Program-made: the position numbers and the translations under genes | In this document: one piece after another, positions 1 through 64,000 of the stretch | How positions within the stretch are numbered: the first letter of the stretch is position 1 | Layout: each line of letters opens with the position of its first letter | Assembly: GCF_011045215.1 (NCBI RefSeq) | Contig: NZ_CP049201.1 | Strand: one strand, 5' to 3' | Length of the DNA: 64,000 nucleotides | DNA from: Escherichia coli | Lineage (GTDB): Bacteria; Pseudomonadota; Gammaproteobacteria; Enterobacterales; Enterobacteriaceae | Notes under the pieces: generated by a model | What the model was told of the DNA's origin: nothing | The model's input: only the letters and a program-made list of their open reading frames with translations | The model's database searches: none

Positions 1-152
1 ATTCCCGCCTGCTTCATTTTCTCTACTCGAACGTGAATCGTCCCCGGACTGACGCCAAATTGTTTCGCCAGTTCGGCGTAAGCGGTGCGCGCATTGCCCA
101 TTAATGCTTCCAGGATGCCACGGTCCAGATTGTCGATTAGATAATTTTCCAT
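1..152 (-). CDS. asnC: AsnC transcriptional regulator, 5-prime portion only (gene continues past window start)
   Basis: Reverse complement of 1..152 translates MENYLIDNLDRGILEALMGNARTAYAELAKQFGVSPGTIHVRVEKMKQAGI, an Lrp/AsnC-type N-terminal HTH; divergent from asnA. Confidence 0.85.
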   Translation of the reverse strand, partial: MENYLIDNLDRGILEALMGNARTAYAELAKQFGVSPGTIHVRVEKMKQAG

Positions 153-303
153 AGGATTTTCTTATGCGGATTGATGATTCATTCTATTTTAGCCTTCTTT
201 TTTAATGAATCAAAAGTGTGTTAGGCTTTTTATTGAATGATTATTGCATGTGTGTCGGTTTTTGTTGCTTAATCATAAGCAACAGGACGCAGGAGTATAA
301 AAA

Positions 304-1296
304 ATGAAAACCGCTTACATTGCCAAACAACGCCAAATTAGCTTCGTGAAATCTCACTTTTCTCGCCAACTGGAAGAACGTCTGGGGCTGATCGAAGTCC
401 AGGCGCCGATTCTTAGCCGTGTGGGGGATGGCACGCAGGATAACTTGTCGGGCTGTGAAAAAGCGGTGCAGGTAAAAGTGAAAGCTCTGCCTGATGCCCA
501 GTTCGAAGTGGTTCATTCACTGGCGAAGTGGAAACGTCAGACCTTAGGGCAACACGACTTCAGCGCGGGCGAAGGGCTGTACACGCACATGAAAGCCCTT
601 CGCCCCGATGAAGACCGTCTTTCTCCGTTGCACTCGGTCTATGTTGACCAGTGGGACTGGGAACGCGTAATGGGCGACGGTGAGCGTCAATTCTCGACTC
701 TGAAAAGCACGGTAGAGGCGATCTGGGCGGGAATTAAAGCAACCGAAGCTGCGGTTAGCGAAGAGTTTGGCCTGGCACCGTTCCTGCCGGATCAGATCCA
801 CTTCATACACAGCCAGGAGTTACTGTCTCGTTATCCGGATCTTGATGCCAAAGGGCGTGAGCGGGCGATAGCGAAAGATCTTGGTGCGGTATTCCTTGTC
901 GGGATTGGCGGCAAGCTGAGCGATGGTCATCGCCACGACGTGCGCGCACCGGATTATGATGACTGGAGCACCCCGTCAGAGCTGGGCCATGCGGGTCTGA
1001 ACGGCGATATTCTGGTGTGGAACCCTGTACTGGAAGATGCGTTTGAGCTTTCTTCCATGGGGATCCGCGTGGATGCCGACACGCTGAAGCATCAGCTGGC
1101 GCTGACCGGTGACGAAGATCGCCTGGAGCTGGAGTGGCATCAGGCGCTGCTGCGCGGTGAAATGCCGCAGACCATCGGCGGCGGTATCGGCCAGTCTCGT
1201 TTGACCATGCTGCTGCTGCAACTGCCGCATATCGGCCAGGTTCAGTGTGGTGTATGGCCAGCTGCTGTTCGCGAGAGCGTCCCTTCTCTGCTGTAA
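304..1296 (+). CDS. asnA: aspartate--ammonia ligase (asparagine synthetase A)
   Basis: 330-aa [22 protein letters not shown]... matches AsnA over full length. Confidence 0.95.
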
Positions 1297-1300
1297 TAAT

Positions 1301-2752
1301 TTATCGCCGCCAGCGTCTGAGCAGGCGGCTTCGCATCCCGGTATCAAAGCGCCAGATATGATCGAAAATGCGCATGATGCCGGGTTTGCCATGTGCAGAC
1401 ATCGCCACGGCATGAAAGCGATGCTGATGTACCCGCTGCAGCTCTTTCACTTTACTCGTCACGTCGTCAGGCAACCGCTGGGCGATAAAATCAGAAATCA
1501 CCACCGCATCGGCATCAAACCATTCCCTGCTTTGCAAGCGTTCCATAATGGCGCGAAAACAACTGGCAAGATCGGTGCCGCCACGAAACTGCTGGCTTAA
1601 AAAACGGATTGCTTGTTCGATGCCTTGTGGGCCTGAAAGCTCATAACGGACGATCTCGGTGGAAAATAGCATAATATAGCAGCGCCGGTTTTCAGCGAGA
1701 GCAATGCGCATCAAAGCCAGGCAGAACGCTTTCGCACACTGTTCATTAAAGCCGCCCATTGAGCCGGAAGTATCCACGCAGACAATAAACGGTCCGCGCG
1801 GCTGTTCGTCGTAATCTTTATGCACCACCGGGCGTTCGATCACTTTTTCACGCCACGACTCACCGTGCAGGCGATAGGTGAGCAACTGTTTTTCCACCAG
1901 CCGACGGTAAAACTCATACTCCAGTTCCGTTATCCCTAGTGTCGCCAGTTCTGGCGGCAGAAGACGTAAAATATCATCGCTTTGTTGCAGACCATCAACC
2001 TGCTCAGGAACCGTCGCCGGTTCGCGCACCATGGTGCGGAAGGTTTCCATCTGCGCATCGTTGCGCGGTATTGATTTGGCTTCCCGGGAACGCCCCAGCT
2101 GTTCTGCCAGGCGTTTCAGTTCCGGCTGTTCGTTAAGAAATTCACCGTATTTCACAATCAACTGATAGTCGCCACGTTTAAGCTGACCGGCGCTCATATC
2201 CCACAGACGACCAGCTGCGGTATTGTTATCTGCGAGAATCGGTTCAAGTTGTCCGCTCAGCGTCATGCGTTCCTGAACTTCACTTAACAGTTGTTCGCGT
2301 TCTTCTTCTAATAGCTGTTGATTTAACGTCGTTGCTTGCACGATCAGACTTAAACGCCAACGCTGGAGGAAAAGCGTATGTAACGCTGAAGTGATCGTGC
2401 TGTTAGCATCAACCAACTGTCGGGCTTGTTCTGCCCATGGGGAATTCAGACGATGCAGTAAGTCCAGGATCTGTGGTAGCTGCACAATAAACTGCGGCGT
2501 GGAGAGGAGCTGGCTTTGCTGATAGCACATCACCTCTTCGGTGAGTTCCGGCGGGACTCGGGCATCTTTCAGCCGACTGCGCAGCGCCTCACGCCAGCGG
2601 GGAACATCATCAGTGATTGCCGCCTTCAGTCGTGGGAATTTTTCAAAGAAGACTGCCAGCTGCGGTGAGGCCAGCAGCGCGATGATCATCTCTTCGATCA
2701 ATCCCTCTTCGCTGACGGCCAGCATCACATTAAGCGTATCCAGCGTTAGCAT
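1301..2752 (-). CDS. viaA: VWA-domain protein ViaA (RavA partner)
   Basis: 483-aa ORF convergent with asnA, overlapping ravA stop; matches ViaA/YieM. Confidence 0.9.
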
Positions 2753-4242
2753 TGTTGTGCCTGGCGAATCTGTGCACTGACATCCTGTAGGCTGGCTTCA
2801 ATGCGACCTAACCAGTCGCCAGGGATAAACAGACATCTTTGCTGTTCGCTGAATAAAGCGTGTTGCTTGCGCCAGTCGCTTTCAAGCTCTTCCAGTTGTT
2901 GTTTTATTTCACCTGGCAGACCTTCAGCCGATGAACCGGGAAGTGCCAGCGTACTGCCTTGTAAACTTACATCGCGTACAACAAGATGTTGGGCGCTATC
3001 CACTTCCAGATTCAATTTCTGGGCAAAGCCGATACCGTTCAGTTTGCCGCGAATTTCACCACCTTTACTCAGCCACTGTTCCAGCGCGTTACGCTCAAAG
3101 GAGATATGAACCACTTCCATATCATGCAATTTTAACGGTTTTTGCAGCAGCAGAGTCAGAGTGGAAGCAGTAACGTTAACAGGAAGTTGATACTGCTGAC
3201 GACGGCTGAAAATGCCGCCCAGACGAATTACCGTTAAGGCTGTTTTATCGCTTTGTTGCTGCTGGAGTTGCAGGTGACGTTGCACAATCGCGCCAAGGCG
3301 AGTCAACATCCCTTGCTGTTGCCAGGCGTGACCGGTCATCAATACATCAATTTGTTGTTGTATCAAATTCAGGCTTTGCGCGTCATACCACAGGCAATCT
3401 TTTAGCAAAATGAGATCAACCGGGGCAACAGCACTGCGACCGCTAAAAAAGGCGCTGGCCTGCAATAATCGAATCGCTTTTTTCCAGCGACGATCCGAGA
3501 CATAAGGCGCATCCGGTAATTTATCCAGTTGCTGGCGCAGCATAAAAATCAGCTCAAATACATGATCGGGCAGCGTAATTTCACCAATCTCTTTCTGCCA
3601 GCGTTCATATTCTTCATCTGTGACCTGCAAGGAGGCTGGAACCGGATTGTCATTTTCATCCTGTTGACTGGTCAGCATGGAGCGGAAATTCGCTTTATCC
3701 TGCACTTTATCTAACCACAGACGAATCAGCATGCGGTCATATAACGCTTCCAGACTGCTGTCTGCTTCCGGCAGCTCGTTGGAGGCCGCCACCAGTAGAC
3801 GCATCGGGATTTTTTCTACGTGTGCACCGTTGCGGAACTGGCGCTCGTTAATGGCGGTGAGCAAGGTATTAAGAATTGCCGGGCCCGCTTTCCAGATCTC
3901 ATCCAGAAAGACAATTTCTGCTTCTGGCAGGTAACCGCTGGTTAAACGTTCATAGCGCCCTTCATCTTTTAGCGCCTGAATAGAAAGGGGACCAAAAACC
4001 TCTTCCGGCGTGGAGAAGCGAGTCATCAGATATTCAAACGCGCGGGCATTCTGAAAGGCGAATTTTAAGCGCCGGGCGATCAAACTTTTGGCAATACCTG
4101 GCGGGCCAAGGAGGAACACACTTTCACCACTTAATGCCGCTAATAAACACAAGCGGATGGCGTGGCTACGTTCATAAAGCCCCTTTTCCAACGAACTGCT
4201 CAGGCGGGAAATTCTTTCCGCTAATAAATGAGGGTGAGCCAT
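2746..4242 (-). CDS. ravA: AAA+ ATPase RavA
   Basis: ORF 2746..4266; start placed at internal Met ([14 protein letters not shown]...); Walker A GPPGIAKS present. Confidence 0.9.
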
Positions 4243-4464
4243 AATGAAGTGGCGTCCTTTCGTCAAAAGTTCTGCGTAAATTGCGAGTATAGACGTTTCT
4301 TGCTGGTGGCTAAAATAGTCTCAAAGGGGGGGTATTTTTCTTTGAGCCAGGTTAATGTGGCCGCATTTAGGAGTACGATTTTGCCGTTAATCGTGCATAC
4401 TGTGCGCTTTTTTGTGGGCCAAGGGACTAAGCACACATTTCATATTTCAACGAAAGACTAGTCT

Positions 4465-6333
4465 ATGAGCACTGATAATAAGCAATCATTGCCCGCGATT
4501 ACCCTCGCGGCGATTGGAGTTGTCTACGGCGATATTGGTACCAGCCCGTTATATACACTTCGTGAATGTTTGTCCGGCCAGTTTGGTTTTGGCGTTGAAC
4601 GCGATGCCGTGTTTGGCTTTTTATCGCTGATCTTCTGGCTGCTAATCTTTGTGGTTTCCATTAAATATCTCACCTTCGTGATGCGGGCAGATAACGCCGG
4701 TGAAGGGGGGATCCTGACGTTGATGTCGCTTGCCGGGCGTAATACGTCGGCGCGAACCACATCAATGCTGGTGATTATGGGGCTAATCGGCGGCAGCTTT
4801 TTCTATGGTGAAGTCGTCATAACACCCGCTATTTCGGTGATGTCAGCCATTGAAGGTCTGGAAATCGTCGCCCCGCAGCTGGATACCTGGATAGTTCCCC
4901 TCTCAATTATCGTTCTCACTTTATTATTTATGATTCAAAAGCATGGCACGGCTATGGTCGGTAAGCTGTTTGCGCCGATCATGCTGACCTGGTTTTTGAT
5001 TCTGGCAGGACTGGGGTTACGTAGCATTATTGCTAACCCGGAAGTGCTGCATGCGCTGAATCCGATGTGGGCGGTGCATTTCTTCCTTGAATACAAAACG
5101 GTTTCTTTTATTGCATTAGGGGCAGTGGTGCTGTCGATTACGGGGGTCGAGGCGCTGTATGCTGATATGGGGCACTTTGGTAAGTTCCCTATTCGCCTGG
5201 CGTGGTTCACCGTCGTATTACCTTCCTTGACCCTTAATTACTTCGGTCAGGGAGCGTTGTTGTTAAAGAACCCGGAAGCGATTAAGAACCCGTTCTTCCT
5301 GTTGGCACCGGACTGGGCGCTGATCCCACTGCTGATCATCGCCGCACTGGCGACGGTAATTGCCTCGCAGGCGGTTATTTCGGGCGTCTTCTCATTGACG
5401 CGTCAGGCGGTACGTCTGGGATATTTGTCGCCGATGCGCATTATTCACACCTCCGAAATGGAGTCAGGGCAAATCTATATTCCGTTTGTGAACTGGATGC
5501 TCTATGTCGCGGTCGTGATTGTGATTGTCAGCTTTGAGCACTCCAGCAACCTGGCGGCGGCGTACGGGATTGCGGTGACCGGAACCATGGTGCTGACGTC
5601 TATTCTCTCGACGACTGTGGCACGTCAGAACTGGCACTGGAATAAGTATTTTGTTGCGCTGATCCTGATTGCTTTCCTTTGTGTCGATATTCCATTGTTC
5701 ACCGCTAACCTCGATAAACTGCTCTCCGGCGGCTGGTTGCCATTGAGCCTCGGTACTGTGATGTTTATGGTGATGACCACCTGGAAGAGCGAGCGTTTCC
5801 GCTTGCTGCGGCGGATGCATGAACATGGTAACTCTCTGGAAGCGATGATTGCTTCGCTGGAGAAATCACCGCCCGTTCGCGTGCCCGGGACCGCGGTGTA
5901 TATGTCGCGTGCAATCAACGTCATTCCCTTTGCGCTGATGCATAACCTTAAACATAACAAGGTATTGCATGAGAGGGTTATTCTGTTAACTCTGCGCACC
6001 GAAGACGCGCCATATGTCCATAACGTCCGTCGGGTACAGATTGAACAACTGTCGCCCACTTTCTGGCGCGTGGTGGCAAGTTATGGTTGGCGAGAAACGC
6101 CAAACGTGGAAGAAGTTTTCCACCGCTGCGGTCTGGAAGGATTAAGTTGCCGGATGATGGAAACCTCCTTCTTTATGTCGCATGAGTCGTTGATCCTCGG
6201 CAAACGCCCGTGGTATTTGCGTCTGCGCGGCAAGCTGTACTTGCTGCTGCAACGTAATGCGCTGCGTGCACCAGATCAATTTGAAATCCCGCCAAACAGG
6301 GTTATCGAACTGGGTACTCAGGTCGAAATCTAA
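4465..6333 (+). CDS. kup: low-affinity K+ uptake transporter Kup
   Basis: 622-aa polytopic membrane [33 protein letters not shown]... Confidence 0.95.
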
Positions 6334-6339
6334 CGCCAG

Positions 6340-6371
6340 ACGCCTCCTTTCTCCATAAGGGGGCGTTTTTG
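6340..6371 (+). terminator. putative intrinsic terminator after kup
   Basis: ACGCCUCC / GGGGGCGU stem (one G-U pair) with 11-nt loop followed by TTTTT. Confidence 0.45.
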
Positions 6372-6468
6372 TTTTCATGGTTAATCACCATGTAAAACGT
6401 TTCGAGGTTGATCACATTTCCGTAACGTCACGATGGTTTTCCCAACTCAGTCAGGATTAAACTGCGGG

Positions 6469-6488
6469 TCAGCGAAACGTTTCGCTGA
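6469..6488. promoter_or_regulatory. RbsR/PurR-type operator palindrome upstream of rbsD
   Basis: Perfect 20-bp palindrome TCAGCGAAACGTTTCGCTGA 12 bp before the rbsD start; a related half-site (AAACGTTTCG) lies near 6395..6404. Confidence 0.7.
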
Positions 6489-6499
6489 TGGAGAAAAAA

Positions 6500-6919
6500 A
6501 TGAAAAAAGGCACCGTTCTTAATTCTGATATTTCATCGGTGATCTCCCGTCTGGGACATACCGATACGCTGGTGGTGTGTGATGCTGGTTTACCCATCCC
6601 CAAAAGTACAACGCGTATCGATATGGCATTAACCCAGGGTGTACCTTCTTTTATGCAGGTGCTGGGCGTCGTCACAAATGAAATGCAGGTCGAGGCTGCC
6701 ATTATCGCGGAAGAGATCAAACAACATAATCCGCAACTCCACGAAACGTTGCTCACTCACCTTGAGCAGCTGCAAAAACACCAGGGAAATACCATTGAAA
6801 TTCGTTACACCACGCATGAACAATTCAAACAACAAACCGCAGAAAGTCAGGCGGTAATTCGCAGCGGAGAATGTTCTCCGTATGCGAATATCATTCTCTG
6901 TGCTGGCGTGACGTTCTGA
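6500..6919 (+). CDS. rbsD: D-ribose pyranase
   Basis: ORF 6488..6919; start at [22 protein letters not shown]... Confidence 0.93.
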
Positions 6920-6926
6920 GGCCGTC

Positions 6927-8432
6927 ATGGAAGCATTACTTCAGCTTAAAGGCATCGATAAAGCCTTCCCGGGCGTAAAAGCCCTCTCGGGCGCAGCGTT
7001 AAATGTCTATCCGGGCCGCGTGATGGCGCTGGTGGGCGAAAACGGCGCGGGTAAATCCACCATGATGAAAGTGCTTACTGGCATCTATACTCGCGATGCC
7101 GGTACGCTTTTATGGCTGGGGAAAGAAACGACATTTACCGGGCCGAAATCTTCCCAGGAAGCCGGGATTGGGATTATCCATCAGGAACTGAACCTGATCC
7201 CGCAGTTAACCATTGCCGAAAACATTTTCCTCGGTCGTGAGTTTGTTAATCGCTTTGGCAAAATTGACTGGAAAACCATGTATGCCGAAGCGGATAAATT
7301 GCTGGCTAAACTTAACCTGCGCTTTAAAAGCGACAAGCTGGTGGGCGATCTTTCCATCGGTGACCAGCAAATGGTTGAAATAGCCAAAGTGCTGAGCTTT
7401 GAGTCGAAAGTCATCATTATGGATGAACCGACCGATGCGCTGACCGATACCGAAACCGAATCCCTGTTCCGCGTCATCCGCGAGCTGAAATCGCAAGGCC
7501 GCGGCATTGTCTATATCTCCCACCGTATGAAAGAAATCTTCGAGATTTGCGATGACGTTACCGTTTTTCGTGACGGACAATTTATTGCTGAGCGCGAAGT
7601 GGCATCACTGACCGAAGATTCGCTGATTGAGATGATGGTGGGTCGCAAGCTGGAAGATCAATATCCGCACCTGGACAAAGCGCCGGGAGATATCCGCCTG
7701 AAAGTCGATAATCTCTGCGGACCTGGCGTTAACGATGTCTCTTTTACTTTACGCAAAGGCGAAATTCTTGGCGTCTCTGGTTTGATGGGCGCAGGTCGTA
7801 CCGAACTGATGAAAGTGCTCTACGGCGCACTATCGCGCACCAGCGGTTACGTCACCCTGGATGGGCATGAAGTCGTTACCCGTTCACCGCAGGATGGCCT
7901 GGCAAACGGCATTGTGTATATCTCCGAAGACCGTAAACGTGACGGTTTAGTGTTGGGCATGTCAGTAAAAGAGAACATGTCGCTGACCGCGCTGCGCTAC
8001 TTCAGCCGCGCTGGCGGCAGTTTGAAGCATGCCGATGAACAGCAGGCAGTGAGTGATTTTATTCGCCTGTTCAATGTGAAAACGCCGTCGATGGAACAGG
8101 CAATTGGTCTGCTTTCCGGTGGCAATCAGCAAAAAGTGGCGATTGCCCGCGGTCTGATGACACGGCCCAAAGTATTGATCCTTGATGAACCTACCCGTGG
8201 CGTAGATGTCGGCGCGAAAAAAGAGATCTATCAACTGATTAACCAGTTCAAAGCCGATGGCTTGAGCATCATTCTGGTGTCATCGGAGATGCCAGAAGTA
8301 TTAGGCATGAGCGATCGCATCATCGTCATGCATGAAGGGCATCTCAGCGGGGAATTTACTCGTGAGCAGGCCACCCAGGAAGTGTTAATGGCTGCCGCTG
8401 TGGGCAAGCTTAATCGCGTGAATCAGGAGTAA
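6927..8432 (+). CDS. rbsA: ribose ABC transporter ATP-binding protein
   Basis: 501-aa ORF with duplicated ABC ATPase domains ([17 protein letters not shown]). Confidence 0.95.
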
Positions 8433-8436
8433 AAAA

Positions 8437-9402
8437 ATGACAACCCAGACTGTCTCTGGTCGCCGTTATTTCACGAAAGCGTGGCTGATGGAGCAGAAAT
8501 CGCTTATCGCTCTGCTGGTGCTGATCGCGATTGTCTCGACGTTAAGTCCGAACTTTTTCACCATCAATAACTTATTCAATATTCTCCAGCAAACTTCGGT
8601 GAACGCCATTATGGCGGTCGGGATGACGCTGGTGATCCTGACGTCGGGCATCGACTTGTCGGTAGGTTCGCTGTTGGCGCTAACCGGCGCAGTTGCTGCA
8701 TCTATCGTCGGCATTGAAGTCAATGCGCTGGTGGCTGTCGCTGCTGCTCTCGCGTTAGGTGCCGCAATTGGTGCGGTAACCGGGGTGATTGTAGCGAAAG
8801 GTCGCGTCCAGGCGTTTATCGCTACGCTGGTTATGATGCTTTTACTGCGCGGCGTGACCATGGTTTATACCAACGGTAGCCCAGTGAATACCGGCTTTAC
8901 TGAGAACGCCGATCTGTTTGGCTGGTTTGGTATTGGTCGTCCGCTGGGCGTACCGACGCCAGTCTGGATCATGGGGATTGTCTTCCTCGCGGCCTGGTAC
9001 ATGCTGCATCACACGCGTCTGGGGCGTTACATCTACGCGCTGGGCGGCAACGAAGCGGCAACGCGTCTTTCTGGTATCAACGTCAATAAAATCAAAATCA
9101 TCGTCTATTCTCTTTGTGGTCTGCTGGCATCGCTGGCCGGGATTATTGAAGTGGCGCGTCTCTCCTCCGCACAACCCACGGCGGGGACTGGCTATGAGCT
9201 GGATGCTATTGCTGCGGTGGTTCTGGGCGGTACGAGTCTGGCGGGCGGAAAAGGTCGCATTGTTGGGACGTTGATCGGCGCATTAATTCTTGGCTTCCTT
9301 AATAATGGATTGAATTTGTTAGGTGTTTCCTCCTATTACCAGATGATCGTCAAAGCGGTGGTGATTTTGCTGGCGGTGCTGGTAGACAACAAAAAGCAGT
9401 AA
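8437..9402 (+). CDS. rbsC: ribose ABC transporter permease
   Basis: 321-aa hydrophobic ORF in rbs operon position. Confidence 0.95.
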   Translation: MTTQTVSGRRYFTKAWLMEQKSLIALLVLIAIVSTLSPNFFTINNLFNILQQTSVNAIMAVGMTLVILTSGIDLSVGSLLALTGAVAASIVGIEVNALVAVAAALALGAAIGAVTGVIVAKGRVQAFIATLVMMLLLRGVTMVYTNGSPVNTGFTENADLFGWFGIGRPLGVPTPVWIMGIVFLAAWYMLHHTRLGRYIYALGGNEAATRLSGINVNKIKIIVYSLCGLLASLAGIIEVARLSSAQPTAGTGYELDAIAAVVLGGTSLAGGKGRIVGTLIGALILGFLNNGLNLLGVSSYYQMIVKAVVILLAVLVDNKKQ

Positions 9403-9426
9403 TAACGACTACAGGACATCTTGAAT

Positions 9427-10317
9427 ATGAACATGAAAAAACTGGCTACCCTGGTTTCCGCTGTTGCGCTAAGCGCCACCGTCAGTGCGAATGCGATGGC
9501 AAAAGACACCATCGCGCTGGTGGTCTCCACGCTTAACAACCCGTTCTTTGTATCGCTGAAAGATGGCGCGCAGAAAGAGGCGGATAAACTTGGCTATAAC
9601 CTGGTGGTGCTGGACTCCCAGAACAACCCGGCGAAAGAGCTGGCGAACGTGCAGGACTTAACCGTTCGCGGCACAAAAATTCTGCTGATTAACCCGACCG
9701 ACTCCGACGCAGTAGGTAATGCTGTGAAGATGGCTAACCAGGCGAACATCCCGGTTATCACTCTTGACCGCCAGGCAACGAAAGGTGAAGTGGTGAGCCA
9801 TATTGCATCTGATAACGTACTGGGCGGCAAAATCGCCGGTGATTACATCGCGAAGAAAGCGGGTGAAGGTGCCAAAGTTATCGAGCTGCAAGGCATTGCT
9901 GGTACATCCGCAGCCCGTGAACGTGGCGAAGGCTTCCAGCAGGCCGTTGCTGCTCACAAGTTTAATGTTCTTGCCAGCCAGCCAGCAGATTTTGATCGCA
10001 CCAAAGGTTTGAACGTAATGCAGAACCTGTTGACCGCTCATCCGGATGTTCAGGCTGTATTTGCGCAGAATGATGAAATGGCGCTGGGCGCGCTGCGCGC
10101 ACTGCAAACTGCCGGTAAATCGGATGTGATGGTCGTCGGATTTGACGGTACACCGGATGGCGAAAAAGCGGTTAATGATGGCAAACTAGCAGCGACTATC
10201 GCTCAGCTACCCGATCAGATTGGCGCGAAAGGCGTTGAAACCGCAGATAAAGTGCTGAAAGGCGAGAAAGTTCAGGCTAAGTATCCGGTTGATCTAAAAC
10301 TGGTTGTTAAGCAGTAG
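9427..10317 (+). CDS. rbsB: ribose-binding periplasmic protein
   Basis: ORF 9421..10317; start at [23 protein letters not shown] (signal peptide). Confidence 0.95.
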
Positions 10318-10442
10318 TTTTAATCAGGTTGTATGACCTGATGGTGACATAAATACGTCATCGACAGATGAACGTGTAATATAAAGAAAAGCAGGGCACG
10401 CGCCACCCTAACACGGTGGCGCATTTTATGGACATCCCGAAT

Positions 10443-11372
10443 ATGCAAAACGCAGGCAGCCTCGTTGTTCTTGGCAGCATTAATGCTGACCACATTCTTA
10501 ATCTTCAATCTTTTCCTACTCCAGGCGAAACCGTAACCGGTAACCACTATCAGGTTGCATTTGGCGGCAAAGGCGCGAATCAGGCTGTGGCTGCTGGGCG
10601 TAGCGGTGCAAATATCGCGTTTATTGCCTGTACTGGCGATGACAGCATTGGCGAGAGCGTTCGCCAGCAGCTCGCCACTGATAACATCGATATTACTCCG
10701 GTCAGCGTGATCAAAGGCGAATCAACAGGTGTGGCGCTGATTTTTGTTAATGGCGAAGGTGAGAATGTCATTGGTATTCATGCCGGCGCTAATGCTGCCC
10801 TTTCCCCGGCGCTGGTGGAAGCGCAACGTGAGCGTATTGCCAACGCGTCAGCATTATTAATGCAGCTGGAATCACCACTCGAAAGTGTGATGGCAGCGGC
10901 GAAAATCGCCCATCAAAATAAGACTATCGTTGCGCTTAACCCGGCTCCGGCTCGCGAACTTCCTGACGAACTGCTGGCGCTGGTGGACATTATTACGCCA
11001 AACGAAACGGAAGCAGAAAAGCTCACAGGTATTCGTGTTGAAAATGATGAAGATGCAGCGAAGGCGGCGCAGGTACTGCATGAAAAAGGTATCCGTACTG
11101 TACTGATTACTTTAGGAAGTCGTGGTGTATGGGCTAGCGTGAATGGTGAAGGTCAGCGCGTTCCTGGATTCCGGGTGCAGGCTGTCGATACCATTGCTGC
11201 CGGAGATACCTTTAACGGCGCGTTAATCACGGCGTTGCTGGAAGAAAAACCATTGCCAGAGGCGATTCGTTTTGCCCATGCCGCCGCTGCGATTGCCGTA
11301 ACACGTAAAGGCGCACAACCTTCCGTACCGTGGCGTGAAGAGATCGACGCATTTTTAGACAGGCAGAGGTGA
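10443..11372 (+). CDS. rbsK: ribokinase
   Basis: ORF 10416..11372; start at MQNAGSLVVLGSINADHIL; PfkB motifs including GAGDTF. Confidence 0.93.
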   Translation: MQNAGSLVVLGSINADHILNLQSFPTPGETVTGNHYQVAFGGKGANQAVAAGRSGANIAFIACTGDDSIGESVRQQLATDNIDITPVSVIKGESTGVALIFVNGEGENVIGIHAGANAALSPALVEAQRERIANASALLMQLESPLESVMAAAKIAHQNKTIVALNPAPARELPDELLALVDIITPNETEAEKLTGIRVENDEDAAKAAQVLHEKGIRTVLITLGSRGVWASVNGEGQRVPGFRVQAVDTIAAGDTFNGALITALLEEKPLPEAIRFAHAAAAIAVTRKGAQPSVPWREEIDAFLDRQR

Positions 11373-11375
11373 CGC

Positions 11376-12368
11376 TTGGCTACAATGAAAGATGTTGCCC
11401 GCCTGGCGGGCGTTTCTACCTCAACAGTTTCTCACGTTATCAATAAAGATCGCTTCGTCAGTGAAGCGATTACCGCCAAAGTTGAAGCGGCGATTAAAGA
11501 ACTCAATTACGCGCCATCAGCTCTGGCGCGTAGCCTCAAACTCAATCAAACACATACCATTGGCATGTTGATCACTGCCAGTACTAATCCTTTCTATTCA
11601 GAACTGGTGCGTGGCGTTGAACGCAGCTGCTTCGAACGCGGTTATAGTCTCGTCCTTTGCAATACCGAAGGCGATGAACAGCGGATGAATCGCAATCTGG
11701 AAACGCTGATGCAAAAACGCGTTGATGGCTTGCTGTTACTGTGCACCGAAACGCATCAGCCTTCGCGTGAAATCATGCAACGTTATCCGACAGTACCTAC
11801 TGTGATGATGGACTGGGCTCCGTTCGATGGCGACAGCGATCTTATTCAGGATAACTCGTTGCTGGGCGGAGACTTAGCAACGCAATATCTGATCGATAAA
11901 GGTCATACCCGTATCGCCTGTATTACCGGCCCGCTGGATAAAACTCCGGCGCGCCTGCGGTTGGAAGGTTATCGGGCGGCGATGAAACGTGCGGGTCTCA
12001 ACATTCCTGATGGCTATGAAGTCACTGGTGATTTTGAATTTAACGGCGGGTTTGACGCTATGCGCCAACTGCTATCACATCCGCTGCGTCCTCAGGCCGT
12101 CTTTACCGGAAATGACGCTATGGCTGTTGGCGTTTACCAGGCGTTATATCAGGCAGAGTTACAGGTTCCGCAGGATATCGCGGTGATTGGCTATGACGAT
12201 ATCGAACTGGCAAGCTTTATGACGCCACCATTAACCACGATCCATCAACCAAAAGATGAACTGGGGGAGCTGGCGATTGATGTACTCATCCATCGGATAA
12301 CCCAGCCGACCCTTCAGCAACAACGATTACAACTTACTCCGATTCTGATGGAACGTGGTTCGGCTTAG
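11376..12368 (+). CDS. rbsR: ribose operon repressor (LacI family)
   Basis: 330-aa [33 protein letters not shown]... Confidence 0.95.
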
Positions 12369-13761
12369 ATTTACGCTGTCTTTTGATCAAATTATTACCA
12401 TCGGTTGTTTTCAGAAGCATGAACATTGCTGCTGAAGCAACAGTAATAATGCCCATTGTGATAAACGTATAGTGGAATTGTTCGACAGTCGTTGTGCCTT
12501 CCATTCCTTCATAAACGCGAAGGACGGCCGCACTTACAGCTACGCCTAAACTGATAGACAGTTGCTGCGTGACCGCCAGAACACTGTTACCGCTGCTGGC
12601 GTTGTCATCGGTCAGATCGGCAAGTGTGATGGTATTCATCGCGGTAAACTGCGTCGACATAGCCATCCCTAATATAAACAACGGCAAGATCAGCATCCAT
12701 ATTGCCATTGCCGGTGATTGCAAAGAGAACTGAGCGATCATTAGCCCAATAATCACCGTGATCCCCACTAATGTATGGCGATAGCCCAGACGACGTAAGA
12801 CTTGGGTAACCATCGATTTTGCAATAATGGAACCTAACGCTGTCGGTGCCATCATACAGCCAGCAATAAACGCCTGATAACCAAATCCTACCTGTAACAT
12901 TAATGGCATAAGGAACGGTACACAGCCGGTCCCCAGACGGGTTGCAATATTGCCTACGATACCGATCGAGAAAGTGCGGGTTTTAAATAAATCTAATGAA
13001 ATTAATGGGTTTGGCGTGCGTCGTGCATGGAGAATATAGAGAAGCAGTAACCCGATGCTGGTGACAATTACCGTCAAGGCAATCCAGCTGGCGACAATCT
13101 TTTCCCCGAATAGCTCTATTCCGCTTGAGAAGAGAACAAGGCTGAGGCCAAACAGCAAAAAGCCAGTGATATCGAATCTGCGTCGTGCGGTGGTGAAATT
13201 GGGCATATGTTTGCGCGCGTAAAGAAGGCCCGCAATACCTATGGGGATATTGATTAAAAATATCCAGTGCCAGGTTGCCCAGGTGACCAGCACGCCGCCA
13301 AGAACGGGGCCTAAAATTGGCCCCACCAGACCCGGCATGGCGACAAAATTCAATACTGGAAGAAGTTCATTACGAGGATAAGCGCGCAGTAAGGCCAGCC
13401 GAGCAACAGGCATCATCATTGCGCCGCCTATCCCCTGAATAACCCGGAAGACAACCAGCTGTGGTAGCGAATTAGAAAGTGCGCAGGCCAGAGAACCCAA
13501 TGTGAACAGACTCACGGCAAGGGTAAAAATGCGACGCGTACCGAAGCGATCGGCTAGCCATCCGCTTACCGGAATAAGCATCGCCACCGTCAGCGTATAA
13601 CTGATGATGGCTGATTGCATCGCGAGAGGAGAACGATTAAGGCTATGAGCGATTGCGGGTAAGGCGGTATTCAGAATAGTGGCATCAAGTGCCTGCATGA
13701 AGAAGGCCATCGCCGCGATCCACGGCAAACCCGCCATACTGCGCTTCTTTTTATCGCTCAT
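12334..13761 (-). CDS. hsrA: MFS efflux transporter
   Basis: 475-aa multi-TM ORF convergent with and overlapping rbsR 3-prime end. Confidence 0.85.
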
Positions 13762-13783
13762 TCAATGTCCTGTTATCGGGTTA

Positions 13784-14476
13784 TCACTTATCAGGTGAGC
13801 GTAGCAGCGCCTGACAAGCTTTAAATGCCGCGTCGCCATCGCTTTGGATAATCGCATCGACAATCGCCTGATGCAGATCCAGCTTTATCACTGTGTCGCT
13901 GGTAATTGACGTGAAGTAAGTGTGATAAACCGAATGGAATAGCGAGGCGAATGAGGTCAAAAACGGATTGGCGCTCATTTCATAGATATGCTCATGCCAG
14001 GCCATATCGACTTCGATCCAGCGTTCACGGCGAAAGTTCTCTTTTAATGCCGCCATTTCGGCCATTAACGTATTGAGATGCGCTTTCTGTTCCGCGGTGC
14101 CAACCGTTGCTGCCAGTAGGCAAGCTTGTGGCTCCAGACAGATACGCATAACCAGAAAGTGATTGATGACCTGATGAAAGTTCTCTTCTGTCATCCACCA
14201 GGTAAGCAATTCCTGATCAAGAAAATTCCAGTTCGATTGTGGCATGACCCGGGTACCAATTCGCGGTCGCGGTAAAACCATCCCTTTTGCCGTTAACGTT
14301 TTGACCGCTTCGCGTACCGCTGTACGACTCACTCCAAATTGCTCGCCCAGCTCAATCTCACCAGGCAAAATGGTGCCGGGTTCATATTCACCTTTTAAGA
14401 TCCGTTGCGCCAGCTTCTCAGCCAGAACATACGAAAGGTTTTTCTGTGCAGCTAACTGTTGTGCGCTTAAAGGCAT
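13784..14476 (-). CDS. yieP: GntR/FadR-family transcriptional regulator
   Basis: 230-aa ORF with N-terminal wHTH (GEIELGEQFGVSRTAVREAVKTL). Confidence 0.85.
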   Translation of the reverse strand: MPLSAQQLAAQKNLSYVLAEKLAQRILKGEYEPGTILPGEIELGEQFGVSRTAVREAVKTLTAKGMVLPRPRIGTRVMPQSNWNFLDQELLTWWMTEENFHQVINHFLVMRICLEPQACLLAATVGTAEQKAHLNTLMAEMAALKENFRRERWIEVDMAWHEHIYEMSANPFLTSFASLFHSVYHTYFTSITSDTVIKLDLHQAIVDAIIQSDGDAAFKACQALLRSPDK

Positions 14477-14628
14477 TACTTATCTTCCTTTTTCTTTTTA
14501 TTCCTCCTTAGTATGCCACCAGGAAGTGTGATTACGGTTGCAAAAACGGCAAATTGCTTGTTTTATGGCACATTAACGGGGCTTTTGCTGAAAAAATGCG
14601 CGGTCAGAAAATTATTTTAAATTTCCTC

Positions 14629-14656
14629 TTGTCAGACCGGAATAACTCCCTATAAT
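14629..14656 (+). promoter_or_regulatory. rrn P1 promoter
   Basis: TTGTCA, 16-bp spacer, TATAAT, then GC-rich discriminator GCGCCACC; A/T-rich UP-like tract immediately upstream. Confidence 0.6.
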
Positions 14657-14747
14657 GCGCCACCACTGACACGGAACAACGGCAAACACGCCGCCGGGTC
14701 AGCGGGGTTCTCCTGAGAATTCCGGCAGAGAAAGCAAAAATAAATGC

Positions 14748-14775
14748 TTGACTCTGTAGCGGGAAAGCGTATTAT
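14748..14775 (+). promoter_or_regulatory. rrn P2 promoter
   Basis: TTGACT, 16-bp spacer, TATTAT, about 120 bp downstream of P1. Confidence 0.55.
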
Positions 14776-14812
14776 GCACACCCCGCGCCGCTGAGAAAAA
14801 GCGAAGCGGCAC

Positions 14813-14825
14813 TGCTCTTTAACAA
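14813..14825 (+). promoter_or_regulatory. rrn leader boxA antitermination element
   Basis: TGCTCTTTAACAA in the 16S leader; a second boxA-like TGCTCTTTAAAAA lies in the 16S-23S spacer near 16733. Confidence 0.6.
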
Positions 14826-14956
14826 TTTATCAGACAATCTGTGTGGGCACTCGAAGATACGGATTCTTAACGTCGCAAGACGAAAAATGAATACCAAGTC
14901 TCAAGAGTGAACACGTAATTCATTACGAAGTTTAATTCTTTGAGCATCAAACTTTT

Positions 14957-16498
<1,542 letters not shown>

Positions 16499-16583
16499 CC
16501 TTAAAGAAGCGTTCTTTGCAGTGCTCACACAGATTGTCTGATAGAAAGTGAAAAGCAAGGCGTCTTGCGAAGCAGACTGATAC

Positions 16584-16659
16584 GTCCCCTTCGTCTAGAG
16601 GCCCAGGACACCGCCCTTTCACGGCGGTAACAGGGGTTCGAATCCCCTAGGGGACGCCA
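16584..16659 (+). tRNA. gltU: tRNA-Glu (UUC) in 16S-23S spacer
   Basis: GTCCCCTTCGTCTAGAGG...CTTTCAC...GGGACGCCA; 76 nt with CCA end. Confidence 0.95.
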
Positions 16660-16852
16660 CTTGCTGGTTTGTGAGTGAAAGTCACCTGCCTTAATATCTC
16701 AAAACTCATCTTCGGGTGATGTTTGAGATATTTGCTCTTTAAAAATCTGGATCAAGCTGAAAATTGAAACACTGAACAACGAAAGTTGTTCGTGAGTCTC
16801 TCAAATTTTCGCAACACGATGATGAATCGCAAGAAACATCTTCGGGTTGTGA

Positions 16853-19755
<2,903 letters not shown>

Positions 19756-19848
19756 ACAACGCCGAAGCTGTTTTGGCGGATTGAGAGAAGATTTTCAGCC
19801 TGATACAGATTAAATCAGAACGCAGAAGCGGTCTGATAAAACAGAATT

Positions 19849-19968
19849 TGCCTGGCGGCCGTAGCGCGGTGGTCCCACCTGACCCCATGCCGAACTCAGA
19901 AGTGAAACGCCGTAGCGCCGATGGTAGTGTGGGGTCTCCCCATGCGAGAGTAGGGAACTGCCAGGCAT
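19849..19968 (+). rRNA. rrfC: 5S ribosomal RNA
   Basis: TGCCTGGCGGCCGTAGCGCGGTGG...GGGAACTGCCAGGCAT; 120 nt. Confidence 0.97.
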
Positions 19969-20020
19969 CAAATTAAGCAGTAAGCCGGTCATAAAACCGG
20001 TGGTTGTAAAAGAATTCGGT

Positions 20021-20097
20021 GGAGCGGTAGTTCAGTCGGTTAGAATACCTGCCTGTCACGCAGGGGGTCGCGGGTTCGAGTCCCGTCCGTTCCGCCA
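20021..20097 (+). tRNA. aspT: tRNA-Asp (GUC)
   Basis: GGAGCGGTAGTTCAGTCGGTTAGAATACCTGCCTGTCACGCAGG...CGTTCCGCCA; 77 nt. Confidence 0.95.
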
Positions 20098-20105
20098 CCC
20101 TAATT

Positions 20106-20181
20106 AGGGGCGTAGTTCAATTGGTAGAGCACCGGTCTCCAAAACCGGGTGTTGGGAGTTCGAGTCTCTCCGCCCCTGCCA
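20106..20181 (+). tRNA. trpT: tRNA-Trp (CCA)
   Basis: AGGGGCGTAGTTCAATTGGTAGAGCACCGGTCTCCAAAACCGG...CCCCTGCCA; 76 nt. Confidence 0.95.
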
Positions 20182-20187
20182 GAAATC

Positions 20188-20217
20188 ATCCTTAGCGAAA
20201 GCTAAGGATTTTTTTTA
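20188..20217 (+). terminator. rrn operon intrinsic terminator
   Basis: ATCCTTAGC-GAAA-GCTAAGGAT hairpin followed by TTTTTTTT. Confidence 0.85.
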
Positions 20218-20276
20218 TCTGAAATAACCCTCTCTGAAGTAAATCCTTCTACCGGCATCCTTGCCAGCCATTCAGA

Positions 20277-21116
20277 TTAATACACTTCATCCAGCACGTT
20301 AATTTTCAATAGATCGCGAATCAACGTATTTTTATCGCTATTTTGCAGCCATATGGCATAAAGCGGCCGTGAAAGTGTTGTGCTATCGACAACGGTATGC
20401 AGGCCGCCTTTTTTACGCGCCCAGCTGACGGGTAGCCAGGTGCAACCATTAAGCATCGCAATCTGTTGCTGTGCCAGTTCAGCAGAACTGGTTGTCAGAA
20501 TGGGCACTTCGTCAGCACCGATCAAACCTGCCTCATGCTGTTGAAAATCTGGCCCCCACTCCAGTCGCAGATAGTTAAGATCTCCCTTTAGTTTAGAAGG
20601 GGCACTGGTATAAAGCGCTAAAGTGAAATACCCCAGCAACTGACTACTAAATTCGTCCATTTTGGGCGCTTCAGTGGTAATAAGAAGATCAAGCTGGCGT
20701 TCATGCAGCTGTTTTACCAGAGACTGCCGTTGGGCAATTCGCGCTTCGAACTGTAAGCCTGTATGGGCATCCTGATTTTGATACAAACGTCCCAGCCACT
20801 GATTAAGCATACATTCCCACAATGAGGCGCTGGCACCGATAGAAAACTCGTTATGTCGTGAGGTATGCGCCACCTCCTTACGGGCGGCCTGCCAGGTGCT
20901 CATGAGCGTTTCTGCATAAGGCAGTAGTTTTTCACCGGCAGCGGTTAAACGGATATTGTTTCTGTGGCGGGTGAAAAGGTTCACACCCAGTTGATTTTCC
21001 AGTTGTCTGATTCGAAAGCTCACTGCTGACTGGGTCAGATAGAGCGATTCAGCCGCTCGACCAAAGTGACGCGTTCGGCTAACTTCCAGGAAAGTTTTTA
21101 ACAATTCCGTATCCAC
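20277..21116 (-). CDS. hdfR: LysR-family regulator HdfR
   Basis: 279-aa [43 protein letters not shown]... Confidence 0.92.
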
Positions 21117-21234
21117 AGTGCTCTCCGCAAAATTATTTGTCGTTATGATTTAAATGTTTTGTTTTACACTCTGTCAAGCGTAACTAATACTCCGCGCCAT
21201 AACTAGCTCGGTCAAAGAATTAGGAGCGTGCAGG

Positions 21235-21573
21235 ATGGCGGAAAGCTTTACGACGACTAATCGATATTTCGACAATAAACATTATCCACGTGGATTCTCT
21301 CGCCATGGTGATTTCACCATCAAAGAGGCACAACTGCTTGAGCGTCATGGTTATGCCTTCAATGAGTTGGATCTTGGCAAACGCGAGCCGGTTACCGAGG
21401 AAGAGAAACTCTTCGTAGCAGTATGCCGTGGCGAACGTGAGCCAGTGACAGAAGCAGAACGCGTGTGGTCCAAGTATATGACGCGTATCAAGCGTCCAAA
21501 ACGTTTTCACACCCTTTCCGGCGGTAAACCGCAGGTTGAAGGTGCTGAAGACTACACCGATTCTGACGATTAA
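21235..21573 (+). CDS. yifE: conserved protein YifE
   Basis: 112-aa [45 protein letters not shown]... Confidence 0.9.
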
Positions 21574-21575
21574 TA

Positions 21576-21597
21576 AAAAGGGCGAAATGCCCTTTTT
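21576..21597. terminator. bidirectional intrinsic terminator between convergent yifE and comM
   Basis: AAAAAGGGC-GAAAT-GCCCTTTTTTT: hairpin with A-run on one side and T-run on the other. Confidence 0.75.
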
Positions 21598-22956
21598 TTA
21601 TGTCAGTAGTTTTTGCAGATGGATGAGCAAACGGTCAATCGCACGATAGCTAACTGCCTCCTGCAAATGCTGACGTGTGATAATGTCAGACTGATCAATA
21701 TCAGCAATGGTTCGTGCAACTTTCAATAACCGCTGCCAGGCACGAATCGATAACCCCAGATGGATCAGCGTTTCTTCCAGCCACTGCGCATCTTCGCTCT
21801 CAAGCTTGCAGAATTTGCGTATTTCCGGACTATCCAGCCAGGCATTCAGTTTATTCTGCCGCTTAAATTGGCGCTCTCTGGCGGCCATTACGCGTTGTTT
21901 AACGGTGGCGCTGCTTTCTCCCGGCACTACCGTTTTACTCAAAATGCCGGGGGGTGGTAATGGGATCTCCAGTGAGAGATCGAAGCGGTCGAGAAAGGGC
22001 CCCGAGAGCCGGTTGAGATAACGTAATGTCTGTTCTGGCGTGCAGCGGTTATGGTTTCCCTGATAATGTCCGGTAGGGCTGGGATTCATCGCCGCAACAA
22101 GCTGGAAACGGGCTGGATAGGTTATTTTTGCTCGTGTGCGTGAAAGATGGATCTGCCCGGATTCAATCGGCTCTCGCAAAGCATCCAGTGTACGCCGTTC
22201 AAATTCAGGTAGCTCATCAAGAAAAAGCACGCCGTTATGCGCCAACGAAATTTCACCAGGCCCTGGAATTGCACCACCGCCCACCATCGCAGTTAACGAC
22301 GCACTGTGATGCGGTGAGCGGAACGGGCGCTGCCGCCATTGTTTTTGTACTGATTCAGCATTTACCAGACTTAATATCGCAGCGCTCTCCAGTGCCTCTT
22401 CATTGCTTAAATCTGGCAAAAGACCATTAATACGGCTGGCGAGCATTGTTTTACCTGTTCCCGGCGGTCCAATCAGTAAAAGGTTGTGCCCACCAGCGGC
22501 GGTAATTTCCAGTCCTCGCTTTCCTTGCTCCTGACCGACAACATCACTGAGATCATGTTGTAGCGCCCGGGATACTGCATCAGTTGGTTTCGGGCGTTCG
22601 AGAGTGTGCTTACCTTCCAGAAACGCACAGACAGCCTGCAGATGATCGGCTATCAAGCATCCTTCTCCGTTAATTAGCCCCACTTCATCTTCGTTATCTT
22701 TCGCGACGATAATTTTTCTGCCCGACTTAATAGCTTCAGTTGCACTGGAGATTGCGCCGGGAACGCCACGCAGAGCGCCTGTAAGCGCCAGTTCTCCGAC
22801 TAATTCATATTCATCTAACTTATTGGCTGTAAGCTGTTCTGAGGCCGCCAGCAACGCAATGGCGATAGGTAAATCATATCGTCCCCCTTCTTTTGGTAGA
22901 TCGGCTGGAGCAAGGTTAATGGTGATTTTTTTCGCCGGATATTCATATCCGCTATT
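21598..22956 (-). pseudogene. comM: comM C-terminal fragment (Mg-chelatase-like AAA+ competence protein), separated from its 5-prime end by the island
   Basis: ORF 21598..23001; ComM-like sequence from ...NSGYEYPAKKITINLAPADLPKEGGRYDLPIAIALL onward; the first codons (GTG at 23001, MIYQLDSISYANLV) are island-derived. Confidence 0.85.
22947..22956. repeat. left junction direct repeat (att core copy) ATCCGCTATT
   Basis: Identical 10-mer at 35360..35369; comM coding sequence is continuous across the two copies if the intervening DNA is removed. Confidence 0.8.
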
Positions 22957-23026
22957 TATAACTAAATTCGCATAACTTATTGAATCTAATTGATAAATCA
23001 CACTATAAATAACGTTAGAAATCGCA

Positions 23027-23084
23027 AATTAACTACACCATTAACTACACCGTTCGGTGCACTGTATGGAACAACTTGGAACAA
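23027..23084. repeat. left-arm repeat module: tandem ATTAACTACACC x2 plus GGAACAA x2 (putative integrase arm-type sites)
   Basis: 26-bp exact match AATTAACTACACCATTAACTACACCG with 35207..35232, then shared GGAACAAC(T/C)TGGAACAA. Confidence 0.6.
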
Positions 23085-23172
23085 ATAGACACAAGCGATA
23101 TACAGGAAGGGACAATTTTTCTATGCAGATTTGCATAGTTCCAAATGAAGCTGGTGGATGATCAGGGATAAC

Positions 23173-23196
23173 CCGATATGGGAATCCCCATATCGG
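23173..23196. repeat. 10-bp-stem inverted repeat CCGATATGGG-AATC-CCCATATCGG
   Basis: Perfect 10-bp inverted repeat with 4-nt spacer; no T-run, so more likely a binding site than a terminator. Confidence 0.5.
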
Positions 23197-23201
23197 CATC
23201 G

Positions 23202-23241
23202 CGTAGTTAATCGTAGTGGCTACCGTAGTAGCCTCCGTAGT
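23202..23241. repeat. phased CGTAGT x4 array
   Basis: CGTAGT at 23202, 23212, 23224 and 23236, spacing about 10 to 12 bp. Confidence 0.55.
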
Positions 23242-23282
23242 TGAGTCGCAGGGATGTAACAACCTGCCAGGAAGGAAATGAT

Positions 23283-23318
23283 CGTGACTCGCCGTGACAT
23301 GACGTGATTAATCGTGAC
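23283..23318. repeat. phased CGTGAC x4 array, exact 10-bp register
   Basis: ATCGTGACTC GCCGTGACAT GACGTGATTA ATCGTGACAC: core at 23283, 23293, 23303, 23313. Confidence 0.6.
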
Positions 23319-23386
23319 ACCAAACAAAAAGCCTTACCCGTAGGCTTAATGCTTGGCTTGACTGTAGGCTTACCGTAACGCGCCGC

Positions 23387-23566
23387 TCACCGTCGCAGCC
23401 TGTCCGGTTTCCGCCACTGATACGGCCTCACATTATCATGCTGGTGGCGTTCCTGTTGCAGCACAACGGAAACAGGCGCTGAACACCTGTTAATTTTGCT
23501 TGCTGGTTGTTTGATTCCGGCAATGCTGCGGATCATCTTCAGCAAATCGGCTTCGGTGATGGTCAT
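23387..23566 (-). CDS. small hypothetical protein, 59 aa (below the ORF-track threshold)
   Basis: Hand translation MTITEADLLKMIRSIAGIKQPASKINRCSAPVSVVLQQERHQHDNVRPYQWRKPDRLRR with AAGGTG-like SD upstream of the ATG. Confidence 0.35.
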   Translation of the reverse strand: MTITEADLLKMIRSIAGIKQPASKINRCSAPVSVVLQQERHQHDNVRPYQWRKPDRLRR

Positions 23567-23598
23567 GGTTTACACCTTAGGAAATCTTAGGGGGCTGG

Positions 23599-23858
23599 TT
23601 GACACTTTCCGGCTTAAGACCTTAACAAACCTTAACATCGCAGGTTGACACACTTGACACTTTTTCGCGAAAAACCTTATCAAACCTTAGCATTTCTAAG
23701 CATGGCAACTTGACACTTTTCGCGATTTTTTTCGGCTTTTTGACGTGGTAAATCTGGCGCAAGGCCAGTAACGGCGGGGCTTACAGCGAGGTTGACACTT
23801 TTTCGCGTTCAGAGTGTAAAGTGTCAACCCGGCAAGCTGCTCAACTTGACACTTTTTG
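23599..23858. repeat. array of six direct and one inverted copies of TTGACAC(T)TTTT(T)CGCG, interleaved with AACCTTAnC repeats
   Basis: Copies start near 23599, 23645, 23654, 23710, 23792, 23846; inverted copy 23821; immediately 3-prime of the HTH gene 23862..24389. Confidence 0.6.
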
Positions 23859-23861
23859 ATG

Positions 23862-24389
23862 TCATTGATGGTCTGATTTTTCCCATTCAGCCAGGGCGTT
23901 TAGCCCGGCTTCACTCCATGATTCCAGTTCATCGGCATAATCACCTGCAACATAGCAGAGTTCGCAACGCAGCATACGAATTGCCAGCCTGGCATTACCT
24001 CGCAAATTGTATTGTTCAAAGTAATGCTGCCCGTCGCAATCCTCAAGGCAGATAGCACCATCATCAAGAAAGTGCACTTCCCAGCCTAATTCCCCGGCTG
24101 CATCCAGCACACGCTGCTGTATGCCCTCGTCCGTTGCTGGCGCAGGAATTTTACCGTCTCTGGCCTTAACTGCTTTCCAGAACTCGCCCCACGTCATTTC
24201 CAGCGTTCTCTCTGGCCACATTTCAGAAACTGTGTCTTTTCCCTGTGCTGGTGGGCTGTTCCGCTGCTCTGTCGCTTCCACATCGATTTTTTTACCGGAC
24301 ATGACCACTTCGCCTTTCTCGATCCAGTCGTAAACTGTCTGGCGGCTTACGCCTTTGTGTTTGGCATATTCTGCCTTACTCATCAGCAT
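23862..24389 (-). CDS. island protein A: N-terminal HTH (excisionase / terminase-small-subunit-like) with C-terminal Cys pairs
   Basis: 175-aa ORF MLMSKAEYAKHKGVSRQTVYDWIEKGEVV...; C-terminal CLEDC and CELC pairs; assignment by eye only. Confidence 0.4.
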   Translation of the reverse strand: MLMSKAEYAKHKGVSRQTVYDWIEKGEVVMSGKKIDVEATEQRNSPPAQGKDTVSEMWPERTLEMTWGEFWKAVKARDGKIPAPATDEGIQQRVLDAAGELGWEVHFLDDGAICLEDCDGQHYFEQYNLRGNARLAIRMLRCELCYVAGDYADELESWSEAGLNALAEWEKSDHQ

Positions 24390-24395
24390 TATGAC

Positions 24396-25067
24396 TCACC
24401 CTTCTTTTTCCAGTTGAGCCAGCCGCCCGGATATTTCTTCCAGTTTTTCCAGGGCTGGCTTGCAGGCCGCATCAATAACGTCCCGGACCATTCCGGCAAG
24501 CTGCTCTTCTGCTGTCGGCGTTGTTACCTCCACACCCGATGGTTTCCCATCCTTATCCCATACGCCCAACGGTACGAGTGCAACGTGATCGATAAGAAAT
24601 GGCGTACCCTCAATAAAAAAATTGTCCTCGCCCATTACATCAGGAACTTCAGCCCCACCGGACGCACCACAAAACACAACCGACGGACTGGTGGATACCT
24701 CCCCCCGTGCTTTCTGGATGTAATCGATGATTTCCTGCCCGTAAATCCGGCATACGCCCCACACCTCGTCACCGCGAATATACGGCAACATGACGGTGCC
24801 AATAATGCGCGACCGTTCGCCCACGTCTTCAAGGGTTTTGCTTTCGGGATGGTCGATAATGACGGGTACTCCGGCGCAACGTTCCAGGAACTGCGGATTG
24901 AGATAAGTTTGCGGTGAACGCCAGACAAATTCTTTTTCTTCGGCGCGGTAGGCCATTCCGGTTCCTGTGATACGCAGGTTAACCAGCCACATGTTGGAAA
25001 ACTGATAAGGCGACGGTAGCTGTCCGTCCCGAATCTGCTTCGCCGCCTCAATTTCTGTTAAAAGCAT
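24396..25067 (-). CDS. island protein B, hypothetical (223 aa)
   Basis: Protein-like ORF MLLTEIEAAKQIRDGQLPSPYQF..., same strand and operon as A and C; no family recognised. Confidence 0.45.
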   Translation of the reverse strand: MLLTEIEAAKQIRDGQLPSPYQFSNMWLVNLRITGTGMAYRAEEKEFVWRSPQTYLNPQFLERCAGVPVIIDHPESKTLEDVGERSRIIGTVMLPYIRGDEVWGVCRIYGQEIIDYIQKARGEVSTSPSVVFCGASGGAEVPDVMGEDNFFIEGTPFLIDHVALVPLGVWDKDGKPSGVEVTTPTAEEQLAGMVRDVIDAACKPALEKLEEISGRLAQLEKEG

Positions 25068-25131
25068 AATGTTATCCGGTTATAAGCAATAAGCCCCGCC
25101 AAATCCGGCAGGGCTGAAATCAGCACGTTTT

Positions 25132-25716
25132 TCATGCCCCCGCGAGGCTTGCAACGTTAATTTTAACCAGGCGACGGGGAGGGATTTTGAAAGCACTAAG
25201 CCAGTTATTCGGATCTCCCTGATATTCAGTAATCCGCCGTCCGGCTTCATCCATTCTTACGGTTTTACGCAAATAGCCCGGCGTGTTTTCCACGGCCCAC
25301 TGAGCACTTTCCTGAGCAGCCTTGTAAATCTGATCTTCCAGCACCGCCAGCGTTGCAGAATCTGAAACGGAACGAATATCCACATCACTGAATTTTTTAG
25401 CCAGCTTCTGTGCACCAATTAATGCACGCTTGCGGTAATCCATCGACTTTTCACCAGCAAACGGGGCCGGAGCGCGACGGCCCATATTGCTGTATGCGGA
25501 ATCCGCTTTAGCCTGGGCTTCTGCCAGTGAGGATTCATCTTCGACTGACGCGACGATGTTTTGATTAGCGTTATCCTCGTCCGCTTTTGTGAAATCCTGC
25601 GCGGGGATCGCATTCAGCATTTCGATAATCTCCTGCGGAGTGCTGCCCTGCGACTCTGACAGAGCGTTAACCACCTCCATCAGTTTTAATCGCAAATCTT
25701 CTTTGCTTGCTGGCAT
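25132..25716 (-). CDS. island protein C, hypothetical (about 194 aa)
   Basis: ORF 25132..25725; start placed at ATG 25716 (MPASKEDLRLKLMEVVNAL...) preceded by GAGGTGG. Confidence 0.45.
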   Translation of the reverse strand: MPASKEDLRLKLMEVVNALSESQGSTPQEIIEMLNAIPAQDFTKADEDNANQNIVASVEDESSLAEAQAKADSAYSNMGRRAPAPFAGEKSMDYRKRALIGAQKLAKKFSDVDIRSVSDSATLAVLEDQIYKAAQESAQWAVENTPGYLRKTVRMDEAGRRITEYQGDPNNWLSAFKIPPRRLVKINVASLAGA

Positions 25717-25755
25717 TGTTACCACCTCTCTTTTTTCACCAAAAAATCACGACCA

Positions 25756-25929
25756 TCAGGCCGGACGTTCTACGGGATAAAGCGCCCGCTGCATTAAACG
25801 CCGGGCGACCTCATGAATGCTCGGAGCAATCCCCAGCGGAGAATTGCGGCGTTCCTCGTCCTGGATGCGCTGTAATGCTTCAATCTGCTCACGAGCGAGT
25901 AAAACGGGTTTCACGCTGGCTTTTCTCAT
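25756..25929 (-). CDS. small hypothetical protein, about 57 aa, first gene of the C-B-A module
   Basis: ORF 25756..25953; start placed at MRKASVKPVLLAREQIEALQRIQ... with GGAGAT 6 nt upstream. Confidence 0.4.
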   Translation of the reverse strand: MRKASVKPVLLAREQIEALQRIQDEERRNSPLGIAPSIHEVARRLMQRALYPVERPA

Positions 25930-25977
25930 AGTCATATCTCCTGAACAAAACAATGATTATGATTGCATAAACTGAAA

Positions 25978-45476: not shown

Positions 45477-45926
45477 TCAATTTATGAGCGATATGGCATT
45501 GATTGACTTGATGACCGCCCTCTGTATGTCTGCAACCAACTCATGTGGCAAACATTGATTAAGATACCCTCTGTAAGTTCTTGCTCTGTTTAATCTGTTT
45601 CGACTGACTTGTTGTACCAGGTCGGCTTTGGCCCAACGAATCTGCTGATCAAAGAATTGCAGGTCATTGATAATATTACTGGCTATTTCAACATGCATTC
45701 CACGATTTAACTTGTCATGGTCGCGAGTGGTTGATAATGGAACGACGATACATGCGTTGCCATTAATTTTTCCGTTGAGCACGACAACTAACCTGTTTTT
45801 TATCATTTCAGGAGGAATGCGGCCATCGTAATACGTCGTGCTGAACGGCCCATTTTGGCTAACAGGATAGTTACCAAAGTTGCATTCCAGTATTTCACCA
45901 ACCTTAGGGCTGAAATTAATCGCCAC
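45477..45926 (-). CDS. yifN: PemK/MazF-like fold protein
   Basis: ORF 45477..45968; start placed at GTG after AGGAGAG SD; MazF-like patterns GEILECNFG, RLVVVLNG, CIVVPLSTT. Confidence 0.6.
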   Translation of the reverse strand: MAINFSPKVGEILECNFGNYPVSQNGPFSTTYYDGRIPPEMIKNRLVVVLNGKINGNACIVVPLSTTRDHDKLNRGMHVEIASNIINDLQFFDQQIRWAKADLVQQVSRNRLNRARTYRGYLNQCLPHELVADIQRAVIKSINAISLIN

Positions 45927-46142
45927 GAGTAAACCTCTCCTTAGTAAACTCTGAAAAAGTAATAACACAACGTTACGACCCGATATTTTCTAAGTCTAAT
46001 GGATTCACGATGAACTCCGATTTCGGTCTTCTCTCTCTGATTTAAACATCCGCAGCCAACCGGTTAGCGGCTTACACGCGGTCACATTCAAATGCGATTC
46101 TGCTACAATCCTCCCCCCGTTCGAAGATTGAGCAATACACCT

Positions 46143-48164
46143 ATGCGTCTAAACCCCGGCCAACAACAAGCTGTCGAATTCGTTACCGGCCCCTGCCTGG
46201 TGCTGGCGGGCGCGGGTTCCGGTAAAACTCGTGTTATCACCAATAAAATCGCTCATCTGATCCGCGGTTGCGGTTATCAGGCGCGACATATCGCGGCGGT
46301 GACCTTTACCAATAAGGCGGCGCGCGAGATGAAAGAGCGTGTAGGGCAGACGCTGGGGCGCAAAGAGGCGCGTGGGCTGATGATCTCCACTTTCCATACG
46401 TTGGGGCTGGATATCATCAAACGCGAGTATGCGGCGCTTGGGATGAAAGCGAACTTCTCGTTGTTTGACGATACCGATCAGCTTGCTTTGCTTAAAGAGT
46501 TGACCGAGGGGCTGATTGAAGATGACAAAGTTCTCCTGCAACAACTGATTTCGACCATCTCTAACTGGAAGAATGATCTCAAAACACCGTCCCAGGCGGC
46601 AGCCAGTGCGATTGGCGAGCGGGACCGTATTTTTGCCCATTGTTATGGGCTGTATGATGCACACCTGAAAGCGTGCAATGTTCTCGACTTCGATGATCTG
46701 ATTTTATTGCCGACGTTGCTGCTGCAACGCAATGAAGAAGTCCGCGAGCGCTGGCAGAACAAAATTCGCTATCTGCTGGTGGATGAGTATCAGGACACCA
46801 ACACCAGCCAGTATGAACTGGTGAAACTGCTGGTGGGCAGCCGCGCGCGCTTTACCGTGGTGGGCGATGACGACCAGTCGATCTACTCCTGGCGCGGCGC
46901 ACGTCCACAAAACCTGGTGCTGCTGAGTCAGGATTTTCCGGCGCTGAAGGTGATTAAGCTTGAGCAGAACTACCGCTCTTCCGGACGTATTTTGAAAGCG
47001 GCGAACATCCTGATCGCCAATAACCCGCACGTCTTTGAGAAGCGTCTGTTCTCCGAACTGGGTTACGGCACAGAGCTTAAAGTTTTAAGCGCGAATAACG
47101 AAGAACATGAAGCCGAGCGCGTCACTGGTGAACTGATTGCGCATCACTTCGTCAATAAAACGCAGTACAAAGATTACGCTATTCTTTATCGCGGTAACCA
47201 TCAGTCGCGAGTGTTTGAAAAATTCCTGATGCAAAACCGCATCCCGTACAAAATTTCTGGTGGTACGTCGTTTTTCTCTCGTCCTGAAATCAAGGACTTG
47301 CTGGCTTATCTGCGCGTGCTGACTAACCCGGACGATGACAGCGCATTTCTGCGTATCGTTAACACGCCGAAGAGAGAGATTGGCCCGGCGACGCTGAAAA
47401 AGCTGGGTGAGTGGGCGATGACGCGCAATAAAAGCATGTTTACCGCCAGCTTTGATATGGGCCTGAGTCAGACGCTTAGCGGACGTGGTTATGAAGCATT
47501 GACCCGCTTTACTCACTGGTTGGCAGAAATCCAGCGTCTGGCGGAGCGGGAGCCGATTGCCGCGGTGCGCGATCTGATCCACGGCATGGATTATGAATCC
47601 TGGCTGTACGAAACATCGCCCAGCCCGAAAGCCGCCGAAATGCGCATGAAGAACGTCAACCAACTGTTTAGCTGGATGACGGAGATGCTGGAAGGCAGCG
47701 AACTGGATGAGCCGATGACGCTCACCCAGGTGGTGACGCGCTTTACTTTGCGCGACATGATGGAGCGTGGTGAGAGTGAAGAAGAGCTGGATCAGGTGCA
47801 ACTGATGACTCTGCACGCGTCAAAAGGGCTGGAGTTTCCTTATGTCTACATGGTCGGTATGGAAGAAGGGTTTTTGCCGCACCAGAGCAGCATCGATGAA
47901 GATAATATCGATGAGGAGCGGCGGCTGGCCTATGTCGGCATTACCCGCGCCCAGAAGGAATTGACCTTTACGCTGTGTAAAGAACGCCGTCAGTACGGCG
48001 AGCTGGTGCGCCCGGAGCCGAGCCGCTTTTTGCTGGAGCTGCCGCAGGATGATCTGATTTGGGAACAGGAGCGCAAAGTGGTCAGCGCCGAAGAACGGAT
48101 GCAGAAAGGGCAAAGCCATCTGGCGAATCTGAAAGCGATGATGGCGGCAAAACGAGGGAAATAA
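46143..48164 (+). CDS. rep: ATP-dependent DNA helicase Rep
   Basis: ORF 46092..48164; start at [33 protein letters not shown]. Confidence 0.95.
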
Positions 48165-48210
48165 TCAAGGCCGGAAAAGATGCGTCAGCATCGCATCCGG
48201 CACTTACTCA

Positions 48211-49695
48211 TTAATGCACTTCCAGCGGCCAGTGGACATAGCTCTGCCACTGGCTTTCCTGAGCAATAATCTCTTTACCCAGCGGATGTTGGGTTAGCCA
48301 ACCTTGCGGAAGCGTCAAGGTCAACAGTTCATGGTTAGCCTGTAATGTCATCTCTGGCACGAGATCGTCACGGCGACGGCTGGCAAAAATGATGGCCAGG
48401 CGGAGTAAACGGCAGAGTTGTTCTGCGACGCGCGGCGGTACGGCATTTTGCTGATGCAGCGATGAGAGATCGACCGGATTAGTCTGGTTGAGCAGTAGCG
48501 TCGCCAGCAATTTTTTCTGTGCGGGGGTAAAACCGGGAAGATCCAGATTACGCACCAGATAAGCAGCGTGTTGCGGCGCTTGTTTAAAGTCAACGCTCAG
48601 GCCGATTTCATGAAGCTGACAGGCGCTGATGAGCAAATCGCGGCTTATTGCTTCAAGATGCCATTCCTTTTCCACCTGATCGAAGAAGTTAGCCGCAACT
48701 TTGGCTACGCGCTGCGCCTGATCAATATCGATCATAAAGCGGCGCTGAATATTACGCAGCGTACGGCTGCGAATATCCTGCTCGACGGCCAGATGCAACA
48801 TGCCGTAGACCAGGCCTTCACGCAGCGCACCGCCCGCCAGGGTCATACACTGAATATTCAGTTCGGTAAAAATGGCGATCAGGATCGCCAGACCACTCGG
48901 GAACACTAACGCACGTTCCAGCGTCAGCCCGTCAATCTCCAGTTCCTCCAGCCGACCGCAATGAATGGCTCGCTGTTTCAATTGCTGCAACTTTTCCAGG
49001 GTAATGCGTTCATCCATCCCCTGTGCCATCATGATTTCCTGTAACGCCTGCACGGTGCCGGAAGCACCAACGCACACTTTCCAGCCGTGATACCGTAATT
49101 CATCGGCAACCGGACGTAACACTTCGCGTGCCGCTTTTTCTGCAGCATCAAAATTTTCCTGCCCCAGATTACGATCGGCAAAATAGCGTTCCAGCCAGGT
49201 GACGCAGCCCATCGACAGGCTGAACAACGAGGTGGTTTGTGCACCCGTGCCGGTTACCAGTTCAGTACTGGCACCGCCTATATCCACCACCAGGCGCTGA
49301 TCGGCACCGCCAGTTGTGTGAGCAACGCCCTGATAAATCAGACGTGCTTCCTCTTCACCGCTGATCACCTGTACCGGACAACCGAGGATTTCCTGCGCTT
49401 TGGCAATAAAATCACCCGCATTGACGGCAAGACGTAATGTCGCCGTAGCGACAACGCGAATTTGCGAGGGAGGGATATCTTGCAGACGTTCAGCAAACAG
49501 GCGCAGACATTGCCAACCGCGCTCCATTGCTTCATTAGACAGGGCATTTTCGCTATTCAGGCCAGCAGCCAGACGCACTTTGCGTTTTATTCGCGTCAGC
49601 GTCTGGATGCTTCCAGCCACCTCGCGCACAACCAGCATATGAAAACTATTCGAACCGAGATCAATGGCTGCATACAGCGACGAGGTGGAACCCAT
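48211..49695 (-). CDS. gppA: guanosine pentaphosphate phosphohydrolase
   Basis: ORF 48211..49704; start at [23 protein letters not shown]. Confidence 0.93.
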
Positions 49696-49828
49696 ACTCT
49701 TCATCCTTCAATCTGTCTCTGTGTTGGCTGCATTCTTTCACCTGAATCACTTACTACAGTATGCTCATCGGGATTCATTCTCTTGCCATCTTGATACAGT
49801 TTGAATGATTTTGAGTATGACATTTTAT

Positions 49829-51094
49829 TTAACCTGAACGACGACGATTACGCGGAGCGCCAGTACGACGCGGACCATTGCCTGTACGTGGGCGCGTGAG
49901 GCGCAGCGGTTTTGGCAGATCGGTCATCAATGCGTCCGGATTGTATTTGCTTACCGGAATTGAGTGACCAATATAGGTCTCAATAGCAGGCAAATTCAAT
50001 GCATACTCTTCACACGCCAGGCTGATAGAGTGACCGCTTGCGCCTGCGCGACCTGTACGACCAATACGGTGAACGTAATCTTCACAGTCATCGGGTAAAT
50101 CGTAGTTAAAGACGTGCGTCACTGCCGGAATATGCAAACCACGCGCGGCAACGTCGGTGGCAACCAGAATATCCAGATCGCCACGGGTAAATTCATCAAG
50201 AATACGCAGACGTTTTTTCTGCGCGACATCGCCTGTCAACAAACCGACACGATGACCATCTGCCGCCAGGTGGCCCCAGATCTCTTCACAACGGTGTTTG
50301 GTATTGGCGAAAATAATCGCTCTGTCTGGCCACTCTTCTTCGATCAGCGTTTGCAGCAAACGCATTTTTTCTTCGTTAGAAGGGTAGAAAAGCTCTTCTT
50401 TAATACGGTGGCCCGTTTTCTGTTCCGGTTCCACTTCAATATATTCGGCATTGTTCATCTGCTCAAACGCCAGTTCACGTACCCGGTACGAAAGCGTGGC
50501 AGAGAACAGCATGTTGAGGCGCTGGTTTGCAGGCGGCATACGGCGGAACAGCCAGCGGATATCTTTAATAAAGCCCAGATCGTACATGCGATCGGCTTCG
50601 TCCAGTACCACTACCTGAATGGCACCGAGGTTAATGTGGTTCTGCTTGGCGTAGTCAATTAAACGACCCGTGGTGCCAATCAGAATGTCAACGCCGCTTT
50701 CCAGCACTTTCAGCTGTTTGTCGTAACCATCACCACCGTAAGCCAGACCCAGCTTCAGGCCGGTAGCTTCCGCCAGCGGTTCCGCATCGGCATGGATCTG
50801 GACGGCAAGTTCACGCGTCGGTGCCATAATTAAGGCACGCGGCTGATTCACCTTGCGATCGGCAATCGCGGGATGAGAGAGAAGATAATGAAACGTTGAC
50901 GTAAGAAACGCCATCGTTTTCCCGGTACCGGTTTGCGCCTGCCCGGCTACGTCACGACCCGCCAGCGTCAGCGGAAGGGCCAGTGCCTGAATGGGCGTAC
51001 AGTTATGAAACCCTTTTTTTTCAAGGGCTTCTACAACCTTCGGATGCAGGGCGAAGTCGGAAAACTTCTGTTCTGTTAAATGTGTTTTGCTCAT
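49829..51094 (-). CDS. rhlB: ATP-dependent RNA helicase RhlB (DEAD-box)
   Basis: 421-aa ORF with AQTGTGKT and DEAD motifs; Arg-rich C-terminus. Confidence 0.95.
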
Positions 51095-51224
51095 AGTGTG
51101 GTAGAATATCAGCTTACTATTGCTTTACGAAAGCGTATCCGGTGAAATAAAGTCAACCTTTAGTTGGTTAATGTTACACCAACAACGAAACCAACACGCC
51201 AGGCTTATTCCTGTGGAGTTATAT

Positions 51225-51554
51225 ATGAGCGATAAAATTATTCACCTGACTGACGACAGTTTTGACACGGATGTACTCAAAGCGGACGGGGCGATCCTCG
51301 TCGATTTCTGGGCAGAGTGGTGCGGTCCGTGCAAAATGATCGCCCCGATTCTGGATGAAATCGCTGACGAATATCAGGGCAAACTGACCGTTGCAAAACT
51401 GAACATCGATCAAAACCCTGGCACTGCGCCGAAATATGGCATCCGTGGTATCCCGACTCTGTTGCTGTTCAAAAACGGTGAAGTGGCGGCAACCAAAGTG
51501 GGTGCACTGTCTAAAGGTCAGTTGAAAGAGTTCCTCGACGCTAACCTGGCGTAA
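51225..51554 (+). CDS. trxA: thioredoxin 1
   Basis: ORF 51120..51554; start at [37 protein letters not shown]. Confidence 0.95.
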
Positions 51555-51694
51555 GGGAATTTCATGTTCGGGTGCCCCGTCGCTAAAAACTGGACGCCCG
51601 GCGTGAGTCATGCTAACTTAGTGTTGACTTCGTATTAAACATACCTTATTAAGTTTGAATCTTGTAATTTCCAACGCTTCCCGTTTTATCTTAA

Positions 51695-51796
51695 ATGCGA
51701 AGTGAACAGATTTCTGGCTCGTCACTCAATCCGTCTTGTCGTTTCAGTTCTGCGTACTCTCCTGTGACCAGGCAGCGAAAAGACATGAGTCGATGA
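51695..51796 (+). CDS. rhoL: rho operon leader peptide
   Basis: Hand translation MRSEQISGSSLNPSCRFSSAYSPVTRQRKDMSR (33 aa). Confidence 0.8.
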   Translation: MRSEQISGSSLNPSCRFSSAYSPVTRQRKDMSR

Positions 51797-51880
51797 CCGT
51801 AAACAGGCATGGATGATCCTGCCATACCATTCACAACATTAAGTTCGAGATTTACCCCAAGTTTAAGAACTCACACCACT

Positions 51881-53140
51881 ATGAATCTTACCGAATTAAA
51901 GAATACGCCGGTTTCTGAGCTGATCACTCTCGGCGAAAATATGGGGCTGGAAAACCTGGCTCGTATGCGTAAGCAGGACATTATTTTTGCCATCCTGAAG
52001 CAGCACGCAAAGAGTGGCGAAGATATCTTTGGTGATGGCGTACTGGAGATATTGCAGGATGGATTTGGTTTCCTCCGTTCCGCAGACAGCTCCTACCTCG
52101 CCGGTCCTGATGACATCTACGTTTCCCCTAGCCAAATCCGCCGTTTCAACCTCCGCACTGGTGATACCATCTCTGGTAAGATTCGCCCGCCGAAAGAAGG
52201 TGAACGCTATTTTGCGCTGCTGAAAGTTAACGAAGTTAACTTTGACAAACCTGAAAACGCCCGCAACAAAATCCTCTTTGAGAACTTAACCCCGCTGCAC
52301 GCAAACTCTCGTCTGCGTATGGAACGTGGTAACGGTTCTACGGAAGATTTAACCGCTCGCGTACTGGATCTGGCATCACCTATCGGTCGTGGTCAGCGTG
52401 GTCTGATTGTGGCACCGCCGAAAGCCGGTAAAACTATGCTGCTGCAGAACATTGCTCAGAGCATTGCTTACAACCACCCGGATTGTGTGCTGATGGTTCT
52501 GCTGATCGACGAACGTCCGGAAGAAGTAACCGAGATGCAGCGTCTGGTAAAAGGTGAAGTTGTTGCTTCTACCTTTGACGAACCCGCATCTCGCCACGTT
52601 CAGGTTGCGGAAATGGTGATCGAGAAGGCCAAACGCCTGGTTGAGCACAAGAAAGACGTTATCATTCTGCTCGACTCCATCACTCGTCTGGCGCGCGCTT
52701 ACAACACTGTTGTTCCGGCGTCAGGTAAAGTGTTGACCGGTGGTGTGGACGCCAATGCCCTTCATCGTCCGAAACGCTTCTTCGGTGCGGCGCGTAACGT
52801 GGAAGAGGGCGGCAGCCTGACCATTATCGCGACGGCGCTTATCGATACCGGTTCTAAAATGGACGAAGTTATTTACGAAGAGTTTAAAGGTACAGGCAAC
52901 ATGGAACTGCACCTCTCTCGTAAGATCGCTGAAAAACGCGTCTTCCCGGCTATCGACTACAACCGTTCCGGTACCCGTAAAGAAGAGCTGCTCACGACTC
53001 AGGAAGAACTGCAGAAAATGTGGATCCTGCGCAAAATCATTCACCCGATGGGCGAAATCGATGCAATGGAATTCCTCATTAATAAACTGGCCATGACCAA
53101 GACCAATGACGATTTCTTCGAAATGATGAAACGCTCATAA
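51881..53140 (+). CDS. rho: transcription termination factor Rho
   Basis: ORF 51809..53140; start at [33 protein letters not shown]. Confidence 0.97.
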
Positions 53141-53156
53141 ATTTGTCTTATGCCAA

Positions 53157-53189
53157 AAACGCCACGTGTTTACGTGGCGTTTTGCTTTT
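53157..53189 (+). terminator. intrinsic terminator after rho
   Basis: AAACGCCACGT-GTTT-ACGTGGCGTTT hairpin followed by a T-rich run. Confidence 0.8.
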
Positions 53190-53379
53190 ATATCTGTAAT
53201 CTTAATGCCGCGCTGGCGATGTTAGGAAAATTCCTGGAATTTGCTGGCATGTTATGCAATTTGCATATCAAATGGTTAATTTTTGCACAGGACTGGTGGG
53301 TTCGGAACGGACTTTCCCTTCTGAATAAAGGTCTTCGTGGTTATACTTCTGCTAATAATTTTCTCTGAGAGCATGCATT

Positions 53380-54483
53380 GTGAATTTACTGACAGTGAGT
53401 ACTGATCTCATCAGTATTTTTTTATTCACGACACTGTTTCTGTTTTTTGCCCGTAAGGTGGCAAAAAAAGTCGGTTTAGTGGATAAACCAAACTTCCGCA
53501 AACGTCACCAGGGATTGATACCTCTCGTTGGGGGGATTTCGGTTTACGCAGGGATTTGCTTCACGTTCGGAATTGTCGATTACTATATTCCGCATGCATC
53601 TCTCTATCTCGCTTGTGCCGGTGTGCTTGTTTTCATTGGCGCGCTGGATGACCGTTTTGATATCAGCGTAAAAATCCGTGCCACCATACAGGCCGCTGTT
53701 GGCATTGTTATGATGGTGTTCGGCAAACTTTATCTCAGTAGCCTGGGTTATATCTTTGGCTCCTGGGAGATGGTGCTCGGACCGTTTGGTTACTTCCTGA
53801 CGCTATTTGCCGTCTGGGCGGCCATTAATGCGTTCAACATGGTTGATGGCATTGATGGCTTGCTGGGCGGGTTGTCCTGCGTCTCGTTTGCAGCAATCGG
53901 TATGATTTTGTGGTTCGACGGGCAAACCAGCCTCGCAATCTGGTGCTTTGCGATGATCGCCGCCATCCTGCCATACATCATGCTTAACCTTGGTATCCTG
54001 GGTCGCCGCTACAAAGTCTTTATGGGTGATGCGGGCAGTACGCTGATTGGTTTTACCGTGATCTGGATCCTGCTCGAAACGACCCAGGGTAAAACCCATC
54101 CCATCAGCCCGGTTACCGCTTTGTGGATAATCGCCATTCCGCTAATGGATATGGTGGCGATTATGTACCGTCGCCTGCGTAAAGGCATGAGCCCATTCTC
54201 TCCTGACCGTCAGCATATTCACCATTTGATCATGCGTGCCGGGTTTACTTCCCGCCAGGCGTTTGTGCTGATTACCCTTGCCGCAGCACTGCTCGCTTCC
54301 ATTGGCGTGCTGGCAGAATATTCTCATTTTGTCCCGGAGTGGGTCATGCTGGTGCTCTTTTTGCTAGCATTCTTCCTCTATGGATATTGCATTAAGCGTG
54401 CCTGGAAAGTTGCTCGCTTTATTAAGCGCGTAAAACGCAGACTGCGTAGAAATCGTGGTGGCAGCCCCAATTTAACTAAATAA
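53380..54483 (+). CDS. wecA: UDP-GlcNAc:undecaprenyl-phosphate GlcNAc-1-phosphate transferase
   Basis: 367-aa membrane ORF with GTG start, MNLLTVSTDLISIFLFTTLFLFFARKVAKKVGLVDKP... Confidence 0.93.
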   Translation: MNLLTVSTDLISIFLFTTLFLFFARKVAKKVGLVDKPNFRKRHQGLIPLVGGISVYAGICFTFGIVDYYIPHASLYLACAGVLVFIGALDDRFDISVKIRATIQAAVGIVMMVFGKLYLSSLGYIFGSWEMVLGPFGYFLTLFAVWAAINAFNMVDGIDGLLGGLSCVSFAAIGMILWFDGQTSLAIWCFAMIAAILPYIMLNLGILGRRYKVFMGDAGSTLIGFTVIWILLETTQGKTHPISPVTALWIIAIPLMDMVAIMYRRLRKGMSPFSPDRQHIHHLIMRAGFTSRQAFVLITLAAALLASIGVLAEYSHFVPEWVMLVLFLLAFFLYGYCIKRAWKVARFIKRVKRRLRRNRGGSPNLTK

Positions 54484-54494
54484 ATGAGGATGTG

Positions 54495-55541
54495 ATGACA
54501 CAACCAATGCCTGGGAAACCGGCCGAAGACGCTGAAAATGAACTGGATATTCGTGGGTTGTTTCGTACCTTGTGGGCTGGGAAGCTATGGATTATTGGCA
54601 TGGGGCTGGCGTTTGCGTTAATCGCGCTGGCGTATACGTTTTTTGCTCGTCAGGAGTGGAGCTCGACGGCGATTACCGATCGTCCAACGGTGAATATGCT
54701 GGGGGGATATTACTCGCAGCAGCAATTTTTGCGTAACCTGGATGTCCGTTCAAACATGGCTTCTGCCGACCAACCATCGGTCATGGACGAAGCCTATAAA
54801 GAGTTTGTTATGCAACTGGCCTCGTGGGATACCCGCAGAGAGTTCTGGCTGCAAACCGACTATTACAAGCAGCGGATGGTGGGCAACAGCAAAGCCGATG
54901 CGGCGTTGCTGGATGAAATGATTAACAACATCCAGTTTATCCCCGGAGACTTTACCCGCGCGGTCAATGACAGCGTGAAGCTTATTGCCGAAACCGCGCC
55001 TGACGCTAATAACCTGTTACGTCAGTATGTTGCTTTTGCCAGCCAGCGTGCAGCCAGCCATCTGAATGATGAGCTGAAAGGCGCATGGGCGGCACGCACC
55101 ATCCAGATGAAAGCTCAGGTGAAGCGTCAGGAAGAGGTGGCGAAAGCCATCTACGACCGCCGGATGAACAGCATTGAGCAGGCGCTGAAAATTGCTGAGC
55201 AGCATAATATTTCGCGCAGTGCGACAGATGTGCCTGCCGAGGAATTACCTGATTCAGAAATGTTCCTGCTTGGGCGTCCAATGCTCCAGGCTCGACTGGA
55301 AAATTTACAGGCCGTCGGTCCGGCCTTTGATCTCGACTATGATCAGAATCGGGCCATGTTAAACACCCTGAATGTTGGTCCAACCCTGGATCCGCGTTTT
55401 CAGACCTATCGCTATTTGCGTACGCCGGAAGAACCGGTAAAACGCGATAGCCCACGTCGTGCCTTCCTGATGATTATGTGGGGCATTGTCGGGGGGCTGA
55501 TCGGGGCTGGTGTCGCATTAACCCGCCGTTGCTCGAAATAG
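54495..55541 (+). CDS. wzzE: ECA polysaccharide chain-length regulator
   Basis: ORF 54492..55541; start at [27 protein letters not shown]. Confidence 0.92.
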
Positions 55542-55596
55542 CAACACTGCTGCGGTGAGCGCAAAGGTGCTCGCCGCTTATTCGAAGAGAATCGAT

Positions 55597-56727
55597 GTGA
55601 AAGTACTGACTGTATTTGGTACGCGCCCGGAAGCCATCAAGATGGCTCCGTTGGTGCATGCGTTGGCAAAAGATCCTTTTTTTGAGGCTAAAGTTTGCGT
55701 CACTGCGCAGCATCGGGAGATGCTCGATCAGGTGCTGAAACTCTTTTCCATTGTACCTGACTACGATCTCAACATAATGCAGCCAGGACAGGGCCTGACA
55801 GAGATAACCTGTCGGATTCTGGAAGGGCTAAAACCTATTCTTGCCGAGTTCAAACCAGACGTCGTGCTGGTTCACGGCGACACAACGACGACGCTGGCAA
55901 CCAGCCTGGCGGCGTTTTATCAGCGTATTCCTGTTGGTCACGTTGAGGCTGGTCTGCGCACGGGCGATCTCTATTCGCCGTGGCCGGAAGAGGCTAACCG
56001 TACATTGACCGGGCATCTGGCGATGTATCACTTCTCTCCAACCGAAACTTCCCGGCAAAACTTGCTGCGTGAAAACGTTGCGGATAGCCGAATCTTCATT
56101 ACCGGTAATACAGTCATTGATGCACTGTTATGGGTGCGTGACCAGGTGATGAGCAGCGACACGCTGCGTTCAGAACTGGCGGCAAATTACCCGTTTATCG
56201 ACCCCGATAAAAAGATGATTCTGGTGACCGGTCACAGGCGTGAAAGCTTCGGTCGTGGCTTTGAAGAAATCTGCCATGCGCTGGCAGACATCGCCACCAC
56301 GCACCAGGACATCCAGATTGTCTATCCGGTGCATCTCAACCCGAACGTCAGAGAGCCGGTCAATCGCATTCTGGGGCATGTGAAAAATGTCATTCTGATC
56401 GATCCCCAGGAGTATTTACCGTTTGTCTGGCTGATGAACCACGCCTGGCTGATTTTGACCGACTCAGGCGGCATTCAGGAAGAAGCGCCTTCGCTGGGGA
56501 AACCGGTGCTGGTGATGCGCGATACCACTGAGCGTCCGGAAGCGGTGACGGCGGGTACGGTGCGTCTGGTAGGCACGGATAAGCAGCGAATTGTCGAGGA
56601 AGTGACGCGTCTTTTAAAAGACGAAAACGAATATCAAACTATGAGCCGCGCCCATAACCCGTATGGTGATGGTCAGGCATGCTCTCGCATTCTGGAAGCG
56701 TTAAAAAATAATCGGATATCACTATGA
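55597..56727 (+). CDS. wecB: UDP-N-acetylglucosamine 2-epimerase
   Basis: ORF 55555..56727; start placed at GTG giving (M)[22 protein letters not shown]. Confidence 0.92.
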
Positions 56728-57986
56728 GTTTTGCGACCATTTCTGTTATCGGACTGGGTTACATCGGGCTGCCTACAGCAGCAGCGTTTGCCTCACGGCA
56801 AAAACAGGTGATTGGTGTCGATATCAACCAACACGCGGTTGATACCATCAATCGTGGCGAAATCCATATCGTCGAGCCTGATTTGGCGAGCGTAGTAAAA
56901 ACTGCCGTAGAAGGCGGTTTTTTACGAGCGAGCACGACGCCAGTTGAAGCGGATGCCTGGCTGATTGCTGTACCCACGCCGTTTAAAGGCGATCATGAGC
57001 CAGATATGACCTACGTTGAATCGGCTGCTCGCTCCATTGCGCCAGTGCTGAAAAAAGGCGCGCTGGTGATCCTTGAATCCACCTCGCCGGTGGGGTCAAC
57101 CGAGAAGATGGCAGAATGGTTAGCAGAGATGCGTCCGGATCTCACTTTCCCACAGCAGGTGGGCGAGTTGGCGGACGTCAACATTGCTTACTGCCCGGAA
57201 CGCGTGTTACCGGGCCAGGTTATGGTCGAGCTGATTAAAAACGATCGCGTGATTGGTGGTATGACGCCAGTTTGTTCGGCCCGCGCCAGCGAACTGTACA
57301 AAATTTTCCTCGAAGGTGAGTGTGTCGTCACTAACTCGCGGACGGCGGAAATGTGTAAGCTCACCGAAAACAGCTTCCGCGATGTGAATATCGCTTTTGC
57401 TAATGAATTGTCGCTGATTTGTGCCGATCAGGGGATTAACGTCTGGGAACTGATTCGCCTGGCGAATCGTCACCCTCGCGTTAATATTCTTCAGCCTGGC
57501 CCTGGCGTGGGCGGCCACTGCATCGCTGTTGATCCGTGGTTTATCGTGGCACAGAACCCGCAGCAGGCGCGGCTTATCCGTACCGCGCGCGAAGTGAACG
57601 ATCACAAACCGTTCTGGGTTATCGATCAAGTGAAAGCGGCGGTTGCCGACTGCCTTGCTGCTACCGATAAACGCGCCAGTGAACTGAAAATCGCCTGCTT
57701 TGGTCTGGCGTTTAAACCGAATATTGATGACCTGCGCGAAAGCCCGGCGATGGAAATCGCTGAACTAATCGCCCAGTGGCATAGCGGCGAAACGCTGGTT
57801 GTTGAGCCTAACATCCACCAGTTGCCGAAAAAACTGACCGGGCTTTGTACTCTGGCGCAGCTTGACGAGGCGCTGGCAACGGCAGATGTGCTGGTGATGC
57901 TGGTCGATCATAGTCAGTTCAAAGTTATCAATGGCGACAATGTCCATCAGCAGTATGTCGTCGATGCCAAAGGAGTCTGGCGCTGA
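56724..57986 (+). CDS. wecC: UDP-N-acetyl-D-mannosamine dehydrogenase
   Basis: 420-aa [36 protein letters not shown]... Confidence 0.95.
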
Positions 57987-59053
57987 TGAGAAAGATTCTG
58001 ATAACAGGTGGTGCCGGGTTTATTGGCTCGGCGCTGGTGCGTTATATCATCAACGAAACGAGCGATGCGGTGGTAGTGGTCGATAAGCTGACCTACGCCG
58101 GAAACCTGATGTCGCTGGCACCGGTCGCGCAAAGCGAGCGCTTTGCCTTTGAGAAAGTTGATATCTGCGATCGGGCAGAACTGGCGCGCGTATTCACTGA
58201 GCATCAGCCAGACTGTGTCATGCATCTGGCAGCCGAAAGCCATGTTGACCGTTCTATTGACGGCCCGGCAGCGTTTATTGAAACCAACATTGTCGGGACT
58301 TATACATTGCTTGAAGCGGCGCGGGCTTACTGGAATGCGCTGACGGAAGATAAAAAATCAGCGTTCCGTTTTCATCATATCTCCACTGACGAAGTATATG
58401 GTGACCTGCACTCGACGGATGATTTCTTTACCGAAACCACGCCGTATGCGCCGAGCAGCCCTTATTCCGCGTCAAAAGCCAGCAGCGACCATCTGGTGCG
58501 CGCCTGGCTGCGGACCTATGGTCTGCCGACGCTTATCACCAACTGCTCGAATAACTACGGCCCTTACCACTTTCCGGAAAAACTGATCCCGCTGATGATC
58601 CTCAACGCGCTGGCGGGTAAATCGCTGCCGGTATATGGCAACGGGCAGCAAATCCGTGACTGGCTGTATGTTGAAGATCACGCCCGCGCGCTGTATTGCG
58701 TGGCGACCACCGGGAAAGTCGGTGAAACCTATAATATCGGTGGTCACAACGAGCGTAAGAATCTCGATGTTGTGGAAACCATTTGCGAGCTGCTGGAAGA
58801 ACTGGCTCCGAACAAGCCGCACGGCGTGGTGCACTATCGTGACTTGATCACCTTTGTCGCTGACCGTCCGGGGCATGATCTGCGTTATGCCATTGATGCT
58901 TCGAAAATTGCCCGTGAACTTGGCTGGTTGCCGCAGGAAACCTTTGAAAGTGGAATGCGTAAAACGGTTCAGTGGTATCTGGCTAATGAAAGCTGGTGGA
59001 AGCAGGTGCAGGACGGCAGCTATCAGGGCGAGCGTTTAGGTCTGAAAGGCTAA
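57986..59053 (+). CDS. rffG: dTDP-glucose 4,6-dehydratase
   Basis: 355-aa [25 protein letters not shown]... Confidence 0.95.
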
Positions 59054-59071
59054 TTTTCAGCGGAGGCAAAC

Positions 59072-59953
59072 ATGAAAGGTATTATCCTGGCGGGCGGTTC
59101 CGGCACCCGATTGCATCCGATTACGCGCGGCGTATCGAAGCAACTGTTGCCGATTTACGATAAGCCAATGATTTACTATCCGCTGTCGGTGCTGATGCTG
59201 GCCGGTATCCGCGAAATTCTCATCATCACTACGCCGGAAGATAAAGGTTATTTCCAGCGCCTGCTGGGCGATGGTAGTGAGTTCGGTATCCAGCTGGAAT
59301 ATTCCGAACAGCCCAGTCCGGACGGTCTGGCGCAGGCCTTTATCATCGGTGAAACCTTCCTTAATGGTGAACCTTCTTGTCTGGTGCTGGGCGATAACAT
59401 CTTCTTCGGTCAGGGCTTCAGTCCGAAGCTGCGTCATGTTGCGGCGCGCACGGAAGGGGCGACGGTTTTTGGCTATCAGGTGATGGACCCGGAACGCTTT
59501 GGCGTGGTGGAGTTTGACGACAATTTCCGCGCTATCTCGCTGGAAGAAAAACCAAAACAGCCGAAATCAAACTGGGCGGTGACCGGGCTTTATTTCTACG
59601 ACAGTAAAGTCGTGGAGTACGCAAAGCAGGTGAAGCCGTCGGAGCGTGGTGAACTGGAGATTACCTCCATCAACCAGATGTACCTCGAGGCGGGCAACCT
59701 GACCGTTGAACTGCTCGGGCGCGGATTTGCCTGGCTGGACACTGGCACTCACGACAGCCTGATTGAAGCCAGTACCTTTGTGCAGACAGTAGAAAAACGC
59801 CAGGGCTTTAAGATTGCCTGCCTGGAAGAGATCGCCTGGCGTAACGGCTGGCTCGATGACGAGGGTGTGAAGCGTGCTGCCAGTTCATTAGCGAAAACTG
59901 GCTACGGCCAATATCTGCTGGAGTTACTTCGTGCCCGTCCGCGCCAGTATTGA
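59072..59953 (+). CDS. rffH: glucose-1-phosphate thymidylyltransferase
   Basis: 293-aa [49 protein letters not shown]... Confidence 0.95.
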
Positions 59954-60605
59954 GCCACTAACCTGGGAAAACGCCTTCTTTGGTGTTAACAGCGCCATCG
60001 TGCGCATTACGTCTGAAGCACCGCTCCTGACGCCAGACGCGTTAGCGCCGTGGTCACGGGTGCAGGCCAAAATTGCGGCATCAAATACGGGTGAACTGGA
60101 TGCCCTGCAACAGCTGGGATTCTCCCTGGTAGAAGGTGAAGTTGATTTGGCGCTACCCGTGAACAATGCCAGTGATAGCGGTGCTGTAGTGGCACAAGAG
60201 ACCGATATTCCCGCATTACGTCAGTTAGCCAGCGCCGCATTTGCGCAAAGCCGTTTTCGTGCGCCGTGGTATGCGCCTGACGCCAGCAGTCGCTTTTATG
60301 CACAGTGGATTGAAAATGCCGTGCGCGGCACCTTTGATCATCAATGTCTGATTTTACGTGCGGCGTCCGGCGATATTCGCGGCTATGTCTCTTTACGGGA
60401 ACTCAATGCGACAGATGCGCGAATTGGCCTGCTGGCTGGACGCGGTGCAGGTGCTGAGCTGATGCAAACGGCGCTAAACTGGGCGTATGCTCGCGGTAAA
60501 ACAACTTTGCGGGTGGCGACCCAAATGGGCAACACCGCCGCGCTTAAACGATACATACAAAGTGGTGCGAATGTAGAAAGCACCGCGTACTGGTTATACA
60601 GGTGA
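59931..60605 (+). CDS. wecD: dTDP-fucosamine acetyltransferase
   Basis: 224-aa ORF with GTG start in ECA cluster position. Confidence 0.85.
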
Positions 60606-60609
60606 TCAC

Positions 60610-61740
60610 ATGATTCCATTTAACGCACCGCCGGTGGTGGGAACCGAACTCGACTATATGCAGTCGGCAATGGGTAGCGGCAAACTGTGTGGCGATGGCG
60701 GTTTTACCCGTCGCTGCCAGCAGTGGCTGGAGCAACGTTTTGGCAGCGCCAAAGTGTTACTGACGCCGTCCTGCACCGCTTCGCTGGAGATGGCGGCGCT
60801 GCTGCTCGATATCCAGCCTGGCGATGAAGTGATCATGCCGAGCTACACCTTTGTCTCCACCGCCAATGCCTTTGTGCTGCGTGGCGCGAAAATCGTCTTT
60901 GTGGATGTTCGCCCGGACACCATGAATATCGACGAAACGCTGATTGAAGCGGCGATCACCGACAAAACGCGCGTTATCGTGCCTGTGCATTACGCGGGCG
61001 TGGCCTGCGAAATGGACACCATTATGGCGTTGGCGAAAAAGCATAATCTGTTTGTGGTGGAAGATGCCGCTCAGGGCGTGATGTCCACTTACAAAGGGCG
61101 TGCACTGGGAACCATTGGTCATATTGGCTGCTTTAGCTTCCATGAAACCAAAAACTACACGGCGGGCGGTGAAGGCGGCGCGACGCTGATTAACGATAAA
61201 GCGTTAATCGAACGAGCCGAGATCATCCGTGAAAAGGGCACTAACCGCAGCCAGTTCTTCCGTGGTCAGGTCGATAAATATACCTGGCGCGATATTGGCT
61301 CCAGCTATTTGATGTCCGATCTGCAAGCTGCGTACCTGTGGGCGCAACTGGAAGCAGCGGATCGTATCAACCAGCAACGTCTGGCGCTGTGGCAAAACTA
61401 CTACGATGCGTTAGCGCCTCTGGCGAAAGCCGGGCGTATCGAGCTGCCGTCGATTCCCGATGGCTGCGTGCAGAACGCGCATATGTTCTACATTAAACTG
61501 CGGGATATTGATGACCGGAGCGCGTTGATTAACTTTCTGAAAGAAGCGGAAATCATGGCGGTGTTCCATTACATTCCGCTGCACGGTTGCCCTGCGGGGG
61601 AACGCTTTGGTGAGTTCCACGGTGAAGATCGCTACACCACCAAAGAGAGCGAGCGCCTGCTGCGCCTGCCGCTGTTCTACAACCTGTCGCCCGTCAATCA
61701 GCGTACGGTAATTGCGACTTTGTTGAACTACTTTTCCTGA
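60610..61740 (+). CDS. wecE: dTDP-4-amino-4,6-dideoxygalactose transaminase
   Basis: 376-aa DegT/aminotransferase-like ORF MIPFNAPPVVGTELDYMQSAMGSGKLCGDGGFT... Confidence 0.95.
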   Translation: MIPFNAPPVVGTELDYMQSAMGSGKLCGDGGFTRRCQQWLEQRFGSAKVLLTPSCTASLEMAALLLDIQPGDEVIMPSYTFVSTANAFVLRGAKIVFVDVRPDTMNIDETLIEAAITDKTRVIVPVHYAGVACEMDTIMALAKKHNLFVVEDAAQGVMSTYKGRALGTIGHIGCFSFHETKNYTAGGEGGATLINDKALIERAEIIREKGTNRSQFFRGQVDKYTWRDIGSSYLMSDLQAAYLWAQLEAADRINQQRLALWQNYYDALAPLAKAGRIELPSIPDGCVQNAHMFYIKLRDIDDRSALINFLKEAEIMAVFHYIPLHGCPAGERFGEFHGEDRYTTKESERLLRLPLFYNLSPVNQRTVIATLLNYFS

Positions 61741-61741
61741 T

Positions 61742-62992
61742 ATGTCGTTGGCAAAAGCGTCCTTGTGGACGGCGGCCAGTACACTGGTCAAGATTGGTGC
61801 CGGGTTACTGGTCGGTAAGTTGCTGGCGGTGTCATTTGGTCCTGCGGGGCTTGGGCTGGCGGCAAATTTCCGCCAGTTGATTACCGTGCTCGGCGTGCTT
61901 GCCGGGGCTGGCATCTTTAACGGTGTAACCAAATACGTTGCCCAGTACCATGATAATCCCCAACAGCTGCGCCGCGTGGTCGGCACTTCATCAGCGATGG
62001 TACTTGGCTTCTCTACGCTGATGGCGCTGGTTTTTGTGCTGGCAGCTGCGCCAATCAGCCAGGGATTGTTTGGTAATACCGACTATCAGGGGCTGGTGCG
62101 TTTAGTGGCGCTGGTGCAAATGGGGATCGCCTGGGGCAACCTGTTACTGGCGCTGATGAAAGGCTTTCGCGATGCCGCAGGTAATGCGTTATCGCTGATT
62201 GTCGGCAGCTTGATTGGCGTTCTCGCGTACTACGTCAGTTACCGTTTGGGCGGTTATGAAGGGGCGTTGCTGGGTCTGGCGCTGATTCCCGCGCTGGTGG
62301 TCATTCCTGCCGCCATCATGTTGATCAAACGTGGTGTCATCCCGTTAAGCTATCTGAAACCCAGCTGGGATAACGGTCTGGCAGGGCAGTTGAGCAAATT
62401 TACGCTCATGGCGTTGATTACGTCGGTGACTTTGCCTGTTGCTTACATCATGATGCGCAAACTGCTGGCAGCGCAGTATAGCTGGGATGAGGTGGGGATC
62501 TGGCAAGGGGTGAGCAGTATTTCCGATGCCTACCTGCAATTTATTACGGCATCGTTCAGCGTATATTTGCTGCCCACGTTGTCGCGGCTAACGGAAAAGC
62601 GCGATATCACCCGGGAAGTGGTTAAATCGCTGAAATTCGTCTTACCGGCAGTGGCGGCGGCGAGTTTTACCGTCTGGTTGCTGCGTGATTTTGCTATCTG
62701 GCTGCTGTTGTCGAATAAATTTACCGCTATGCGCGATCTCTTTGCCTGGCAGTTAGTGGGTGATGTGTTAAAAGTGGGCGCTTATGTCTTTGGTTATCTG
62801 GTGATCGCCAAAGCGTCACTGCGGTTTTATATTCTGGCGGAAGTCAGCCAGTTCACTTTATTGATGGTATTTGCCCACTGGCTAATCCCTGCGCATGGTG
62901 CACTGGGCGCGGCGCAGGCATATATGGCAACTTATATCGTCTATTTTTCTCTTTGTTGTGGCGTGTTTTTACTCTGGCGTAGGCGGGCATGA
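61742..62992 (+). CDS. wzxE: ECA lipid III flippase
   Basis: 416-aa polytopic membrane [46 protein letters not shown]... Confidence 0.93.
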
Positions 62993-64000
62993 CTGTACTG
63001 ATTCACGTACTGGGATCGGATATCCCTCACCATAACCGAACCGTTTTGCGGTTTTTCAATGACGCACTGGCCGCGACGAGCGAGCACGCGCGCGAGTTTA
63101 TGGTTGTTGGCAAGGACGACGGCTTAAGTGATAGCTGTCCGGCGCTTTCTGTGCAATTTTTCCCTGGGAAAAAATCGCTGGCGGAAGCGGTCATCGCGAA
63201 AGCAAAAGCTAACCGTCAGCAGCGTTTTTTCTTCCACGGTCAGTTCAATCCCACACTGTGGCTGGCTCTGCTGAGTGGTGGCATTAAGCCCAGCCAGTTT
63301 TTCTGGCATATCTGGGGGGCAGACCTGTATGAGCTTTCCAGTGGCTTGAGATATAAGCTTTTTTACCCGCTACGTCGCCTGGCGCAAAAGCGAGTCGGCT
63401 GTGTATTTGCCACCCGCGGCGATTTGAGCTTTTTTGCCAAAACGCATCCAAAGGTGCGGGGCGAACTGCTGTACTTCCCGACGCGGATGGACCCTTCTCT
63501 CAATACGATGGCGAACGATCGGCAACGTGAAGGGAAAATGACCATTCTGGTGGGGAACTCCGGTGACCGCAGCAATGACCATATTGCTGCCTTGTGCGCC
63601 GTTCATCAGCAATTTGGCGACACGGTAAAAGTGGTGGTGCCGATGGGATATCCGCCTAATAACGAAGCGTACATTGAGGAAGTTCGTCAGGCGGGGCTGG
63701 AGTTATTCAGCGAAGAAAATCTGCAAGTTCTGAGCGAAAAACTGGAATTTGACGCCTATCTGGCGCTACTTCGTCAGTGCGCTCTCGGTTACTTTATTTT
63801 TGCCCGCCAGCAGGGCATTGGTACGCTGTGCTTACTGATTCAGGCGGGCATTCCTTGTGTGCTTAACCGGGAAAATCCGTTCTGGCAGGATATGACGGAA
63901 CAGCATTTGCCGGTGCTGTTTACTACCGACGATCTCAACGAGGATATTGTGCGTGAAGCGCAGCGCCAGTTGGCGTCGGTGGATAAAAACACCATTGCCT
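62989..64000 (+). CDS. wecF: TDP-Fuc4NAc:lipid II transferase, 3-prime end beyond window
   Basis: ATG 62989 ([33 protein letters not shown]...), open to the window end; absent from ORF track because no stop is in window. Confidence 0.85.

Follow-up and report, generated by a model that had tools for sequence, protein, structure and literature searches.

A second RbsR-type site that overlaps a CRP-type site upstream of the rbs operon is conserved across Enterobacteriaceae and partly degenerate in Escherichia

Known two-operator systems and the rbs locus

In the lac operon, the auxiliary operator O3 is positioned at −82, the CRP site at −61.5 and the main operator O1 at +11; O3 adjoins the CRP site, and tetrameric LacI loops O1 and O3 together with CRP. 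In gal, the operators OE and OI are ~113 bp apart and bracket a CRP-dependent promoter, with the second operator located inside galE, and looping by the dimeric repressor GalR needs HU and dimer–dimer contacts. In anti-activation systems, the site of a specific repressor is superimposed on a CRP site so that the activator is excluded, while CytR, placed between two CRP dimers, makes contact with them. For the LacI family at large, ~20% of the regulated operons carry more than one predicted site (Ravcheev et al. 2014, PMC4052901), and the common inter-site distances in multi-site RegPrecise regulons are 13, 22 and 32 bp (PMC4052901).

The rbs operon is a textbook sugar system, and its repressor RbsR is a current model of LacI/GalR allostery. 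rbsDACBK(R) is listed as a feed-forward loop that is activated by CRP and repressed by RbsR, and activity of the rbsD promoter rises with external cAMP and CRP activity. The 2012 curated E. coli annotation assigns a single RbsR operator to rbsDACBKR, and published binding work on RbsR used either this main operator (O1) alone (crystallography and HX/MS) or promoter fragments in which individual sites are unresolved. The RegPrecise regulog of RbsR in Enterobacteriales counts 17 sites in 11 regulons, so that second rbs sites have probably been predicted already in some genomes. In a string search of 8 million papers with the sequences of the upstream site described here (O2), the CRP site and O1, only the O1 crystallization oligonucleotide was matched, and a literature search returned no description of O2, of its overlap with CRP or of a test of RbsR binding there.

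The rbs arrangement shares with lac a main operator just past the transcription start (+11 in lac and ~+9.5 in rbs), a class I CRP site at −61.5 (a predicted position in rbs), a weak, in rbs putative, auxiliary operator further upstream and a repressor of the LacI/GalR family. It differs in that O2, centred near −71.5, shares 5–8 bp with the CRP site, so that co-binding of RbsR and CRP is unlikely, and in that RbsR is a dimer that probably does not loop. A dimeric LacI/GalR repressor and two operators that bracket a CRP-dependent promoter are common to rbs and gal, whereas rbs O2 lies upstream, over the CRP site, and a chimera with the RbsR core does not show GalR-like looping behaviour. The superposition of a specific repressor site on a CRP site is that of anti-activation systems, yet the rbs geometry predicts simple exclusion rather than the CytR type of contact. 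The distance of ~80 bp in Enterobacterales rbs promoters, combined with the CRP overlap, also sets them apart from the short tandem spacings of multi-site regulons.

The DNA analysed is a 64-kb stretch of the E. coli chromosome (hereafter the window), to which all coordinates refer unless stated otherwise; adding 3,926,851 converts them to those of U00096.3/NC_000913.3. The region of interest is the kup–rbsD intergenic region, with kup and rbsD annotated in matching genomes. Of 5,426 complete E. coli genomes, 5,411 matched bases 6200–6620, often with 100% identity; in the intergenic part MG1655 differs from the window at two positions, both outside the O1, O2 and CRP elements. Based on the open reading frame (ORF) list, kup ends at 6333; a terminator scan placed its intrinsic terminator, a stem-loop plus T-run on the + strand, at 6338–6375, separate from O2. 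The terminator, whose sequence (6338–6375) shows no conservation between genera, marks the upstream limit of the rbs control region. rbsD, the first gene of rbsDACBKR, encodes D-ribose pyranase and occupies 6500–6919 (+), as supported by translation and by the RefSeq annotation of identical DNA. Its annotated start is the ATG at 6500, with a GGAG Shine-Dalgarno at 6490–6493; the ORF list places the start at a non-annotated in-frame ATG at 6488, inside O1. rbsR (11376–12368, +) encodes a LacI/GalR-family repressor of 330 aa, identified via Pfam and a match to PDB 9ny7.

Two RbsR-type sites upstream of rbsD

The main operator O1 is a perfect 20-bp palindrome, TCAGCGAAACGTTTCGCTGA, at 6469–6488 (centre 6478.5, ~+9.5), and its sequence is that of the rbsO oligonucleotide of RbsR–DNA crystals; its 14-bp core is invariant in all 81 sequences of the comparison below. 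The first-pass annotation had described this palindrome as overlapping the rbsD start region and had placed a related half-site about 75 bp upstream of it. The palindrome was recovered as described but the overlap was not, as O1 ends 11 bp upstream of the ATG at 6500, abuts the GGAG and covers only the non-annotated ATG at 6488. The related element was also borne out, in the form of a repeat, AAACGTTTCG, that matches at 6395–6404 (+), 6475–6484 (+) and 6473–6482 (−), the latter two inside the O1 palindrome. No other match is found in the 64-kb window, so that all three fall in O1 or O2, versus 0.27±0.51 expected, and none of 100 shuffles contained three; by our own arithmetic from the window density, the probability of a chance copy within ~150 bp of O1 is ~6e-4. 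Two details needed revision: the start-to-start distance is exactly 80 bp, and the element is more than half a site, since it comprises an 8-bp palindrome, AAACGTTT, plus a full right arm and matches at 11 of 14 positions.

This upstream RbsR-type operator, O2, was assigned on its match to the RbsR core and on conservation. It spans 6392–6405 (GTAAAACGTTTCGA; centre 6398.5, ~−71.5), 105 bp upstream of the rbsD start, around the AAACGTTT core at 6395–6402. This core consists of AAAC/GTTT, has CG at its centre and does not vary among the 81 sequences. Set against the RbsR core, GCGAAACGTTTCGC, the right arm of E. coli O2 (GTTTCG) is complete, whereas the left one is degenerate. The outer bases specific to RbsR are G/C at ±5, C/G at ±6 and G/C at ±7. 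Extended by one base, the right arm (GTTTCGA) fits RbsR at +5 and +6 but not at +7, while in the left arm (GTAAAAC) the RbsR-specific bases at 5 and 6 are both absent. With three mismatches to the core, two of them in one arm, the E. coli site may be bound poorly by a dimeric repressor. As a loose 14-mer match O2 is not remarkable (11 sites with ≤3 mismatches to the RbsR core are found in the window versus 4.8 expected); what is notable about it is its closeness to O1 and the exact 10-bp identity.

Two small repeats are also present near O2: an inverted repeat, CATGGT-N5-ACCATG, at 6377–6393, which adjoins it, and a direct repeat, GGTTAATCAC/GGTTGATCAC, at 6380–6389 and 6407–6416. Both are probably fortuitous, because neither is kept even within Escherichia.

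For the comparison between species, rbsD loci from 80 species-level genomes of Enterobacteriaceae were combined with the window into 81 sequences from ~20 genera (Escherichia, Salmonella, Citrobacter, Enterobacter, Klebsiella, Raoultella, Kluyvera, Kosakonia, Siccibacter, Trabulsiella, Pluralibacter, Phytobacter and others). Each of the 81 carries exactly two AAACGTTT cores upstream of rbsD, spaced by 78 bp (6 sequences), 79 bp (46) or 80 bp (29). The O2 14-mer is GCGAAACGTTTCGA in 71 sequences, TCGAAACGTTTCGA in four and GTAAAACGTTTCGA in six (the window plus five other Escherichia lineages), corresponding, respectively, to 13/14, 12/14 and 11/14 matches to the RbsR core. Both arms of O2 are of the RbsR type (G/C at ±5 and C/G at ±6) in 75 of 81 sequences. 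When the sequences were anchored at O2, the information content was 0.1–0.85 bits over the 27 upstream columns, 1.6–1.7 bits at 6392–6394 and 2.0 bits at 6395–6405. As conservation jumps there, and the sequence from kup to O2 cannot be aligned across genera, the left edge of O2 (6392) is where the conserved rbs control region starts.

Outside the family, Dickeya ananatis (Pectobacteriaceae; RbsD 65% identical, with kup upstream) harbours ACGAAACGTTTCGATAACGATCACATTT followed 81 bp downstream by AGCGAAACGTTTCGCT. The notion of a second RbsR-type site upstream of the main operator, which the first-pass annotation had raised, is thus strongly supported by sequence conservation, with a site in 80 Enterobacteriaceae species and Dickeya and a 13/14 match in 71 of 81 sequences. 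More distant outgroups were sought via RbsD, where a word index returned close Enterobacteriaceae only and 50% clusters yielded mostly fragments or proteins of ≤50% identity; among six outgroup-candidate contigs, two were Enterobacter- or Klebsiella-like duplicates, and one was of unrelated context and contained no RbsR-type site. In the rbsD promoters of Photobacterium damselae (1100–1135 of the retrieved segment) and Oceanisphaera (~535–570 of the retrieved segment), two RbsR-like sites overlap at a distance of 12 bp (for example ATCGAAACGTTTGCGTAATCGTTTCGATGG), as in the short tandem spacing of LacI-family regulators. A CRP-like site lies further upstream of these 12-bp tandem sites.

Escherichia departs from this pattern at both operators. 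In O2, the left arm is changed from GCG to GTA in all six lineages, window included; O2 is predicted to be weak in this genus because the change hits the specificity position(s), and in E. coli it is probably a weak, partly decayed site. In O1, a 20-bp perfect palindrome (flank CTGA) is found in Escherichia only, while nearly all other genera have CTAG, CTAA or CTAC as the flank and hence a 16-bp palindrome. The extension of O1 and the decay of the O2 left arm occurred in the same lineage and may be compensatory. The probable weakness of E. coli O2 fits both the single annotated operator and the use of O1 alone as rbsO, and repression in E. coli K-12 is probably exerted mostly via O1. ATGTAAAACGTTTCGA is nevertheless invariant in the six Escherichia lineages, with variation at 5 of the 14 preceding positions; this constancy argues against a full loss of O2 function in Escherichia, although as weak evidence, since the sample is small and closely related.

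The overlapping CRP-type site and the promoter

Immediately downstream, and partly within O2, is a 22-bp CRP-type site, CGTTTCGAGGTTGATCACATTT, at 6398–6419 (centre 6408.5, ~−61.5). Its core at 6401–6416, TTCGA-GGTTGA-TCACA, agrees with TGTGA-N6-TCACA at 8 of 10 positions (two mismatches); the right half, GATCACATTT, is consensus or near-consensus and the left half weak. The core pattern matches 21 times in the window versus 26 expected and is not significant alone, and with the count at chance level the assignment rests on conservation and geometry. TTCGA (6401–6405) and GATCACA (6410–6416) are invariant in 81 of 81 sequences, and the offset from the O2 core to GATCACA/TCACA is fixed at 17 in all of them; a fixed offset is seen in Dickeya too.

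The two sites have 5–8 bp in common: TTCGA serves both as right arm in O2 and as left half in the CRP-type site. The left-arm bases of O2 at 6392–6397 are outside the 22-bp CRP site, so CRP is unable to explain the conservation of these six bases. Only at +7 does O2 deviate from the RbsR palindrome in all sequences, with A in place of C, and this A is that of the CRP half-site TGTGA; conversely, the left half of the CRP site departs from TGTGA exactly where RbsR requires T and C. Such a reciprocal compromise would be expected if both RbsR and CRP read the five shared base pairs.

A generic promoter scan of 6250–6560 returned no pair of sigma-70 consensus elements, which fits a promoter that depends on an activator, and the −10 element was assigned by conservation rather than by the scan. 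The probable −10 hexamer is TAAACT at 6458–6463 (+; TACACT or AATACT in other genera), recognized by the conserved T-A-x-A-C-T at fixed distance: O2 is 63 bp from it in 74 of 81 sequences (62 bp in the others), and the CRP centre at 6408.5 is 49.5 bp upstream of it, a distance fixed in the same proportion (74 of 81). The −35 region (~−38 to −30) holds a conserved block, G.TGGTTTT, at 6432–6440 (+; 1.5–2.0 bits). This block has almost no likeness to TTGACA, and a consensus promoter element does not explain its conservation. From the hexamer we infer a transcription start at ~6470, 7 nt after TAAACT. This start would put O2 at −71.5, O1 at +9.5 and the CRP centre at −61.5, which is where class I sites are canonically found. 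The published rbs operator reportedly spans the transcription start, which agrees with the start proposed here.

Two natural variants affect this region. In E. coli PEC209 (NZ_CM168015.1, 2550–2590 of the retrieved segment), an exact 80-bp deletion between the AAACGTTTCG direct repeats (window 6395–6484) takes out the CRP site, the −35 and the −10, so that a hybrid operator, GTAAAACGTTTCGCTGA, closely precedes rbsD. The junction was found in one of 5,426 complete E. coli genomes; repeated rbs operators can be a substrate for microhomology deletion, and an assembly artefact is possible in PEC209. In E. coli B REL606, an IS150 is inserted in the kup terminator at window ~6341 (1555–3000 of the retrieved segment), upstream of O2. 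This IS150 we take to be the one known from the rbs deletions of the long-term evolution experiment. IS150 of E. coli B was considered as a natural separation of O2 from the promoter and proved uninformative, since the insertion spares O2, the CRP site, the promoter and O1. The ~96 genomes with split matches likely carry this IS150 of E. coli B strains, as checked in REL606 only.

Candidate roles of the upstream site

The first-pass annotation had suggested that the upstream element may permit looping or a second regulator. Of the two, the second regulator was realized, in an unintended sense: the right arm of O2 is the left half of a conserved CRP-type site. From the sequences, geometry, conservation and overlap observed, the reading that we hold to be probable, with real room for doubt, is that O2 serves RbsR as a conserved auxiliary operator, in competition with CRP, and has partly decayed in Escherichia. 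The right arm of O2 (TTTCGA) would double as the left half-site of a class I CRP site, and an RbsR dimer on O2 and cAMP–CRP would need the same base pairs on the same helix face. With their centres 10 bp apart and base pairs shared, the two proteins should exclude each other. In such a scheme, without ribose, RbsR on O1 (+9.5) would block RNA polymerase while RbsR on O2 would keep the activator CRP off, and ribose would free both operators from RbsR.

A more modest reading of the E. coli element is that it is the flank of a CRP site or a vestigial operator that RbsR does not occupy physiologically and that has no regulatory role there. The degenerate left arm in all six Escherichia lineages, the single operator annotated in E. 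coli and the choice of O1 alone as rbsO for crystallography and HX/MS all speak for this, as does the Escherichia O1, whose extended form, a perfect palindrome of 20 bp, could be a sign that the lineage relies on O1. However, the decayed arm plus core (ATGTAAAACG) does not vary within Escherichia, unlike the bases next to it on the upstream side, 6392–6397 are retained though they fall outside the CRP 22-mer, and selection on the ancestral site is clear in all other genera. A vestige in E. coli is a serious possibility, if an unlikely one.

Looping, in which RbsR would bridge O1 and O2 into a ~80-bp repression loop that encloses the CRP site and core promoter in the manner of lac O1–O3 or gal, appears distinctly improbable. 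It has in its favour two like operators that flank the promoter 78–81 bp apart and are kept across Enterobacterales, and a layout that resembles lac; moreover, looping is known for some dimeric LacI/GalR proteins and may be common, as suggested by the authors of the chimera assay. However, RbsR is reported to be predominantly dimeric from 3 μM down to 10 nM, and it has no segment that matches the C-terminal tetramerization helix of LacI: its Pfam LacI HTH and periplasmic-binding-protein domains span residues 3–329 of 330, and RbsR, which matches PDB 9ny7 (‘Ribose operon repressor'), aligns to LacI only as far as LacI residue 310 of 360. When looping was assayed in vivo, spacing had a <2-fold effect on LLhR, a chimera with the regulatory domain of RbsR; GalR- and TreR-based chimeras did respond to spacing in the same assay. 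The spacing itself may be unfavourable too: at ~7.5 helical turns it would put O1 and O2 on opposite faces, and taxa differ in it by up to 3 bp, a drift that no indels elsewhere make up for. The pairs of distances from O2 to the −10 and from the −10 to O1 are (63,16), (63,17), (62,16) and (62,17), and the variation in O1–O2 spacing arises in the −10-to-O1 spacer. On these grounds the looping proposed in the first-pass annotation is judged the less likely of its two suggestions. A particular form of it, in which a ~80-bp loop like the gal repressosome forms via DNA-dependent contacts between RbsR dimers and has gone unnoticed owing to the weak O2 of K-12, has a slim chance of being right; were a loop to form, Salmonella, Klebsiella, Enterobacter and Citrobacter, with their 13/14 O2, would repress rbs much more tightly than E. 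coli.

Use of the site by another LacI/GalR-family protein (PurR, Cra or another paralogue) is highly improbable: the AAACGTTT core is common to the PurR, Cra and RbsR motifs, PurR is the closest paralogue of RbsR, and E. coli O2 scores ~10/14 against the Cra consensus and 11/14 against that of RbsR, but 75 of 81 genomes have the RbsR-specific bases at ±5 and ±6 on both arms and the promoter is one that RbsR controls, and on these arm-specific positions (motifs distinguished according to the description of Figure 8 in PMC4052901) PurR and Cra were rejected as binders.

A third operator, inside rbsD at 6741–6754, was considered and rejected, as its 11/14 match has a poor right arm and is kept in only 58 of 81 sequences. 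This RbsR-like 14-mer, ACGAAACGTTGCTC, is part of a stretch, 6729–6754, in which third codon positions carry 1.5–2.0 bits among the 81 species, versus a gene-wide third-position mean of 1.23. The synonymous-site conservation could be an RNA-level constraint, such as DsrA pairing, rather than an operator; DsrA pairing in rbsD mRNA has been reported.

The architecture is of a familiar type, and competition between RbsR and CRP at O2, if true, would be an incremental rather than a conceptual gain. It would nonetheless add an anti-activation layer to ribose control beyond the curated single-operator picture, and would provide a clean natural case of one short sequence that codes for two regulators. 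A regulatory difference is predicted between Escherichia, with its decayed O2, and the other enterics, in which O2 is intact. Such a layer could also help to explain the low rank of ribose in the hierarchy of sugar use.

What the first reader, a model, noticed from the sequence alone, without database searches (positions are those of the whole stretch)
21598..23001. comM C-terminal fragment gains an in-frame start from island DNA
The island supplies a GTG and 14 codons (MIYQLDSISYANLV) fused in frame to ComM from about residue 60 onward, giving a 467-codon ORF that keeps the AAA+ core. No convincing SD precedes it, so expression is doubtful. If expressed, a truncated ComM could affect competence-related recombination rather than being a simple null.
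Basis: partly seen in the sequence, partly recalled or inferred. Interest (0 to 1): 0.3.

Follow-up and report, generated by a model that had tools for sequence, protein, structure and literature searches.

The report
Split comM gene beside phage satellite
The 467-codon reading frame is the leftover back part of the E. coli comM (yifB) gene, cut in two by a 12.4-kb integrase-carrying satellite-like island; its "new start codon" looks like a chance by-product of the island's attachment-site DNA, so the finding is ordinary.

Summary
The ORF exists as described: 21598..23001 on the minus strand, GTG start, 467 codons, N-terminus MIYQLDSISYANLV. It is the 3' part of E. coli comM/yifB. ComM is kept from residue 54, not about 60.

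A 12.4-kb PICI-like island (22962..35359) integrated site-specifically into a 15-bp core, ATCCGCTATT[T/G]ATAA, present at 22947-22961 and 35360-35374. The 5' piece of comM (35352..35531) keeps the native AAGGAGG ribosome-binding site.

The in-frame start is not special:
- 54% of arbitrary island positions and frames give an in-frame ATG/GTG/TTG before the first upstream stop.
- The GTG has no Shine-Dalgarno pairing (+1.2 versus -11.9 kcal/mol for the native start).
- No sigma-70-like promoter lies upstream, and a terminator-like hairpin follows the last island ORF.
- In 12 sibling junctions from other E. coli genomes the extension is not conserved. Three have no start codon and none has this GTG.
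- The 14 codons lie between the att core and the presumed arm-type integrase-binding repeats.

The truncation removes Lon-like-domain residues that form the hexamer interface and contact DNA in the solved ComM structure. RefSeq annotates every such fragment examined as a pseudogene. No expression data were available.

Verdict: already-known kind of event, low interest.

The parts
21598..22961 (-). comM/yifB 3' fragment (ComM residues 54-506 plus stop), chromosomal DNA up to and including the attR core. RefSeq annotates the equivalent fragment in other genomes as a pseudogene missing its N-terminus.
   Evidence: Aligns at 99.8% to the intact locus L003. Protein families. BLASTP. PGAP pseudogene calls.
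22960..23001 (-). The 14 island-derived codons (GTG ATT TAT CAA TTA GAT TCA ATA AGT TAT GCG AAT TTA GTT) that extend the frame.
   Evidence: Not conserved in sibling islands.
22947..22961 (.). attR core ATCCGCTATTTATAA. The T at 22957 is the attP variant, so codon 54 reads ATA (Ile) instead of ATC (Ile).
   Evidence: A 15-bp overlap between the two alignment blocks to the intact locus.
23028..23051 (.). Tandem 12-nt repeat ATTAACTACACC x2 (GGTGTAGTTAAT on the minus strand). Presumed arm-type integrase-binding sites of the right arm.
   Evidence: The block is conserved in all sibling islands and repeated in the left arm.
23329..23347 (-). Terminator-like hairpin followed by TTTTTGTTTGG, about 40 nt after the last island ORF (23387..23566) and about 330 nt upstream of the GTG.
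22962..35359 (.). 12.4-kb integrative island of PICI-like satellite type. It carries a tyrosine integrase, HTH/AntA/Icd-like regulators, a P4-family primase, ProQ/FinO, DUF2213 and an HTH_17/TerS-like ORF. Most genes are on the minus strand.
   Evidence: Related islands.
33956..35206 (-). Tyrosine integrase (Arm-DNA-bind_3, Phage_int_M and Phage_integrase domains).
   Evidence: It is 92.7-96.9% identical to the integrases of sibling islands.
35204..35227 (.). Left-arm copy of the tandem 12-nt repeat (CACAATTAACTA / CACCATTAACTA), just upstream of int.
35360..35374 (.). attL core ATCCGCTATTGATAA, identical to attB.
35352..35531 (-). comM 5' fragment: ComM residues 1-57 followed by Phe-Leu-stop from island DNA. 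It keeps the native AAGGAGG SD and upstream region.
   Evidence: PGAP annotates the equivalent as 'magnesium chelatase domain-containing protein, missing C-terminus' in siblings.

Best explanation
The ORF is a passive remnant. A tyrosine-integrase island recombined its attP with a 15-bp core inside codons 53-57 of E. coli comM (the conserved AIINSG motif) and split the gene into two pieces. One is a 59-codon 5' piece that keeps the promoter and ribosome-binding site. The other is a 453-codon 3' piece that has neither. The 3' piece stays open for 23 more codons into the AT-rich arm of the island, and one of those codons happens to be GTG. That arm DNA serves integration: it lies between the core and the tandem GGTGTAGTTAAT repeats, which are the presumed arm-type Int sites. 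It was not shaped to restart comM. While the island is integrated, comM is most likely a null allele. Precise excision would rebuild an intact gene, because the one core mismatch is synonymous (ATA or ATC, both Ile54). Shown: the anatomy, the empty site in other genomes, the lack of translation and transcription signals, and the non-conservation of the extension. Inferred: no protein is made, and a product lacking residues 1-53 would be non-functional.
For: Intact-locus comparison: L003 aligns to window 21098-22961 and 35360-36210 with a 15-bp overlap, which is the direct repeat.

Empty site: 5398 of 5425 E. coli genomes carry the site uninterrupted. The 27 others do not, and the split example shown breaks at the core. 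In 11 of the 12 fetched junctions PGAP annotates an identical-length 1365-nt 3' pseudogene 'missing N-terminus', with no frameshift notes; the twelfth (L005) is annotated the same way, with locus coordinates 1626-2990.

Translation signal: the anti-SD duplex is +1.2 kcal/mol for the GTG, against -11.9 for the native ATG and a median of -3.6 for 26 reference genes in the window. No in-frame alternative start with an SD occurs before codon 116.

Transcription: 0 sigma-70-like sites were found in 22700-24500, where shuffles give 2.2. A terminator-like hairpin at 23347-23329 follows the last island ORF. The promoter-like site upstream of int in the left arm has no counterpart in the right arm.

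Chance: 54% of arbitrary island positions and frames give a start-type codon before a stop.

No conservation: across 12 sibling junctions the in-frame extension is 2-27 codons long. Three have no start-type codon, the others have TTG, ATG or GTG at -3 or -5, and the closest relative has GTA where the window has GTG.

The same arm sequence occurs in an island integrated outside comM, between smrA and abgR.

Structure: in L. pneumophila ComM the Lon-like domain spans roughly residues 1-170, before a 170-190 linker, and forms the hexamer scaffold. E22, S26 and R50 make inter-subunit contacts, and K43 and K46 contact DNA (PMC11612176). These positions align without gaps to E. coli ComM and all lie in the deleted 1-53.
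Against: There are no expression data of any kind. The fragment is undecayed: 99% identical to intact alleles, with the Walker A motif GPPGTGKT and the Walker B motif intact. Island genes are co-oriented with it, so read-through past a modest 6-bp-stem terminator is possible, especially on induction. GTG is a legitimate start codon, and the AU-rich upstream region could allow weak SD-independent initiation. A gene caller did call this exact 467-aa protein once in a public assembly.
Confidence: 0.9

Rival explanations
1. Regulated gene integrity. The island family uses comM as a reversible switch: integration turns ComM off and excision turns it back on. The two fragments are then stored halves rather than a decaying pseudogene. 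This is compatible with the best explanation for the ORF itself, which would still be unexpressed, but it adds a selected function to the insertion.
For: The insertion is precise and the core difference is synonymous, so excision restores ComM. Several different islands, including cf-PICI-like elements with capsid genes (L001, L002) and a capsid-less one (L005), occupy exactly the same position with 92.7-96.9% identical integrases. No fragment in the 12 genomes is annotated as frameshifted. Mageeney et al. 2020 list yifB/comM among genes disrupted without restoration by tight integrase clades (PMC7192596). comM is a recurrent target of mobile elements in Acinetobacter, Aggregatibacter and Pasteurellaceae (PMC11472951).
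Against: Only 27 of 5425 E. coli genomes carry an insertion here. A 96.9%-identical integrase also uses an intergenic site between smrA and abgR, so comM may simply be one of two look-alike targets. E. coli is not known for efficient natural transformation (my own knowledge), so the selective value of switching comM is unclear. There is no evidence that excision is coupled to any physiological signal.
Confidence: 0.2
2. The fusion ORF is translated from the island-supplied GTG and yields an N-terminally truncated ComM (lacking residues 1-53, plus 14 new residues). It keeps the AAA+ motor and alters recombination, for example as a poison subunit, instead of being a null.
For: The 467-codon frame is intact, with complete Mg_chelatase and Mg_chelatase_C domains. 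It is co-oriented with the island operon. The terminator upstream is only moderate. The GTG start has an AU-rich leader.
Against: There is no SD and no promoter-like site. The extension and its start codon are not conserved among 12 sibling junctions, and three lack any start. The truncation removes one third of the Lon-like scaffold fold, including three of the four named interface residues and two of the three DNA-contact positions. The in-frame start is expected by chance about half the time.
Confidence: 0.04
3. Target-gene restoration. The island's attP carries a substitute 5' end so that comM stays functional after integration, as integrative elements do at tRNA genes and at the ends of some protein-coding genes.
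For: The frame is continuous from island DNA into comM, and a start-type codon is present.
Against: The 14 codons replace 53 residues and show no similarity to them. No SD or promoter is supplied. Sibling attP arms carry stops 2-5 codons upstream of the core. The Pfam ChlI domain is truncated rather than restored.
Confidence: 0.01

Closest known systems
Satellite islands (cf-PICI-like and capsid-less) integrated at the same comM codon-54 site in other E. coli genomes (e.g. TUM9757, O177:H21, ETEC1748)
   Same: Identical breakpoint and core. They show the same 1365-nt 3' pseudogene and 174-nt 5' pseudogene, 92.7-96.9% identical integrases and the same arm-repeat block.
   Different: The cargo differs: L001 and L002 carry capsid, portal, protease and terminase genes, which the window's island lacks. 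The 40-60 nt between the arm repeats and the core differ, so the 14-codon GTG extension is unique to this window.
IGE-interrupted comM/yifB as 'regulated gene integrity' candidates (Mageeney et al. 2020, PMC7192596)
   Same: A site-specific integrase island disrupts a conserved ComM domain without restoring it, and this has happened repeatedly and independently.
   Different: The cases visible in their supplement disrupt the Mg_chelatase (AAA+) Pfam domain in other genera. Here the cut is in the N-terminal ChlI/Lon-like domain of E. coli ComM.
AbaR/AbGRI (Tn7-like) resistance islands in Acinetobacter baumannii comM
   Same: A mobile element splits comM, leaving two pseudogene fragments. This is associated with reduced transformation (PMC11472951).
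   Different: Those insert by transposition into the Mg-chelatase domain, not by tyrosine-integrase recombination at a 15-bp core, and they carry resistance cargo. Precise excision is not a feature of the transposon.
Listeria comK prophage and other 'active lysogeny' switches
   Same: A competence-related gene is split by an integrase-bearing element, and precise excision restores it (cited as a known RGI case in PMC7192596).
   Different: Excision coupled to host physiology is demonstrated there. Nothing of the kind is shown here.

Membership tests
ComM/YifB Mg-chelatase-like AAA+ helicase (full-length, functional) | Complete N-terminal Lon-protease-like (ChlI, PF13541) domain that forms the hexamer scaffold | tested here: not met
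   Only profile positions 32-121 of 121 are matched. Residues 1-53 are absent, including E22, S26, R50, K43 and position 46.
ComM/YifB Mg-chelatase-like AAA+ helicase (full-length, functional) | AAA+ Mg_chelatase domain with Walker A/B motifs, plus the Mg_chelatase_C domain | tested here: met
   PF01078 at 1e-89 and PF13335 at 8e-31. GPPGTGKT and VLFLDE are present. NF007365 scores 1022 bits against a cut-off of 530.
ComM/YifB Mg-chelatase-like AAA+ helicase (full-length, functional) | Own start codon with a ribosome-binding site and promoter | tested here: not met
   SD duplex +1.2 kcal/mol. No promoter-like site. The native ATG and AAGGAGG lie 12.5 kb away at 35531.
Site-specific (tyrosine integrase) integrative element insertion | Direct repeat of the attB core at both ends, and an uninterrupted empty site in related genomes | tested here: met
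   The 15-bp core sits at 22947-22961 and 35360-35374. The site is uninterrupted in 5398 of 5425 genomes.
Site-specific (tyrosine integrase) integrative element insertion | Integrase gene adjacent to one att site, with arm-type repeats on both arms | tested here: met
   GGTGTAGTTAAT x2 occurs in both arms. Binding by Int is inferred, not tested.
PICI-type phage satellite (criteria of Fillol-Salom et al. 2018, PMC6092414) | Integrase, replication module and regulators; size about 12-15 kb; no phage structural or lytic genes | tested here: met
   12.4 kb. It has an integrase, a P4-family primase, and HTH/AntA/Icd-like regulators. No capsid, tail or lysis family hit was found; only a weak DUF2213/protease-like match and a TerS-like/HTH_17 match.
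PICI-type phage satellite (criteria of Fillol-Salom et al. 2018, PMC6092414) | Helper-phage-dependent induction and packaging | not testable with these tools
   Needs experiments.
attP-borne restoration of the target gene | Island end encodes a homologous replacement for the displaced gene end | tested here: not met
   The 14 codons are unrelated to ComM 1-53. They are not conserved, and stops occur in siblings.
Regulated gene integrity (Mageeney et al. 2020) | Domain disruption without restoration, seen in multiple independent elements of a tight integrase clade at the same position | tested here: met
   Twelve junctions were examined, carrying at least three different island types.
Regulated gene integrity (Mageeney et al. 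2020) | Excision and re-integration linked to a physiological state | not testable with these tools
   No data.

The most novel reading that the evidence does not exclude
On satellite induction, read-through from the island's co-oriented operon produces some truncated ComM (lacking residues 1-53) from the SD-less GTG. This Lon-domain-crippled AAA+ protein interferes with host branch migration to the satellite's benefit. A milder version is that the satellite family uses comM as a reversible off/on switch in E. coli.
Probability: 0.03. Interest if true: 0.45.

Novelty: already known. Interest (0 to 1): 0.07.

Why it matters
It matters little. The result keeps a mechanical ORF from being read as a neo-functional gene. 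It pins down the exact att core (codons 53-57, motif AIINSG) used by a small family of E. coli satellites in comM. It also records that comM in this strain is most likely null but restorable by excision. Only if the truncated protein were shown to be made and active would it bear on how mobile elements manipulate recombination.

Tried and rejected
1. I searched for a CRP-S-type site (TGCGA-N6-TCGCA, up to 1 mismatch) near the native comM promoter. The only hit was at 9486, fewer than chance gives, so no claim is made about Sxy regulation.

2. I looked for any Rfam RNA in 19900-36500. It found only two tRNAs and an ilv-leader-region family, so no RNA element explains the region.

3. I suspected that the arm block shared by both island ends might carry an outward promoter into the comM fragment. 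The promoter-like site upstream of int (35333-35304) lies outside the shared block, and the right arm has none.

4. I considered the 597-aa ORF (30765-32558) as possible novel cargo. It is mostly an antisense artefact: only the last 160 or so residues correspond to an Icd-like gene, and YlcI/YnfO-type genes lie on the opposite strand.

5. I looked for an in-frame internal start with an SD that could give a useful shorter product. The first is TTG at codon 116, which would delete the whole Lon-like domain, and the next is the ATG inside Walker A.

6. I did not run structure prediction of the truncated protein. AlphaFold confidence does not report on destabilisation by truncation.

Full report
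**Observation**

The ORF is real and sits at the stated coordinates. The ORF listing reports 21598..23001 on the minus strand, 467 aa, GTG start, beginning MIYQLDSISYANLVINSGYEY. The sequence upstream of the GTG is ...TTCTAACGTTATTTATA-GTG.

BLASTP aligns residues 14-467 to residues 53-506 of a typical 506-aa E. coli YifB/ComM, with 448/454 identities and no gaps. The NCBIfam YifB equivalog NF007365 is matched over profile positions 52-506. Pfam finds complete Mg_chelatase and Mg_chelatase_C domains, but a ChlI (Lon-like) domain cut to profile positions 32-121 of 121.

**What is there**

The flanking genes identify the E. coli rrnC-hdfR-maoP-comM-ilv region: tRNA-Asp and tRNA-Trp, hdfR, maoP, then ilvG, ilvE, ilvD and ilvA.

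An intact locus (L003) aligns to window 21098-22961 and 35360-36210 with a 15-bp overlap. That overlap is the direct repeat ATCCGCTATT[T/G]ATAA, at 22947-22961 and 35360-35374. On the coding strand it is TTAT[A/C]AATAGCGGAT, which covers codons I53-I54-N55-S56-G57. The single mismatch makes codon 54 ATA or ATC. Both encode Ile, so precise excision would restore ComM unchanged.

Between the repeats lie 12.4 kb carrying:
- a tyrosine integrase (33956-35206);
- an AntA-family protein, an Icd-like protein and a P4-family primase;
- ProQ/FinO, DUF2213 and an HTH_17/TerS-like ORF.

Most of these genes are on the minus strand. No capsid, tail or lysis family was hit. By the bioinformatic criteria of Fillol-Salom et al. 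2018 (PMC6092414) this is a PICI-type satellite. Helper dependence cannot be tested here.

The 5' comM piece (35352-35531) encodes ComM 1-57 followed by Phe-Leu-stop, and it keeps the native AAGGAGG Shine-Dalgarno sequence.

**Is the in-frame start meaningful?**

Five tests say no.

1. Chance. Scanning upstream from arbitrary positions and frames of this island, 54% meet an ATG, GTG or TTG before a stop, and 36% give an extension of at least 14 codons.

2. Translation signal. The anti-SD duplex energy for -20..-4 is +1.2 kcal/mol. That is weaker than about 95% of sampled window positions. The native comM ATG scores -11.9, and 26 reference genes have a median of -3.6. No in-frame alternative start with an SD occurs before codon 116.

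3. Transcription. The consensus scan finds no sigma-70-like site on either strand in 22700-24500, where shuffles give 2.2. It finds a terminator-like hairpin at 23347-23329, about 40 nt after the last island ORF. The promoter-like site upstream of int in the left arm has no counterpart in the right arm. The two arms share only a block of TTGTTCCA x2 plus GGTGTAGTTAAT x2, the presumed protein-binding sites.

4. Conservation. Related islands occupy exactly the same site in other E. coli genomes, and I fetched 12 junctions. The arm block and the core are conserved, but the 40-60 nt between them vary. The in-frame extension is 2-27 codons long. Three junctions have no start-type codon, the others have TTG, ATG or GTG at -3 or -5, and the closest relative reads GTA where the window reads GTG. 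The same arm also occurs in an island integrated outside comM. The 14 codons are therefore attP-arm DNA, not a gene-restoring cassette.

5. Protein. The cryo-EM study of L. pneumophila ComM (PDB 8rxd; PMC11612176) describes an N-terminal Lon-like domain, followed by a linker at residues 170-190, that acts as the hexamerisation scaffold. Inter-subunit contacts are S26-R50 and E22-R117, and K43, K46 and K64 contact DNA. E. coli ComM aligns without gaps over the first 100 residues and has E22, S26, K43, R46 and R50. All five lie in the deleted segment.

**Population and annotation**

Of the 5425 E. coli complete genomes with a match, 5398 carry the site uninterrupted and 27 do not. The split example shown breaks at the core. 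In all 12 junctions examined, PGAP annotates the 3' piece as a pseudogene 'missing N-terminus' of 1365 nt, and it does not flag any of them as frameshifted. The exact 467-aa sequence occurs once in the 15-billion-protein collection, on one Logan contig, inside the ordinary YifB cluster.

**Known context**

Mageeney et al. 2020 list yifB/comM among genes disrupted without restoration by tight integrase clades, which they call 'regulated gene integrity' (PMC7192596). A 2024 PLoS Biology study reviews comM as a recurrent target of mobile elements in Acinetobacter, Aggregatibacter and Pasteurellaceae (PMC11472951). The window adds an E. coli example cut in the Lon-like domain, but the kind of event is known.

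**Verdict**

The most likely state is a comM null allele that is restorable by excision (confidence 0.9). A selected switch function for the insertion is possible (about 0.2, and not exclusive of the first). An expressed, active truncated ComM is unlikely (about 0.04). No expression data were available, and that remains the one real gap. Interest is low.

Noticed in passing
window 33956-35374 and 22947-23110; L004 (E. coli cq9) 2900-3120 and 13904-15420: An island whose integrase is 96.9% identical to the window's sits not in comM but between smrA and abgR. The two targets look alike but differ at a few bases: comM ATTAT[C/A]AATAGCGGAT versus smrA-abgR ATTAT[T/A]AATATCGTGA. Each island's attP core matches its own target. 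One integrase lineage thus has two att specificities.
   Followed up: partly
L001 17703-32530 and L002 17469-31985 versus window 22962-35359 and L005: The same comM att site and integrase type are shared by elements with quite different cargo. L001 and L002 are cf-PICI-like islands with capsid, portal, protease, HNH and terminase genes. The window and L005 carry capsid-less islands. This points to exchange of the int-att module among satellite types.
   Followed up: partly
window 30765-32558 (-): A 597-codon open frame looks like a large cargo gene, but it is mostly an antisense artefact. Only the C-terminal 160 or so residues match an Icd-like protein. YlcI/YnfO-type and hypothetical genes lie on the plus strand at about 31330-31875.
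   Followed up: yes
window 23599-23861: An array of at least six copies of (A/G)(C/G)TTGACACTTT(T) occurs in both orientations, at spacings of about 54-56, 82 and 138 nt. It lies between the 59-aa ORF and the HTH_17/TerS-like ORF. It could be a pac/cos-type site, an origin or a regulator-binding array. It was not analysed.
   Followed up: no
window 23202-23241 and 23283-23318 (minus strand): Two sets of four short phased repeats lie in the island's right arm: ACTACG at 12, 12 and 10-nt spacing, and (G/A)TCACG at exactly 10-nt spacing. Next to them is the perfect inverted repeat CCGATATGGG/CCCATATCGG at 23173-23196. These are probably binding sites for recombination-directionality or host factors.
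   Followed up: no
L003 3001-4521 (E. coli OkiPb01695 yifB): This 'intact' comM, used as the empty-site reference, has Walker A GPPGTGNTM (Lys to Asn). The window's fragment and typical alleles have GPPGTGKTM. The change would probably inactivate ComM in that otherwise uninterrupted gene.
   Followed up: no
window 35813-36102 (+): Rfam RF02744 (Rev39_5p_UTR, 157 bits) matches the region between the comM 5' fragment and ilvG, which is the ilvL/ilvX leader region. It is unaffected by the island.
   Followed up: no

What the first reader, a model, noticed from the sequence alone, without database searches (positions are those of the whole stretch)
23027..23084. Same repeat module near both island ends, positioned to flank the core in the excised form
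A 26-bp exact repeat (tandem ATTAACTACACC x2) followed by a GGAACAA x2 motif occurs at 23027..23084 and again at 35207..35274 in direct orientation. One copy is about 70 bp inside the left core and the other about 85 bp inside the right core. In the circularised element they would sit on either side of the core, which is the expected layout for arm-type integrase binding sites. The right copy also abuts the integrase start codon, suggesting autoregulation.
Basis: seen in the sequence. Interest (0 to 1): 0.6.

Follow-up and report, generated by a model that had tools for sequence, protein, structure and literature searches.

The report
Integrase docking repeats at island ends
Two matching pairs of 12-base repeats near the ends of a 12.4-kb phage-satellite island in the E. 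coli yifB gene are very probably the docking ("arm-type") sites for the N-terminal domain of the island's own integrase, which is an expected feature for this kind of element rather than a surprise.

Summary
A 26-nt exact direct repeat (ATTAACTACACC x2) followed by TGGAACAA x2 lies at 23027-23084 and 35207-35274.

The two copies sit inside the ends of a 12.4-kb PICI-type satellite inserted in yifB. Its core is ATCCGCTATT at 22947 and 35360. Its integrase carries an Arm-DNA-bind_3 domain.

In the reconstructed attP the two 12-mer dimers flank the core at about 90 and 143 bp. That spacing recurs in most of the 17 two-ended islands measured.

All six classifiable integrase clades in the family (28-97% identity, 64 of 72 loci) have a 12-bp tandem dimer just upstream of int, and a co-oriented copy at the far end wherever that end could be read. 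The motif sequence differs by clade: ACTACAC, GATACAC, TTTATAC, T/GTACCCC, CAATACA, CTATACAC.

The motif class follows integrase residues 1-65, not AlpA and not the catalytic part. In Proteus, two islands at the fis site differ in that segment alone, and both arms have switched motif.

So the 12-mers are integrase arm sites. This is in silico only. The GGAACAA phased repeats do not follow the arm domain, and what binds them is unresolved. Autoregulation is plausible and has precedents, but it is untested. The same layout was published for HE-PICIs in 2023, so this is a new member of a known kind.

The parts
22947..22961 (.). Left copy of the att core (attL side): ATCCGCTATTTATAA, inside yifB.
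   Evidence: It is a direct repeat with 35360-35374. The joined flanks are contiguous within yifB in 5398 of 5426 E. coli genomes.
23028..23051 (+). Distal-arm class A dimer, ATTAACTACACC x2. It is the proposed pair of arm-type sites for the Int N-terminal domain. Its centre is about 90 bp from the core centre.
   Evidence: A lineage-specific counterpart is found at the same distance in 10 further islands.
23059..23094 (+). Distal-arm class B run: GCACTG, GAACAA, GAACAA, ACACAA at a 10-bp period. It lies on the side of class A away from the core.
   Evidence: The phase relative to class A is kept at 7, 17 or 27 nt in relatives. What binds it is unresolved.
35208..35231 (+). Int-proximal-arm class A dimer, ATTAACTACACC x2. 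It lies 22-45 nt upstream of the int ATG, and its centre is about 143 bp from the core centre.
35239..35274 (+). Proximal-arm class B run: GCACAA, GTACAG, GAACAA, GAACAA at a 10-bp period, between class A and the core. Phased A-tracts continue to about 35310.
   Evidence: invariant among three E. coli islands; rAACA runs in most clades.
35360..35374 (.). Right copy of the att core (attR side): ATCCGCTATTGATAA.
33956..35185 (-). Tyrosine integrase, 409 aa. Domains: Arm-DNA-bind_3 at aa 8-95 (nt 34901-35164), Phage_int_M, and Phage_integrase.
   Evidence: (phrog_1 integrase; N-domain homologous to PDB 3JTZ and 3JU0).
33404..33592 (-). AlpA-family excisionase and transcriptional regulator, 62 aa.
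   Evidence: and (phrog_2790 and phrog_66, excisionase and transcriptional regulator).
35304..35333 (-). The only sigma-70-like match that reads towards int (TTCATA, 18 nt, TATCAT). It is a candidate Pint between the core and the module.
   Evidence: where the count is not above the shuffles. The sequence is invariant in L001 and L002. It is inferred and not mapped.
22973..22985 (-). IHF-consensus-like site (ATTCAATAAGTTA, one mismatch) between the core and the distal dimer.
   Evidence: It is largely conserved in L001 and L002. This is weak evidence.
35297..35309 (+). IHF-consensus-like site (AATCAAAATGATA, one mismatch) between the proximal module and the core.
   Evidence: The region is conserved in L001 and L002. 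This is weak evidence.

Best explanation
The window holds a 12.4-kb phage-inducible chromosomal island (PICI-type satellite) with int, alpA, ant, primase and packaging-related genes. It is inserted in the 5' part of yifB.

The two ATTAACTACACC dimers are the arm-type DNA sites of the island's heterobivalent tyrosine integrase. After excision the ends join, so that attP reads: int start, 22 nt, dimer, class B run, about 85 bp, core, about 65 bp, dimer, class B run.

The proposed mechanism is as follows, with each step marked as shown or inferred.
1. Four 12-bp half-sites, about 233 bp apart as two pairs, are contacted by the N-terminal Arm-DNA-bind_3 domains of an Int tetramer (inferred).
2. 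The C-terminal domains of the same tetramer hold the core and attB (inferred).
3. DNA bending in the spacers closes the loops (inferred). The bending could come from phased A-tracts or the GnACAA run, possibly from IHF, and from AlpA during excision.

What is shown: the sequence, the geometry, family-wide conservation, and co-variation of the motif with Int residues 1-65 on both arms.

What is inferred: physical binding, the four-site-per-tetramer stoichiometry, the role of class B, and repression of int. The repression would come from Int sitting on the proximal dimer, which lies between any possible island-borne promoter and the int ATG.
For: 1. Int carries Arm-DNA-bind_3 at aa 8-95.

2. The island borders are exact. 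The joined flanks are contiguous in 5398 of 5426 E. coli genomes.

3. Seven further E. coli islands, at six other chromosomal sites, carry a dimer at both ends in the same orientation.

4. The genome-contig scan returned 70 loci with Int 28-54% identical. The 65 loci with usable int-upstream sequence, plus the window and six E. coli islands (72 in all), were classified. Sixty-four fall into six motif classes, each with a 12-bp tandem dimer or trimer upstream of the int ATG: 10-40 nt upstream in most, about 110 nt in L035 and L044. The eight unclassified loci have variant or weaker 11-13-bp repeats. The classes are ACTACAC, GATACAC, TTTATAC, TTACCCC/GTACCCC and CAATACA. E. coli L197 adds CTATACAC.

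5. Wherever the far end was reachable, it carries the same lineage-specific motif: L009, L020, L064, L060, L061, L050, L099, L197 and L198-L201.

6. The geometry is conserved. The distal dimer is 86-93 bp and the proximal dimer 140-146 bp from the core centre in 11 of 17 islands, across four motif classes and several genera. Three more keep the about 232-240 bp total, and three were ambiguous.

7. Identity in Int aa 1-65 is the best predictor of a shared motif class (AUC 0.95). The other segments score lower: aa 66-200 gives 0.89, aa 201-409 gives 0.82 and AlpA gives 0.84. AlpA is 100% identical across different motif classes.

8. There is a natural domain swap in Proteus cf-PICIs at the same fis site. 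Their Int is 96% identical from aa 66 onward but 53% identical in aa 1-65, and their AlpA is nearly identical. One island has (G/T)TACCCCAC dimers on both arms and the other has TTTATACA dimers on both arms, 15 kb apart.

9. A milder case in E. coli: L004 and L003 are 72% identical in aa 1-65 and 94% in the rest. The repeat flank differs on both arms, AGTGAC against ATTAAC.

10. The same doubled, co-oriented layout was published for the CAATACA clade (HE-PICIs), at 81 and 132 bp from the attP centre. The binder was left open between the Int arm domains and AlpA (PMC10111431).
Against: - No binding, footprint or recombination data exist for this integrase or for any close relative.
- There is no DNA-bound structure of an Arm-DNA-bind_3 domain. 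Only the apo structures 3JTZ, 3RMP and 3JU0 exist.
- The proximal dimer is physically linked to the codons for aa 1-65. Co-variation on that arm alone could therefore be hitch-hiking, and only the distal-arm data escape this objection.
- L001 is a mixed case. It has a type-2 N-terminus and a G-type proximal dimer, but its distal dimer is ATTGAC/ATTAAC. The flanking 3-4 nt of the repeat may therefore not be discriminated strictly.
- The same ACTACAC motif serves N-domains that are only about 45-60% identical, so the code is degenerate.
- The class B units and the distal position of class B (outside the core-to-dimer segment) are not explained by the arm-site model.
Confidence: 0.8

Rival explanations
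1. The 12-mer dimers are binding sites for the island's AlpA-type excisionase and regulator (a recombination directionality factor), not for the integrase.
For: AlpA is encoded next to int in every member. RDFs commonly bind tandem direct repeats in att arms. The published HE-PICI description leaves AlpA open as a candidate.
Against: AlpA proteins that are 100% identical over the aligned core accompany different motif classes: TTTATAC in L034 and L023, TTACCCC in L058. Near-identical AlpA also accompanies different classes in L047 (GATACAC) and L043 (TTACCCC). The Proteus pair has nearly identical AlpA but different dimers on both arms. RDF sites are normally on one arm only.
Confidence: 0.06
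2. The whole 69-nt module, including GGAACAA x2, is a composite site. Class A binds Int, and the 10-bp-phased GnACAA run binds AlpA (or provides bent DNA) to set directionality and to control int transcription.
For: The spacing between class A and class B changes only in steps of 10 bp (7, 17 or 27 nt), so the helical face is kept. The class B flavour differs between E. coli lineages that differ in AlpA, and it does so on both arms in the first two: TGGAACAA with the 62-aa AlpA, CGAACAA with the L006 type, and GTAGA x3 with the divergent L197 AlpA. Class B is unchanged in the Proteus N-domain swap, where AlpA is also unchanged. This rival is compatible with the best explanation and extends it.
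Against: The sample is small and confounded by phylogeny. The box CACTGGAACAATATACAG is shared by islands with two AlpA subtypes. Distal-arm class B is absent or irregular in distant relatives. In the window it lies on the side of the dimer away from the core, where bending cannot help loop closure.
Confidence: 0.4
3. The two modules are a passive duplication, either a recombination scar or gene conversion between the island ends, with no function.
For: The 26-nt identity within one island could reflect recent homogenisation.
Against: Left-specific and right-specific flanks are each conserved between islands, while the two copies within one island differ (GTTCGGTGCACTGTA against GATCATTGCACAAGG). 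The dimer architecture and its distance from the core persist in clades whose motif sequences are unrelated. The surrounding sequence has diverged while the 8-nt cores stay exact.
Confidence: 0.03
4. The repeats are replication iterons or packaging (pac/cos) signals of the satellite.
For: PICIs carry iterons and pac or cos sites, and the left module lies near the packaging-gene end.
Against: Other repeat families near the primase gene fit an origin better (27097-27425 and 23599-23861). The dimers are tied in position to the att core on both sides and to Int aa 1-65. Islands with unrelated replication and packaging modules share them: cf-PICI L003 with a DUF927 protein, and L001 with RepA.
Confidence: 0.03

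Closest known systems
Doubled TGTATTGC motif in the attP of helper-embedded PICIs (NAR Genom Bioinform 2023, PMC10111431)
   Same: It is a tandem 12-bp-spaced doubled motif, with two co-oriented copies per attP at fixed asymmetric distances from the crossover (81 and 132 bp there; about 90 and 143 bp centre to centre here). It belongs to the same integrase family: my CAATACA class (L060, L061, L063, L065, L066) is that motif read on the other strand.
   Different: The motif sequence differs (ACTACACC here). That paper reported the doubled motif as absent from other PICIs, including fis PICIs, and left the binder open between the Int arm domain and AlpA. Here, analogous dimers appear in all six classifiable clades. 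fis-site PICIs alone show four motif classes, and the swaps point to Int aa 1-65.
Arm-type sites of lambda Int (P1, P2, P'1-3) and of P2 Int (two direct repeats per arm)
   Same: A heterobivalent integrase with a separate N-terminal arm-binding domain. Repeated sites that are unlike the core sit on both arms of an attP of about 240-330 bp, with accessory bending sites between arm and core (established knowledge; summarised in PMC2951348).
   Different: The arm-binding domain family differs (Arm-DNA-bind_3/DUF4102). There are exactly two adjacent sites per arm at a 12-bp period, all four co-oriented. No biochemical data exist.
Satellite phage P4 Int and Vis, and P4-like island integrases (PAI I536 IntI, CP4-57 IntA and AlpA)
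   Same: The same broad integrase type (a P4-like domain with DUF4102) paired with an AlpA/Vis-family RDF. int lies next to the att arm. Int represses its own expression (P4: Piazzolla 2006 as cited in PMC2951348; PAI I536: PMC7286903).
   Different: The window Int is not a close P4 relative. The P4 and PAI arm-site sequences were not compared here.
KplE1 (CPS-53) IntS and TorI module, where the attL arm overlaps PintS
   Same: The int promoter region and the arm-type sites occupy the same DNA. Int and the RDF both repress int. The paper proposes this as a general rule whenever int abuts its att arm (PMC2951348).
   Different: The integrase lineage and site sequences differ (TAAA-containing P' sites). 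In the window the promoter has not been mapped, and the dimer may lie downstream of it.

Membership tests
Arm-type binding sites of a heterobivalent tyrosine integrase | The integrase has a separate N-terminal arm-DNA-binding domain. | tested here: met
   Pfam Arm-DNA-bind_3 at aa 8-95, E = 1.6e-16. A family profile matches the solved N-domains 3JTZ and 3JU0.
Arm-type binding sites of a heterobivalent tyrosine integrase | Repeated sites, unlike the core sequence, lie on both arms of attP at a distance from the crossover. | tested here: met
   The dimers are at 23028-23051 and 35208-35231, about 90 and 143 bp from the core centre. They share no similarity with the core ATCCGCTATT.
Arm-type binding sites of a heterobivalent tyrosine integrase | Site sequence is specified by the arm-binding domain (co-variation used as a proxy for binding). 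| tested here: met
   The motif class follows Int aa 1-65 (AUC 0.95) and not AlpA or the catalytic part. In the Proteus N-terminal swap both arms change together.
Arm-type binding sites of a heterobivalent tyrosine integrase | Physical binding by the Int N-domain, and a requirement for recombination. | not testable with these tools
   This needs EMSA or footprinting and integration or excision assays. No published data were found.
Gram-negative PICI (int-alpA type phage satellite) | An island of about 10-15 kb with int and alpA at one end, a primase or rep gene, and packaging-interference or capsid genes, but no tail or lysis genes, at a site not used by prophages. | tested here: met
   The island is 12.4 kb. 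It holds int, alpA, ant, a primase, a DUF2213 protease-like protein and a TerS-like protein. Its right arm and int are related to those of EcCIEDL933, the prototype cf-PICI (L003).
Gram-negative PICI (int-alpA type phage satellite) | Induction and transfer by a helper phage. | not testable with these tools
   This has been shown only for relatives such as EcCIEDL933 (bioRxiv 10.1101/2022.09.08.507074).
HE-PICI doubled-motif attP architecture (PMC10111431) | Two co-oriented doubled motifs at fixed, asymmetric distances on either side of the attP centre. | tested here: met
   About 90 and 143 bp centre to centre in the window and in 10 further islands. The published edge distances are 81 +/- 2 and 132 +/- 2 bp.
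HE-PICI doubled-motif attP architecture (PMC10111431) | Motif core TGTATTGC. | tested here: not met
   The window motif is ACTACACC. TGTATTGC (GCAATACA on the other strand) occurs only in the L060, L061, L063, L065 and L066 clade.
Negatively autoregulated int with its promoter inside the att arm (KplE1, P4 type) | The int promoter or leader overlaps the arm-type sites. | tested here: inconclusive
   Only 174 bp separate the int ATG from the core, and the dimer lies 22-45 nt upstream of the ATG. Any island-borne promoter must therefore overlap the module or lie upstream of it. The single sigma-70-like match (35333-35304) is no better than chance. Read-through from yifB is also possible.
Negatively autoregulated int with its promoter inside the att arm (KplE1, P4 type) | Int represses its own transcription. 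| not testable with these tools
   This needs a Pint reporter with and without Int. Precedents exist only in other systems.

The most novel reading that the evidence does not exclude
The first ~65 residues of these integrases and the four 12-mer arm sites form an exchangeable specificity cassette that assorts independently of core (attB) specificity. One attB (fis) is used with at least four arm classes. One arm class (ACTACAC) is used at yifB, smrA/abgR, phoQ/roxA, tqsA, clpS/cspD and fis. Diversifying the arm code would give each satellite a private intasome, so that co-resident or competing satellites aimed at the same site could not excise, block or hijack one another. It would also provide a natural code table for re-programming DUF4102-type integrases.
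Probability: 0.3. Interest if true: 0.55.

Novelty: new member of a known kind. Interest (0 to 1): 0.3.

Why it matters
For this locus, the result adds the protein-binding arms to the attP of a widespread E. coli satellite family. A related right arm is present in 1159 of 5426 complete genomes. Published descriptions of this family give only the core.

More generally, the comparison settles in silico a question left open in 2023, namely whether the Int arm domain or AlpA binds the doubled motif. It also shows that fis PICIs do have doubled motifs, but of several different classes.

It yields a table of six or more pairs of arm-domain sequence and 12-mer motif, including a natural domain swap. 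That table makes the DNA-recognition code of the Arm-DNA-bind_3 domain directly testable, which is useful for predicting attP limits and for engineering integrases.

It does not change how tyrosine integrases are understood to work.

Tried and rejected
- An IMG/VR scan for ACTACACCNNNNACTACACC returned mostly coding Thr/Pro-rich repeats and unrelated phage contigs. Only one contig (L099) held both arms, so it added little.
- The distal arm could not be reached for most genome-contig loci, because islands longer than 11 kb exceed the 10-kb flank. I worked around this for the Proteus pair by looking up a capsid-module protein.
- My first regular expression for AlpA missed most homologues. I replaced it with an iterative HMM search.
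- The promoter scan gave one int-directed match, no better than the shuffles, so no promoter is claimed. By eye I could not find a convincing -10/-35 pair overlapping the dimer.
- A single-sequence PDB search found nothing. The profile search found only apo N-domains, so no structure-based contact map could be made.
- Rfam found no RNA family in either module.
- I considered the inverted ACTACG x4 run at 23201-23242 as extra arm sites and rejected it. It is conserved in L197, whose integrase uses CTATACAC, so it is a separate element.
- IHF-consensus matches in both spacers have one mismatch each and are reported only as candidates.
- The core-finding heuristic mis-assigned the core in L004, L099 and L060, so those rows were not used.

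Full report

Yes. The 26-nt string AATTAACTACACCATTAACTACACCG occurs at 23027-23052 and again at 35207-35232 in direct orientation. The similarity runs on for 69 nt at 77% identity.

The 12-mer ATTAACTACACC occurs exactly four times in the 64-kb window, all within these two dimers. TGGAACAA occurs twice in each module, at 23067, 23077, 35257 and 35267, which is four of the seven matches in the window. A chance 26-mer repeat is expected about 5e-7 times.

**2. What surrounds it?**

The repeats lie just inside the ends of a 12.4-kb insertion in the 5' part of yifB (comM), between maoP and ilvL. The core ATCCGCTATT(T/G)ATAA is present at 22947-22961 and 35360-35374. When the flanks are joined across the insertion, the result is a single contiguous match inside yifB in 5398 of 5426 complete E. 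coli genomes.

The insertion encodes:
- a 409-aa tyrosine integrase (33956-35185, minus strand) with Pfam Arm-DNA-bind_3 (aa 8-95), Phage_int_M and Phage_integrase;
- an AlpA-family excisionase and regulator (33404-33592);
- an Ant-like protein, a primase, a DUF2213 protease-like protein and a TerS-like protein.

This is the gene set of a Gram-negative PICI. Its int-proximal arm is related to that of EcCIEDL933, the prototype capsid-forming PICI. No Rfam family overlaps either module.

The repeat abuts a start codon only for the GTG-extended ORF at 35206. The integrase of all homologues starts at the ATG at 35185, which is 21 nt from the repeat.

**3. Anatomy of the module**

Each module has three parts.
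- Class A: two 12-bp units with the invariant core ACTACACC.
- A short spacer with the conserved pattern G-TC--TGCAC.
- Class B: four GnACAr units at a 10-bp period. They start at 23059, 23069, 23079 and 23089 on the left, and at 35239, 35249, 35259 and 35269 on the right.

In the reconstructed attP the order is: int ATG, 22 nt, A-A, B run, about 85 bp, core, about 65 bp, A-A, B run. All repeats point the same way. Class B therefore lies between the dimer and the core on the int side, but beyond the dimer on the other side.

**4. Relatives**

*E. coli islands.* Seven other E. coli islands were read. Their integrases range from 97% identity to distant, and they occupy six other sites:
- yifB again (L001);
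- smrA/abgR (L002);
- phoQ/roxA (L003, which is EcCIEDL933);
- tqsA (L004);
- clpS/cspD (L005, L006);
- tRNA-Gly (L197).

All carry a dimer at both ends in the same orientation. Left-specific and right-specific spacers are each conserved between islands. Within one island the two copies differ outside the repeats. This argues against a passive duplication.

*Wider family.* A scan of one genome per species returned 70 loci from Enterobacterales and beyond, with Int 28-54% identical. The 65 loci with usable int-upstream sequence, plus the window and the six E. coli islands, make 72. Of these, 64 fall into six motif classes with a 12-bp tandem dimer, sometimes a trimer, upstream of the int ATG. 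In most it lies 10-40 nt upstream; in L035 and L044 it lies about 110 nt upstream. The eight unclassified loci have variant or weaker 11-13-bp repeats. The motif is clade-specific:
- ACTACAC (19 loci)
- TTTATAC (23 loci)
- GATACAC (8 loci)
- TTACCCC or GTACCCC (9 loci)
- CAATACA (5 loci)

E. coli L197, fetched later, adds a further motif, CTATACAC.

*The far end.* Wherever the far end of the island could be read, it carries the same clade-specific dimer in the same orientation. This holds for L009, L020, L064, L060, L061, L050, L099, L197 and L198-L201.

*Geometry.* The distal dimer centre is 86-93 bp from the core centre, and the proximal dimer centre is 140-146 bp from it, in 11 of 17 islands. 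These span four motif classes, several genera and many attB sites. The two dimers are therefore about 233 bp apart in attP. Three more islands keep that total, and three were ambiguous for technical reasons.

**5. What binds class A?**

Two island proteins are always linked to the site: Int and AlpA.

*Statistics.* I scored 2016 pairs from the 64 loci that have a full-length Int and an assigned class. Identity in Int aa 1-65 predicts a shared motif class best (AUC 0.95). The other segments score lower: aa 66-200 gives 0.89, aa 201-409 gives 0.82 and AlpA gives 0.84. AlpA proteins that are 100% identical accompany different classes, for example L034 and L058. The residues that differ between classes lie in the predicted beta-strand segment, GLSxKxS...TWxFxYR in the window numbering, around aa 31-52.

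*Why the distal arm matters.* The proximal dimer is physically linked to those codons, so the distal arm is the informative one.

*The natural swap.* The clearest case is a pair of Proteus capsid-forming PICIs, both inserted next to fis. Their integrases are 96% identical from aa 66 to the end but only 53% identical in aa 1-65, and their AlpA proteins are nearly identical.
- The P. mirabilis islands (L198-L200) have GAGTACCCCACCGTGTACCCCAC on the int side and ATTACCCCACCGTGTACCCCAC 15 kb away.
- The P. columbae island (L201) has TGTTTATACAAATGTTTATACA (three units) on the int side and TGTTTATACAATTGTTTATACA at the far end.

*A milder E. coli case.* L004 and L003 are 72% identical in aa 1-65 and 94% identical in the rest. 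On both arms the repeat flank is AGTGAC in L004 and ATTAAC in L003.

I therefore assign class A to the Int N-terminal domain, with confidence of about 0.8. Binding itself was not measured and cannot be measured here.

**6. Class B and autoregulation**

*Class B.* It does not change in the Proteus swap. An rAACA run at about a 10-bp period follows class A in most clades, whatever the arm class. The distance from class A to class B changes only by multiples of 10 bp (7, 17 or 27 nt), which keeps the helical face.

Its flavour differs between E. coli lineages that differ in AlpA. It is TGGAACAA with the 62-aa AlpA and CGAACAA with the L006 type, on both arms in each case. L197, with a divergent AlpA, has GTAGA x3 on the int side only. 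This fits AlpA binding or a bend-forming element, but the sample is small and confounded by descent. I leave class B unresolved, with about 0.4 on AlpA or bending.

*Autoregulation.* It is plausible from geometry. Only 174 bp separate the int ATG from the core, and the dimer sits 22-45 nt upstream of the ATG. Any island-borne promoter must therefore overlap the module or lie upstream of it. There are precedents in KplE1 IntS, P4 Int and PAI I536 IntI (PMC2951348, PMC7286903). However, the only sigma-70-like match (35333-35304, minus strand) is no better than chance. Read-through from yifB into int is also possible.

**7. Comparison with what is known**

Arm-type sites are the textbook feature of lambda-type integrases. 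A 2023 survey of helper-embedded PICIs described exactly this layout for one clade. It reported a doubled TGTATTGC motif, in two co-oriented copies, at 81 and 132 bp from the attP centre. It suggested either the Int arm domains or AlpA as the binder, and it stated that the motif was not found in other PICIs, including fis PICIs (PMC10111431).

My CAATACA class is that motif on the other strand. The window's dimers are the counterpart in a different clade.

The present comparison adds three things:
- All six classifiable clades have such dimers, each with its own motif.
- The fis-site PICIs alone use at least four classes, which explains why a single motif search failed there.
- The binder is the Int N-terminus rather than AlpA.

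No paper on these E. coli PICIs describes the arms. No DNA-bound structure of this domain family exists.

**8. Verdict**

It is a new member of a known kind, of modest interest in itself. The comparative by-product is an arm-domain to arm-site code, with natural swaps and independent assortment from attB specificity. That is the part worth an experiment.

Noticed in passing
window 23201-23242 (minus strand): Four tandem 12-bp units with the core ACTACG (CAACTACGGAGG / CTACTACGGTAG / CCACTACGATTA / ACTACGCG), inverted relative to the arm dimers. The block is absent from L001 and L002. It is conserved in ETEC1732 and in L197, whose integrase uses a different arm motif, so it is a separate element of unknown role.
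   Followed up: partly
window 23145-23196: A mini-ORF, ATGAAGCTGGTGGATGATCAGGGATAA (8 codons), is followed by a near-perfect palindrome, CCGATATGGGAATCCCCATATCGG. GTGGATGATC and the palindrome are conserved in all the E. coli islands, and GTGGATGATC also occurs in L009. This could be a packaging or regulatory signal at the island end.
   Followed up: no
L002 (E. coli cq9, between smrA and abgR) compared with window 22940-22965 and 35355-35380: An island whose integrase is 97% identical sits at a second chromosomal site. That site's attB (ATTCATTCACGATATTAATAATG) resembles the yifB attB (ATTCATATCCGCTATTGATAATG) at 18 of 23 positions. The overlap sequence in each island matches its own site. 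One integrase therefore uses at least two related targets.
   Followed up: partly
window 27097-27425 and 23599-23861: There are two further repeat families. CCCCACTTTT(T) units at about 84-bp spacing, with a 38-nt inverted repeat, lie downstream of the primase gene. TTGACACTTTT units (five or more copies) lie near the left end. They are candidate replication-origin iterons or operator arrays.
   Followed up: no
window 30765-32558 (minus strand): In this 597-aa ORF only the last ~50 residues match PHROG families, which are Icd-like and labelled transcriptional repressor. The first ~540 residues match nothing. Relatives have small Icd-like genes at this position, so this may be a fused or inserted cargo gene.
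   Followed up: no
L078, L081, L089, L098, L103, L108 and others (IMG/VR contigs): Many non-enterobacterial viral contigs carry non-coding tandem TTACTACACCAxTTACTACACCA repeats, with the same 8-mer and the same 12-bp period. They could be arm sites of unrelated integrases or a coincidence.
   Followed up: no
window 35186-35206; L201 255-300: ORF and gene callers extend int upstream across the arm repeats. In the window this gives a GTG start at 35206. In L201 it gives MYKHLYKHLYK, translated from the TTTATACA trimer. Such extensions give false N-termini to this integrase family in databases.
   Followed up: partly
window 21598-23001 and 35352-35561: The island splits yifB/comM. The 3' part keeps a 467-codon ORF that could restart at a GTG inside the island end. 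RefSeq calls both pieces pseudogenes in relatives. Roughly 27 of 5425 E. coli genomes lack the intact (uninterrupted) site.
   Followed up: partly

What the first reader, a model, noticed from the sequence alone, without database searches (positions are those of the whole stretch)
23173..23318. Helically phased short-repeat arrays in the non-coding left arm
Within 150 bp there is a perfect 10-bp-stem inverted repeat, four CGTAGT copies at roughly one-turn spacing, and four CGTGAC copies in exact 10-bp register. Ten-base phasing puts every copy on the same DNA face, the signature of cooperative protein binding. Nothing in a standard gene annotation accounts for this. Candidates are a packaging recognition site, a partition-like site, or binding sites for a helper-phage protein.
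Basis: seen in the sequence. Interest (0 to 1): 0.6.

Follow-up and report, generated by a model that had tools for sequence, protein, structure and literature searches.

The report
Phage-origin-type repeats on a satellite island
The short repeats are real and lie in the optional-cargo slot of a phage-parasitic island; one array copies the sites where a very common E. coli prophage replication starter protein binds, so the island probably captures or exploits that phage protein.

Summary
There is a perfect 10-bp inverted repeat at 23173-23196. CGTAGT occurs four times at 23202-23241, spaced 10/12/12. CGTGAC occurs three times plus one CGTGAT at 23283-23318, in exact 10-bp register.

The region is the integrase-distal, non-coding end of a ~12.4-kb PICI-type phage satellite inserted in yifB. 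The two arrays exactly fill the slot that holds accessory or defence genes in sister islands. Only 24 of 5426 E. coli genomes carry them, so they are not a core packaging, excision or replication site.

The CGTGAC array aligns 31/38, with an 18-nt exact run, to the origin iterons inside the O-like "replisome organizer" gene of E. coli temperate phages. That gene type occurs in 38% of E. coli genomes, but the island encodes no such initiator. Stand-alone arrays of the same motif and period sit beside terL in two other satellite lineages.

Best reading (about 0.45): an accessory, trans-acting binding array for a co-resident or helper phage's replication initiator, working either like SPP1 oriR or as a titration site. 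Main rival: an inert captured fragment of a phage origin.

The CGTAGT array and the inverted repeat have no identified partner. Packaging-site, partition and integrase-arm readings are not supported.

The parts
22948..22957 (.). attL core ATCCGCTATT of the island; the identical copy at 35362-35371 is attR, giving an island of about 12.4 kb inserted in yifB (context)
   Evidence: homologous islands begin at query position 41; RefSeq shows yifB split in ETEC1748
23027..23095 (+). Candidate integrase arm-type repeats (TTAACTACACC x2, TGGAACAA x2), duplicated at the other island end, 35207-35275 (context; separate from the finding)
   Evidence: (family D1); islands with other integrases have other repeats here
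23145..23200 (.). Conserved island-end block containing the perfect inverted repeat 23173-23182 / 23187-23196; function unknown
   Evidence: present in about 250 E. coli genomes, across integrase types and in an Rpp/cos-type PICI (L006); hairpin changes are one-sided and not compensated; no U-tract
23202..23241 (+). CGTAGT x4 array (starts 23202, 23212, 23224, 23236); second repeat family, binding partner unknown
   Evidence: unique 4-in-45 cluster; invariant in L002/L003/L004/L266; decayed in degraded islands L128 and L131; no phage match
23242..23282 (.). 41-bp spacer between the arrays, with a 5-bp inverted repeat GCAGG (23248-23252) / CCTGC (23263-23267); not AT-rich
   Evidence: GC about 0.5
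23283..23318 (-). Four iteron-like units (CGTGAC, CGTGAC, CGTGAT, CGTGAC on the + strand; GTCACG on the - strand) at exact 10-bp period; matches origin iterons of E. coli phage O-like / 'replisome organizer' initiators
   Evidence: 18-nt identity, window 23282-23299; 31/38 identity, score 22 against shuffles 11±1.3; three units score 12.8-13.8 bits on the phage iteron matrix
23329..23347 (-). Intrinsic terminator (AAGCCU-ACGGGUA-AGGCUU + UUUGUUUGG) ending the leftward operon; right-hand border of the cargo slot
   Evidence: slot borders seen in L005 and L007
23387..23566 (-). 59-aa ORF, a short member of phrog_1561 (ends YQWRKPDRLRR). The full-length 97-aa homologue follows terL in capsid-forming PICI-like contigs and is itself followed by a GTGAC array

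Best explanation
The arrays are optional non-coding cargo at the integrase-distal end of a PICI-type phage satellite.

The CGTGAC array is a stand-alone cluster of four origin-type iterons. These are the sites to which the O-like ('replisome organizer') replication initiator of common E. coli temperate phages binds as an oligomer. The island encodes no such initiator, so the array can only be read in trans, by the initiator of a resident or infecting (helper) phage.

Inferred consequence: when that phage enters lytic growth, its initiator loads onto island DNA. I favour this over simple origin function because no AT-rich unwinding element adjoins the array and the island has its own primase and origin. 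Binding would then either act like the second initiator-binding site of SPP1 (oriR, which sits among the late/packaging genes and is thought to stall forks and trigger the concatemer synthesis needed for packaging), or titrate the initiator away from the phage origin as a form of interference.

The CGTAGT array is a second repeat family of the same module. Its hexamers are equally conserved but its reader is unknown. The inverted repeat belongs to a separate conserved island-end block.

Shown: the anatomy, the slot position, the sequence match to phage iterons, the absence of a cognate gene, and recurrence in other satellites. Inferred: binding itself and its consequence.
For: (1) Context. The island has integrase, AntA/B, Icd-like protein, P4-type primase, ProQ/FinO, PerC and a Nu1-like winged-helix protein. 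Identical att cores lie at 22948 and 35362.

(2) Slot. The arrays lie exactly between the conserved end block and the terminator. Sister islands have sieB, a DUF4747 pair, a SEFIR/TIR gene or other DNA there.

(3) Sequence match. The gene annotated 'DNA replication protein O' / 'phage replisome organizer' in phages vB_EcoS-640R1 and Tritos contains GTCAC arrays of 4 and 5 units at 10-11 bp. The island array aligns to the second of these at 31/38 with an 18-nt exact run. The score is 22 against 11±1.3 (maximum 15) for shuffles. Three island units score 12.8-13.8 bits on a matrix built from 20 phage iterons, all on one strand at 10/20-bp spacing.

(4) Generality. Of 120 IMG/VR loci with GTGAC at a 10-bp period, 49 lie inside initiator-like genes, always on the strand opposite the gene. 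PHROG 'replication initiation protein' matches reach E = 2e-119. A control motif, GTAGT, gave 0 of 117.

(5) Other satellites. 26 of the 120 loci are satellite-like contigs with a stand-alone array beside terL, portal or phrog_1561. They include a capsid-forming-PICI-like element with capsid, protease, portal, HNH, terS, terL, phrog_1561 and then the array. In those families GTGAC is invariant while spacers, flanks and copy number (4-8) vary.

(6) No cognate gene. No initiator homologue is found in the window island, its relatives or those satellites. The island's own origin uses different iterons, GGTAGAYA, at 27840-28140.

(7) Partner availability. The initiator gene type is in 2078 of 5426 E. 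coli genomes.

(8) Precedent. SPP1 gp38 binds direct repeats both inside gene 38 (oriL) and at oriR in the late region, and fork stalling at gp38-oriR is proposed to start concatemer synthesis (PMC6316719).
Against: - No binding or replication data exist; everything is sequence inference.
- The 18-nt match alone has a BLAST E-value of 4. Its weight comes from landing in an iteron array of the same period.
- Spacer identity with the phage array suggests recent capture, so the 'conserved hexamer, variable spacer' pattern may be inherited from the phage rather than selected in the island.
- In the ~87%-identity island lineage (L003, L004) two of the four units have decayed to CATGAC and GATGAC. 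L129 and L130 lack this array entirely.
- Only 24 of 5426 genomes carry the arrays.
- No AT-rich unwinding element or (GATAAAGATACA)n tract adjoins the island array, unlike the phage origins.
- The phage initiator's match to Pfam Phage_rep_org_N is not significant (i-E 0.24). The SPP1 analogy therefore rests on annotation and architecture, not on demonstrated homology.
- The CGTAGT array is not explained by this model.
- Co-occurrence with initiator-bearing prophages could not be tested.
Confidence: 0.45

Rival explanations
1. Inert relic. A short piece of a phage replication origin (plus an unrelated repeat tract) was captured by recombination in the island's cargo hotspot. It persists for a while with no function.
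For: The slot is highly variable and the arrays are rare (24 of 5426 genomes). Spacer-level identity with the phage array implies recent common descent. Two units are decayed in L003/L004, one CGTAGT unit is deleted in L129/L130, and motif positions mutate at least as often as spacers in L128 and L131. No unwinding element is present.
Against: Similarity to the phage gene stops exactly at the iterons, and no flanking coding sequence was co-captured. Stand-alone arrays of the same motif recur at equivalent positions in two other satellite lineages, with GTGAC invariant while flanks diverge (phrog_1561 proteins down to 62% identity). The CGTAGT hexamers are perfectly kept in four islands that differ at 5-13% elsewhere.
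Confidence: 0.27
2. Packaging recognition site. The arrays act as cosB- or pac-like binding sites for the island's Nu1-like 175-aa protein or the helper's small terminase, with cleavage in the spacer between them.
For: The architecture recalls P1 pac (two hexamer clusters flanking a cleavage region; from memory) and lambda cosB R sites. The island encodes a 175-aa protein whose N-terminus matches the small-terminase family phrog_57 (E = 1.4e-7). The arrays lie downstream of the packaging-module genes.
Against: There is no lambda-like cosQ/cosN; the local alignment to the lambda cos region and to the bona fide cos of PICI L006 scores 21 in each case, which I judged chance-level without a shuffle control. 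The arrays are absent from most islands that carry the same 175-aa and 59-aa genes, including one at the same att site. The repeat that travels with the 175-aa gene across genera is a different one, TTGACAC/GTGTCAA. No phage carries a similar sequence.
Confidence: 0.07
3. Binding array for some other regulator: a host response-regulator-type protein, the island's AlpA or PerC, or a different phage protein. It would control outward transcription towards int after circularisation, or control excision.
For: Direct repeats at about one helical turn are typical of winged-helix regulators and of Cox/Apl-type excisionases (general knowledge). In the circular form the arrays lie upstream of int on the minus strand. 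A diverged ACTAC/GTAGT cluster follows the phrog_1561 gene in an unrelated PICI (L006).
Against: No sigma-70-like promoter occurs in 22900-24000. The arrays lie outside the arm-type repeats rather than between them and the core. Presence of the arrays does not track AlpA type, integrase type or replicase type. The arrays are dispensable in sister islands.
Confidence: 0.12
4. Structured RNA: an sRNA, a 3'-UTR element, or a partner for the island's ProQ/FinO protein.
For: Short hairpins are possible (GGCUAC-UACG-GUAGCC, and the 10-bp inverted repeat). The island encodes a ProQ/FinO-domain protein.
Against: No Rfam match even at E = 10. Folding is not better than shuffles (z = -1.85 and -1.35). 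The arrays lie downstream of an intrinsic terminator. Hairpin variants are not compensated. No promoter was found.
Confidence: 0.03

Closest known systems
Origin iterons inside the O-like / 'phage replisome organizer' gene of E. coli temperate phages (vB_EcoS-640R1, Tritos, Evi, 813R8; same gene type in 38% of E. coli genomes)
   Same: Same core motif (GTCACG), same 10-bp period and direct orientation, four units, and spacer-level identity (31/38, with an 18-nt exact run).
   Different: The island array is not inside an initiator gene, and no initiator is encoded in cis. It is a single cluster rather than two clusters about 260 bp apart. No adjoining (GATAAAGATACA)n or AT-rich tract is present. 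It sits in a satellite's cargo slot.
SPP1 oriR (second gp38-binding site in the late/packaging region; PMC6316719)
   Same: It is an initiator-binding direct-repeat cluster placed away from the initiator gene, among or next to packaging genes. It offers a mechanism (fork stalling leading to concatemer synthesis) that would suit an element needing to be packaged.
   Different: SPP1 oriR is in the same genome as its initiator and has an AT-rich unwinding element. Homology between the E. coli initiators and gp38 is not established here (Pfam i-E 0.24). The island array would be read in trans by another element's protein.
Initiator-titrating or handcuffing iteron clusters of plasmids and chromosomes (P1 incA, E. 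coli datA); from general knowledge
   Same: These are stand-alone clusters of initiator sites without origin function that modulate replication by binding the initiator.
   Different: Those loci regulate their own replicon. Here the cluster would act on a different replicon (a phage), which has not been described for satellites as far as the searched literature shows.
PICI cos sites with Rpp-specific cosB (EcCICFT073; PMC6739421, PMC9026076)
   Same: Both are cis sites on an E. coli PICI that are read by a complex containing a helper-phage protein.
   Different: Known PICI cos sites have lambda-like cosQ/cosN directly upstream of rpp and are essential for transfer. This island shows neither a cosN-like sequence nor conservation of the arrays.
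A PICI's own origin (iterons flanking an AT-rich spacer, downstream of pri-rep)
   Same: Short iterons at about one-turn spacing.
   Different: This island's own origin is elsewhere (27840-28140) with a different motif, GGTAGAYA. Array-bearing islands have different replicases and different own iterons.
P1 pac site (two clusters of TGATCA/G hexamers flanking the cleavage region); from memory
   Same: Two hexamer clusters separated by a short spacer.
   Different: Here each cluster has a different hexamer, there is no Dam-site logic and no PacA-type gene, and the arrays are not conserved among sister islands.

Membership tests
Origin iterons of O-like / replisome-organizer phage initiators | Core motif GTCAC(G) in direct repeats | tested here: met
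   Units GGTGTCACGAT, TTAATCACGTC, CATGTCACGGC and CGAGTCACGAT on the minus strand. Three score 12.8-13.8 bits on the phage iteron matrix.
Origin iterons of O-like / replisome-organizer phage initiators | At least 4 units at a 10-11 bp period | tested here: met
   Four units at exactly 10 bp; phage arrays have 4-6 units at 10-11 bp.
Origin iterons of O-like / replisome-organizer phage initiators | Located inside the initiator gene, motif on the gene strand | tested here: not met
   The array is non-coding and stand-alone. No initiator homologue is found in the window or in related islands.
Origin iterons of O-like / replisome-organizer phage initiators | Second iteron cluster about 260 bp away and an adjoining AT-rich or (GATAAAGATACA)n tract | tested here: not met
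   Single cluster; flanks are about 50% GC. The CGTAGT array occupies the analogous side but has a different composition.
Origin iterons of O-like / replisome-organizer phage initiators | Specific binding by the initiator and origin activity | not testable with these tools
   Needs EMSA, ChIP or a replication assay.
Lambda-type cos site (cosQ-cosN-cosB), including Rpp-type PICI cos | cosN (GGGCGGCGACCT-like) with cosQ about 30 bp upstream | tested here: not met
   No match with 3 or fewer mismatches in 22940-24400. Alignments to lambda cos and to the clear cos of PICI L006 score 21 in each case, which I judged chance-level without a shuffle control.
Essential cis site of the island (packaging, excision or replication) | Conserved in homologous functional islands | tested here: not met
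   The arrays are replaced by sieB, DUF4747 genes, SEFIR or other DNA in sister islands, and are present in 24 of 5426 genomes against 804 with the island's left part.
Integrase arm-type sites | Motif shared by both arms and specific to the integrase type | tested here: not met
   CGTAGT and CGTGAC are absent from the right arm. The identical array occurs with different integrases and arm repeats. Other repeats (TTAACTACACC, TGGAACAA) do meet this test.
Partition centromere | Adjacent parA/parB-type genes | tested here: not met
   No such family among the ten island ORFs searched.
Intrinsic terminator or structured RNA (for the inverted repeat) | U-tract after the stem, compensatory changes, or an Rfam match | tested here: not met
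   No U-tract, one-sided changes only, no Rfam hit.
PICI-type phage satellite (the host element) | int, AlpA-type HTH regulator (from annotation of sister islands; not located in the window), pri-rep with adjacent iteron origin, no tail or lysis genes, size about 10-15 kb, specific att site | tested here: met
   Induction and transfer were not tested.

The most novel reading that the evidence does not exclude
Phage satellites of at least three lineages (this PICI family, capsid-forming-PICI-like elements, and a terL-array-portal family) carry non-coding copies of their helper's origin iterons without the initiator gene. They would use them to capture the helper's replication initiator in trans. 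The captured initiator would either drive or re-programme satellite replication towards packageable concatemers, or starve the phage origin. On that second reading the array would be a protein-free, DNA-only interference or defence cargo sitting in the same hotspot as sieB and TIR-type systems. The CGTAGT array would then be the equivalent trap for a second, still unidentified phage protein.
Probability: 0.3. Interest if true: 0.75.

Novelty: new variant of a known kind. Interest (0 to 1): 0.55.

Why it matters
Satellites are known to hijack helper capsids, terminases and inducers. Their replication is thought to rest on their own primase and origin. A satellite-borne, initiator-less copy of a phage origin's binding sites would add a new point of contact, the helper's replication initiator. 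It would also show that the cargo hotspots of satellites can hold functional non-coding DNA, which gene-based surveys miss.

The idea is directly testable with one purified protein and a 40-bp probe. The candidate partner is present in 38% of complete E. coli genomes. If the array is instead an inert relic, the result is still useful: it documents recombination between phage origins and satellite cargo slots, and it shows that the 'phased repeat' signature alone does not indicate a core cis site.

Tried and rejected
1. Tn7-like transposon end (first guess from the yifB/comM location). Rejected: the element has a tyrosine integrase, att core repeats and PICI gene content.

2. Lambda- or Rpp-type cos. 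The cosN search and alignments to lambda and to the clear cos of PICI L006 were negative. A partial 'GAGCGGCGCG' resemblance at 23380-23400 scored no better (21), which I judged chance-level without a shuffle control.

3. Similarity to deposited phages. Blastn of 22960-23400 and 23380-23900, and tblastn of the 175-aa protein, all gave no match.

4. Rfam and folding of both strands gave nothing. An ARAGORN scan of the related islands L001, L006, L007 and L134, run because their 'module B' looked tRNA-like, found no tRNA or tmRNA there.

5. Outward promoter towards int. No sigma-70-like site was found.

6. Small ORFs across the arrays (a 9-aa peptide; the 73-aa TTG ORF 23041-23262). They are not conserved and cross integrase-specific DNA.

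7. crr-like second site for the island's own replicase. Own-origin iterons differ and do not track the arrays.

8. Genome-collection scan with the inverted-repeat-block pattern. It returned only unrelated hits, so the block is not detectable outside E. coli with that pattern.

9. IMG/VR scans for CGTAGT/GTAGT arrays. Hits were mostly coding repeats or perfect tandem 10-mers with no consistent context. Scans for phage origins carrying both motifs found none apart from the island family itself.

10. Resemblance of GTCAC units to lambda Int arm-type sites (from memory). Not pursued after the far closer match to phage iterons.

11. Pfam on the phage initiator. Phage_rep_org_N is only a weak hit, so homology to SPP1 gp38 is not claimed.

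Full report
**Observation**

The three features are present at the stated coordinates.
- The inverted repeat is CCGATATGGG (23173-23182) / CCCATATCGG (23187-23196), with a 4-nt loop.
- CGTAGT starts at 23202, 23212, 23224 and 23236, spaced 10/12/12.
- CGTGAC starts at 23283, 23293 and 23313, and CGTGAT at 23303, so the register is exactly 10 bp but one copy is a variant.

CGTAGT is the only non-trivial hexamer in the 64-kb window with four copies inside 45 bp. Markov simulations give 0.005 such clusters per window. Within each array the hexamers are identical while the spacers are unrelated, so the hexamer is the unit.

**Where it is**

The window is E. coli chromosome (rbs ... yifB | island | yifB 5' end ... 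ilv). A ~12.4-kb element interrupts yifB, with identical cores ATCCGCTATT at 22948-22957 and 35362-35371. RefSeq annotates the same split of yifB in strain ETEC1748.

All island genes read leftward:
- integrase, 33956-35206
- AntA/B-like protein, 32551-33351
- Icd-like fusion, 30765-32558
- P4-type primase, 28148-29896, followed by its own iteron origin (GGTAGAYA copies in both orientations around an AT-rich spacer, 27840-28140)
- ProQ/FinO-domain protein and PerC
- two halves of phrog_6216 (DUF2213)
- a 175-aa protein whose N-terminus resembles the lambda Nu1 winged helix (phrog_57, E = 1.4e-7)
- a 59-aa ORF, 23387-23566

This is the gene content and layout of a Gram-negative PICI-type phage satellite (PMC6092414).

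Candidate integrase arm sites (TTAACTACACC x2, TGGAACAA x2) occur at both ends. They differ in islands with other integrases. They are separate from the finding.

**The arrays fill a cargo slot**

An intrinsic terminator at 23347-23329 on the minus strand ends the leftward operon. A 56-bp block at 23145-23200 contains the inverted repeat. It is conserved in about 250 E. coli genomes, across integrase types and even in an Rpp/cos-type PICI.

Between these two borders the content varies:
- the two arrays in the window, L002, L003, L004 and L266
- the CGTAGT array plus other DNA in L129 and L130
- sieB in L005
- a DUF4747 gene pair in L007
- a SEFIR/TIR gene in L128 and in the Citrobacter locus L134
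- about 600 bp of other non-coding DNA in L001, which sits at the same yifB site

.

Only 24 of 5426 complete E. coli genomes have the arrays, against 804 that have the island's left part. The arrays are therefore accessory. They are not a core packaging, excision or replication site.

**Packaging-site tests**

There is no lambda-like cosN or cosQ in the arm. The Rpp-type PICI L006 shows a clear cosQ/cosN upstream of its DUF1441 gene, as described in PMC6739421 and PMC9026076.

The repeat that travels with the 175-aa winged-helix gene across genera is a different one: TTGACACTTTT(T)CGCG, six copies at 23599-23861, seen as GTGTCAA in Citrobacter, Serratia and Klebsiella relatives. That repeat, not the finding, is the better candidate for a site read by this protein.

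**What the CGTGAC array matches**

These were classified with reference proteins by tblastn.
- 49 arrays lie inside replication-initiator genes, always with the motif on the strand opposite the gene. PHROG 'replication initiation protein / O-like' matches reach E = 2e-119.
- 26 lie in ~10-kb satellite-like contigs beside terL, portal or phrog_1561.
- 45 were unclassified.

A control motif, GTAGT, at the same period gave mostly perfect tandem 10-mers, and 0 of 117 lay near those references.

The E. coli representatives are phages Evi, Tritos, vB_EcoS-640R1 and 813R8. Their 'DNA replication protein O' / 'phage replisome organizer' gene contains GTCAC at 10-11 bp in two clusters of 4 and 5, followed by (GATAAAGATACA)n. 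The same architecture appears in distant relatives.

The island array aligns to the second cluster as follows:
- phage: GTCACGAAATGTCACGCACATGTCACGACGAGTCACGA
- island (minus strand): GTCACGATTAATCACG-TCATGTCACGGCGAGTCACGA

This is 31/38 identity. A separate 18-nt exact run (TGTCACGGCGAGTCACGA, window 23282-23299) matches the first two units of that cluster. The alignment score is 22 against 11±1.3 for shuffles. Similarity stops at the iterons. Three island units are among the six best matches in the whole 64-kb window to a matrix built from 20 phage iterons. All three are on one strand and in register.

This initiator gene type is present in 2078 of 5426 E. coli genomes. No homologue is encoded in the window island, its relatives, or the satellites with stand-alone arrays.

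**Recurrence in satellites**

One satellite family is capsid-forming-PICI-like: capsid, protease, portal, adaptor, HNH, terS, terL, a 97-aa phrog_1561 protein, then a 4-5-unit GTGAC array. The window's 59-aa ORF is a short member of phrog_1561 (same C-terminus, Y-Q/H-W-R/K-K-P-D/E-R-L-R-R). The pairing 'small ORF plus array' is therefore shared, although the array's orientation differs.

In that family GTGAC is invariant while spacers, unit number and the whole left flank change. In a second family (terL-array-portal) the copy number ranges from 4 to 8. This argues that such stand-alone arrays are maintained by selection in satellites generally.

**Mechanism**

Established knowledge: O-type initiators oligomerise on iterons. 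In SPP1 the replisome organizer gp38 binds direct repeats both inside its own gene (oriL) and at a second site, oriR. oriR interrupts the late/packaging gene order, and fork stalling at gp38-oriR is proposed to trigger the switch to concatemer synthesis (PMC6316719).

Inference: on this island the array is read in trans by the initiator of a resident or helper phage. No AT-rich unwinding element adjoins it, and the island has its own primase and origin. I therefore favour an initiator-capture role (oriR-like fork arrest, or titration of the initiator as interference) over an autonomous second origin. The slot's other occupants are exclusion and defence genes, which fits an interference role. 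None of this has been tested.

**Weak points**

- Spacer-level identity with the phage array implies recent capture.
- Two units have decayed in the L003/L004 lineage.
- L129 and L130 lack the array.
- The phage initiator's Pfam match to Phage_rep_org_N is not significant.

An inert relic of a phage origin is therefore a serious rival.

**What remains unexplained**

The CGTAGT array has perfectly conserved hexamers in four diverged islands but no match in phages. It has no consistent context in IMG/VR. It bears no relation to any island's own iterons: GGTAGAYA here, CGGGATA in L003, and the P4-type TGTTCACC in L006. A diverged ACTAC/GTAGT cluster follows the phrog_1561 gene of PICI L006.

The inverted-repeat block is conserved as sequence. 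Its hairpin is not kept by compensatory changes, it has no U-tract, and no Rfam family matches.

**Verdict**

Its interpretation as a cooperative protein-binding array is reasonable, and for one array a specific candidate reader, a phage replication initiator, can now be named. The packaging, partition and arm-site readings are not supported. Literature searches found no report of satellites carrying initiator-less helper-type iterons. I rate it a new variant of a known kind, of moderate interest pending a simple binding test.

Noticed in passing
window 23599-23861: Six copies of TTGACACTTTT(T)CGCG (one inverted at 23821), plus paired CCTTAACAAACCTTAACA / CCTTATCAAACCTTAGCA motifs. They lie immediately downstream of the 175-aa Nu1-like winged-helix gene. 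The same GTGTCAA repeats follow homologues of this gene in Citrobacter, Serratia and Klebsiella. This may be the real recognition site of that protein (packaging or regulation).
   Followed up: partly
window 27840-28140: The island's own probable origin. At least 12 GGTAGA(T/C)A iterons lie in both orientations around an AT-rich ~70-bp spacer, directly after the P4-type primase gene. Sister islands with other replicases have other iterons (CGGGATA; TGTTCACC as in P4; AAAAGTGGGG).
   Followed up: partly
window 27095-27430: A second repeat field (CCCCACTTTT(T) in direct and inverted copies, spaced about 83-85 bp) lies between the ProQ/FinO gene and the origin. It is the same motif as the dominant repeat in the region next to the RepA-helicase gene (its likely origin) in island L001.
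   Followed up: no
window 23027-23095 and 35207-35275: A 69-nt direct duplication (77% identity) near both island ends carries TTAACTACACC x2 and TGGAACAA x2. These are likely integrase arm-type sites. The att core is ATCCGCTATT.
   Followed up: partly
window 31125-31197 (+): A sub-threshold Rfam match to the SymR antitoxin RNA (37 bits, gathering score 61, E = 5e-4). It lies antisense within the 597-aa ORF whose C-terminus is Icd-like. This may be an antisense RNA regulating a division-inhibitor or toxin gene.
   Followed up: no
L001 16245-16400; L006 14000-14160; L007 11720-11880; L134 8340-8420: An alternative 'module B' follows the inverted-repeat block. The repeat is nested in a larger one (GCTGGTGG ... 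CCACCAGC), followed by a conserved ...GGAGGGGCGGGTCAAATCTCTGTA... segment that is also present in Citrobacter. There is no tRNA/tmRNA or Rfam match, and its function is unknown.
   Followed up: partly
L006 15340-15400 and 17880-17930: The Rpp/DUF1441-type PICI of strain Ecol_224 carries two lambda-like cosQ/cosN sites, as reported for EcCICFT073.
   Followed up: no
L138 (Klebsiella) 4001-5160, compared with L137/L139: A satellite with a homologue of the 175-aa gene is inserted in a prophage major-capsid gene (helper-embedded PICI configuration). In L137/L139 a near-identical copy of that gene, its downstream repeat region and the start of a DUF5681 gene lies among prophage tail and head-completion genes. 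Whether that copy belongs to the helper prophage or to an embedded satellite remnant was not resolved.
   Followed up: partly
IMG/VR loci L175, L169, L230, L149, L259 and others: In many phage initiator genes the GTCAC iterons are directly followed, on the gene strand, by a second array of a different short repeat. Examples are GATAAAGATACA and AGAGAAG-type repeats, which encode low-complexity linkers such as DKDTDKDTD. A two-array architecture is therefore typical of this origin type.
   Followed up: partly

What the first reader, a model, noticed from the sequence alone, without database searches (positions are those of the whole stretch)
23387..23566. Unannotated 59-codon ORF in the repeat-rich left arm
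It falls just under the 60-aa threshold of the provided track but has an ATG with an SD-like AAGGTG and a basic C-terminal tail. It sits between the phased arrays and the TTGACAC array and could be a small DNA-binding or regulatory protein acting on those repeats.
Basis: seen in the sequence. Interest (0 to 1): 0.3.

Follow-up and report, generated by a model that had tools for sequence, protein, structure and literature searches.

The report
Truncated small gene in phage satellite
The 59-codon reading frame is real, but it is a shortened copy of a common small gene of unknown function carried by E. coli phage-satellite islands; it has lost the part that is conserved elsewhere, so it is probably a decaying remnant rather than a regulator of the nearby repeats.

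Summary
The ORF exists as described, on the minus strand at 23387-23566: ATG start, AAGGTG six bases upstream, basic tail RKPDRLRR. It is the last gene of a 12.4-kb PICI-type phage satellite inserted in comM.

It is not new. NCBI's PGAP pipeline annotates the same ORF as a hypothetical protein in related E. coli islands, and it belongs to PHROG family 1561. That family is normally 93-97 aa. The long form is in about 870-1300 of 5426 complete E. coli genomes, and its core is under purifying selection (pN/pS 0.17).

The window carries a rarer short allele, found in 86 genomes. It keeps the N-terminal 24 residues and the tail but lacks about 38 central residues. Those form the helical hairpin that is also conserved in Klebsiella and Serratia homologues.

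Across 29 short alleles, variable sites fall 9/10/10 over the codon positions (pN/pS 0.64). Tail residues that never vary in long forms do vary here.

The family mostly occurs without TTGACAC repeats. The better candidate for binding the repeats is the adjacent 175-aa protein, whose N-terminus is an excisionase (Xis)/BldC-like winged helix.

Verdict: an ordinary, probably degenerate allele; low interest.

The parts
23387..23566 (-). The 59-codon ORF plus stop codon; a short allele of the PHROG 1561 small-gene family
23573..23578 (-). AAGGTG, Shine-Dalgarno-like, six bases before the ATG; also one copy of the TAAGGT/ACCTTA repeat motif of the array
   Evidence: (family D2)
23495..23566 (-). Codons 1-24 (MTITEADLLKMIRSIAGIKQPASK). 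This N-terminal segment is shared almost base for base with the long-form alleles in L003-L006. It is the variable part of the family and is absent from the Klebsiella and Serratia homologues
23441..23494 (-). Codons 25-42 (INRCSAPVSVVLQQERHQ): the junction left by the internal deletion plus a remnant of the end of helix 3. Almost invariant at the DNA level among short alleles (pi 0.003-0.015)
23390..23440 (-). Codons 43-59, including the tail YQWRKPDRLRR, homologous to the invariant Y[HQ]WKKPERLR[RT] tail of long forms but with substitutions. Homology between islands breaks down from here leftwards
23319..23347 (-). Terminator-like hairpin AAGCCTACGGGTAAGGCTT followed by TTTGTTTGGT, 40 bases after the stop codon. 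The 'GTAGGCTTA repeat' is its stem
23597..23861 (.). Array of seven TTGACAC/GTGTCAA sites interleaved with ACCTTA-type repeats, between the 175-aa gene and the ORF. The same sites sit at the same positions in all related loci
23862..24389 (-). 175-aa protein with an N-terminal Xis/BldC/Nu1-type winged helix-turn-helix; the more likely binder of the array
22946..22962 (.). Left junction of the island with comM. The core ATCCGCTATT[T/G]ATAA recurs at 35361-35377
   Evidence: and reading
23027..23052 (.). 26-base direct repeat AATTAACTACACCATTAACTACACCG, also at 35207-35232 just inside the other island end; candidate arm-type integrase sites

Best explanation
The ORF is the terminal gene of a PICI-type phage satellite inserted in comM. 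It is an internally deleted allele of a small satellite gene (PHROG 1561) that is normally 93-97 aa.

The long form is predicted to have an N-terminal helix, a confidently modelled helical hairpin (residues 31-85) and an invariant basic tail, Y[HQ]WKKPERLR[RT]. It always lies just after the satellite's packaging-specificity module. The window's allele keeps the poorly conserved N-terminal 24 residues, about 11 residues from the end of helix 3, and a tail that has started to drift. It has lost the hairpin core.

Inferred steps: it is probably still transcribed as the last cistron of the leftward operon, translated from the inherited ribosome-binding site, and terminated at the hairpin 40 bases downstream. 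The product is most likely inert or only residually active. It does not act on the TTGACAC array. That array belongs with the neighbouring 175-aa Xis/BldC/Nu1-like winged-helix protein.

The family's own function is unknown. My best guess, also an inference, is an accessory factor of the packaging or hijacking module that docks on a conserved partner through its invariant tail.
For: Island identity:
- The island carries integrase, AlpA, AntA, DUF4222, a D5-type primase, ProQ and PerC.
- It splits comM.

Family membership:
- PHROG 1561 matches the ORF at E=3e-7 but only over the tail. The 96-aa relative P0022 matches it end to end at E=5e-47.
- hhalign places the ORF on profile positions for residues 1-34 and 80-96 only.

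The long form is a real gene:
- In 80 loci pN/pS is 0.27 overall and 0.17 in the core. Variable sites in the core fall 21/20/55 by codon position (chi-square p=4e-6).

The short form shows no such signal:
- Among 16 distinct sequences, variable sites fall 9/10/10. pN/pS is 0.64 overall and 1.0 in codons 1-42.
- Its share of third-position changes differs from the long-form core (Fisher p=0.036).

Tail:
- The tail is invariant in 80 long-form loci apart from a final R/T.
- Short forms show 8 tail variants in 29 loci. Position E92 is always D or N, and L94 is often P.
- Other short alleles have quite different tails.

The missing core is the conserved part:
- The Klebsiella (L124) and Serratia (L127) homologues of 62-63 aa consist of core plus tail only.
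- In the AlphaFold model the core has pLDDT 82-95.

Frequency: the short form is in 86 of 5426 complete E. coli genomes, the long form in 872-1298.

Redundancy: one contig carries a short form and a long form in tandem.

Terminator.

Neighbour as the repeat binder:
- Foldseek probability 0.98 to Pukovnik Xis and 0.6-0.75 to BldC.
- PHROG 57 terminase-small N-terminus.
- The GTGT[CA]AAC repeats follow its homologues across genera, down to 36% identity.
Against: - All 28 short-form ORFs examined are intact, and the deletion is in frame with the tail kept. Nearly all E. coli copies are annotated as CDS. A dead gene would be expected to pick up stops eventually.
- The short-form sample holds only 29 variable sites, so the selection tests have little power.
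- Codons 43-59 give pN/pS 0.44, which hints at some constraint.
- The short form is tightly linked to the 175-aa/TTGACAC module, being found with it in 28 of 28 loci. It has spread to several integration sites and to Salmonella. This could mean it is tolerated or even useful there.
- The 5' two-thirds of the ORF is the least diverse stretch of the whole region.
- No expression data were available.
Confidence: 0.6

Rival explanations
1. The short allele is a functional micro-protein. The N-terminal helix and the basic Y-W-KP-RR tail are enough for a reduced or altered activity. It might work as a minimal adaptor, or as a decoy that competes with long-form proteins of rival satellites for the same partner.
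For: - The ORF is intact in all 28 loci and the deletion is in frame.
- The tail motif YQW.KP..RR is kept in 28 of 29 alleles.
- pN/pS is 0.44 in codons 43-59.
- The ribosome-binding site and terminator are retained.
- The allele is found in 86 complete genomes, at several integration sites and in Salmonella.
Against: - It has lost the only part conserved across genera and confidently folded.
- There is no codon-position bias.
- It carries substitutions at positions that never vary in long forms.
- About a fifth of the short-allele protein clusters have unrelated tails.
- It is roughly ten times rarer than the long form.
Confidence: 0.23
2. One reading: the 59-aa product is a small DNA-binding or regulatory protein that acts on the flanking repeat arrays.
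For: - It has a basic C-terminal tail.
- It lies between the arrays.
- Short alleles always accompany the TTGACAC array.
- In Klebsiella and Serratia the winged-helix gene, the repeats and the small gene are also syntenic.
Against: - No DNA-binding domain or fold was found for the ORF or its family.
- 80 of 84 long-form loci have no such array directly upstream.
- The downstream repeats are not conserved between islands (pi above 0.4), and one of them is a terminator stem.
- An Enterobacter locus (L125) has the array but no small gene after it.
- A dedicated winged-helix protein sits next to the array.
Confidence: 0.07
3. The conservation reflects a cis-acting DNA or RNA element, such as part of a packaging site or an RNA structure, and the open frame is incidental.
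For: - The stretch 23441-23590 has the lowest nucleotide diversity of the region (pi 0.003-0.04, against 0.06-0.2 in the neighbouring gene).
- Changes are spread evenly over codon positions.
- The invariant middle contains AACAGG/CCTGTT/AACAGG complementary hexamers.
- In related satellites the family lies 73 bases from a cos site.
Against: - Predicted RNA folding is no better than shuffled sequence (z = -0.9 and -1.4).
- There is no Rfam match.
- There is no lambda cosN in the island.
- The low diversity has a simpler explanation: the deletion junction is young and unique, so it has no homologous partner to recombine with, while the flanks exchange with long-form alleles.
Confidence: 0.1

Closest known systems
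PHROG family phrog_1561 (unknown function); RefSeq hypothetical proteins of 93-97 aa in E. coli satellites
   Same: - Significant sequence homology at both ends.
- Same position as the last gene after the packaging module.
- In L003-L006 the same ribosome-binding site and the same upstream 175-aa gene and array.
   Different: - About 38 central residues are missing; these form the helical hairpin that is conserved and under selection.
- The tail carries substitutions at positions that are invariant in long forms.
- There is no coding signature in its polymorphism.
EcCICFT073-type cos PICIs (Fillol-Salom et al. 2018 PMC6092414; 2019 PMC6739421)
   Same: - The island has the Gram-negative PICI gene set of integrase, AlpA, primase and PerC.
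- In loci built like EcCICFT073 (capsid E, decoration D, a Nu1-like Rpp-position gene flanked by two inverted cosN sites), the long-form small gene follows directly, 73 bases after the second cosN.
   Different: - The window's island has no lambda cosN.
- Its protein in the Rpp position has no sequence match to solved Rpp or TerS structures and no Phage_Nu1 Pfam hit.
- A TTGACAC array replaces the cos sites.
- I did not find the small gene named or tested in those papers.
Small phage/satellite DNA-binding regulators (Xis, Cox, AlpA, BldC-type winged helices)
   Same: Small size, basic residues, and a position next to repeated DNA.
   Different: The ORF and its family show no such fold or domain. 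It is the neighbouring 175-aa protein that has this fold.
EcCIMP1-like 'Type C' PICIs without a recognisable packaging module (Pick et al. 2025, PMC11773190)
   Same: An E. coli island with integrase, AlpA, antirepressor, primase and PerC, and with unidentified genes downstream of the primase.
   Different: No direct comparison with EcCIMP1 was made here. EcCIMP1 lies in a region flanked by proA and yagU, not in comM.

Membership tests
PHROG 1561 small satellite protein (long form 93-97 aa) | Significant sequence similarity to the family profile | tested here: met
   phrog_1561 E=3.2e-7; hhalign probability 98.4%, E=4.8e-15; tblastn E=4e-11
PHROG 1561 small satellite protein (long form 93-97 aa) | Conserved helical-hairpin core (residues about 31-85: AENYARVVAEVMRRDGIELNGVDMRDIRIRVLE...) | tested here: not met
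   38 profile columns have no counterpart. The core is the part shared with the Klebsiella and Serratia homologues and has pLDDT 82-95
PHROG 1561 small satellite protein (long form 93-97 aa) | Invariant C-terminal tail Y[HQ]WKKPERLR[RT] | tested here: inconclusive
   The window has YQWRKPDRLRR, which is recognisably homologous but has K to R and E to D. Short alleles show 8 tail variants
PHROG 1561 small satellite protein (long form 93-97 aa) | Purifying selection on the protein | tested here: not met
   Short form: variable sites 9/10/10, pN/pS 0.64. Long-form core: 21/20/55, pN/pS 0.17. The short-form sample is small (29 variable sites)
PHROG 1561 small satellite protein (long form 93-97 aa) | Terminal position after the satellite's packaging-type module | tested here: met
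Gram-negative PICI (the host element) | Integrase, AlpA, primase/replicase, about 10-15 kb, flanked by a split target gene | tested here: met
   (Pfam hits); comM halves at 21598-22960 and 35352-35561 with a shared core; island about 12.4 kb
Gram-negative PICI (the host element) | Induction, packaging and transfer by a helper phage | not testable with these tools
   No helper identified; no lambda cosN in the island
   No Pfam or NCBIfam hit. The long-form model has no significant PDB or BFVD match
   The short form is linked to the array in 28 of 28 loci. Only 4 of 84 long-form loci have it directly upstream, and one more carries it further upstream on the same contig. L125 has the array without the gene
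Rpp / lambda Nu1-type small terminase (for the 175-aa neighbour) | N-terminal winged helix of the Nu1/Xis/MerR type | tested here: met
   phrog_57 E=1.4e-7 over residues 1-42; Foldseek probability 0.98 to Xis 4j2n; weak match to TIGR01764
Rpp / lambda Nu1-type small terminase (for the 175-aa neighbour) | Sequence membership (Pfam Phage_Nu1, or similarity to solved Rpp/TerS chains) | tested here: not met
   No Phage_Nu1 hit and no PDB sequence hit. By contrast, the L095 protein between the two cosN sites hits Phage_Nu1 at 6e-24

The most novel reading that the evidence does not exclude
The winged-helix protein, the GTGT[CA]AAC repeat array and the small tail-bearing protein together form a conserved three-part packaging or hijacking module of Enterobacterales satellites that has not been characterised. 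It would parallel the Rpp-cos arrangement. The invariant Y-WKKPERLRR tail would dock on a helper-phage or host partner. In this reading the 59-aa allele is a working minimal version, or a decoy, rather than a remnant.
Probability: 0.1. Interest if true: 0.55.

Novelty: new member of a known kind. Interest (0 to 1): 0.15.

Why it matters
For the ORF itself it matters little. It is a rare, probably decaying allele of a catalogued gene of unknown function, and it should not be read as the regulator of the repeats.

The useful by-products concern the satellite:
- This small-gene family is very common in E. coli, with matches in roughly a quarter of complete genomes.
- It always sits directly after the module that sets packaging specificity. 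That module is either a Nu1/Rpp-like gene with cos sites, or a winged-helix gene with GTGTCAAC repeats.
- The winged-helix-plus-array pair is conserved from E. coli to Serratia.

These points give concrete candidates for the still unknown packaging mechanism of 'Type C' PICIs that lack a recognisable terminase or Rpp.

Tried and rejected
- **Lambda-type cos site overlapping the ORF.** I noticed GTTTCC motifs resembling lambda R sites at 23407 and 23470, and a GC-rich stretch at the stop codon. A search for cosN (GGGCGGCGACCT, up to 2 mismatches) found no more matches than chance and none at the ORF; the one match inside the island lies in the primase gene. Dropped.
- **Conserved tail as a by-product of a DNA site shared with phages.** blastn and tblastn against 50,697 phage records found nothing.
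- **RNA element.** No Rfam match. Folding z-scores were not significant.
- **Promoter in the array.** No sigma-70 consensus match on either strand. The TTGACA hexamers lack a usable -10 partner.
- **Function of the family from structure.** There were no significant matches in the PDB or BFVD. The exhaustive HMMER search found only 33 clusters at 50% identity, so the family is narrow. One hit, to a 2175-aa repeat protein (P0163), looks spurious to me.
- **The 175-aa neighbour as an Rpp.** No sequence support; only the generic winged-helix fold.
- **Locating EcCICFT073 in the CFT073 chromosome to name the long-form gene.** Two 45-50 kb fetches missed it. I relied instead on the published gene order, which L095 matches.

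Full report
**Observation**

The ORF is present exactly as listed, on the minus strand at 23387-23566. It has an ATG start, 59 codons, and AAGGTG six bases upstream at 23578-23573. It ends in RKPDRLRR. Upstream of it lies an array of seven TTGACAC/GTGTCAA sites (23597-23861). Downstream lie short CGTGAC, CGTAGT and GTAGGCTTA repeats.

Length alone proves nothing. About 6% of random 59-codon stretches are open, and the neighbourhood is full of spurious ORFs of similar size. Homology is what lifts this one above chance.

**Setting**

The window is an E. coli-type chromosome carrying rbs, hdfR, maoP, comM and the ilv operon. A 12.4-kb island splits comM:
- The 3' part of comM ends near 22960, and a 5' fragment lies at 35352-35561.
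- A shared core, ATCCGCTATT[T/G]ATAA, lies at both junctions.
- The island encodes a tyrosine integrase with an arm-binding domain, AlpA, an AntA antirepressor, DUF4222, a D5-type primase, ProQ/FinO and PerC. This is the gene set of a Gram-negative phage-inducible chromosomal island (PICI).

All of these genes, and the ORF, read leftwards. The ORF is the last gene before the left junction. A terminator-like hairpin with a T-run follows it at 23347-23319. The stem of that hairpin is what looks like the 'GTAGGCTTA repeat'.

**The ORF is already catalogued**

PGAP annotates the same ORF as a hypothetical protein in related E. coli islands, both in comM and at another site. A protein search found 23 clusters at 90% identity in E. 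coli, Salmonella and Escherichia sp.. In their alignment, residues 1-42 are nearly constant and the C-termini fall into several unrelated versions.

The PHROG scan matched phrog_1561 only over the last 23 residues. One relative of 96 aa, P0022, has the same two ends with extra residues in the middle, and it matches phrog_1561 end to end at E=5e-47.

Searching with P0022 returned 971 clusters. The long form matches 1298 of 5426 complete E. coli genomes, 872 of them over at least 80% of its length. The short form matches 86.

**Long form against short form**

In 80 IMG/VR loci the long form behaves as a normal gene:
- pN/pS is 0.27 overall and 0.17 in the core.
- Variable sites in the core fall 21/20/55 by codon position (p=4e-6 against uniform).
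- Its first 28 codons are variable and show no codon bias.

The 28 short-form loci plus the window give a different picture:
- All the ORFs are intact.
- The 16 distinct sequences have variable sites at 9/10/10.
- pN/pS is 0.64 overall and 1.0 in codons 1-42.

The tail Y[HQ]WKKPERLR[RT] is invariant in 80 long forms across several different upstream contexts. Short forms show eight versions of it, and position E92 is always replaced.

Profile alignment places the window's ORF on residues 1-34 and 80-96 of the family, with 38 positions missing. A comparison with the divergent 86-aa relative P0168 shows what the ORF keeps: the end of helix 3 (VVLQQERHQ against ILAARRRHQ) and the tail.

**What the missing part is**

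AlphaFold2 on a family alignment gives three helices at 5-16, 31-48 and 55-85. Mean pLDDT is 78, rising to 82-95 in the 31-85 hairpin. There is no significant structural match in the PDB or in BFVD, and no Pfam or NCBIfam domain.

In Klebsiella (L124) and Serratia (L127), ORFs of 62-63 aa lie behind homologues of the neighbouring 175-aa gene. They are homologous to the core plus tail only (hhalign probability 97-98%). So the hairpin and tail are the ancient, conserved unit, and the N-terminal extension is dispensable. The window's allele has kept the dispensable part and lost the hairpin.

**Relation to the repeats**

Every short-form locus has the 175-aa gene followed by 5-7 TTGACAC sites at fixed positions. 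Of the 84 long-form loci, only four (L003-L006) have the array directly upstream. A fifth (L042) carries it further upstream, in front of a short-form copy on the same contig.

Twenty-five of the 80 IMG/VR loci instead have a lambda cosN 73 bases upstream, usually paired with a second, inverted cosN about 870 bases further up. Between the two cosN sites lies a Phage_Nu1-family gene. It is preceded by lambda-type capsid E and decoration D genes.

This matches the published layout of EcCICFT073: c1499 capsid, c1500 decoration protein, c1503 rppA, and two cos sites (PMC6092414; PMC6739421). The family therefore follows whichever packaging-specificity module a satellite carries. It is not tied to the TTGACAC motif.

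The 175-aa neighbour is a better candidate for binding the array:
- Its model is confident (pLDDT 88).
- Its first 50 residues match mycobacteriophage Xis (probability 0.98), BldC and P2 Cox. From my own knowledge of these families, they bind runs of direct repeats cooperatively.
- It also matches the N-terminus of terminase small subunits (phrog_57).
- Homologues down to 36% identity, in Klebsiella, Enterobacter and Serratia, are still followed by AAAGTGT[CA]AACC repeats.

**DNA-level conservation**

The ORF's 5' two-thirds is the least diverse stretch of the region (pi 0.003-0.04). Homology between islands collapses inside the ORF's 3' end. I considered a cis-acting element, but found no lambda cosN at the ORF, no Rfam hit and no unusual RNA stability.

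A simpler reading is that the deletion junction is young and unique. It has no partner for recombination, while its flanks exchange with long-form alleles. One contig carries a short form followed 570 bases later by a long form, which shows the two can coexist.

**Conclusion**

- **Shown:** the ORF is real, is derived from a gene, is already annotated elsewhere, and is a core-less allele of a catalogued family.
- **Inferred:** it is transcribed and terminated as the last cistron, and its product is inert or nearly so.

The alternative that it still works as a micro-protein cannot be excluded. Every copy examined is intact, the deletion is in frame, and the sample of substitutions is small.

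Noticed in passing
window 23027-23052 and 35207-35232: An identical 26-base direct repeat, AATTAACTACACCATTAACTACACCG (itself a 12-base tandem), lies just inside both island ends. The integrase has an arm-DNA-binding domain, so these are candidate arm-type sites.
   Followed up: partly
window 23597-23861; L124 3015-3133; L125 3176-3742; L127 3094-3264: The gene for the 175-aa winged-helix protein is followed by AAAGTGT[CA]AACC repeats in E. coli, Klebsiella, Enterobacter and Serratia, although the proteins are only 36-64% identical. This looks like a conserved protein-plus-site unit with no described function.
   Followed up: partly
L025-L030 (about 1955-2028 in each locus): The distance between the end of the 175-aa gene (with the first TTGACAC site) and the second site differs between otherwise near-identical loci in steps of 8 bases. 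This suggests a short tandem repeat with variable copy number.
   Followed up: no
L009 3001-3180 and 3750-4043 (same contig as L042): One satellite carries the short allele and, 570 bases downstream, a full-length long allele with a different upstream region.
   Followed up: partly
L095 2060 and 2928; also 24 other loci of L035-L114: Two inverted lambda cosN sites about 870 bases apart bracket a Phage_Nu1-family gene, as published for cos1 and cos2 of EcCICFT073. The long-form small gene starts 73 bases after the second site, on its cosQ side.
   Followed up: partly
L095 3832-6160: Directly after the small gene come the C-terminal third of a lambda-family portal gene and an S49 peptidase. This satellite appears to be inserted inside a helper prophage's portal gene, like the helper-embedded PICIs of PMC10111431.
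   Followed up: partly
window 24396-25067 and 25132-25725: Two adjacent genes match the N- and C-terminal parts of one 545-position PHROG profile (phrog_6216). The first also hits DUF2213 and head maturation protease. PGAP labels the homologue of the second 'NUDIX hydrolase' in relatives, but no Pfam hit for any family reached significance here.
   Followed up: no
window 30765-32558: A 597-codon minus-strand ORF with an implausible, low-complexity translation overlaps plus-strand ORFs (for example 31153-31629, which has no Pfam hit). The relative L001 has different annotated genes at this position, so this may be a swapped-in segment or cargo.
   Followed up: no
L003 6908-8050; L120 3578-5176: In relatives, the space between the small gene and the island end holds cargo such as a Fic-domain protein or a GapS1-family protein. 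It looks like a variable accessory or defence slot.
   Followed up: no
L119 2367-2512 (E. coli EC02): A frameshifted, partial remnant related to the middle of the short allele lies near ygeQ and an IS3 element, and is annotated as a pseudogene.
   Followed up: no

What the first reader, a model, noticed from the sequence alone, without database searches (positions are those of the whole stretch)
23599..23858. Seven-copy TTGACACTTTTTCGCG array next to the HTH gene
A 15 to 17-bp motif containing a perfect TTGACA hexamer recurs six times directly and once inverted across 260 bp, interleaved with AACCTTAnC repeats. It lies immediately 3-prime of gene A, whose N-terminus resembles the HTH of excisionase or small-terminase proteins. 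Small terminases often bind repeated sites beside their own gene, so this could be the island packaging site. It could equally be a cluster of promoters or a sigma-factor decoy.
Basis: partly seen in the sequence, partly recalled or inferred. Interest (0 to 1): 0.65.

Follow-up and report, generated by a model that had tools for sequence, protein, structure and literature searches.

The report
Satellite island's protein-binding repeat array
A real, evolutionarily conserved cluster of short DNA repeats sits beside a small DNA-binding gene at the end of a phage-parasitising island, and it most likely marks the island's DNA for packaging into stolen phage particles, using a module different from the one already described.

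Summary
The array is real. The exact 10-mer TTGACACTTT occurs six times in 23599-23855 and nowhere else in the 64 kb, where 0.11 copies are expected. A TTGACAC half-copy and a degenerate copy extend it to 23567-23858.

It lies in a 12.4-kb EcCICFT073-type PICI satellite inserted in comM. It follows gene A (23862-24389), which has a TerS/Xis/Rpp-like winged-helix N-terminus and a C-terminal domain with no detectable relatives of known function.

The core AAAGTGTMAA recurs directly downstream of gene A homologues in Klebsiella, Pantoea, Serratia and Enterobacter. Overall identity there is 36-64%, but the DNA-binding domain is nearly invariant. All 38 viral-database contigs with the inverted pair encode gene A.

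The array stays with gene A when the replicase is swapped. Separate GGTAGAYA iterons follow the primase. No sigma-70 promoter geometry is present, and the variable motif base is the critical G of TTGACA.

The array occupies the slot of cos2, next to rppA, in EcCICFT073. Best reading (about 0.5): a packaging-recognition site bound by gene A. This would be a new variant of the Rpp/cos or TerS/pac theme, and it is unproven. An operator array for a Cox-like regulator is the main rival.

The parts
23862..24389 (-). Gene A, 175 aa. Residues 1-41 form a winged helix-turn-helix that is nearly invariant in the family. Residues 60-175 form a confidently predicted alpha/beta domain with no relatives of known structure or function.
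23844..23855 (+). Site 1 (ACTTGACACTTT), counted from gene A. It ends 6 bp before the gene A stop codon.
   Evidence: It is at the same position (+8 from the stop) in E. coli and Pantoea relatives.
23830..23837 (.). One copy of an 8-bp unit (GCTTGCCR in gene orientation). The unit is present in 1 to 7 tandem copies in related E. coli islands.
   Evidence: The distance from site 1 to site 2 takes the values 27, 35, 43, 51, 59 and 75 bp among relatives.
23818..23829 (-). Site 2, the inverted copy (AAAGTGTCAACC as read on the + strand).
   Evidence: It forms a perfect 12-bp inverted pair with site 3, with 16 bp between the arms.
23790..23801 (+). Site 3 (GGTTGACACTTT).
   Evidence: The inverted pair is conserved in Serratia, Pantoea and Klebsiella and in 38 IMG/VR contigs.
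23758..23789 (.). Unique conserved box next to site 3. In gene orientation it reads TCGCTGTAAGCCCCGCCGTTACTGGCCTTGCG. It is a candidate cleavage or nucleation point in the spacer between the two site clusters.
   Evidence: The consensus AAAGTGTAAACCnCGCTGnAAGCCnnGCCATTACTGGCTTTGC is shared with Enterobacter and partly with Pantoea and Serratia. Its function is inferred only.
23708..23719 (+). Site 4 (ACTTGACACTTT).
23643..23663 (+). Site 5 (TTGACACTTT at 23654) with an overlapping half-copy GGTTGACAC (TTGACAC at 23645).
23661..23674 (.). Palindrome TTTTTCGCGAAAAA, a T-tract/A-tract element between site 5 and the next TAAG pair.
   Evidence: The equivalent TTTTTTGCGCAAAAA is found in the Enterobacter arrays.
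23597..23608 (+). Site 6 (GGTTGACACTTT).
23567..23578 (+). Degenerate site 7 (GGTTTACACCTT), overlapping the ribosome-binding site and start codon of ORF59.
23575..23591 (.). Second repeat type, pair 3: CCTAAGATTT|CCTAAGG in gene orientation.
23613..23636 (.). Second repeat type, triple: GTTAAGGTTT|GTTAAGGTCT|TAAG in gene orientation.
23675..23701 (.). Second repeat type: GCTTAGAAAT|GCTAAGGTTT|GATAAGG in gene orientation.
   Evidence: The same kind of 10-bp-period pairs occurs in Enterobacter and Serratia marcescens arrays.
23387..23566 (-). ORF59, a conserved small gene that follows the array. It is a homologue of the 93-aa ORF that follows cos2 in EcCICFT073 (shared C-terminus Y-x-W-[RK]-K-P-[DE]-R-L-R-R).
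23329..23347 (-). Terminator-like hairpin plus T run, marking the end of the gene A - array - ORF59 transcription unit.

Best explanation
The array is the cis-acting recognition site of the gene A protein. Together they form the packaging-specificity module of an EcCICFT073-type phage satellite (PICI).

Proposed mechanism. The nearly invariant N-terminal winged helix of gene A binds the 10-12-bp core rsTTKACACTTT. Several protomers occupy two clusters of sites. The proximal cluster has three sites in + - + orientation (23790-23855). The distal cluster has three to four direct sites (23597-23719), each preceded by a TAAG pair and a T/A-tract element. The two clusters flank a roughly 70-bp spacer that carries a conserved unique box (23758-23789). 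The resulting nucleoprotein complex, through the fast-evolving C-terminal domain of gene A, recruits the helper phage's terminase (TerL, with or without TerS). The terminase cuts in or near the spacer and starts encapsidation of satellite concatemers, bypassing the helper's own packaging signal.

What is shown: the array exists; it is conserved; it is strictly linked to gene A; it is independent of the replicase; it sits in the cos2/rpp position.

What is inferred: that gene A binds it; that the process served is packaging; that the cut lies in the spacer; that the C-terminal domain contacts the helper terminase.
For: 1. Non-chance clustering: 6 exact 10-mers in 257 bp against 0.11 expected in 64 kb.

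2. Cross-genus conservation of the core while the flanks diverge. This holds in Klebsiella, Pantoea, Serratia and Enterobacter loci, always starting at or near the gene A stop codon. The 59-site logo shows invariant AAAGTGT-AA.

3. Strict linkage. All 38 IMG/VR contigs with the inverted pair encode gene A immediately upstream. The DNA-binding domain (residues 1-41) is nearly invariant while the rest of the protein falls to about 20-25% identity.

5. Synteny with EcCICFT073. That island runs PerC, capsid-related genes, cos1, rppA, cos2, ORF93, island end. The window runs PerC, DUF2213 capsid-related genes, gene A, array, ORF59 (a homologue of ORF93), island end. Both cos sites were shown functional, and Rpp-dependent recognition maps to cosB of cos1 (PMC6092414, PMC6739421).

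6. The island has no lambda cosN or cosQ and no terS. Gene A plus the array is therefore its only candidate packaging determinant.

7. Klebsiella and Serratia relatives are embedded in the capsid gene of a lambdoid prophage with a PBSX-type TerL. That prophage's terS region lacks the motif, so the signal is satellite-specific. The same absence holds for E. coli phage Rac-SA53.

8. In Klebsiella a DUF5681 gene follows the array directly. Its relatives sit immediately upstream of terL in phages.

9. No gene A homologue was found in 50,697 phage records or 72,556 plasmid records.
Against: - There is no direct evidence of binding, cleavage or packaging.
- The array is downstream of gene A. Lambda cos/Nu1 and cos1/rppA have the site upstream of the gene.
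- The C-terminal domain does not look like a TerS oligomerisation core or the helical Rpp dimerisation domain.
- Distant homologues that have only the C-terminal domain lie next to GerE/LuxR-type regulators in non-satellite contexts. This hints at a regulatory protein-protein role.
- The order of clusters differs between E. coli and Enterobacter, and an 8-bp VNTR changes the phasing between site 1 and site 2. The geometry is therefore looser than lambda cosN-cosB spacing.
- No contig terminus in viral databases maps to the spacer.
- The resemblance of the spacer box to lambda or P2 cos sequences is weak.
Confidence: 0.5

Rival explanations
1. Operator array of a Cox/Xis/BldC-like transcription regulator. 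Gene A oligomerises head-to-tail on the repeats. It represses, insulates or activates expression of ORF59 and the variable accessory genes downstream, or it acts as a roadblock at the end of the late operon.
Against: No sigma-70-like promoter is found on either strand of the array for a regulator to act on. The array is kept when ORF59 is absent and the downstream genes are different. Regulators of these islands lie at the integrase end. Gene A sits in the morphogenesis/interference operon, in the rppA slot. A 300-600-bp array of 6-8 sites plus a second repeat type is large for an operator.
Confidence: 0.22
2. A cis site for another DNA transaction of the excised element. Options are a centromere-like partition site (as in pSK1 Par), an oriT-like or relaxosome site for conjugative mobilisation, or a recombination enhancer, with gene A as the accessory DNA-binding protein.
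Against: No gene A homologue occurs on 72,556 plasmids. The island has no partition NTPase or relaxase. The array lies about 600 bp or more from the att core, and accessory genes intervene in relatives. That argues against an excision-directionality role. The arm-type repeats AATTAACTACACC... are elsewhere, at 23027 and 35207.
Confidence: 0.1
3. Replication origin: the repeats are iterons for the island's primase/replicase.
For: Iteron-like repetition. P4-type satellites can have an ori remote from the primase gene (my knowledge).
Against: A separate iteron cluster, GGTAGAYA x9 at 27842-28122, abuts the primase gene. The same iterons follow the related primase in EcCICFT073 and in L004. They are absent from islands with RepA-helicase or DUF927 replicases, and those islands still carry an almost identical TTGACAC array. 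Klebsiella relatives have P4-like ATGAACACC iterons upstream of gene A.
Confidence: 0.03
4. A cluster of sigma-70 promoters or a -35 decoy that titrates RNA polymerase.
For: Six perfect TTGACA hexamers.
Against: The scan found 0 promoter-like sites, because no -10 element lies at 16-18 nt. Conservation extends to ACACTTT, outside the hexamer, and the one variable base is the G of TTG. The hexamers point against the direction of all island genes.
Confidence: 0.02

Closest known systems
rppA with cos1/cos2 of the E. coli PICI EcCICFT073 (Fillol-Salom 2018, 2019; PMC6092414, PMC6739421)
   Same: Same island backbone: int, Icd-like, DUF4222, primase with GGTAGAYA iterons, PerC, capsid-related genes, a winged-helix gene, a small ORF59-family gene. 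The same slot is used, since cos2 lies between rppA and the ORF59 homologue. Rpp has a TerS-like winged helix next to its cis site. The signal differs from the helper's own.
   Different: There is no lambda cosQ or cosN here. Gene A aligns with RppA over only 29 helix-turn-helix columns, and its C-terminal domain is unrelated. Published analysis finds a single R3-like site and no repeats in cos1 (PMC9026076), whereas this array has 7-8 sites plus a second repeat type. The likely helpers also differ: lambdoid myoviruses with a PBSX-type TerL rather than lambda/phi80.
Lambda cosB (R3-I1-R2-R1) bound by TerS gpNu1
   Same: Several sites of about 12-16 bp for a winged-helix protein, spaced about 45-55 bp apart, with one site inverted relative to its neighbours. 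The proximal cluster here is + - +. Bendable DNA lies between sites, and the region is next to the specificity gene (PMC9026076).
   Different: The site sequence differs and there are more sites. The array lies 3' of the gene. No recognisable cosN is present. Spacing to the putative cut is not fixed, because of the VNTR and the different cluster order in Enterobacter.
SaPI TerS(S) with the SaPI pac site; bipartite pac sites of P1 and SPP1 (my knowledge; the SaPI case is cited in 10.1101/2022.09.08.507074)
   Same: A satellite-encoded specificity factor redirects the helper TerL to a satellite-specific signal. Repeat clusters flank a central region that is cut.
   Different: Gene A lacks the TerS oligomerisation architecture. 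No Ppi-like partner has been identified. Headful packaging by the helper is inferred only from its PBSX-type TerL and MuF gene.
P2 Cox boxes, lambda Xis and BldC head-to-tail arrays
   Different: Those proteins are single-domain and act at promoters or next to att cores. Gene A has an extra 115-aa domain and its array is not adjacent to att.

Membership tests
Lambda-type cos site (as EcCICFT073 cos1/cos2) | cosN GGGCGGCGACCT | tested here: not met
   No match with 2 or fewer mismatches in or near the array. The only hit in the island, at 28749, is inside the primase gene and at chance level. EcCICFT073 has exact copies at L028 11036 and 11775.
Lambda-type cos site (as EcCICFT073 cos1/cos2) | cosQ (ACGGGTCCTTTCCGG) upstream of cosN | tested here: not met
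   Only chance-level hits with 3 mismatches, none near the array.
Lambda-type cos site (as EcCICFT073 cos1/cos2) | Staggered cleavage that generates cohesive ends | not testable with these tools
   This needs sequencing of particle DNA ends. No database contig terminus maps to the spacer.
Rpp (redirecting phage packaging) proteins | Sequence homology to RppA/B/C over the whole protein | tested here: not met
   phmmer against the PDB finds no RppC. hhalign aligns only 29 helix-turn-helix columns, probability 27%.
Rpp (redirecting phage packaging) proteins | TerS-like winged helix-turn-helix DNA-binding domain | tested here: met
Rpp (redirecting phage packaging) proteins | Heterodimerisation with the helper TerS | not testable with these tools
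   No complex prediction or binding assay is available. The C-terminal fold differs from that of RppC.
Small terminase (TerS) | N-terminal DNA-binding domain, then a helical oligomerisation core, then a TerL-binding tail; gene adjacent to terL | tested here: not met
   Only the DNA-binding domain matches (phrog_57, residues 1-42). The C-terminal domain is alpha/beta with no TerS hit. The island has no terL.
PICI/P4 replication origin (iterons) | The repeats co-vary with, and lie next to, the replicase | tested here: not met
   The array is unchanged beside primase, DUF927 or RepA-helicase replicases. GGTAGAYA iterons track the primase instead.
Sigma-70 promoter | -35 and -10 hexamers 16-18 nt apart, with TTG conserved | tested here: not met
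   0 promoter-like sites. The G of TTG is the only variable core base.
Excisionase / recombination directionality factor sites | Binding sites within the att arm next to the core | tested here: not met
   The att core is near 22960 and the arm repeats are at 23027-23052. The array begins at 23567. Up to 2 kb of accessory genes intervene in relatives.
Plasmid centromere with centromere-binding protein | Occurs on plasmids or with a partition NTPase | tested here: not met
   No gene A homologue in 72,556 plasmids. No ParA/ParM-like gene in the island.
EcCICFT073-type PICI (the element that carries the array) | Integrase, Icd-like, DUF4222, primase with downstream iterons, PerC, morphogenesis/interference genes, about 11-13 kb, flanked by att repeats | tested here: met
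   The island spans about 22.96-35.35 kb inside comM.

The most novel reading that the evidence does not exclude
Gene A and its bipartite repeat array form a previously undescribed, self-contained packaging-initiation system of enterobacterial phage satellites. In this reading a winged-helix protein carries a novel alpha/beta partner-binding domain and is related to neither Rpp nor TerS beyond the helix-turn-helix. It nucleates on a multi-site array with a second, 10-bp-period TAAG repeat and captures the terminase of PBSX-type (probably headful) lambdoid helpers. This would be the Gram-negative counterpart of SaPI TerS/pac, built from different parts.
Probability: 0.35. Interest if true: 0.7.

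Novelty: new variant of a known kind. Interest (0 to 1): 0.55.

Why it matters
How Gram-negative PICIs are packaged is understood only for those that hijack lambda-like cos phages through Rpp. This module is present in 165 of 5,426 complete E. coli genomes and in Klebsiella, Serratia, Pantoea and Enterobacter. It belongs to satellites that lack lambda cos sites. In Klebsiella and Serratia these satellites sit inside the capsid gene of a different kind of helper prophage. If the array is their packaging signal, three things follow:
- It defines a second specificity system for satellite transfer, and hence for spread of the defence and virulence cargo inserted just beyond it.
- It gives a compact protein-plus-site cassette of about 0.8 kb, usable for engineered transducing particles.
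- It offers a tractable case of a conserved DNA-binding domain joined to a fast-evolving partner domain in a satellite-helper arms race.

Tried and rejected
- Lambda cosN and cosQ searches in the window gave only chance-level hits.
- Sequence search of gene A against the PDB found nothing.
- Foldseek searches of the full model against the PDB and BFVD matched only the N-terminal helix-turn-helix. The C-terminal domain stayed unassigned.
- Pfam, NCBIfam and PADLOC gave only sub-threshold helix-turn-helix or excisionase hits for gene A. ORF59 had no NCBIfam or PADLOC hit.
- DNA and protein searches of gene A and of the ORF59 family against the phage collection, and of gene A against the plasmid collection, found no match.
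- Helper-type prophage terS regions were scanned for the motif and none was found.
- Rfam gave no hit and RNA folding of the transcribed array gave z -1.8, so an RNA element is not supported.
- The promoter scan found none.
- I looked for viral-database contig ends or terminal repeats at the array as a sign of packaging termini. The ends follow gene-prediction boundaries and there are no direct terminal repeats, so this was uninformative.
- A profile search with the C-terminal domain over 1.84 billion proteins returned only 42 clusters. The distant members that have only this domain lie next to GerE regulators, which does not clarify a packaging role.
- Similarities of the spacer box to lambda cosN flanks, P2 cos and the ColE1 nic site were considered. 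They were set aside as too short to count as evidence.

Full report
**Setting**

The window is E. coli chromosome carrying hdfR, yifE, comM and ilvG. A mobile island of about 12.4 kb is inserted in the 5' part of comM. The ComM N-terminus is encoded at 35352-35561 and the rest at 21598-23001. A 26-bp arm repeat, AATTAACTACACCATTAACTACACCG, lies at both ends, at 23027 and 35207.

All island genes are on the - strand. In order they are:
- integrase (33956-35206)
- an Ant-like gene and small regulators
- DUF4222
- a D5-type primase (28148-29896)
- a ProQ/FinO-domain gene and PerC
- two genes matching the two halves of a DUF2213 head-protease/scaffold-like phage family (25132-25725 and 24396-25067)
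- gene A (23862-24389)
- the array
- ORF59 (23387-23566), followed by a terminator-like hairpin

This is the backbone of the prototype Gram-negative phage-inducible chromosomal island EcCICFT073.

**The observation**

TTGACACTTT occurs exactly six times, at 23599, 23654, 23710, 23792 and 23846 on the + strand and at 23818 inverted. There is no other copy in 64 kb even with one mismatch. About 0.11 copies are expected in the whole window.

A TTGACAC half-copy lies at 23645. A degenerate GGTTTACACCTT lies at 23567-23578.

The interleaved 'AACCTTAnC' elements are real. In gene orientation they are pairs or triples of NNTAAG(G) at a 10-bp period. In two of the three intervals of the distal half, a T/A-rich stretch (for example TTTTTCGCGAAAAA) separates the TAAG repeats from the next core site.

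**Anatomy**

Reading from gene A:
- Site 1 ends 6 bp before the gene A stop codon.
- A perfect inverted pair follows: GGTTGACACTTT, 16 bp, AAAGTGTCAACC (sites 3 and 2).
- Next comes a unique box at 23758-23789 and about 70 bp of spacer.
- Then three to four direct sites about 55 bp apart, each with TAAG repeats between them.
- Last is a degenerate site over the ORF59 start.

**Conservation**

The array is in 165 of 5,426 complete E. coli genomes.

Gene A homologues occur across Enterobacterales. I examined Klebsiella, Pantoea, Serratia and Enterobacter loci with 36-64% protein identity. In each, the DNA directly after the gene A stop carries 3-8 copies of AAAGTGT[C/A/T]AA(CC), while the surrounding sequence is not alignable. 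A Serratia marcescens relative has one-mismatch versions of the core and many TAAG-type pairs.

A logo from 59 sites shows AAAGTGT-AA invariant.

In the protein, residues 1-41 (MLMSKAEYAKHRGVSRQTVYDWIAKGEVVMSGxKIDVEATE) are nearly invariant. The C-terminal domain falls to about 20-25% identity.

A pattern for the inverted pair found 38 IMG/VR contigs, and all 38 encode gene A immediately upstream. A conserved DNA-binding domain, a conserved motif and strict adjacency make gene A the most likely binder. That binding is an inference.

**What it is not**

Not an origin. Nine GGTAGAYA iterons lie at 27842-28122, right after the primase gene. The same iterons follow the related primases of EcCICFT073 and of another island. 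They are missing from islands whose replicase is a RepA helicase or a DUF927 protein, yet those islands carry an almost identical TTGACAC array. Klebsiella relatives have P4-like ATGAACACC iterons elsewhere.

Not promoters. No hexamer has a -10 element at 16-18 nt on either strand. The only variable core base is the G of TTG.

Probably not excision sites. The array starts about 600 bp from the att core, and in relatives up to 2 kb of cargo genes lie between them.

Probably not a plasmid-type partition or transfer site. No gene A homologue was found in 72,556 plasmids.

Not a known RNA.

**What points to packaging**

2. EcCICFT073 runs capsid-related genes, cos1, rppA, cos2 (inverted), a 93-aa ORF, island end. 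The 93-aa ORF is a homologue of ORF59. The array therefore occupies the cos2 slot and gene A the rppA slot. Both cos sites are functional. Rpp, in complex with the helper TerS, recognises the PICI cosB (PMC6092414, PMC6739421).

3. The window island has no lambda cosN or cosQ and no terS.

4. In Klebsiella and Serratia the gene A satellites are inserted in the major capsid gene of a lambdoid prophage. That prophage carries TerS, a PBSX-type TerL, portal, MuF, DUF2213 and an E217-like tail. Its terS region lacks the motif. E. coli phage Rac-SA53, whose DUF2213 protein is the closest phage relative of the island's, also lacks it.

5. In Klebsiella a DUF5681 gene follows the array. Its relatives sit just upstream of terL in phages.

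6. The layout, with two clusters of sites flanking a spacer that holds a conserved box, and a + - + proximal cluster, resembles lambda cosB (R3, R2 inverted, R1; PMC9026076). It also resembles bipartite pac sites, though that comparison rests on my own knowledge.

**What weakens it**

- Nothing here shows binding, cutting or packaging.
- The array is 3' of its gene.
- The C-terminal domain (AF2 pLDDT about 96) resembles neither TerS nor Rpp and has no structural match.
- Only 42 clusters in 1.84 billion proteins contain this domain. The remote members that have only this domain lie beside GerE-type regulators.
- The cluster order differs in Enterobacter, and an 8-bp VNTR alters the phasing between site 1 and site 2.
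- The box only faintly resembles known cos sequences.

**Verdict**

The packaging reading is the best supported, at about 0.5. A Cox-like operator array is the main rival, at about 0.2. The promoter, decoy and origin readings are rejected.

The module is not a member of the Rpp, TerS or lambda-cos families by their defining features. It probably works like them, so I rate it a new variant of a known kind. My literature searches found no description of it.

Noticed in passing
window 27842-28122: Nine GGTAGAYA iterons in both orientations lie directly downstream of the primase gene. The same iterons follow the primase of EcCICFT073 (L028 7488-7706) and of L004. This is the likely island origin.
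   Followed up: yes
window 27099-27425: A second repeat family, four copies of (T)CCCCACTTTT(T) with inverted partners, lies in the 470-bp gap between the ProQ/FinO gene and the 115-aa gene. Its role is unknown.
   Followed up: no
window 23575-23701; L024 8600-9260; L026 8680-8990; L027 8700-9200: In the NNTAAG-N4-NNTAAGG pairs, the two bases before TAAG are identical within a pair but differ between pairs (GC/GC, GT/GT, CC/CC, AG/AG, GA/GA). This suggests repeated 10-bp slippage or a need for identical half-sites. The binding factor is unknown.
   Followed up: partly
window 23830-23837; L032, L033, L034, L055, L060: An 8-bp unit GCTTGCCA varies from 1 to 7 tandem copies between site 1 and the inverted pair in different E. 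coli islands.
   Followed up: partly
L028 (EcCICFT073) 11571-11790: The cosB side of cos2 contains three copies of ATGTCCGGTT, two direct and one inverted, between cosN and the rppA stop codon. Published analyses say cos1 has no repeated R sequences.
   Followed up: no
L017 5834-18666; L006, L007, L026: Klebsiella and Serratia gene A satellites are embedded in the major capsid gene (PF09950) of a lambdoid prophage and are co-oriented with it. In L017 a second integrase-bearing element lies in tandem. This is a helper-embedded PICI arrangement.
   Followed up: partly
window 24396-25725: The DUF2213 (Pa193_gp24) head-protease/scaffold-like gene is split into two ORFs of 197 and 223 aa. These match the C-terminal and central parts of the 545-position PHROG 6216. 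They lie in swapped order relative to a single phage gene such as the 430-aa one of Rac-SA53.
   Followed up: partly
L068 7001-7411; L070 925-1365: Distant homologues of the gene A C-terminal domain that lack the helix-turn-helix lie next to GerE/LuxR-type regulators, in L068 beside capsule genes.
   Followed up: partly
L005 9000-9150: A decayed island that has lost gene A still keeps three TTGACAC copies, the distal part of the array.
   Followed up: no
L001 8503-9695; L002 6493-8481; L003 6703-8659; L024 6507-7877: The region just beyond the array and ORF59 is a cargo hotspot. It holds DUF3800 plus a hypothetical gene, an RNA-binding-domain protein, or AAA ATPase plus DUF4435. In L024 a KAP NTPase gene lies just upstream of gene A. 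These look like defence-type genes.
   Followed up: no
window 22960-23052 and 35207-35370: The island is inserted in comM (yifB). The arm-type repeat AATTAACTACACCATTAACTACACCG is present at both ends, and the end sequence is homologous to that of EcCICFT073.
   Followed up: partly

Follow-up and report, generated by a model that had tools for sequence, protein, structure and literature searches.

A four-gene operon at the end of a satellite in comM

The window that we have analyzed, a 64-kb stretch of Escherichia coli DNA, contains a ~12.4-kb island flanked by the two parts of comM, the C-terminal part at 21598-23001 and the N-terminal part at 35352-35561. The element ends in four co-directional genes on the minus strand, as are the other genes and signals given below. 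In order of transcription these are S (25756-25929, encoding a basic protein of 57 aa), C (25132-25716, 194 aa, its ATG start preceded by a GAGAGGTGG Shine-Dalgarno sequence), B (24396-25067, 223 aa) and A (23862-24389, 175 aa). Their number, lengths and common direction are as given in a first-pass annotation of the window, and the same four genes are annotated by PGAP in a related island. Beyond A, six or seven AAAGTGTCAA(C) boxes form an array (23598-23855, with no strand assigned), and a small terminal gene, ORF59 (23387-23566), is conserved past A and the array.

The operon is located in the context of a satellite backbone (26131-35232). This comprises an integrase (33956-35206; phrog_1, E = 7e-72), an AlpA-like protein (33404-33592; phrog_2790, E = 7e-18), Ant (32551-33351), a DUF4222/Icd-like region (29893-30772), a P4-type primase (28148-29896; TIGR01613, above cutoff), a RepA remnant (27424-27771), a ProQ/FinO-like protein (26415-26957) and PerC (26131-26418). 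The terminal integrase with its adjoining AlpA-type regulator, co-oriented with the element, together with its own primase, a length of ~12.4 kb and the lack of a phage structural and lysis gene set, are traits of Gram-negative PICIs; the ORF list and profile searches revealed no capsid, portal, TerL, tail or lysis genes. Its gene content identifies the island in comM as a phage satellite of the Gram-negative PICI type, for which induction and transfer by a helper are predicted. The term cargo, which had been applied to the four genes, is a misnomer, as they are core late genes of the satellite. An Rfam search of the island gave no match.

Two terminators and a palindrome had been placed upstream of the operon, and these are indeed present. 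Two tandem intrinsic-terminator hairpins lie 3' of perC (26050-26135), with a folding energy of -40.5 kcal/mol (z = -4.7; none of 200 shuffled sequences was equally stable). Both hairpins are kept in the related island L001, and they shield the four-gene operon from upstream transcription. Upstream of S, palindromic half-sites ATCGTT-N11-AACGAT-N4-ATCGTT (25979-26011) form a candidate operator or activator site, and a promoter scan of this interval found no sigma-70 consensus promoter. The half-sites are partly degraded in L001 when the two sequences are compared, and we do not regard the palindrome as a conserved operator. The 64-nt spacer between C and B contains a 10-bp, GC-rich hairpin with an imperfect U-tract (25092-25115); its z-score of -1.9 is weak, and it could be a leaky terminator giving an excess of C over B.

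S is an annotated CDS in L001 with 98% identity, and has no PHROG, NCBIfam, Pfam, PDB or PADLOC match. That it may be a ribbon-helix-helix-type regulator is still a guess made on the pattern of its sequence, because Pfam gave no match. The dN/dS ratio is 0.13 for B and 0.25 for both C and A. In a distant copy, where dS is saturated, the order C, B, A is kept and the B and C proteins are 76% and 63% identical to those of the island.

B and C as pieces of a phage head-assembly protein

B and C had been described as lacking clear motifs, and this was wrong. B is a stand-alone DUF2213 domain with a C-terminal amphipathic helix; it matches Pfam DUF2213 (E = 4e-6), phrog_6216 (E = 1e-80) and a head-maturation-protease PHROG, and is 54% identical to a phage head-assembly protein. 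A fold search, for which the input structure was an artificial concatenation of B and C, gave B an assemblin-type fold, i.e. that of the prohead proteases, T4 gp21 and herpesvirus assemblin. In two sets of diverse homologues, of 52 and 24 members, His73, Ser127 and Asp160-His161 of B show no variation. These residues are putatively catalytic, in view of the Ser-His(-His) arrangement of the fold. By homology and fold B is a prohead-protease domain, in which catalytic-type His, Ser and His are intact. Searching the PDB by sequence with the B family gave nothing relevant, and an alignment profile of the B+C chimera picked up only NUDIX hydrolases, because many of the phage homologues carry an N-terminal NUDIX domain.

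The region of homology in C, residues ~42-190, corresponds to the domain at the very C-terminus of phage DUF2213 protease/scaffold proteins, and residues 1-41 are specific to the satellite. C is 59% identical over ~145 aa to the Rac-SA53 protein ALP46870 (tblastn) and matches positions 402-544 of phrog_6216 (E = 3e-47). In the structure predicted from the B+C concatenation the C domain has an AF2 pLDDT above 90; comparison of the C sequence with the PDB gave nothing relevant. Pfam PF09979 is now named for Pa193 gp24, a putative scaffolding protein bound inside the capsid (PMC11456595). By homology C is the capsid-interior C-terminal domain of the phage protease/scaffold protein to which B is also related, and we infer that this is the capsid-binding part from the annotation of the family as scaffold. 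In public records proteins of the C type are mislabeled as 'NUDIX hydrolase' or 'TolA'.

B and C both map onto one phage protein (tblastn), the gene for which is flanked by the portal/MuF-like genes on one side and the major capsid gene on the other, a head-module position that B itself does not occupy. Among the best 150 of 790 cluster representatives the B and C domains are fused in 121, with the C domain C-terminal, and a stand-alone B like that of the satellite is found in only one. In the satellite version the phage gene is split, the order is C then B, and a linker repeat of ~50 aa rich in Ala, Glu and Lys is lost. B and C are true homologues of both conserved domains of the DUF2213/Pa193 gp24 fusion proteins, with the same invariant residues, and those fusions are analogous to P2 gpO, Mu gpI/Z and lambda C/Nu3. 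They differ from the fusions in being two genes in reversed order without the linker repeat, in missing the NUDIX domain of many phage versions, and in being carried by an element that lacks capsid, portal and terminase genes. When the Rac-SA53 fusion protein was used as a homology query it returned near-identical prophage copies only, and no diversity. Confident homology of B and C to ordinary structural or metabolic proteins had been named beforehand as a result that would refute the proposal of an undescribed system, and their relationship to an ordinary head-assembly protein of phages is such a result. The proposal is therefore not supported; the layout of the operon also parallels that of EcCICFT073, discussed below.

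The homology of C to a Rac-SA53 protein is accompanied by co-residence. A Rac-SA53-type DUF2213 gene is present in at least 10 of the 18 listed genomes with B/C islands where 0.29 would be expected, the gene being found overall in 86 of 5426 genomes (hypergeometric p = 2e-14, a value that ignores strain relatedness; a single study of pig ETEC supplied many of the genomes). An apparently intact prophage of the Rac-SA53 type lies ~32 kb from the island in strain cq9. Lambdoid phages resembling Rac-SA53 are the likely helpers on this genomic evidence. Relatives of the satellite in Klebsiella are embedded in the capsid gene of a prophage. The match of the Rac-SA53 capsid protein to Pfam PF09950 (E = 0.07) is not significant, and we therefore do not claim a capsid family shared with the Klebsiella helper.

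The winged-HTH protein A and the adjacent box array

Residues 1-42 of A form a winged HTH of the small-terminase/Xis/MerR type that is nearly invariant in the family, in agreement with the first-pass annotation of A as an HTH protein. The two Cys pairs that had been pointed out occur in this allele and are unconserved across the family; they are consequently not a metal-binding site, and zinc binding by these pairs was rejected. The strongest match of the HTH is to phrog_57, the terminase small subunit (E = 1.4e-7). It also matches phrog_575, a Cox-like excisionase/repressor (E = 3.5e-4), and phrog_66 and TIGR01764 below threshold. A thus has the N-terminal HTH DNA-binding domain of a TerS; beyond residue 42 there is no TerS profile match, and no TerS-like oligomerization or TerL-binding domain was recognized. 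In the AF2 model of A (pLDDT 88) the rest of the protein is predicted as an alpha/beta domain of four strand segments, for which Foldseek found no structural match. With A as query Foldseek aligned the N-terminal ~50 aa only, to mycobacteriophage Xis and BldC (top match probability 0.97, not significant by E-value). Sequence searches of the PDB with A and its family gave nothing relevant, nor was there a tblastn match to A among 50,697 phage records. Some RefSeq records call A a 'MerR family regulator', which we count as an annotation error.

The repeated TTGACAC motif reported downstream of A is real. All six exact copies of AAGTGTCAA in the 64-kb window fall within 23599-23854, where 0.43 would be expected for the window, and six copies were reached in none of 100 shuffles; the array is non-random. 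Five or six of the boxes are direct and one is inverted, with spacings of 55, 56, 82, 27 and 27, and they are interleaved with ACCTTA-N-CAAACCTTA repeats. In seven loci from E. coli, Klebsiella and Serratia the motif AGTGT[AC]AAC is confined to the 420 nt that follow A homologues, and it is absent from the terS-head region of Rac-SA53. The comM junction is 600-850 bp away from the boxes, and the array is always between A and the attachment junction. The array is probably what A binds, as a packaging specificity site of the pac/cosB type. A resemblance to lambda cosN seen by eye near 23390 was not borne out, since there is no match with up to three mismatches in 23000-23860, and the counts across the window are those of chance. 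The DNA of 23020-23870 has no similarity to phages among the same phage records.

At the end of the element, ORF59 is 44% identical over 32 aa (BLASTP) to the 93-aa protein encoded by the last gene of EcCICFT073, and its C-terminus matches phrog_1561. In Klebsiella a homologous ORF of 62 aa comes after A.

Co-occurrence of the genes across islands, which had been raised as a check, is only partial. A and the array are found without B and C in about 145 of 166 matching E. coli genomes, the O104:H4 island being an example; since this is most of the islands, B and C are optional for the satellite family. The association that does appear is that of B and C with the Rac-SA53-type gene, described above.

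A proposed role in head assembly and packaging

EcCICFT073 is the closest parallel in organization. It shares the int, AlpA, primase and PerC backbone with our satellite, and the same slots are filled in both, with PerC, a small ORF, two head-module-derived genes, a TerS-like winged-HTH protein, a small ORF and att. The late genes of EcCICFT073 encode a capsid homologue (c1499), a head-decoration homologue (c1500) and RppA (c1503), and A lies in the position of RppA. RppA redirects packaging in EcCICFT073 (PMC6739421), Rpp switching the helper terminase to satellite DNA (Fillol-Salom 2018, 2019). The capsid-homologue genes of EcCICFT073 gave no interference phenotype, and its DNA is found in full-size heads (PMC6092414). 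The two elements differ in the origin of their head-derived genes, of the lambda capsid/decoration type in EcCICFT073 and Rac-SA53-type protease and scaffold pieces in our satellite, which also has a conspicuous box array in place of a lambda-like cosN. Nor is A an Rpp homologue beyond the HTH. Comparison of the A family with RppA by hhalign aligned 28 HTH columns only, at a probability of 31%, and whole-length homology to RppA, RppB or RppC was not found, the PDB sequence searches returning no RppC chain. Rpp proteins combine a winged HTH with an all-helical C-terminal coiled coil for dimerization, as in RppC, whereas the C-terminus of A is alpha/beta, and RppC was not among the top 50 Foldseek matches of A. 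To our knowledge Rpp is the sole packaging-redirection protein family that has been worked out in Gram-negative PICIs.

For C the relevant comparison is with CpmB of SaPI and Rcm of SaPIpT1028, scaffold mimics that resize helper capsids (PMC12409344). These share, and compete through, the capsid-binding C-terminal part of the helper scaffold, and C likewise shares the C-terminal region of a helper-type scaffold, for which capsid binding is presumed. C is from a Gram-negative element and an unrelated protein family, and its homology is far more extensive than that of CpmB. A separate protease gene beside the scaffold piece is present in our satellite and in neither the CpmB nor the Rcm system. 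The cf-PICIs are also satellites with head-assembly genes, including a prohead protease; they have a complete head set of capsid, portal, protease, adaptors, TerS and TerL, whereas the island has protease and scaffold pieces only. We found no description of a split protease/scaffold pair or of a non-Rpp winged-HTH protein of this kind in the literature searched. In Gram-negative PICIs the genes for capsid remodeling have yet to be identified, as is stated for PmCI172 (PMC6092414).

On balance we favor, by a modest preference, the reading that the four genes and the array serve a PICI-type satellite as its late operon for morphogenesis and packaging, acting in the hijack of capsids and packaging rather than in defense. 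C would compete with or replace the scaffold domain on the helper major capsid protein, in the manner of CpmB and Rcm, such that helper procapsids are remodeled or commandeered. In the helper the protease forms one covalent chain with the scaffold that C would displace; the altered procapsids would for this reason lack protease, and B would provide the missing maturation enzyme. A would bind the AAAGTGTCAAC boxes just downstream of its own gene and recruit the helper terminase to satellite DNA, thereby doing the work of an Rpp protein or of a satellite TerS. Regulation of the operon would fall to S and the palindrome, and the operon probably depends on an activator or antiterminator encoded by the helper or the satellite. 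Counting against this reading are the short alignment of A with RppA, the alpha/beta C-terminus of A and its weak matches to excisionases, the lack of a lambda-type cosN and of DNA similarity to phages around the array, the optional status of B and C, and the results for the capsid-homologue genes of EcCICFT073. A more specific version, in which B and the truncated scaffold C re-program Rac-type procapsids, possibly to a smaller size, and A founds a terminase-redirecting family unrelated to Rpp, is put forward tentatively, as a possibility that we would not expect to hold in full.

It is unlikely, in our judgment, that A is instead a recombination-directionality factor or regulator of the Cox/Xis/MerR type, with the boxes as arm-type or operator sites and no role in packaging. 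The boxes could be such sites because the HTH of A weakly matches Cox/Xis-type excisionases; the phrog_575 match, the sub-threshold profiles, the Foldseek alignments to Xis and BldC, the MerR label in some records and the invariable position of the array before the attachment junction can all be read in this way. However, the small-terminase family is the strongest match, and at 175 aa A has a large extra domain. An AlpA-type excisionase/regulator already adjoins int in the island, the distance from the boxes to the comM junction is far for Xis sites, and the positional equivalent of A in EcCICFT073 is a packaging factor.

Two further explanations concern B and C. They might form an anti-phage interference or abortive device in which C targets the protease B to capsid proteins of helper or competitor phages and wrecks head assembly, to the benefit of host or satellite and without satellite-sized capsids. 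B keeps its catalytic-type residues and C a capsid-interior domain, satellites often interfere with their helpers (PMC6739421, PMC6092414), and B and C are optional among A-bearing islands, like accessory interference genes. We nevertheless consider this improbable. PADLOC assigned no defense family to S, C, B, A or ORF59 at E ≤ 0.01; of the roles first suggested for this slot, helper interference and packaging redirection agree with the homologies and defense does not. Moreover, B and C belong to the late operon itself, where they precede the proposed packaging gene. The variable cargo slot is found downstream of A, and in the O104:H4 island it holds an AAA+DUF4435 pair taken to be a PARIS-type defense system. 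The strong co-residence with Rac-SA53-type prophages is explained by dependence on the phage no less well than by antagonism. We consider it very improbable that B and C have no function and are remnants of a helper gene captured, for example, by imprecise excision of a satellite once embedded in the protease/scaffold gene. C then B is the order that would result if an element had sat in the linker and its flanks were circularized; embedding is seen in the Klebsiella relatives, and helper-embedded PICIs are documented (PMC10111431). Yet the reading frames of B and C are intact, each with a start signal of its own, their dN/dS ratios are low (with dS saturated in the distant C, B, A copy) and every family-invariant residue is kept. 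An imprecise-excision origin also fits badly because B is separated from att by A, the array and ORF59, an arrangement that a simple capture model does not predict.

If the more specific version given above is correct, the strategy of hijack would be new, in that a satellite without a capsid gene brings its own protease and a split-off scaffold. A would represent a family that reads the AAAGTGTCAAC array, common to many Enterobacterales satellites including those embedded in capsid genes, and smaller procapsids would possibly be suited to the 12.4-kb element. The module provides candidates for capsid remodeling, in the scaffold-domain mimic and the stand-alone prohead protease, and a candidate for packaging redirection in a widespread winged-HTH protein with an obvious candidate DNA target, and intact Rac-family prophages are offered as the candidate helper. 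These prophages carry toxin genes, LT-IIa in Rac-SA53, and the binding subunit of a subtilase-family AB5 toxin together with an ADP-ribosyltransferase in the cq9 prophage, and the interplay of satellite and helper thus bears on the spread of toxin phages.

The operon and the element that carries it

The four genes S, C, B and A, read as co-directional in the first-pass annotation, are real open reading frames, all on the minus strand, with S (57 aa) at 25756-25929, C (194 aa) at 25132-25716, B (223 aa) at 24396-25067 and A (175 aa) at 23862-24389. The two terminators proposed ahead of them are found as tandem hairpins after perC (z = -4.7), and the palindromic element, ATCGTT/AACGAT/ATCGTT, lies downstream of these. 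The TTGACAC array is confirmed as well; AAGTGTCAA is present six times in the 64-kb window, against 0.43 expected, and all six copies are packed into 256 bp directly after the stop codon of A. The anatomy of the operon therefore holds. A scan upstream of S found no sigma-70 consensus promoter, and this together with the two terminators suggests control by an activator or an antiterminator.

The operon lies in an element inserted in comM. The E. coli chromosome in the window carries ilvY, comM/yifB, ilvG and their neighbours, and comM is split on the minus strand into a C-terminal part (21598-23001) and an N-terminal part (35352-35561). The ~12.4-kb element between them is also read on the minus strand, in the order integrase, AlpA-like excisionase/regulator, Ant antirepressor, Icd-like and DUF4222 genes, P4-family primase (28148-29896), RepA-helicase remnant (27424-27771), ProQ/FinO-family RNA chaperone-like protein (26415-26957, matching below the NCBIfam cutoffs), PerC-family regulator (26131-26418), S/C/B/A, the repeat array and a 59-aa ORF. 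Genes for capsid, portal, large terminase, tail or lysis proteins were not found in these ~12.4 kb, and the layout is the architecture of the Gram-negative phage-inducible chromosomal islands (PMC6092414). RefSeq annotation of a 94%-identical island in strain cq9 agrees with this gene content.

A 26-bp sequence, AATTAACTACACCATTAACTACACCG, which is a tandem 12-mer, is repeated in direct orientation just inside both island ends (23027-23052 and 35207-35232) and is a possible arm site of the integrase. The C-terminal comM ORF now begins at a GTG, its N-terminus being derived from the island. The 115-aa remnant at 27424-27771, named in RefSeq as a RepA helicase without its N-terminus, aligns with phrog_2850 only at the C-terminus of that family, while the N-terminus of the primase matches the N-terminus of the same family. 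This split looks like a scar left when a replication module was exchanged; the replicase position of related islands is filled by RepA, DUF927 or DUF5906. A 597-aa minus-strand ORF of odd composition (30765-32558) overlaps plus-strand ORFs with PHROG families (YlcI/YnfO-like; 31153-31629 and 31699-31878) and is probably spurious, the interval having the look of a divergent regulatory region.

B and C as two pieces of a phage head protein

B and C had been described as lacking clear motifs, which does not stand. B matches Pfam DUF2213 and phrog_6216 (E 1e-80), with a weak match to a head-maturation-protease PHROG, and C matches the C-terminal part of the phrog_6216 profile. In tblastn both fall on one and the same protein, in the same 14 phage records. 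In the lambdoid phage Rac-SA53 this protein is 430 aa long, with B corresponding to its N-terminal domain (54% identity) and C to its extreme C-terminal domain (59% identity); the version in Pantoea phage PdC23 has 553 aa and an extra N-terminal NUDIX domain. The gene order in both phages is TerL, portal, MuF-like head protein, B/C-type protein, major capsid protein.

B matched 790 cluster representatives among 1.84 billion, nearly all 350-700 aa long, and the C domain is present at the C-terminus in 121 of the best 150. A stand-alone B of the satellite kind is seen in a single representative, whose short contig again has the order C, B, start of a third gene. Relative to Rac-SA53, the satellite pair has no ~50-aa AEEKAKAD repeat linker, and C has gained a new 41-aa N-terminus.

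The fold was modelled on an artificial concatenation of B and C, for which the phage fusion proteins supply a paired alignment. The model has a mean pLDDT of 87.7, with values above 90 in both conserved domains. The top 50 Foldseek matches are mostly to prohead protease of the T4 gp21 type and herpesvirus assemblin, with E of only ~4e-3. Two independent alignments show no variation in B at His73, at Ser127, which is part of an STSP motif, or at Asp160-His161. The spacing of these putative catalytic residues fits the Ser-His(-His) centres of the prohead-protease fold. The current Pfam name of PF09979 is taken from gp24 of Pseudomonas phage Pa193, whose helix-turn-helix is seen bound inside the capsid vertices and which has been proposed by the authors as a scaffold (PMC11456595). 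From the fold matches, the invariant residues and the gp24 naming we therefore conclude that B is the prohead-protease domain and C the other conserved domain of the protease/scaffold protein.

An N-terminal NUDIX hydrolase domain (~125 aa) is found in many of the DUF2213 protease/scaffold proteins of phages (for example at 3625-5286 of the PdC23 locus, L003). As a side effect of this fusion, the satellite C-type protein is entered in public records as 'NUDIX hydrolase', and 'TolA' is the label given to the Rac-SA53 protein.

A, the box array and a proposed model for packaging

A had been read as an HTH protein with two Cys pairs; the HTH is upheld, but the weight put on the cysteines is not, as they are not conserved. 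The family is confined to Enterobacterales, with nearly all members annotated as hypothetical, and tblastn found no match to A in phage genomes. Residues 1-41 are nearly invariant, and the N-terminus matches a small-terminase PHROG (E 1.4e-7) and, more weakly, Cox/Xis-type excisionases. In the AF2 model (pLDDT 88) an Xis- and BldC-like winged HTH at the N-terminus is joined to a confidently predicted alpha/beta domain that has no PDB match. At all seven loci examined (three E. coli, three Klebsiella and one Serratia), every occurrence of the box motif, AGTGT[AC]AAC, is no more than 420 nt downstream of an A homologue, and the motif is absent from the terS-to-head region of Rac-SA53. Such confinement to the downstream side of A is the pattern that would be expected of a DNA-binding protein and its site. 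Interleaved with the TTGACAC boxes are four copies of another repeat, ACCTTA-N-CAAACCTTA (23574-23700), which might be the target of a second factor or of a DNA-bending protein of the host.

The corresponding end of EcCICFT073, a characterised Gram-negative island, reads in CFT073 PerC, small ORF, major-capsid homologue, head-decoration homologue, 137-aa ORF, RppA (144 aa), 93-aa ORF, phoQ. The slots are equivalent; B and C replace the capsid and decoration homologues, A occupies the slot of RppA, and the 59-aa ORF resembles the 93-aa terminal gene. RppA binds the helper TerS and diverts packaging to the island (PMC6739421), but its alignment with A is limited to 28 HTH columns, and A is not an Rpp homologue. 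The EcCICFT073 head-gene homologues gave no interference phenotype, and its DNA is found in full-size heads (PMC6092414).

In the mechanism we propose, A would bind the box array and bring the helper terminase to satellite DNA. C would take the scaffold-binding sites of the helper capsid protein, as CpmB and Rcm do (PMC12409344), and B would provide the protease, since displacement of the helper scaffold by C would also remove the protease fused to it. The two could be linked non-covalently via the C-terminal helix of B and the new N-terminal helices of C, and a weak hairpin between C and B could raise the abundance of C over B.

Other readings must be weighed against this. In one, A would be an excisionase or a regulator that uses the boxes as arm or operator sites, consistent with the Cox/Xis-type match, itself weaker than that to the small terminase. 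B and C might instead serve for interference, by damage to head assembly, or else be captured debris. Against debris argue the selection data, which show purifying selection on both genes: dN/dS is 0.13 for B and 0.25 for C, and dS is saturated against the homologous pair at 76% and 63% identity respectively. The module is real and coherent, a variant of the satellite morphogenesis and packaging operon rather than the cargo or undescribed system that had been suggested, and no description of its components was found in the literature searched. Nor is the idea of a defence system borne out, PADLOC giving no match to a known one for the module.

Related islands and the candidate helper

The whole module is present in 21 of 5426 complete E. 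coli genomes, and about 145 more have a partial match, mostly A and the array only among the matches listed. In the outbreak strain E. coli O104:H4 C227-11 the B/C slot is filled by unrelated genes, and an AAA-ATPase and DUF4435 pair lies downstream of A between the array and the island end (L004, 6703-8659), where the window has only the 59-aa ORF. We take this pair to be a PARIS-type defence system. Serratia has other cargo after A. The Klebsiella islands bearing A (L005-L007) lie inside a myovirus-like prophage and carry a D5-type primase, and the slot before A is filled not by B/C but by tail-type genes (Dit-like, Pam3_gp18-like, Apex-like); in one of them (L006) a 186-aa 3' fragment of a capsid gene (PF09950) follows immediately downstream of the island. 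They are of the helper-embedded type of satellite that PMC10111431 describes. With slot contents varying in this way, the conserved core is A, the array and the small ORF, and B/C is one among alternative modules in the slot before A, with defence cargo after A.

The DUF2213 gene of the Rac-SA53-type phages, our candidate helpers, is present in 86 of the 5426 genomes. At least 10 of the 18 B/C-island genomes listed carry it, against 0.29 expected by chance (hypergeometric p = 2e-14, uncorrected for strain relatedness); the comparison drew on these 18 and on 60 of the 86 among the matches listed. Several genomes (cq9, ETEC1734, ETEC1747) have a related island between smrA and abgR, whereas the window copy is in comM with a different integrase site. 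In cq9 an apparently complete Rac-SA53-type prophage is found ~32 kb from the island. Since the smrA-abgR island is only that distance from Rac-type head genes, satellite and candidate helper are near neighbours. In the cq9 prophage (L011) the gene at the portal position, 11806-13242, is labelled 'anti-CBASS protein Acb1 family protein' by RefSeq; this label looks wrong, because Rac-SA53 and PdC23 have a DUF1073-type portal there.
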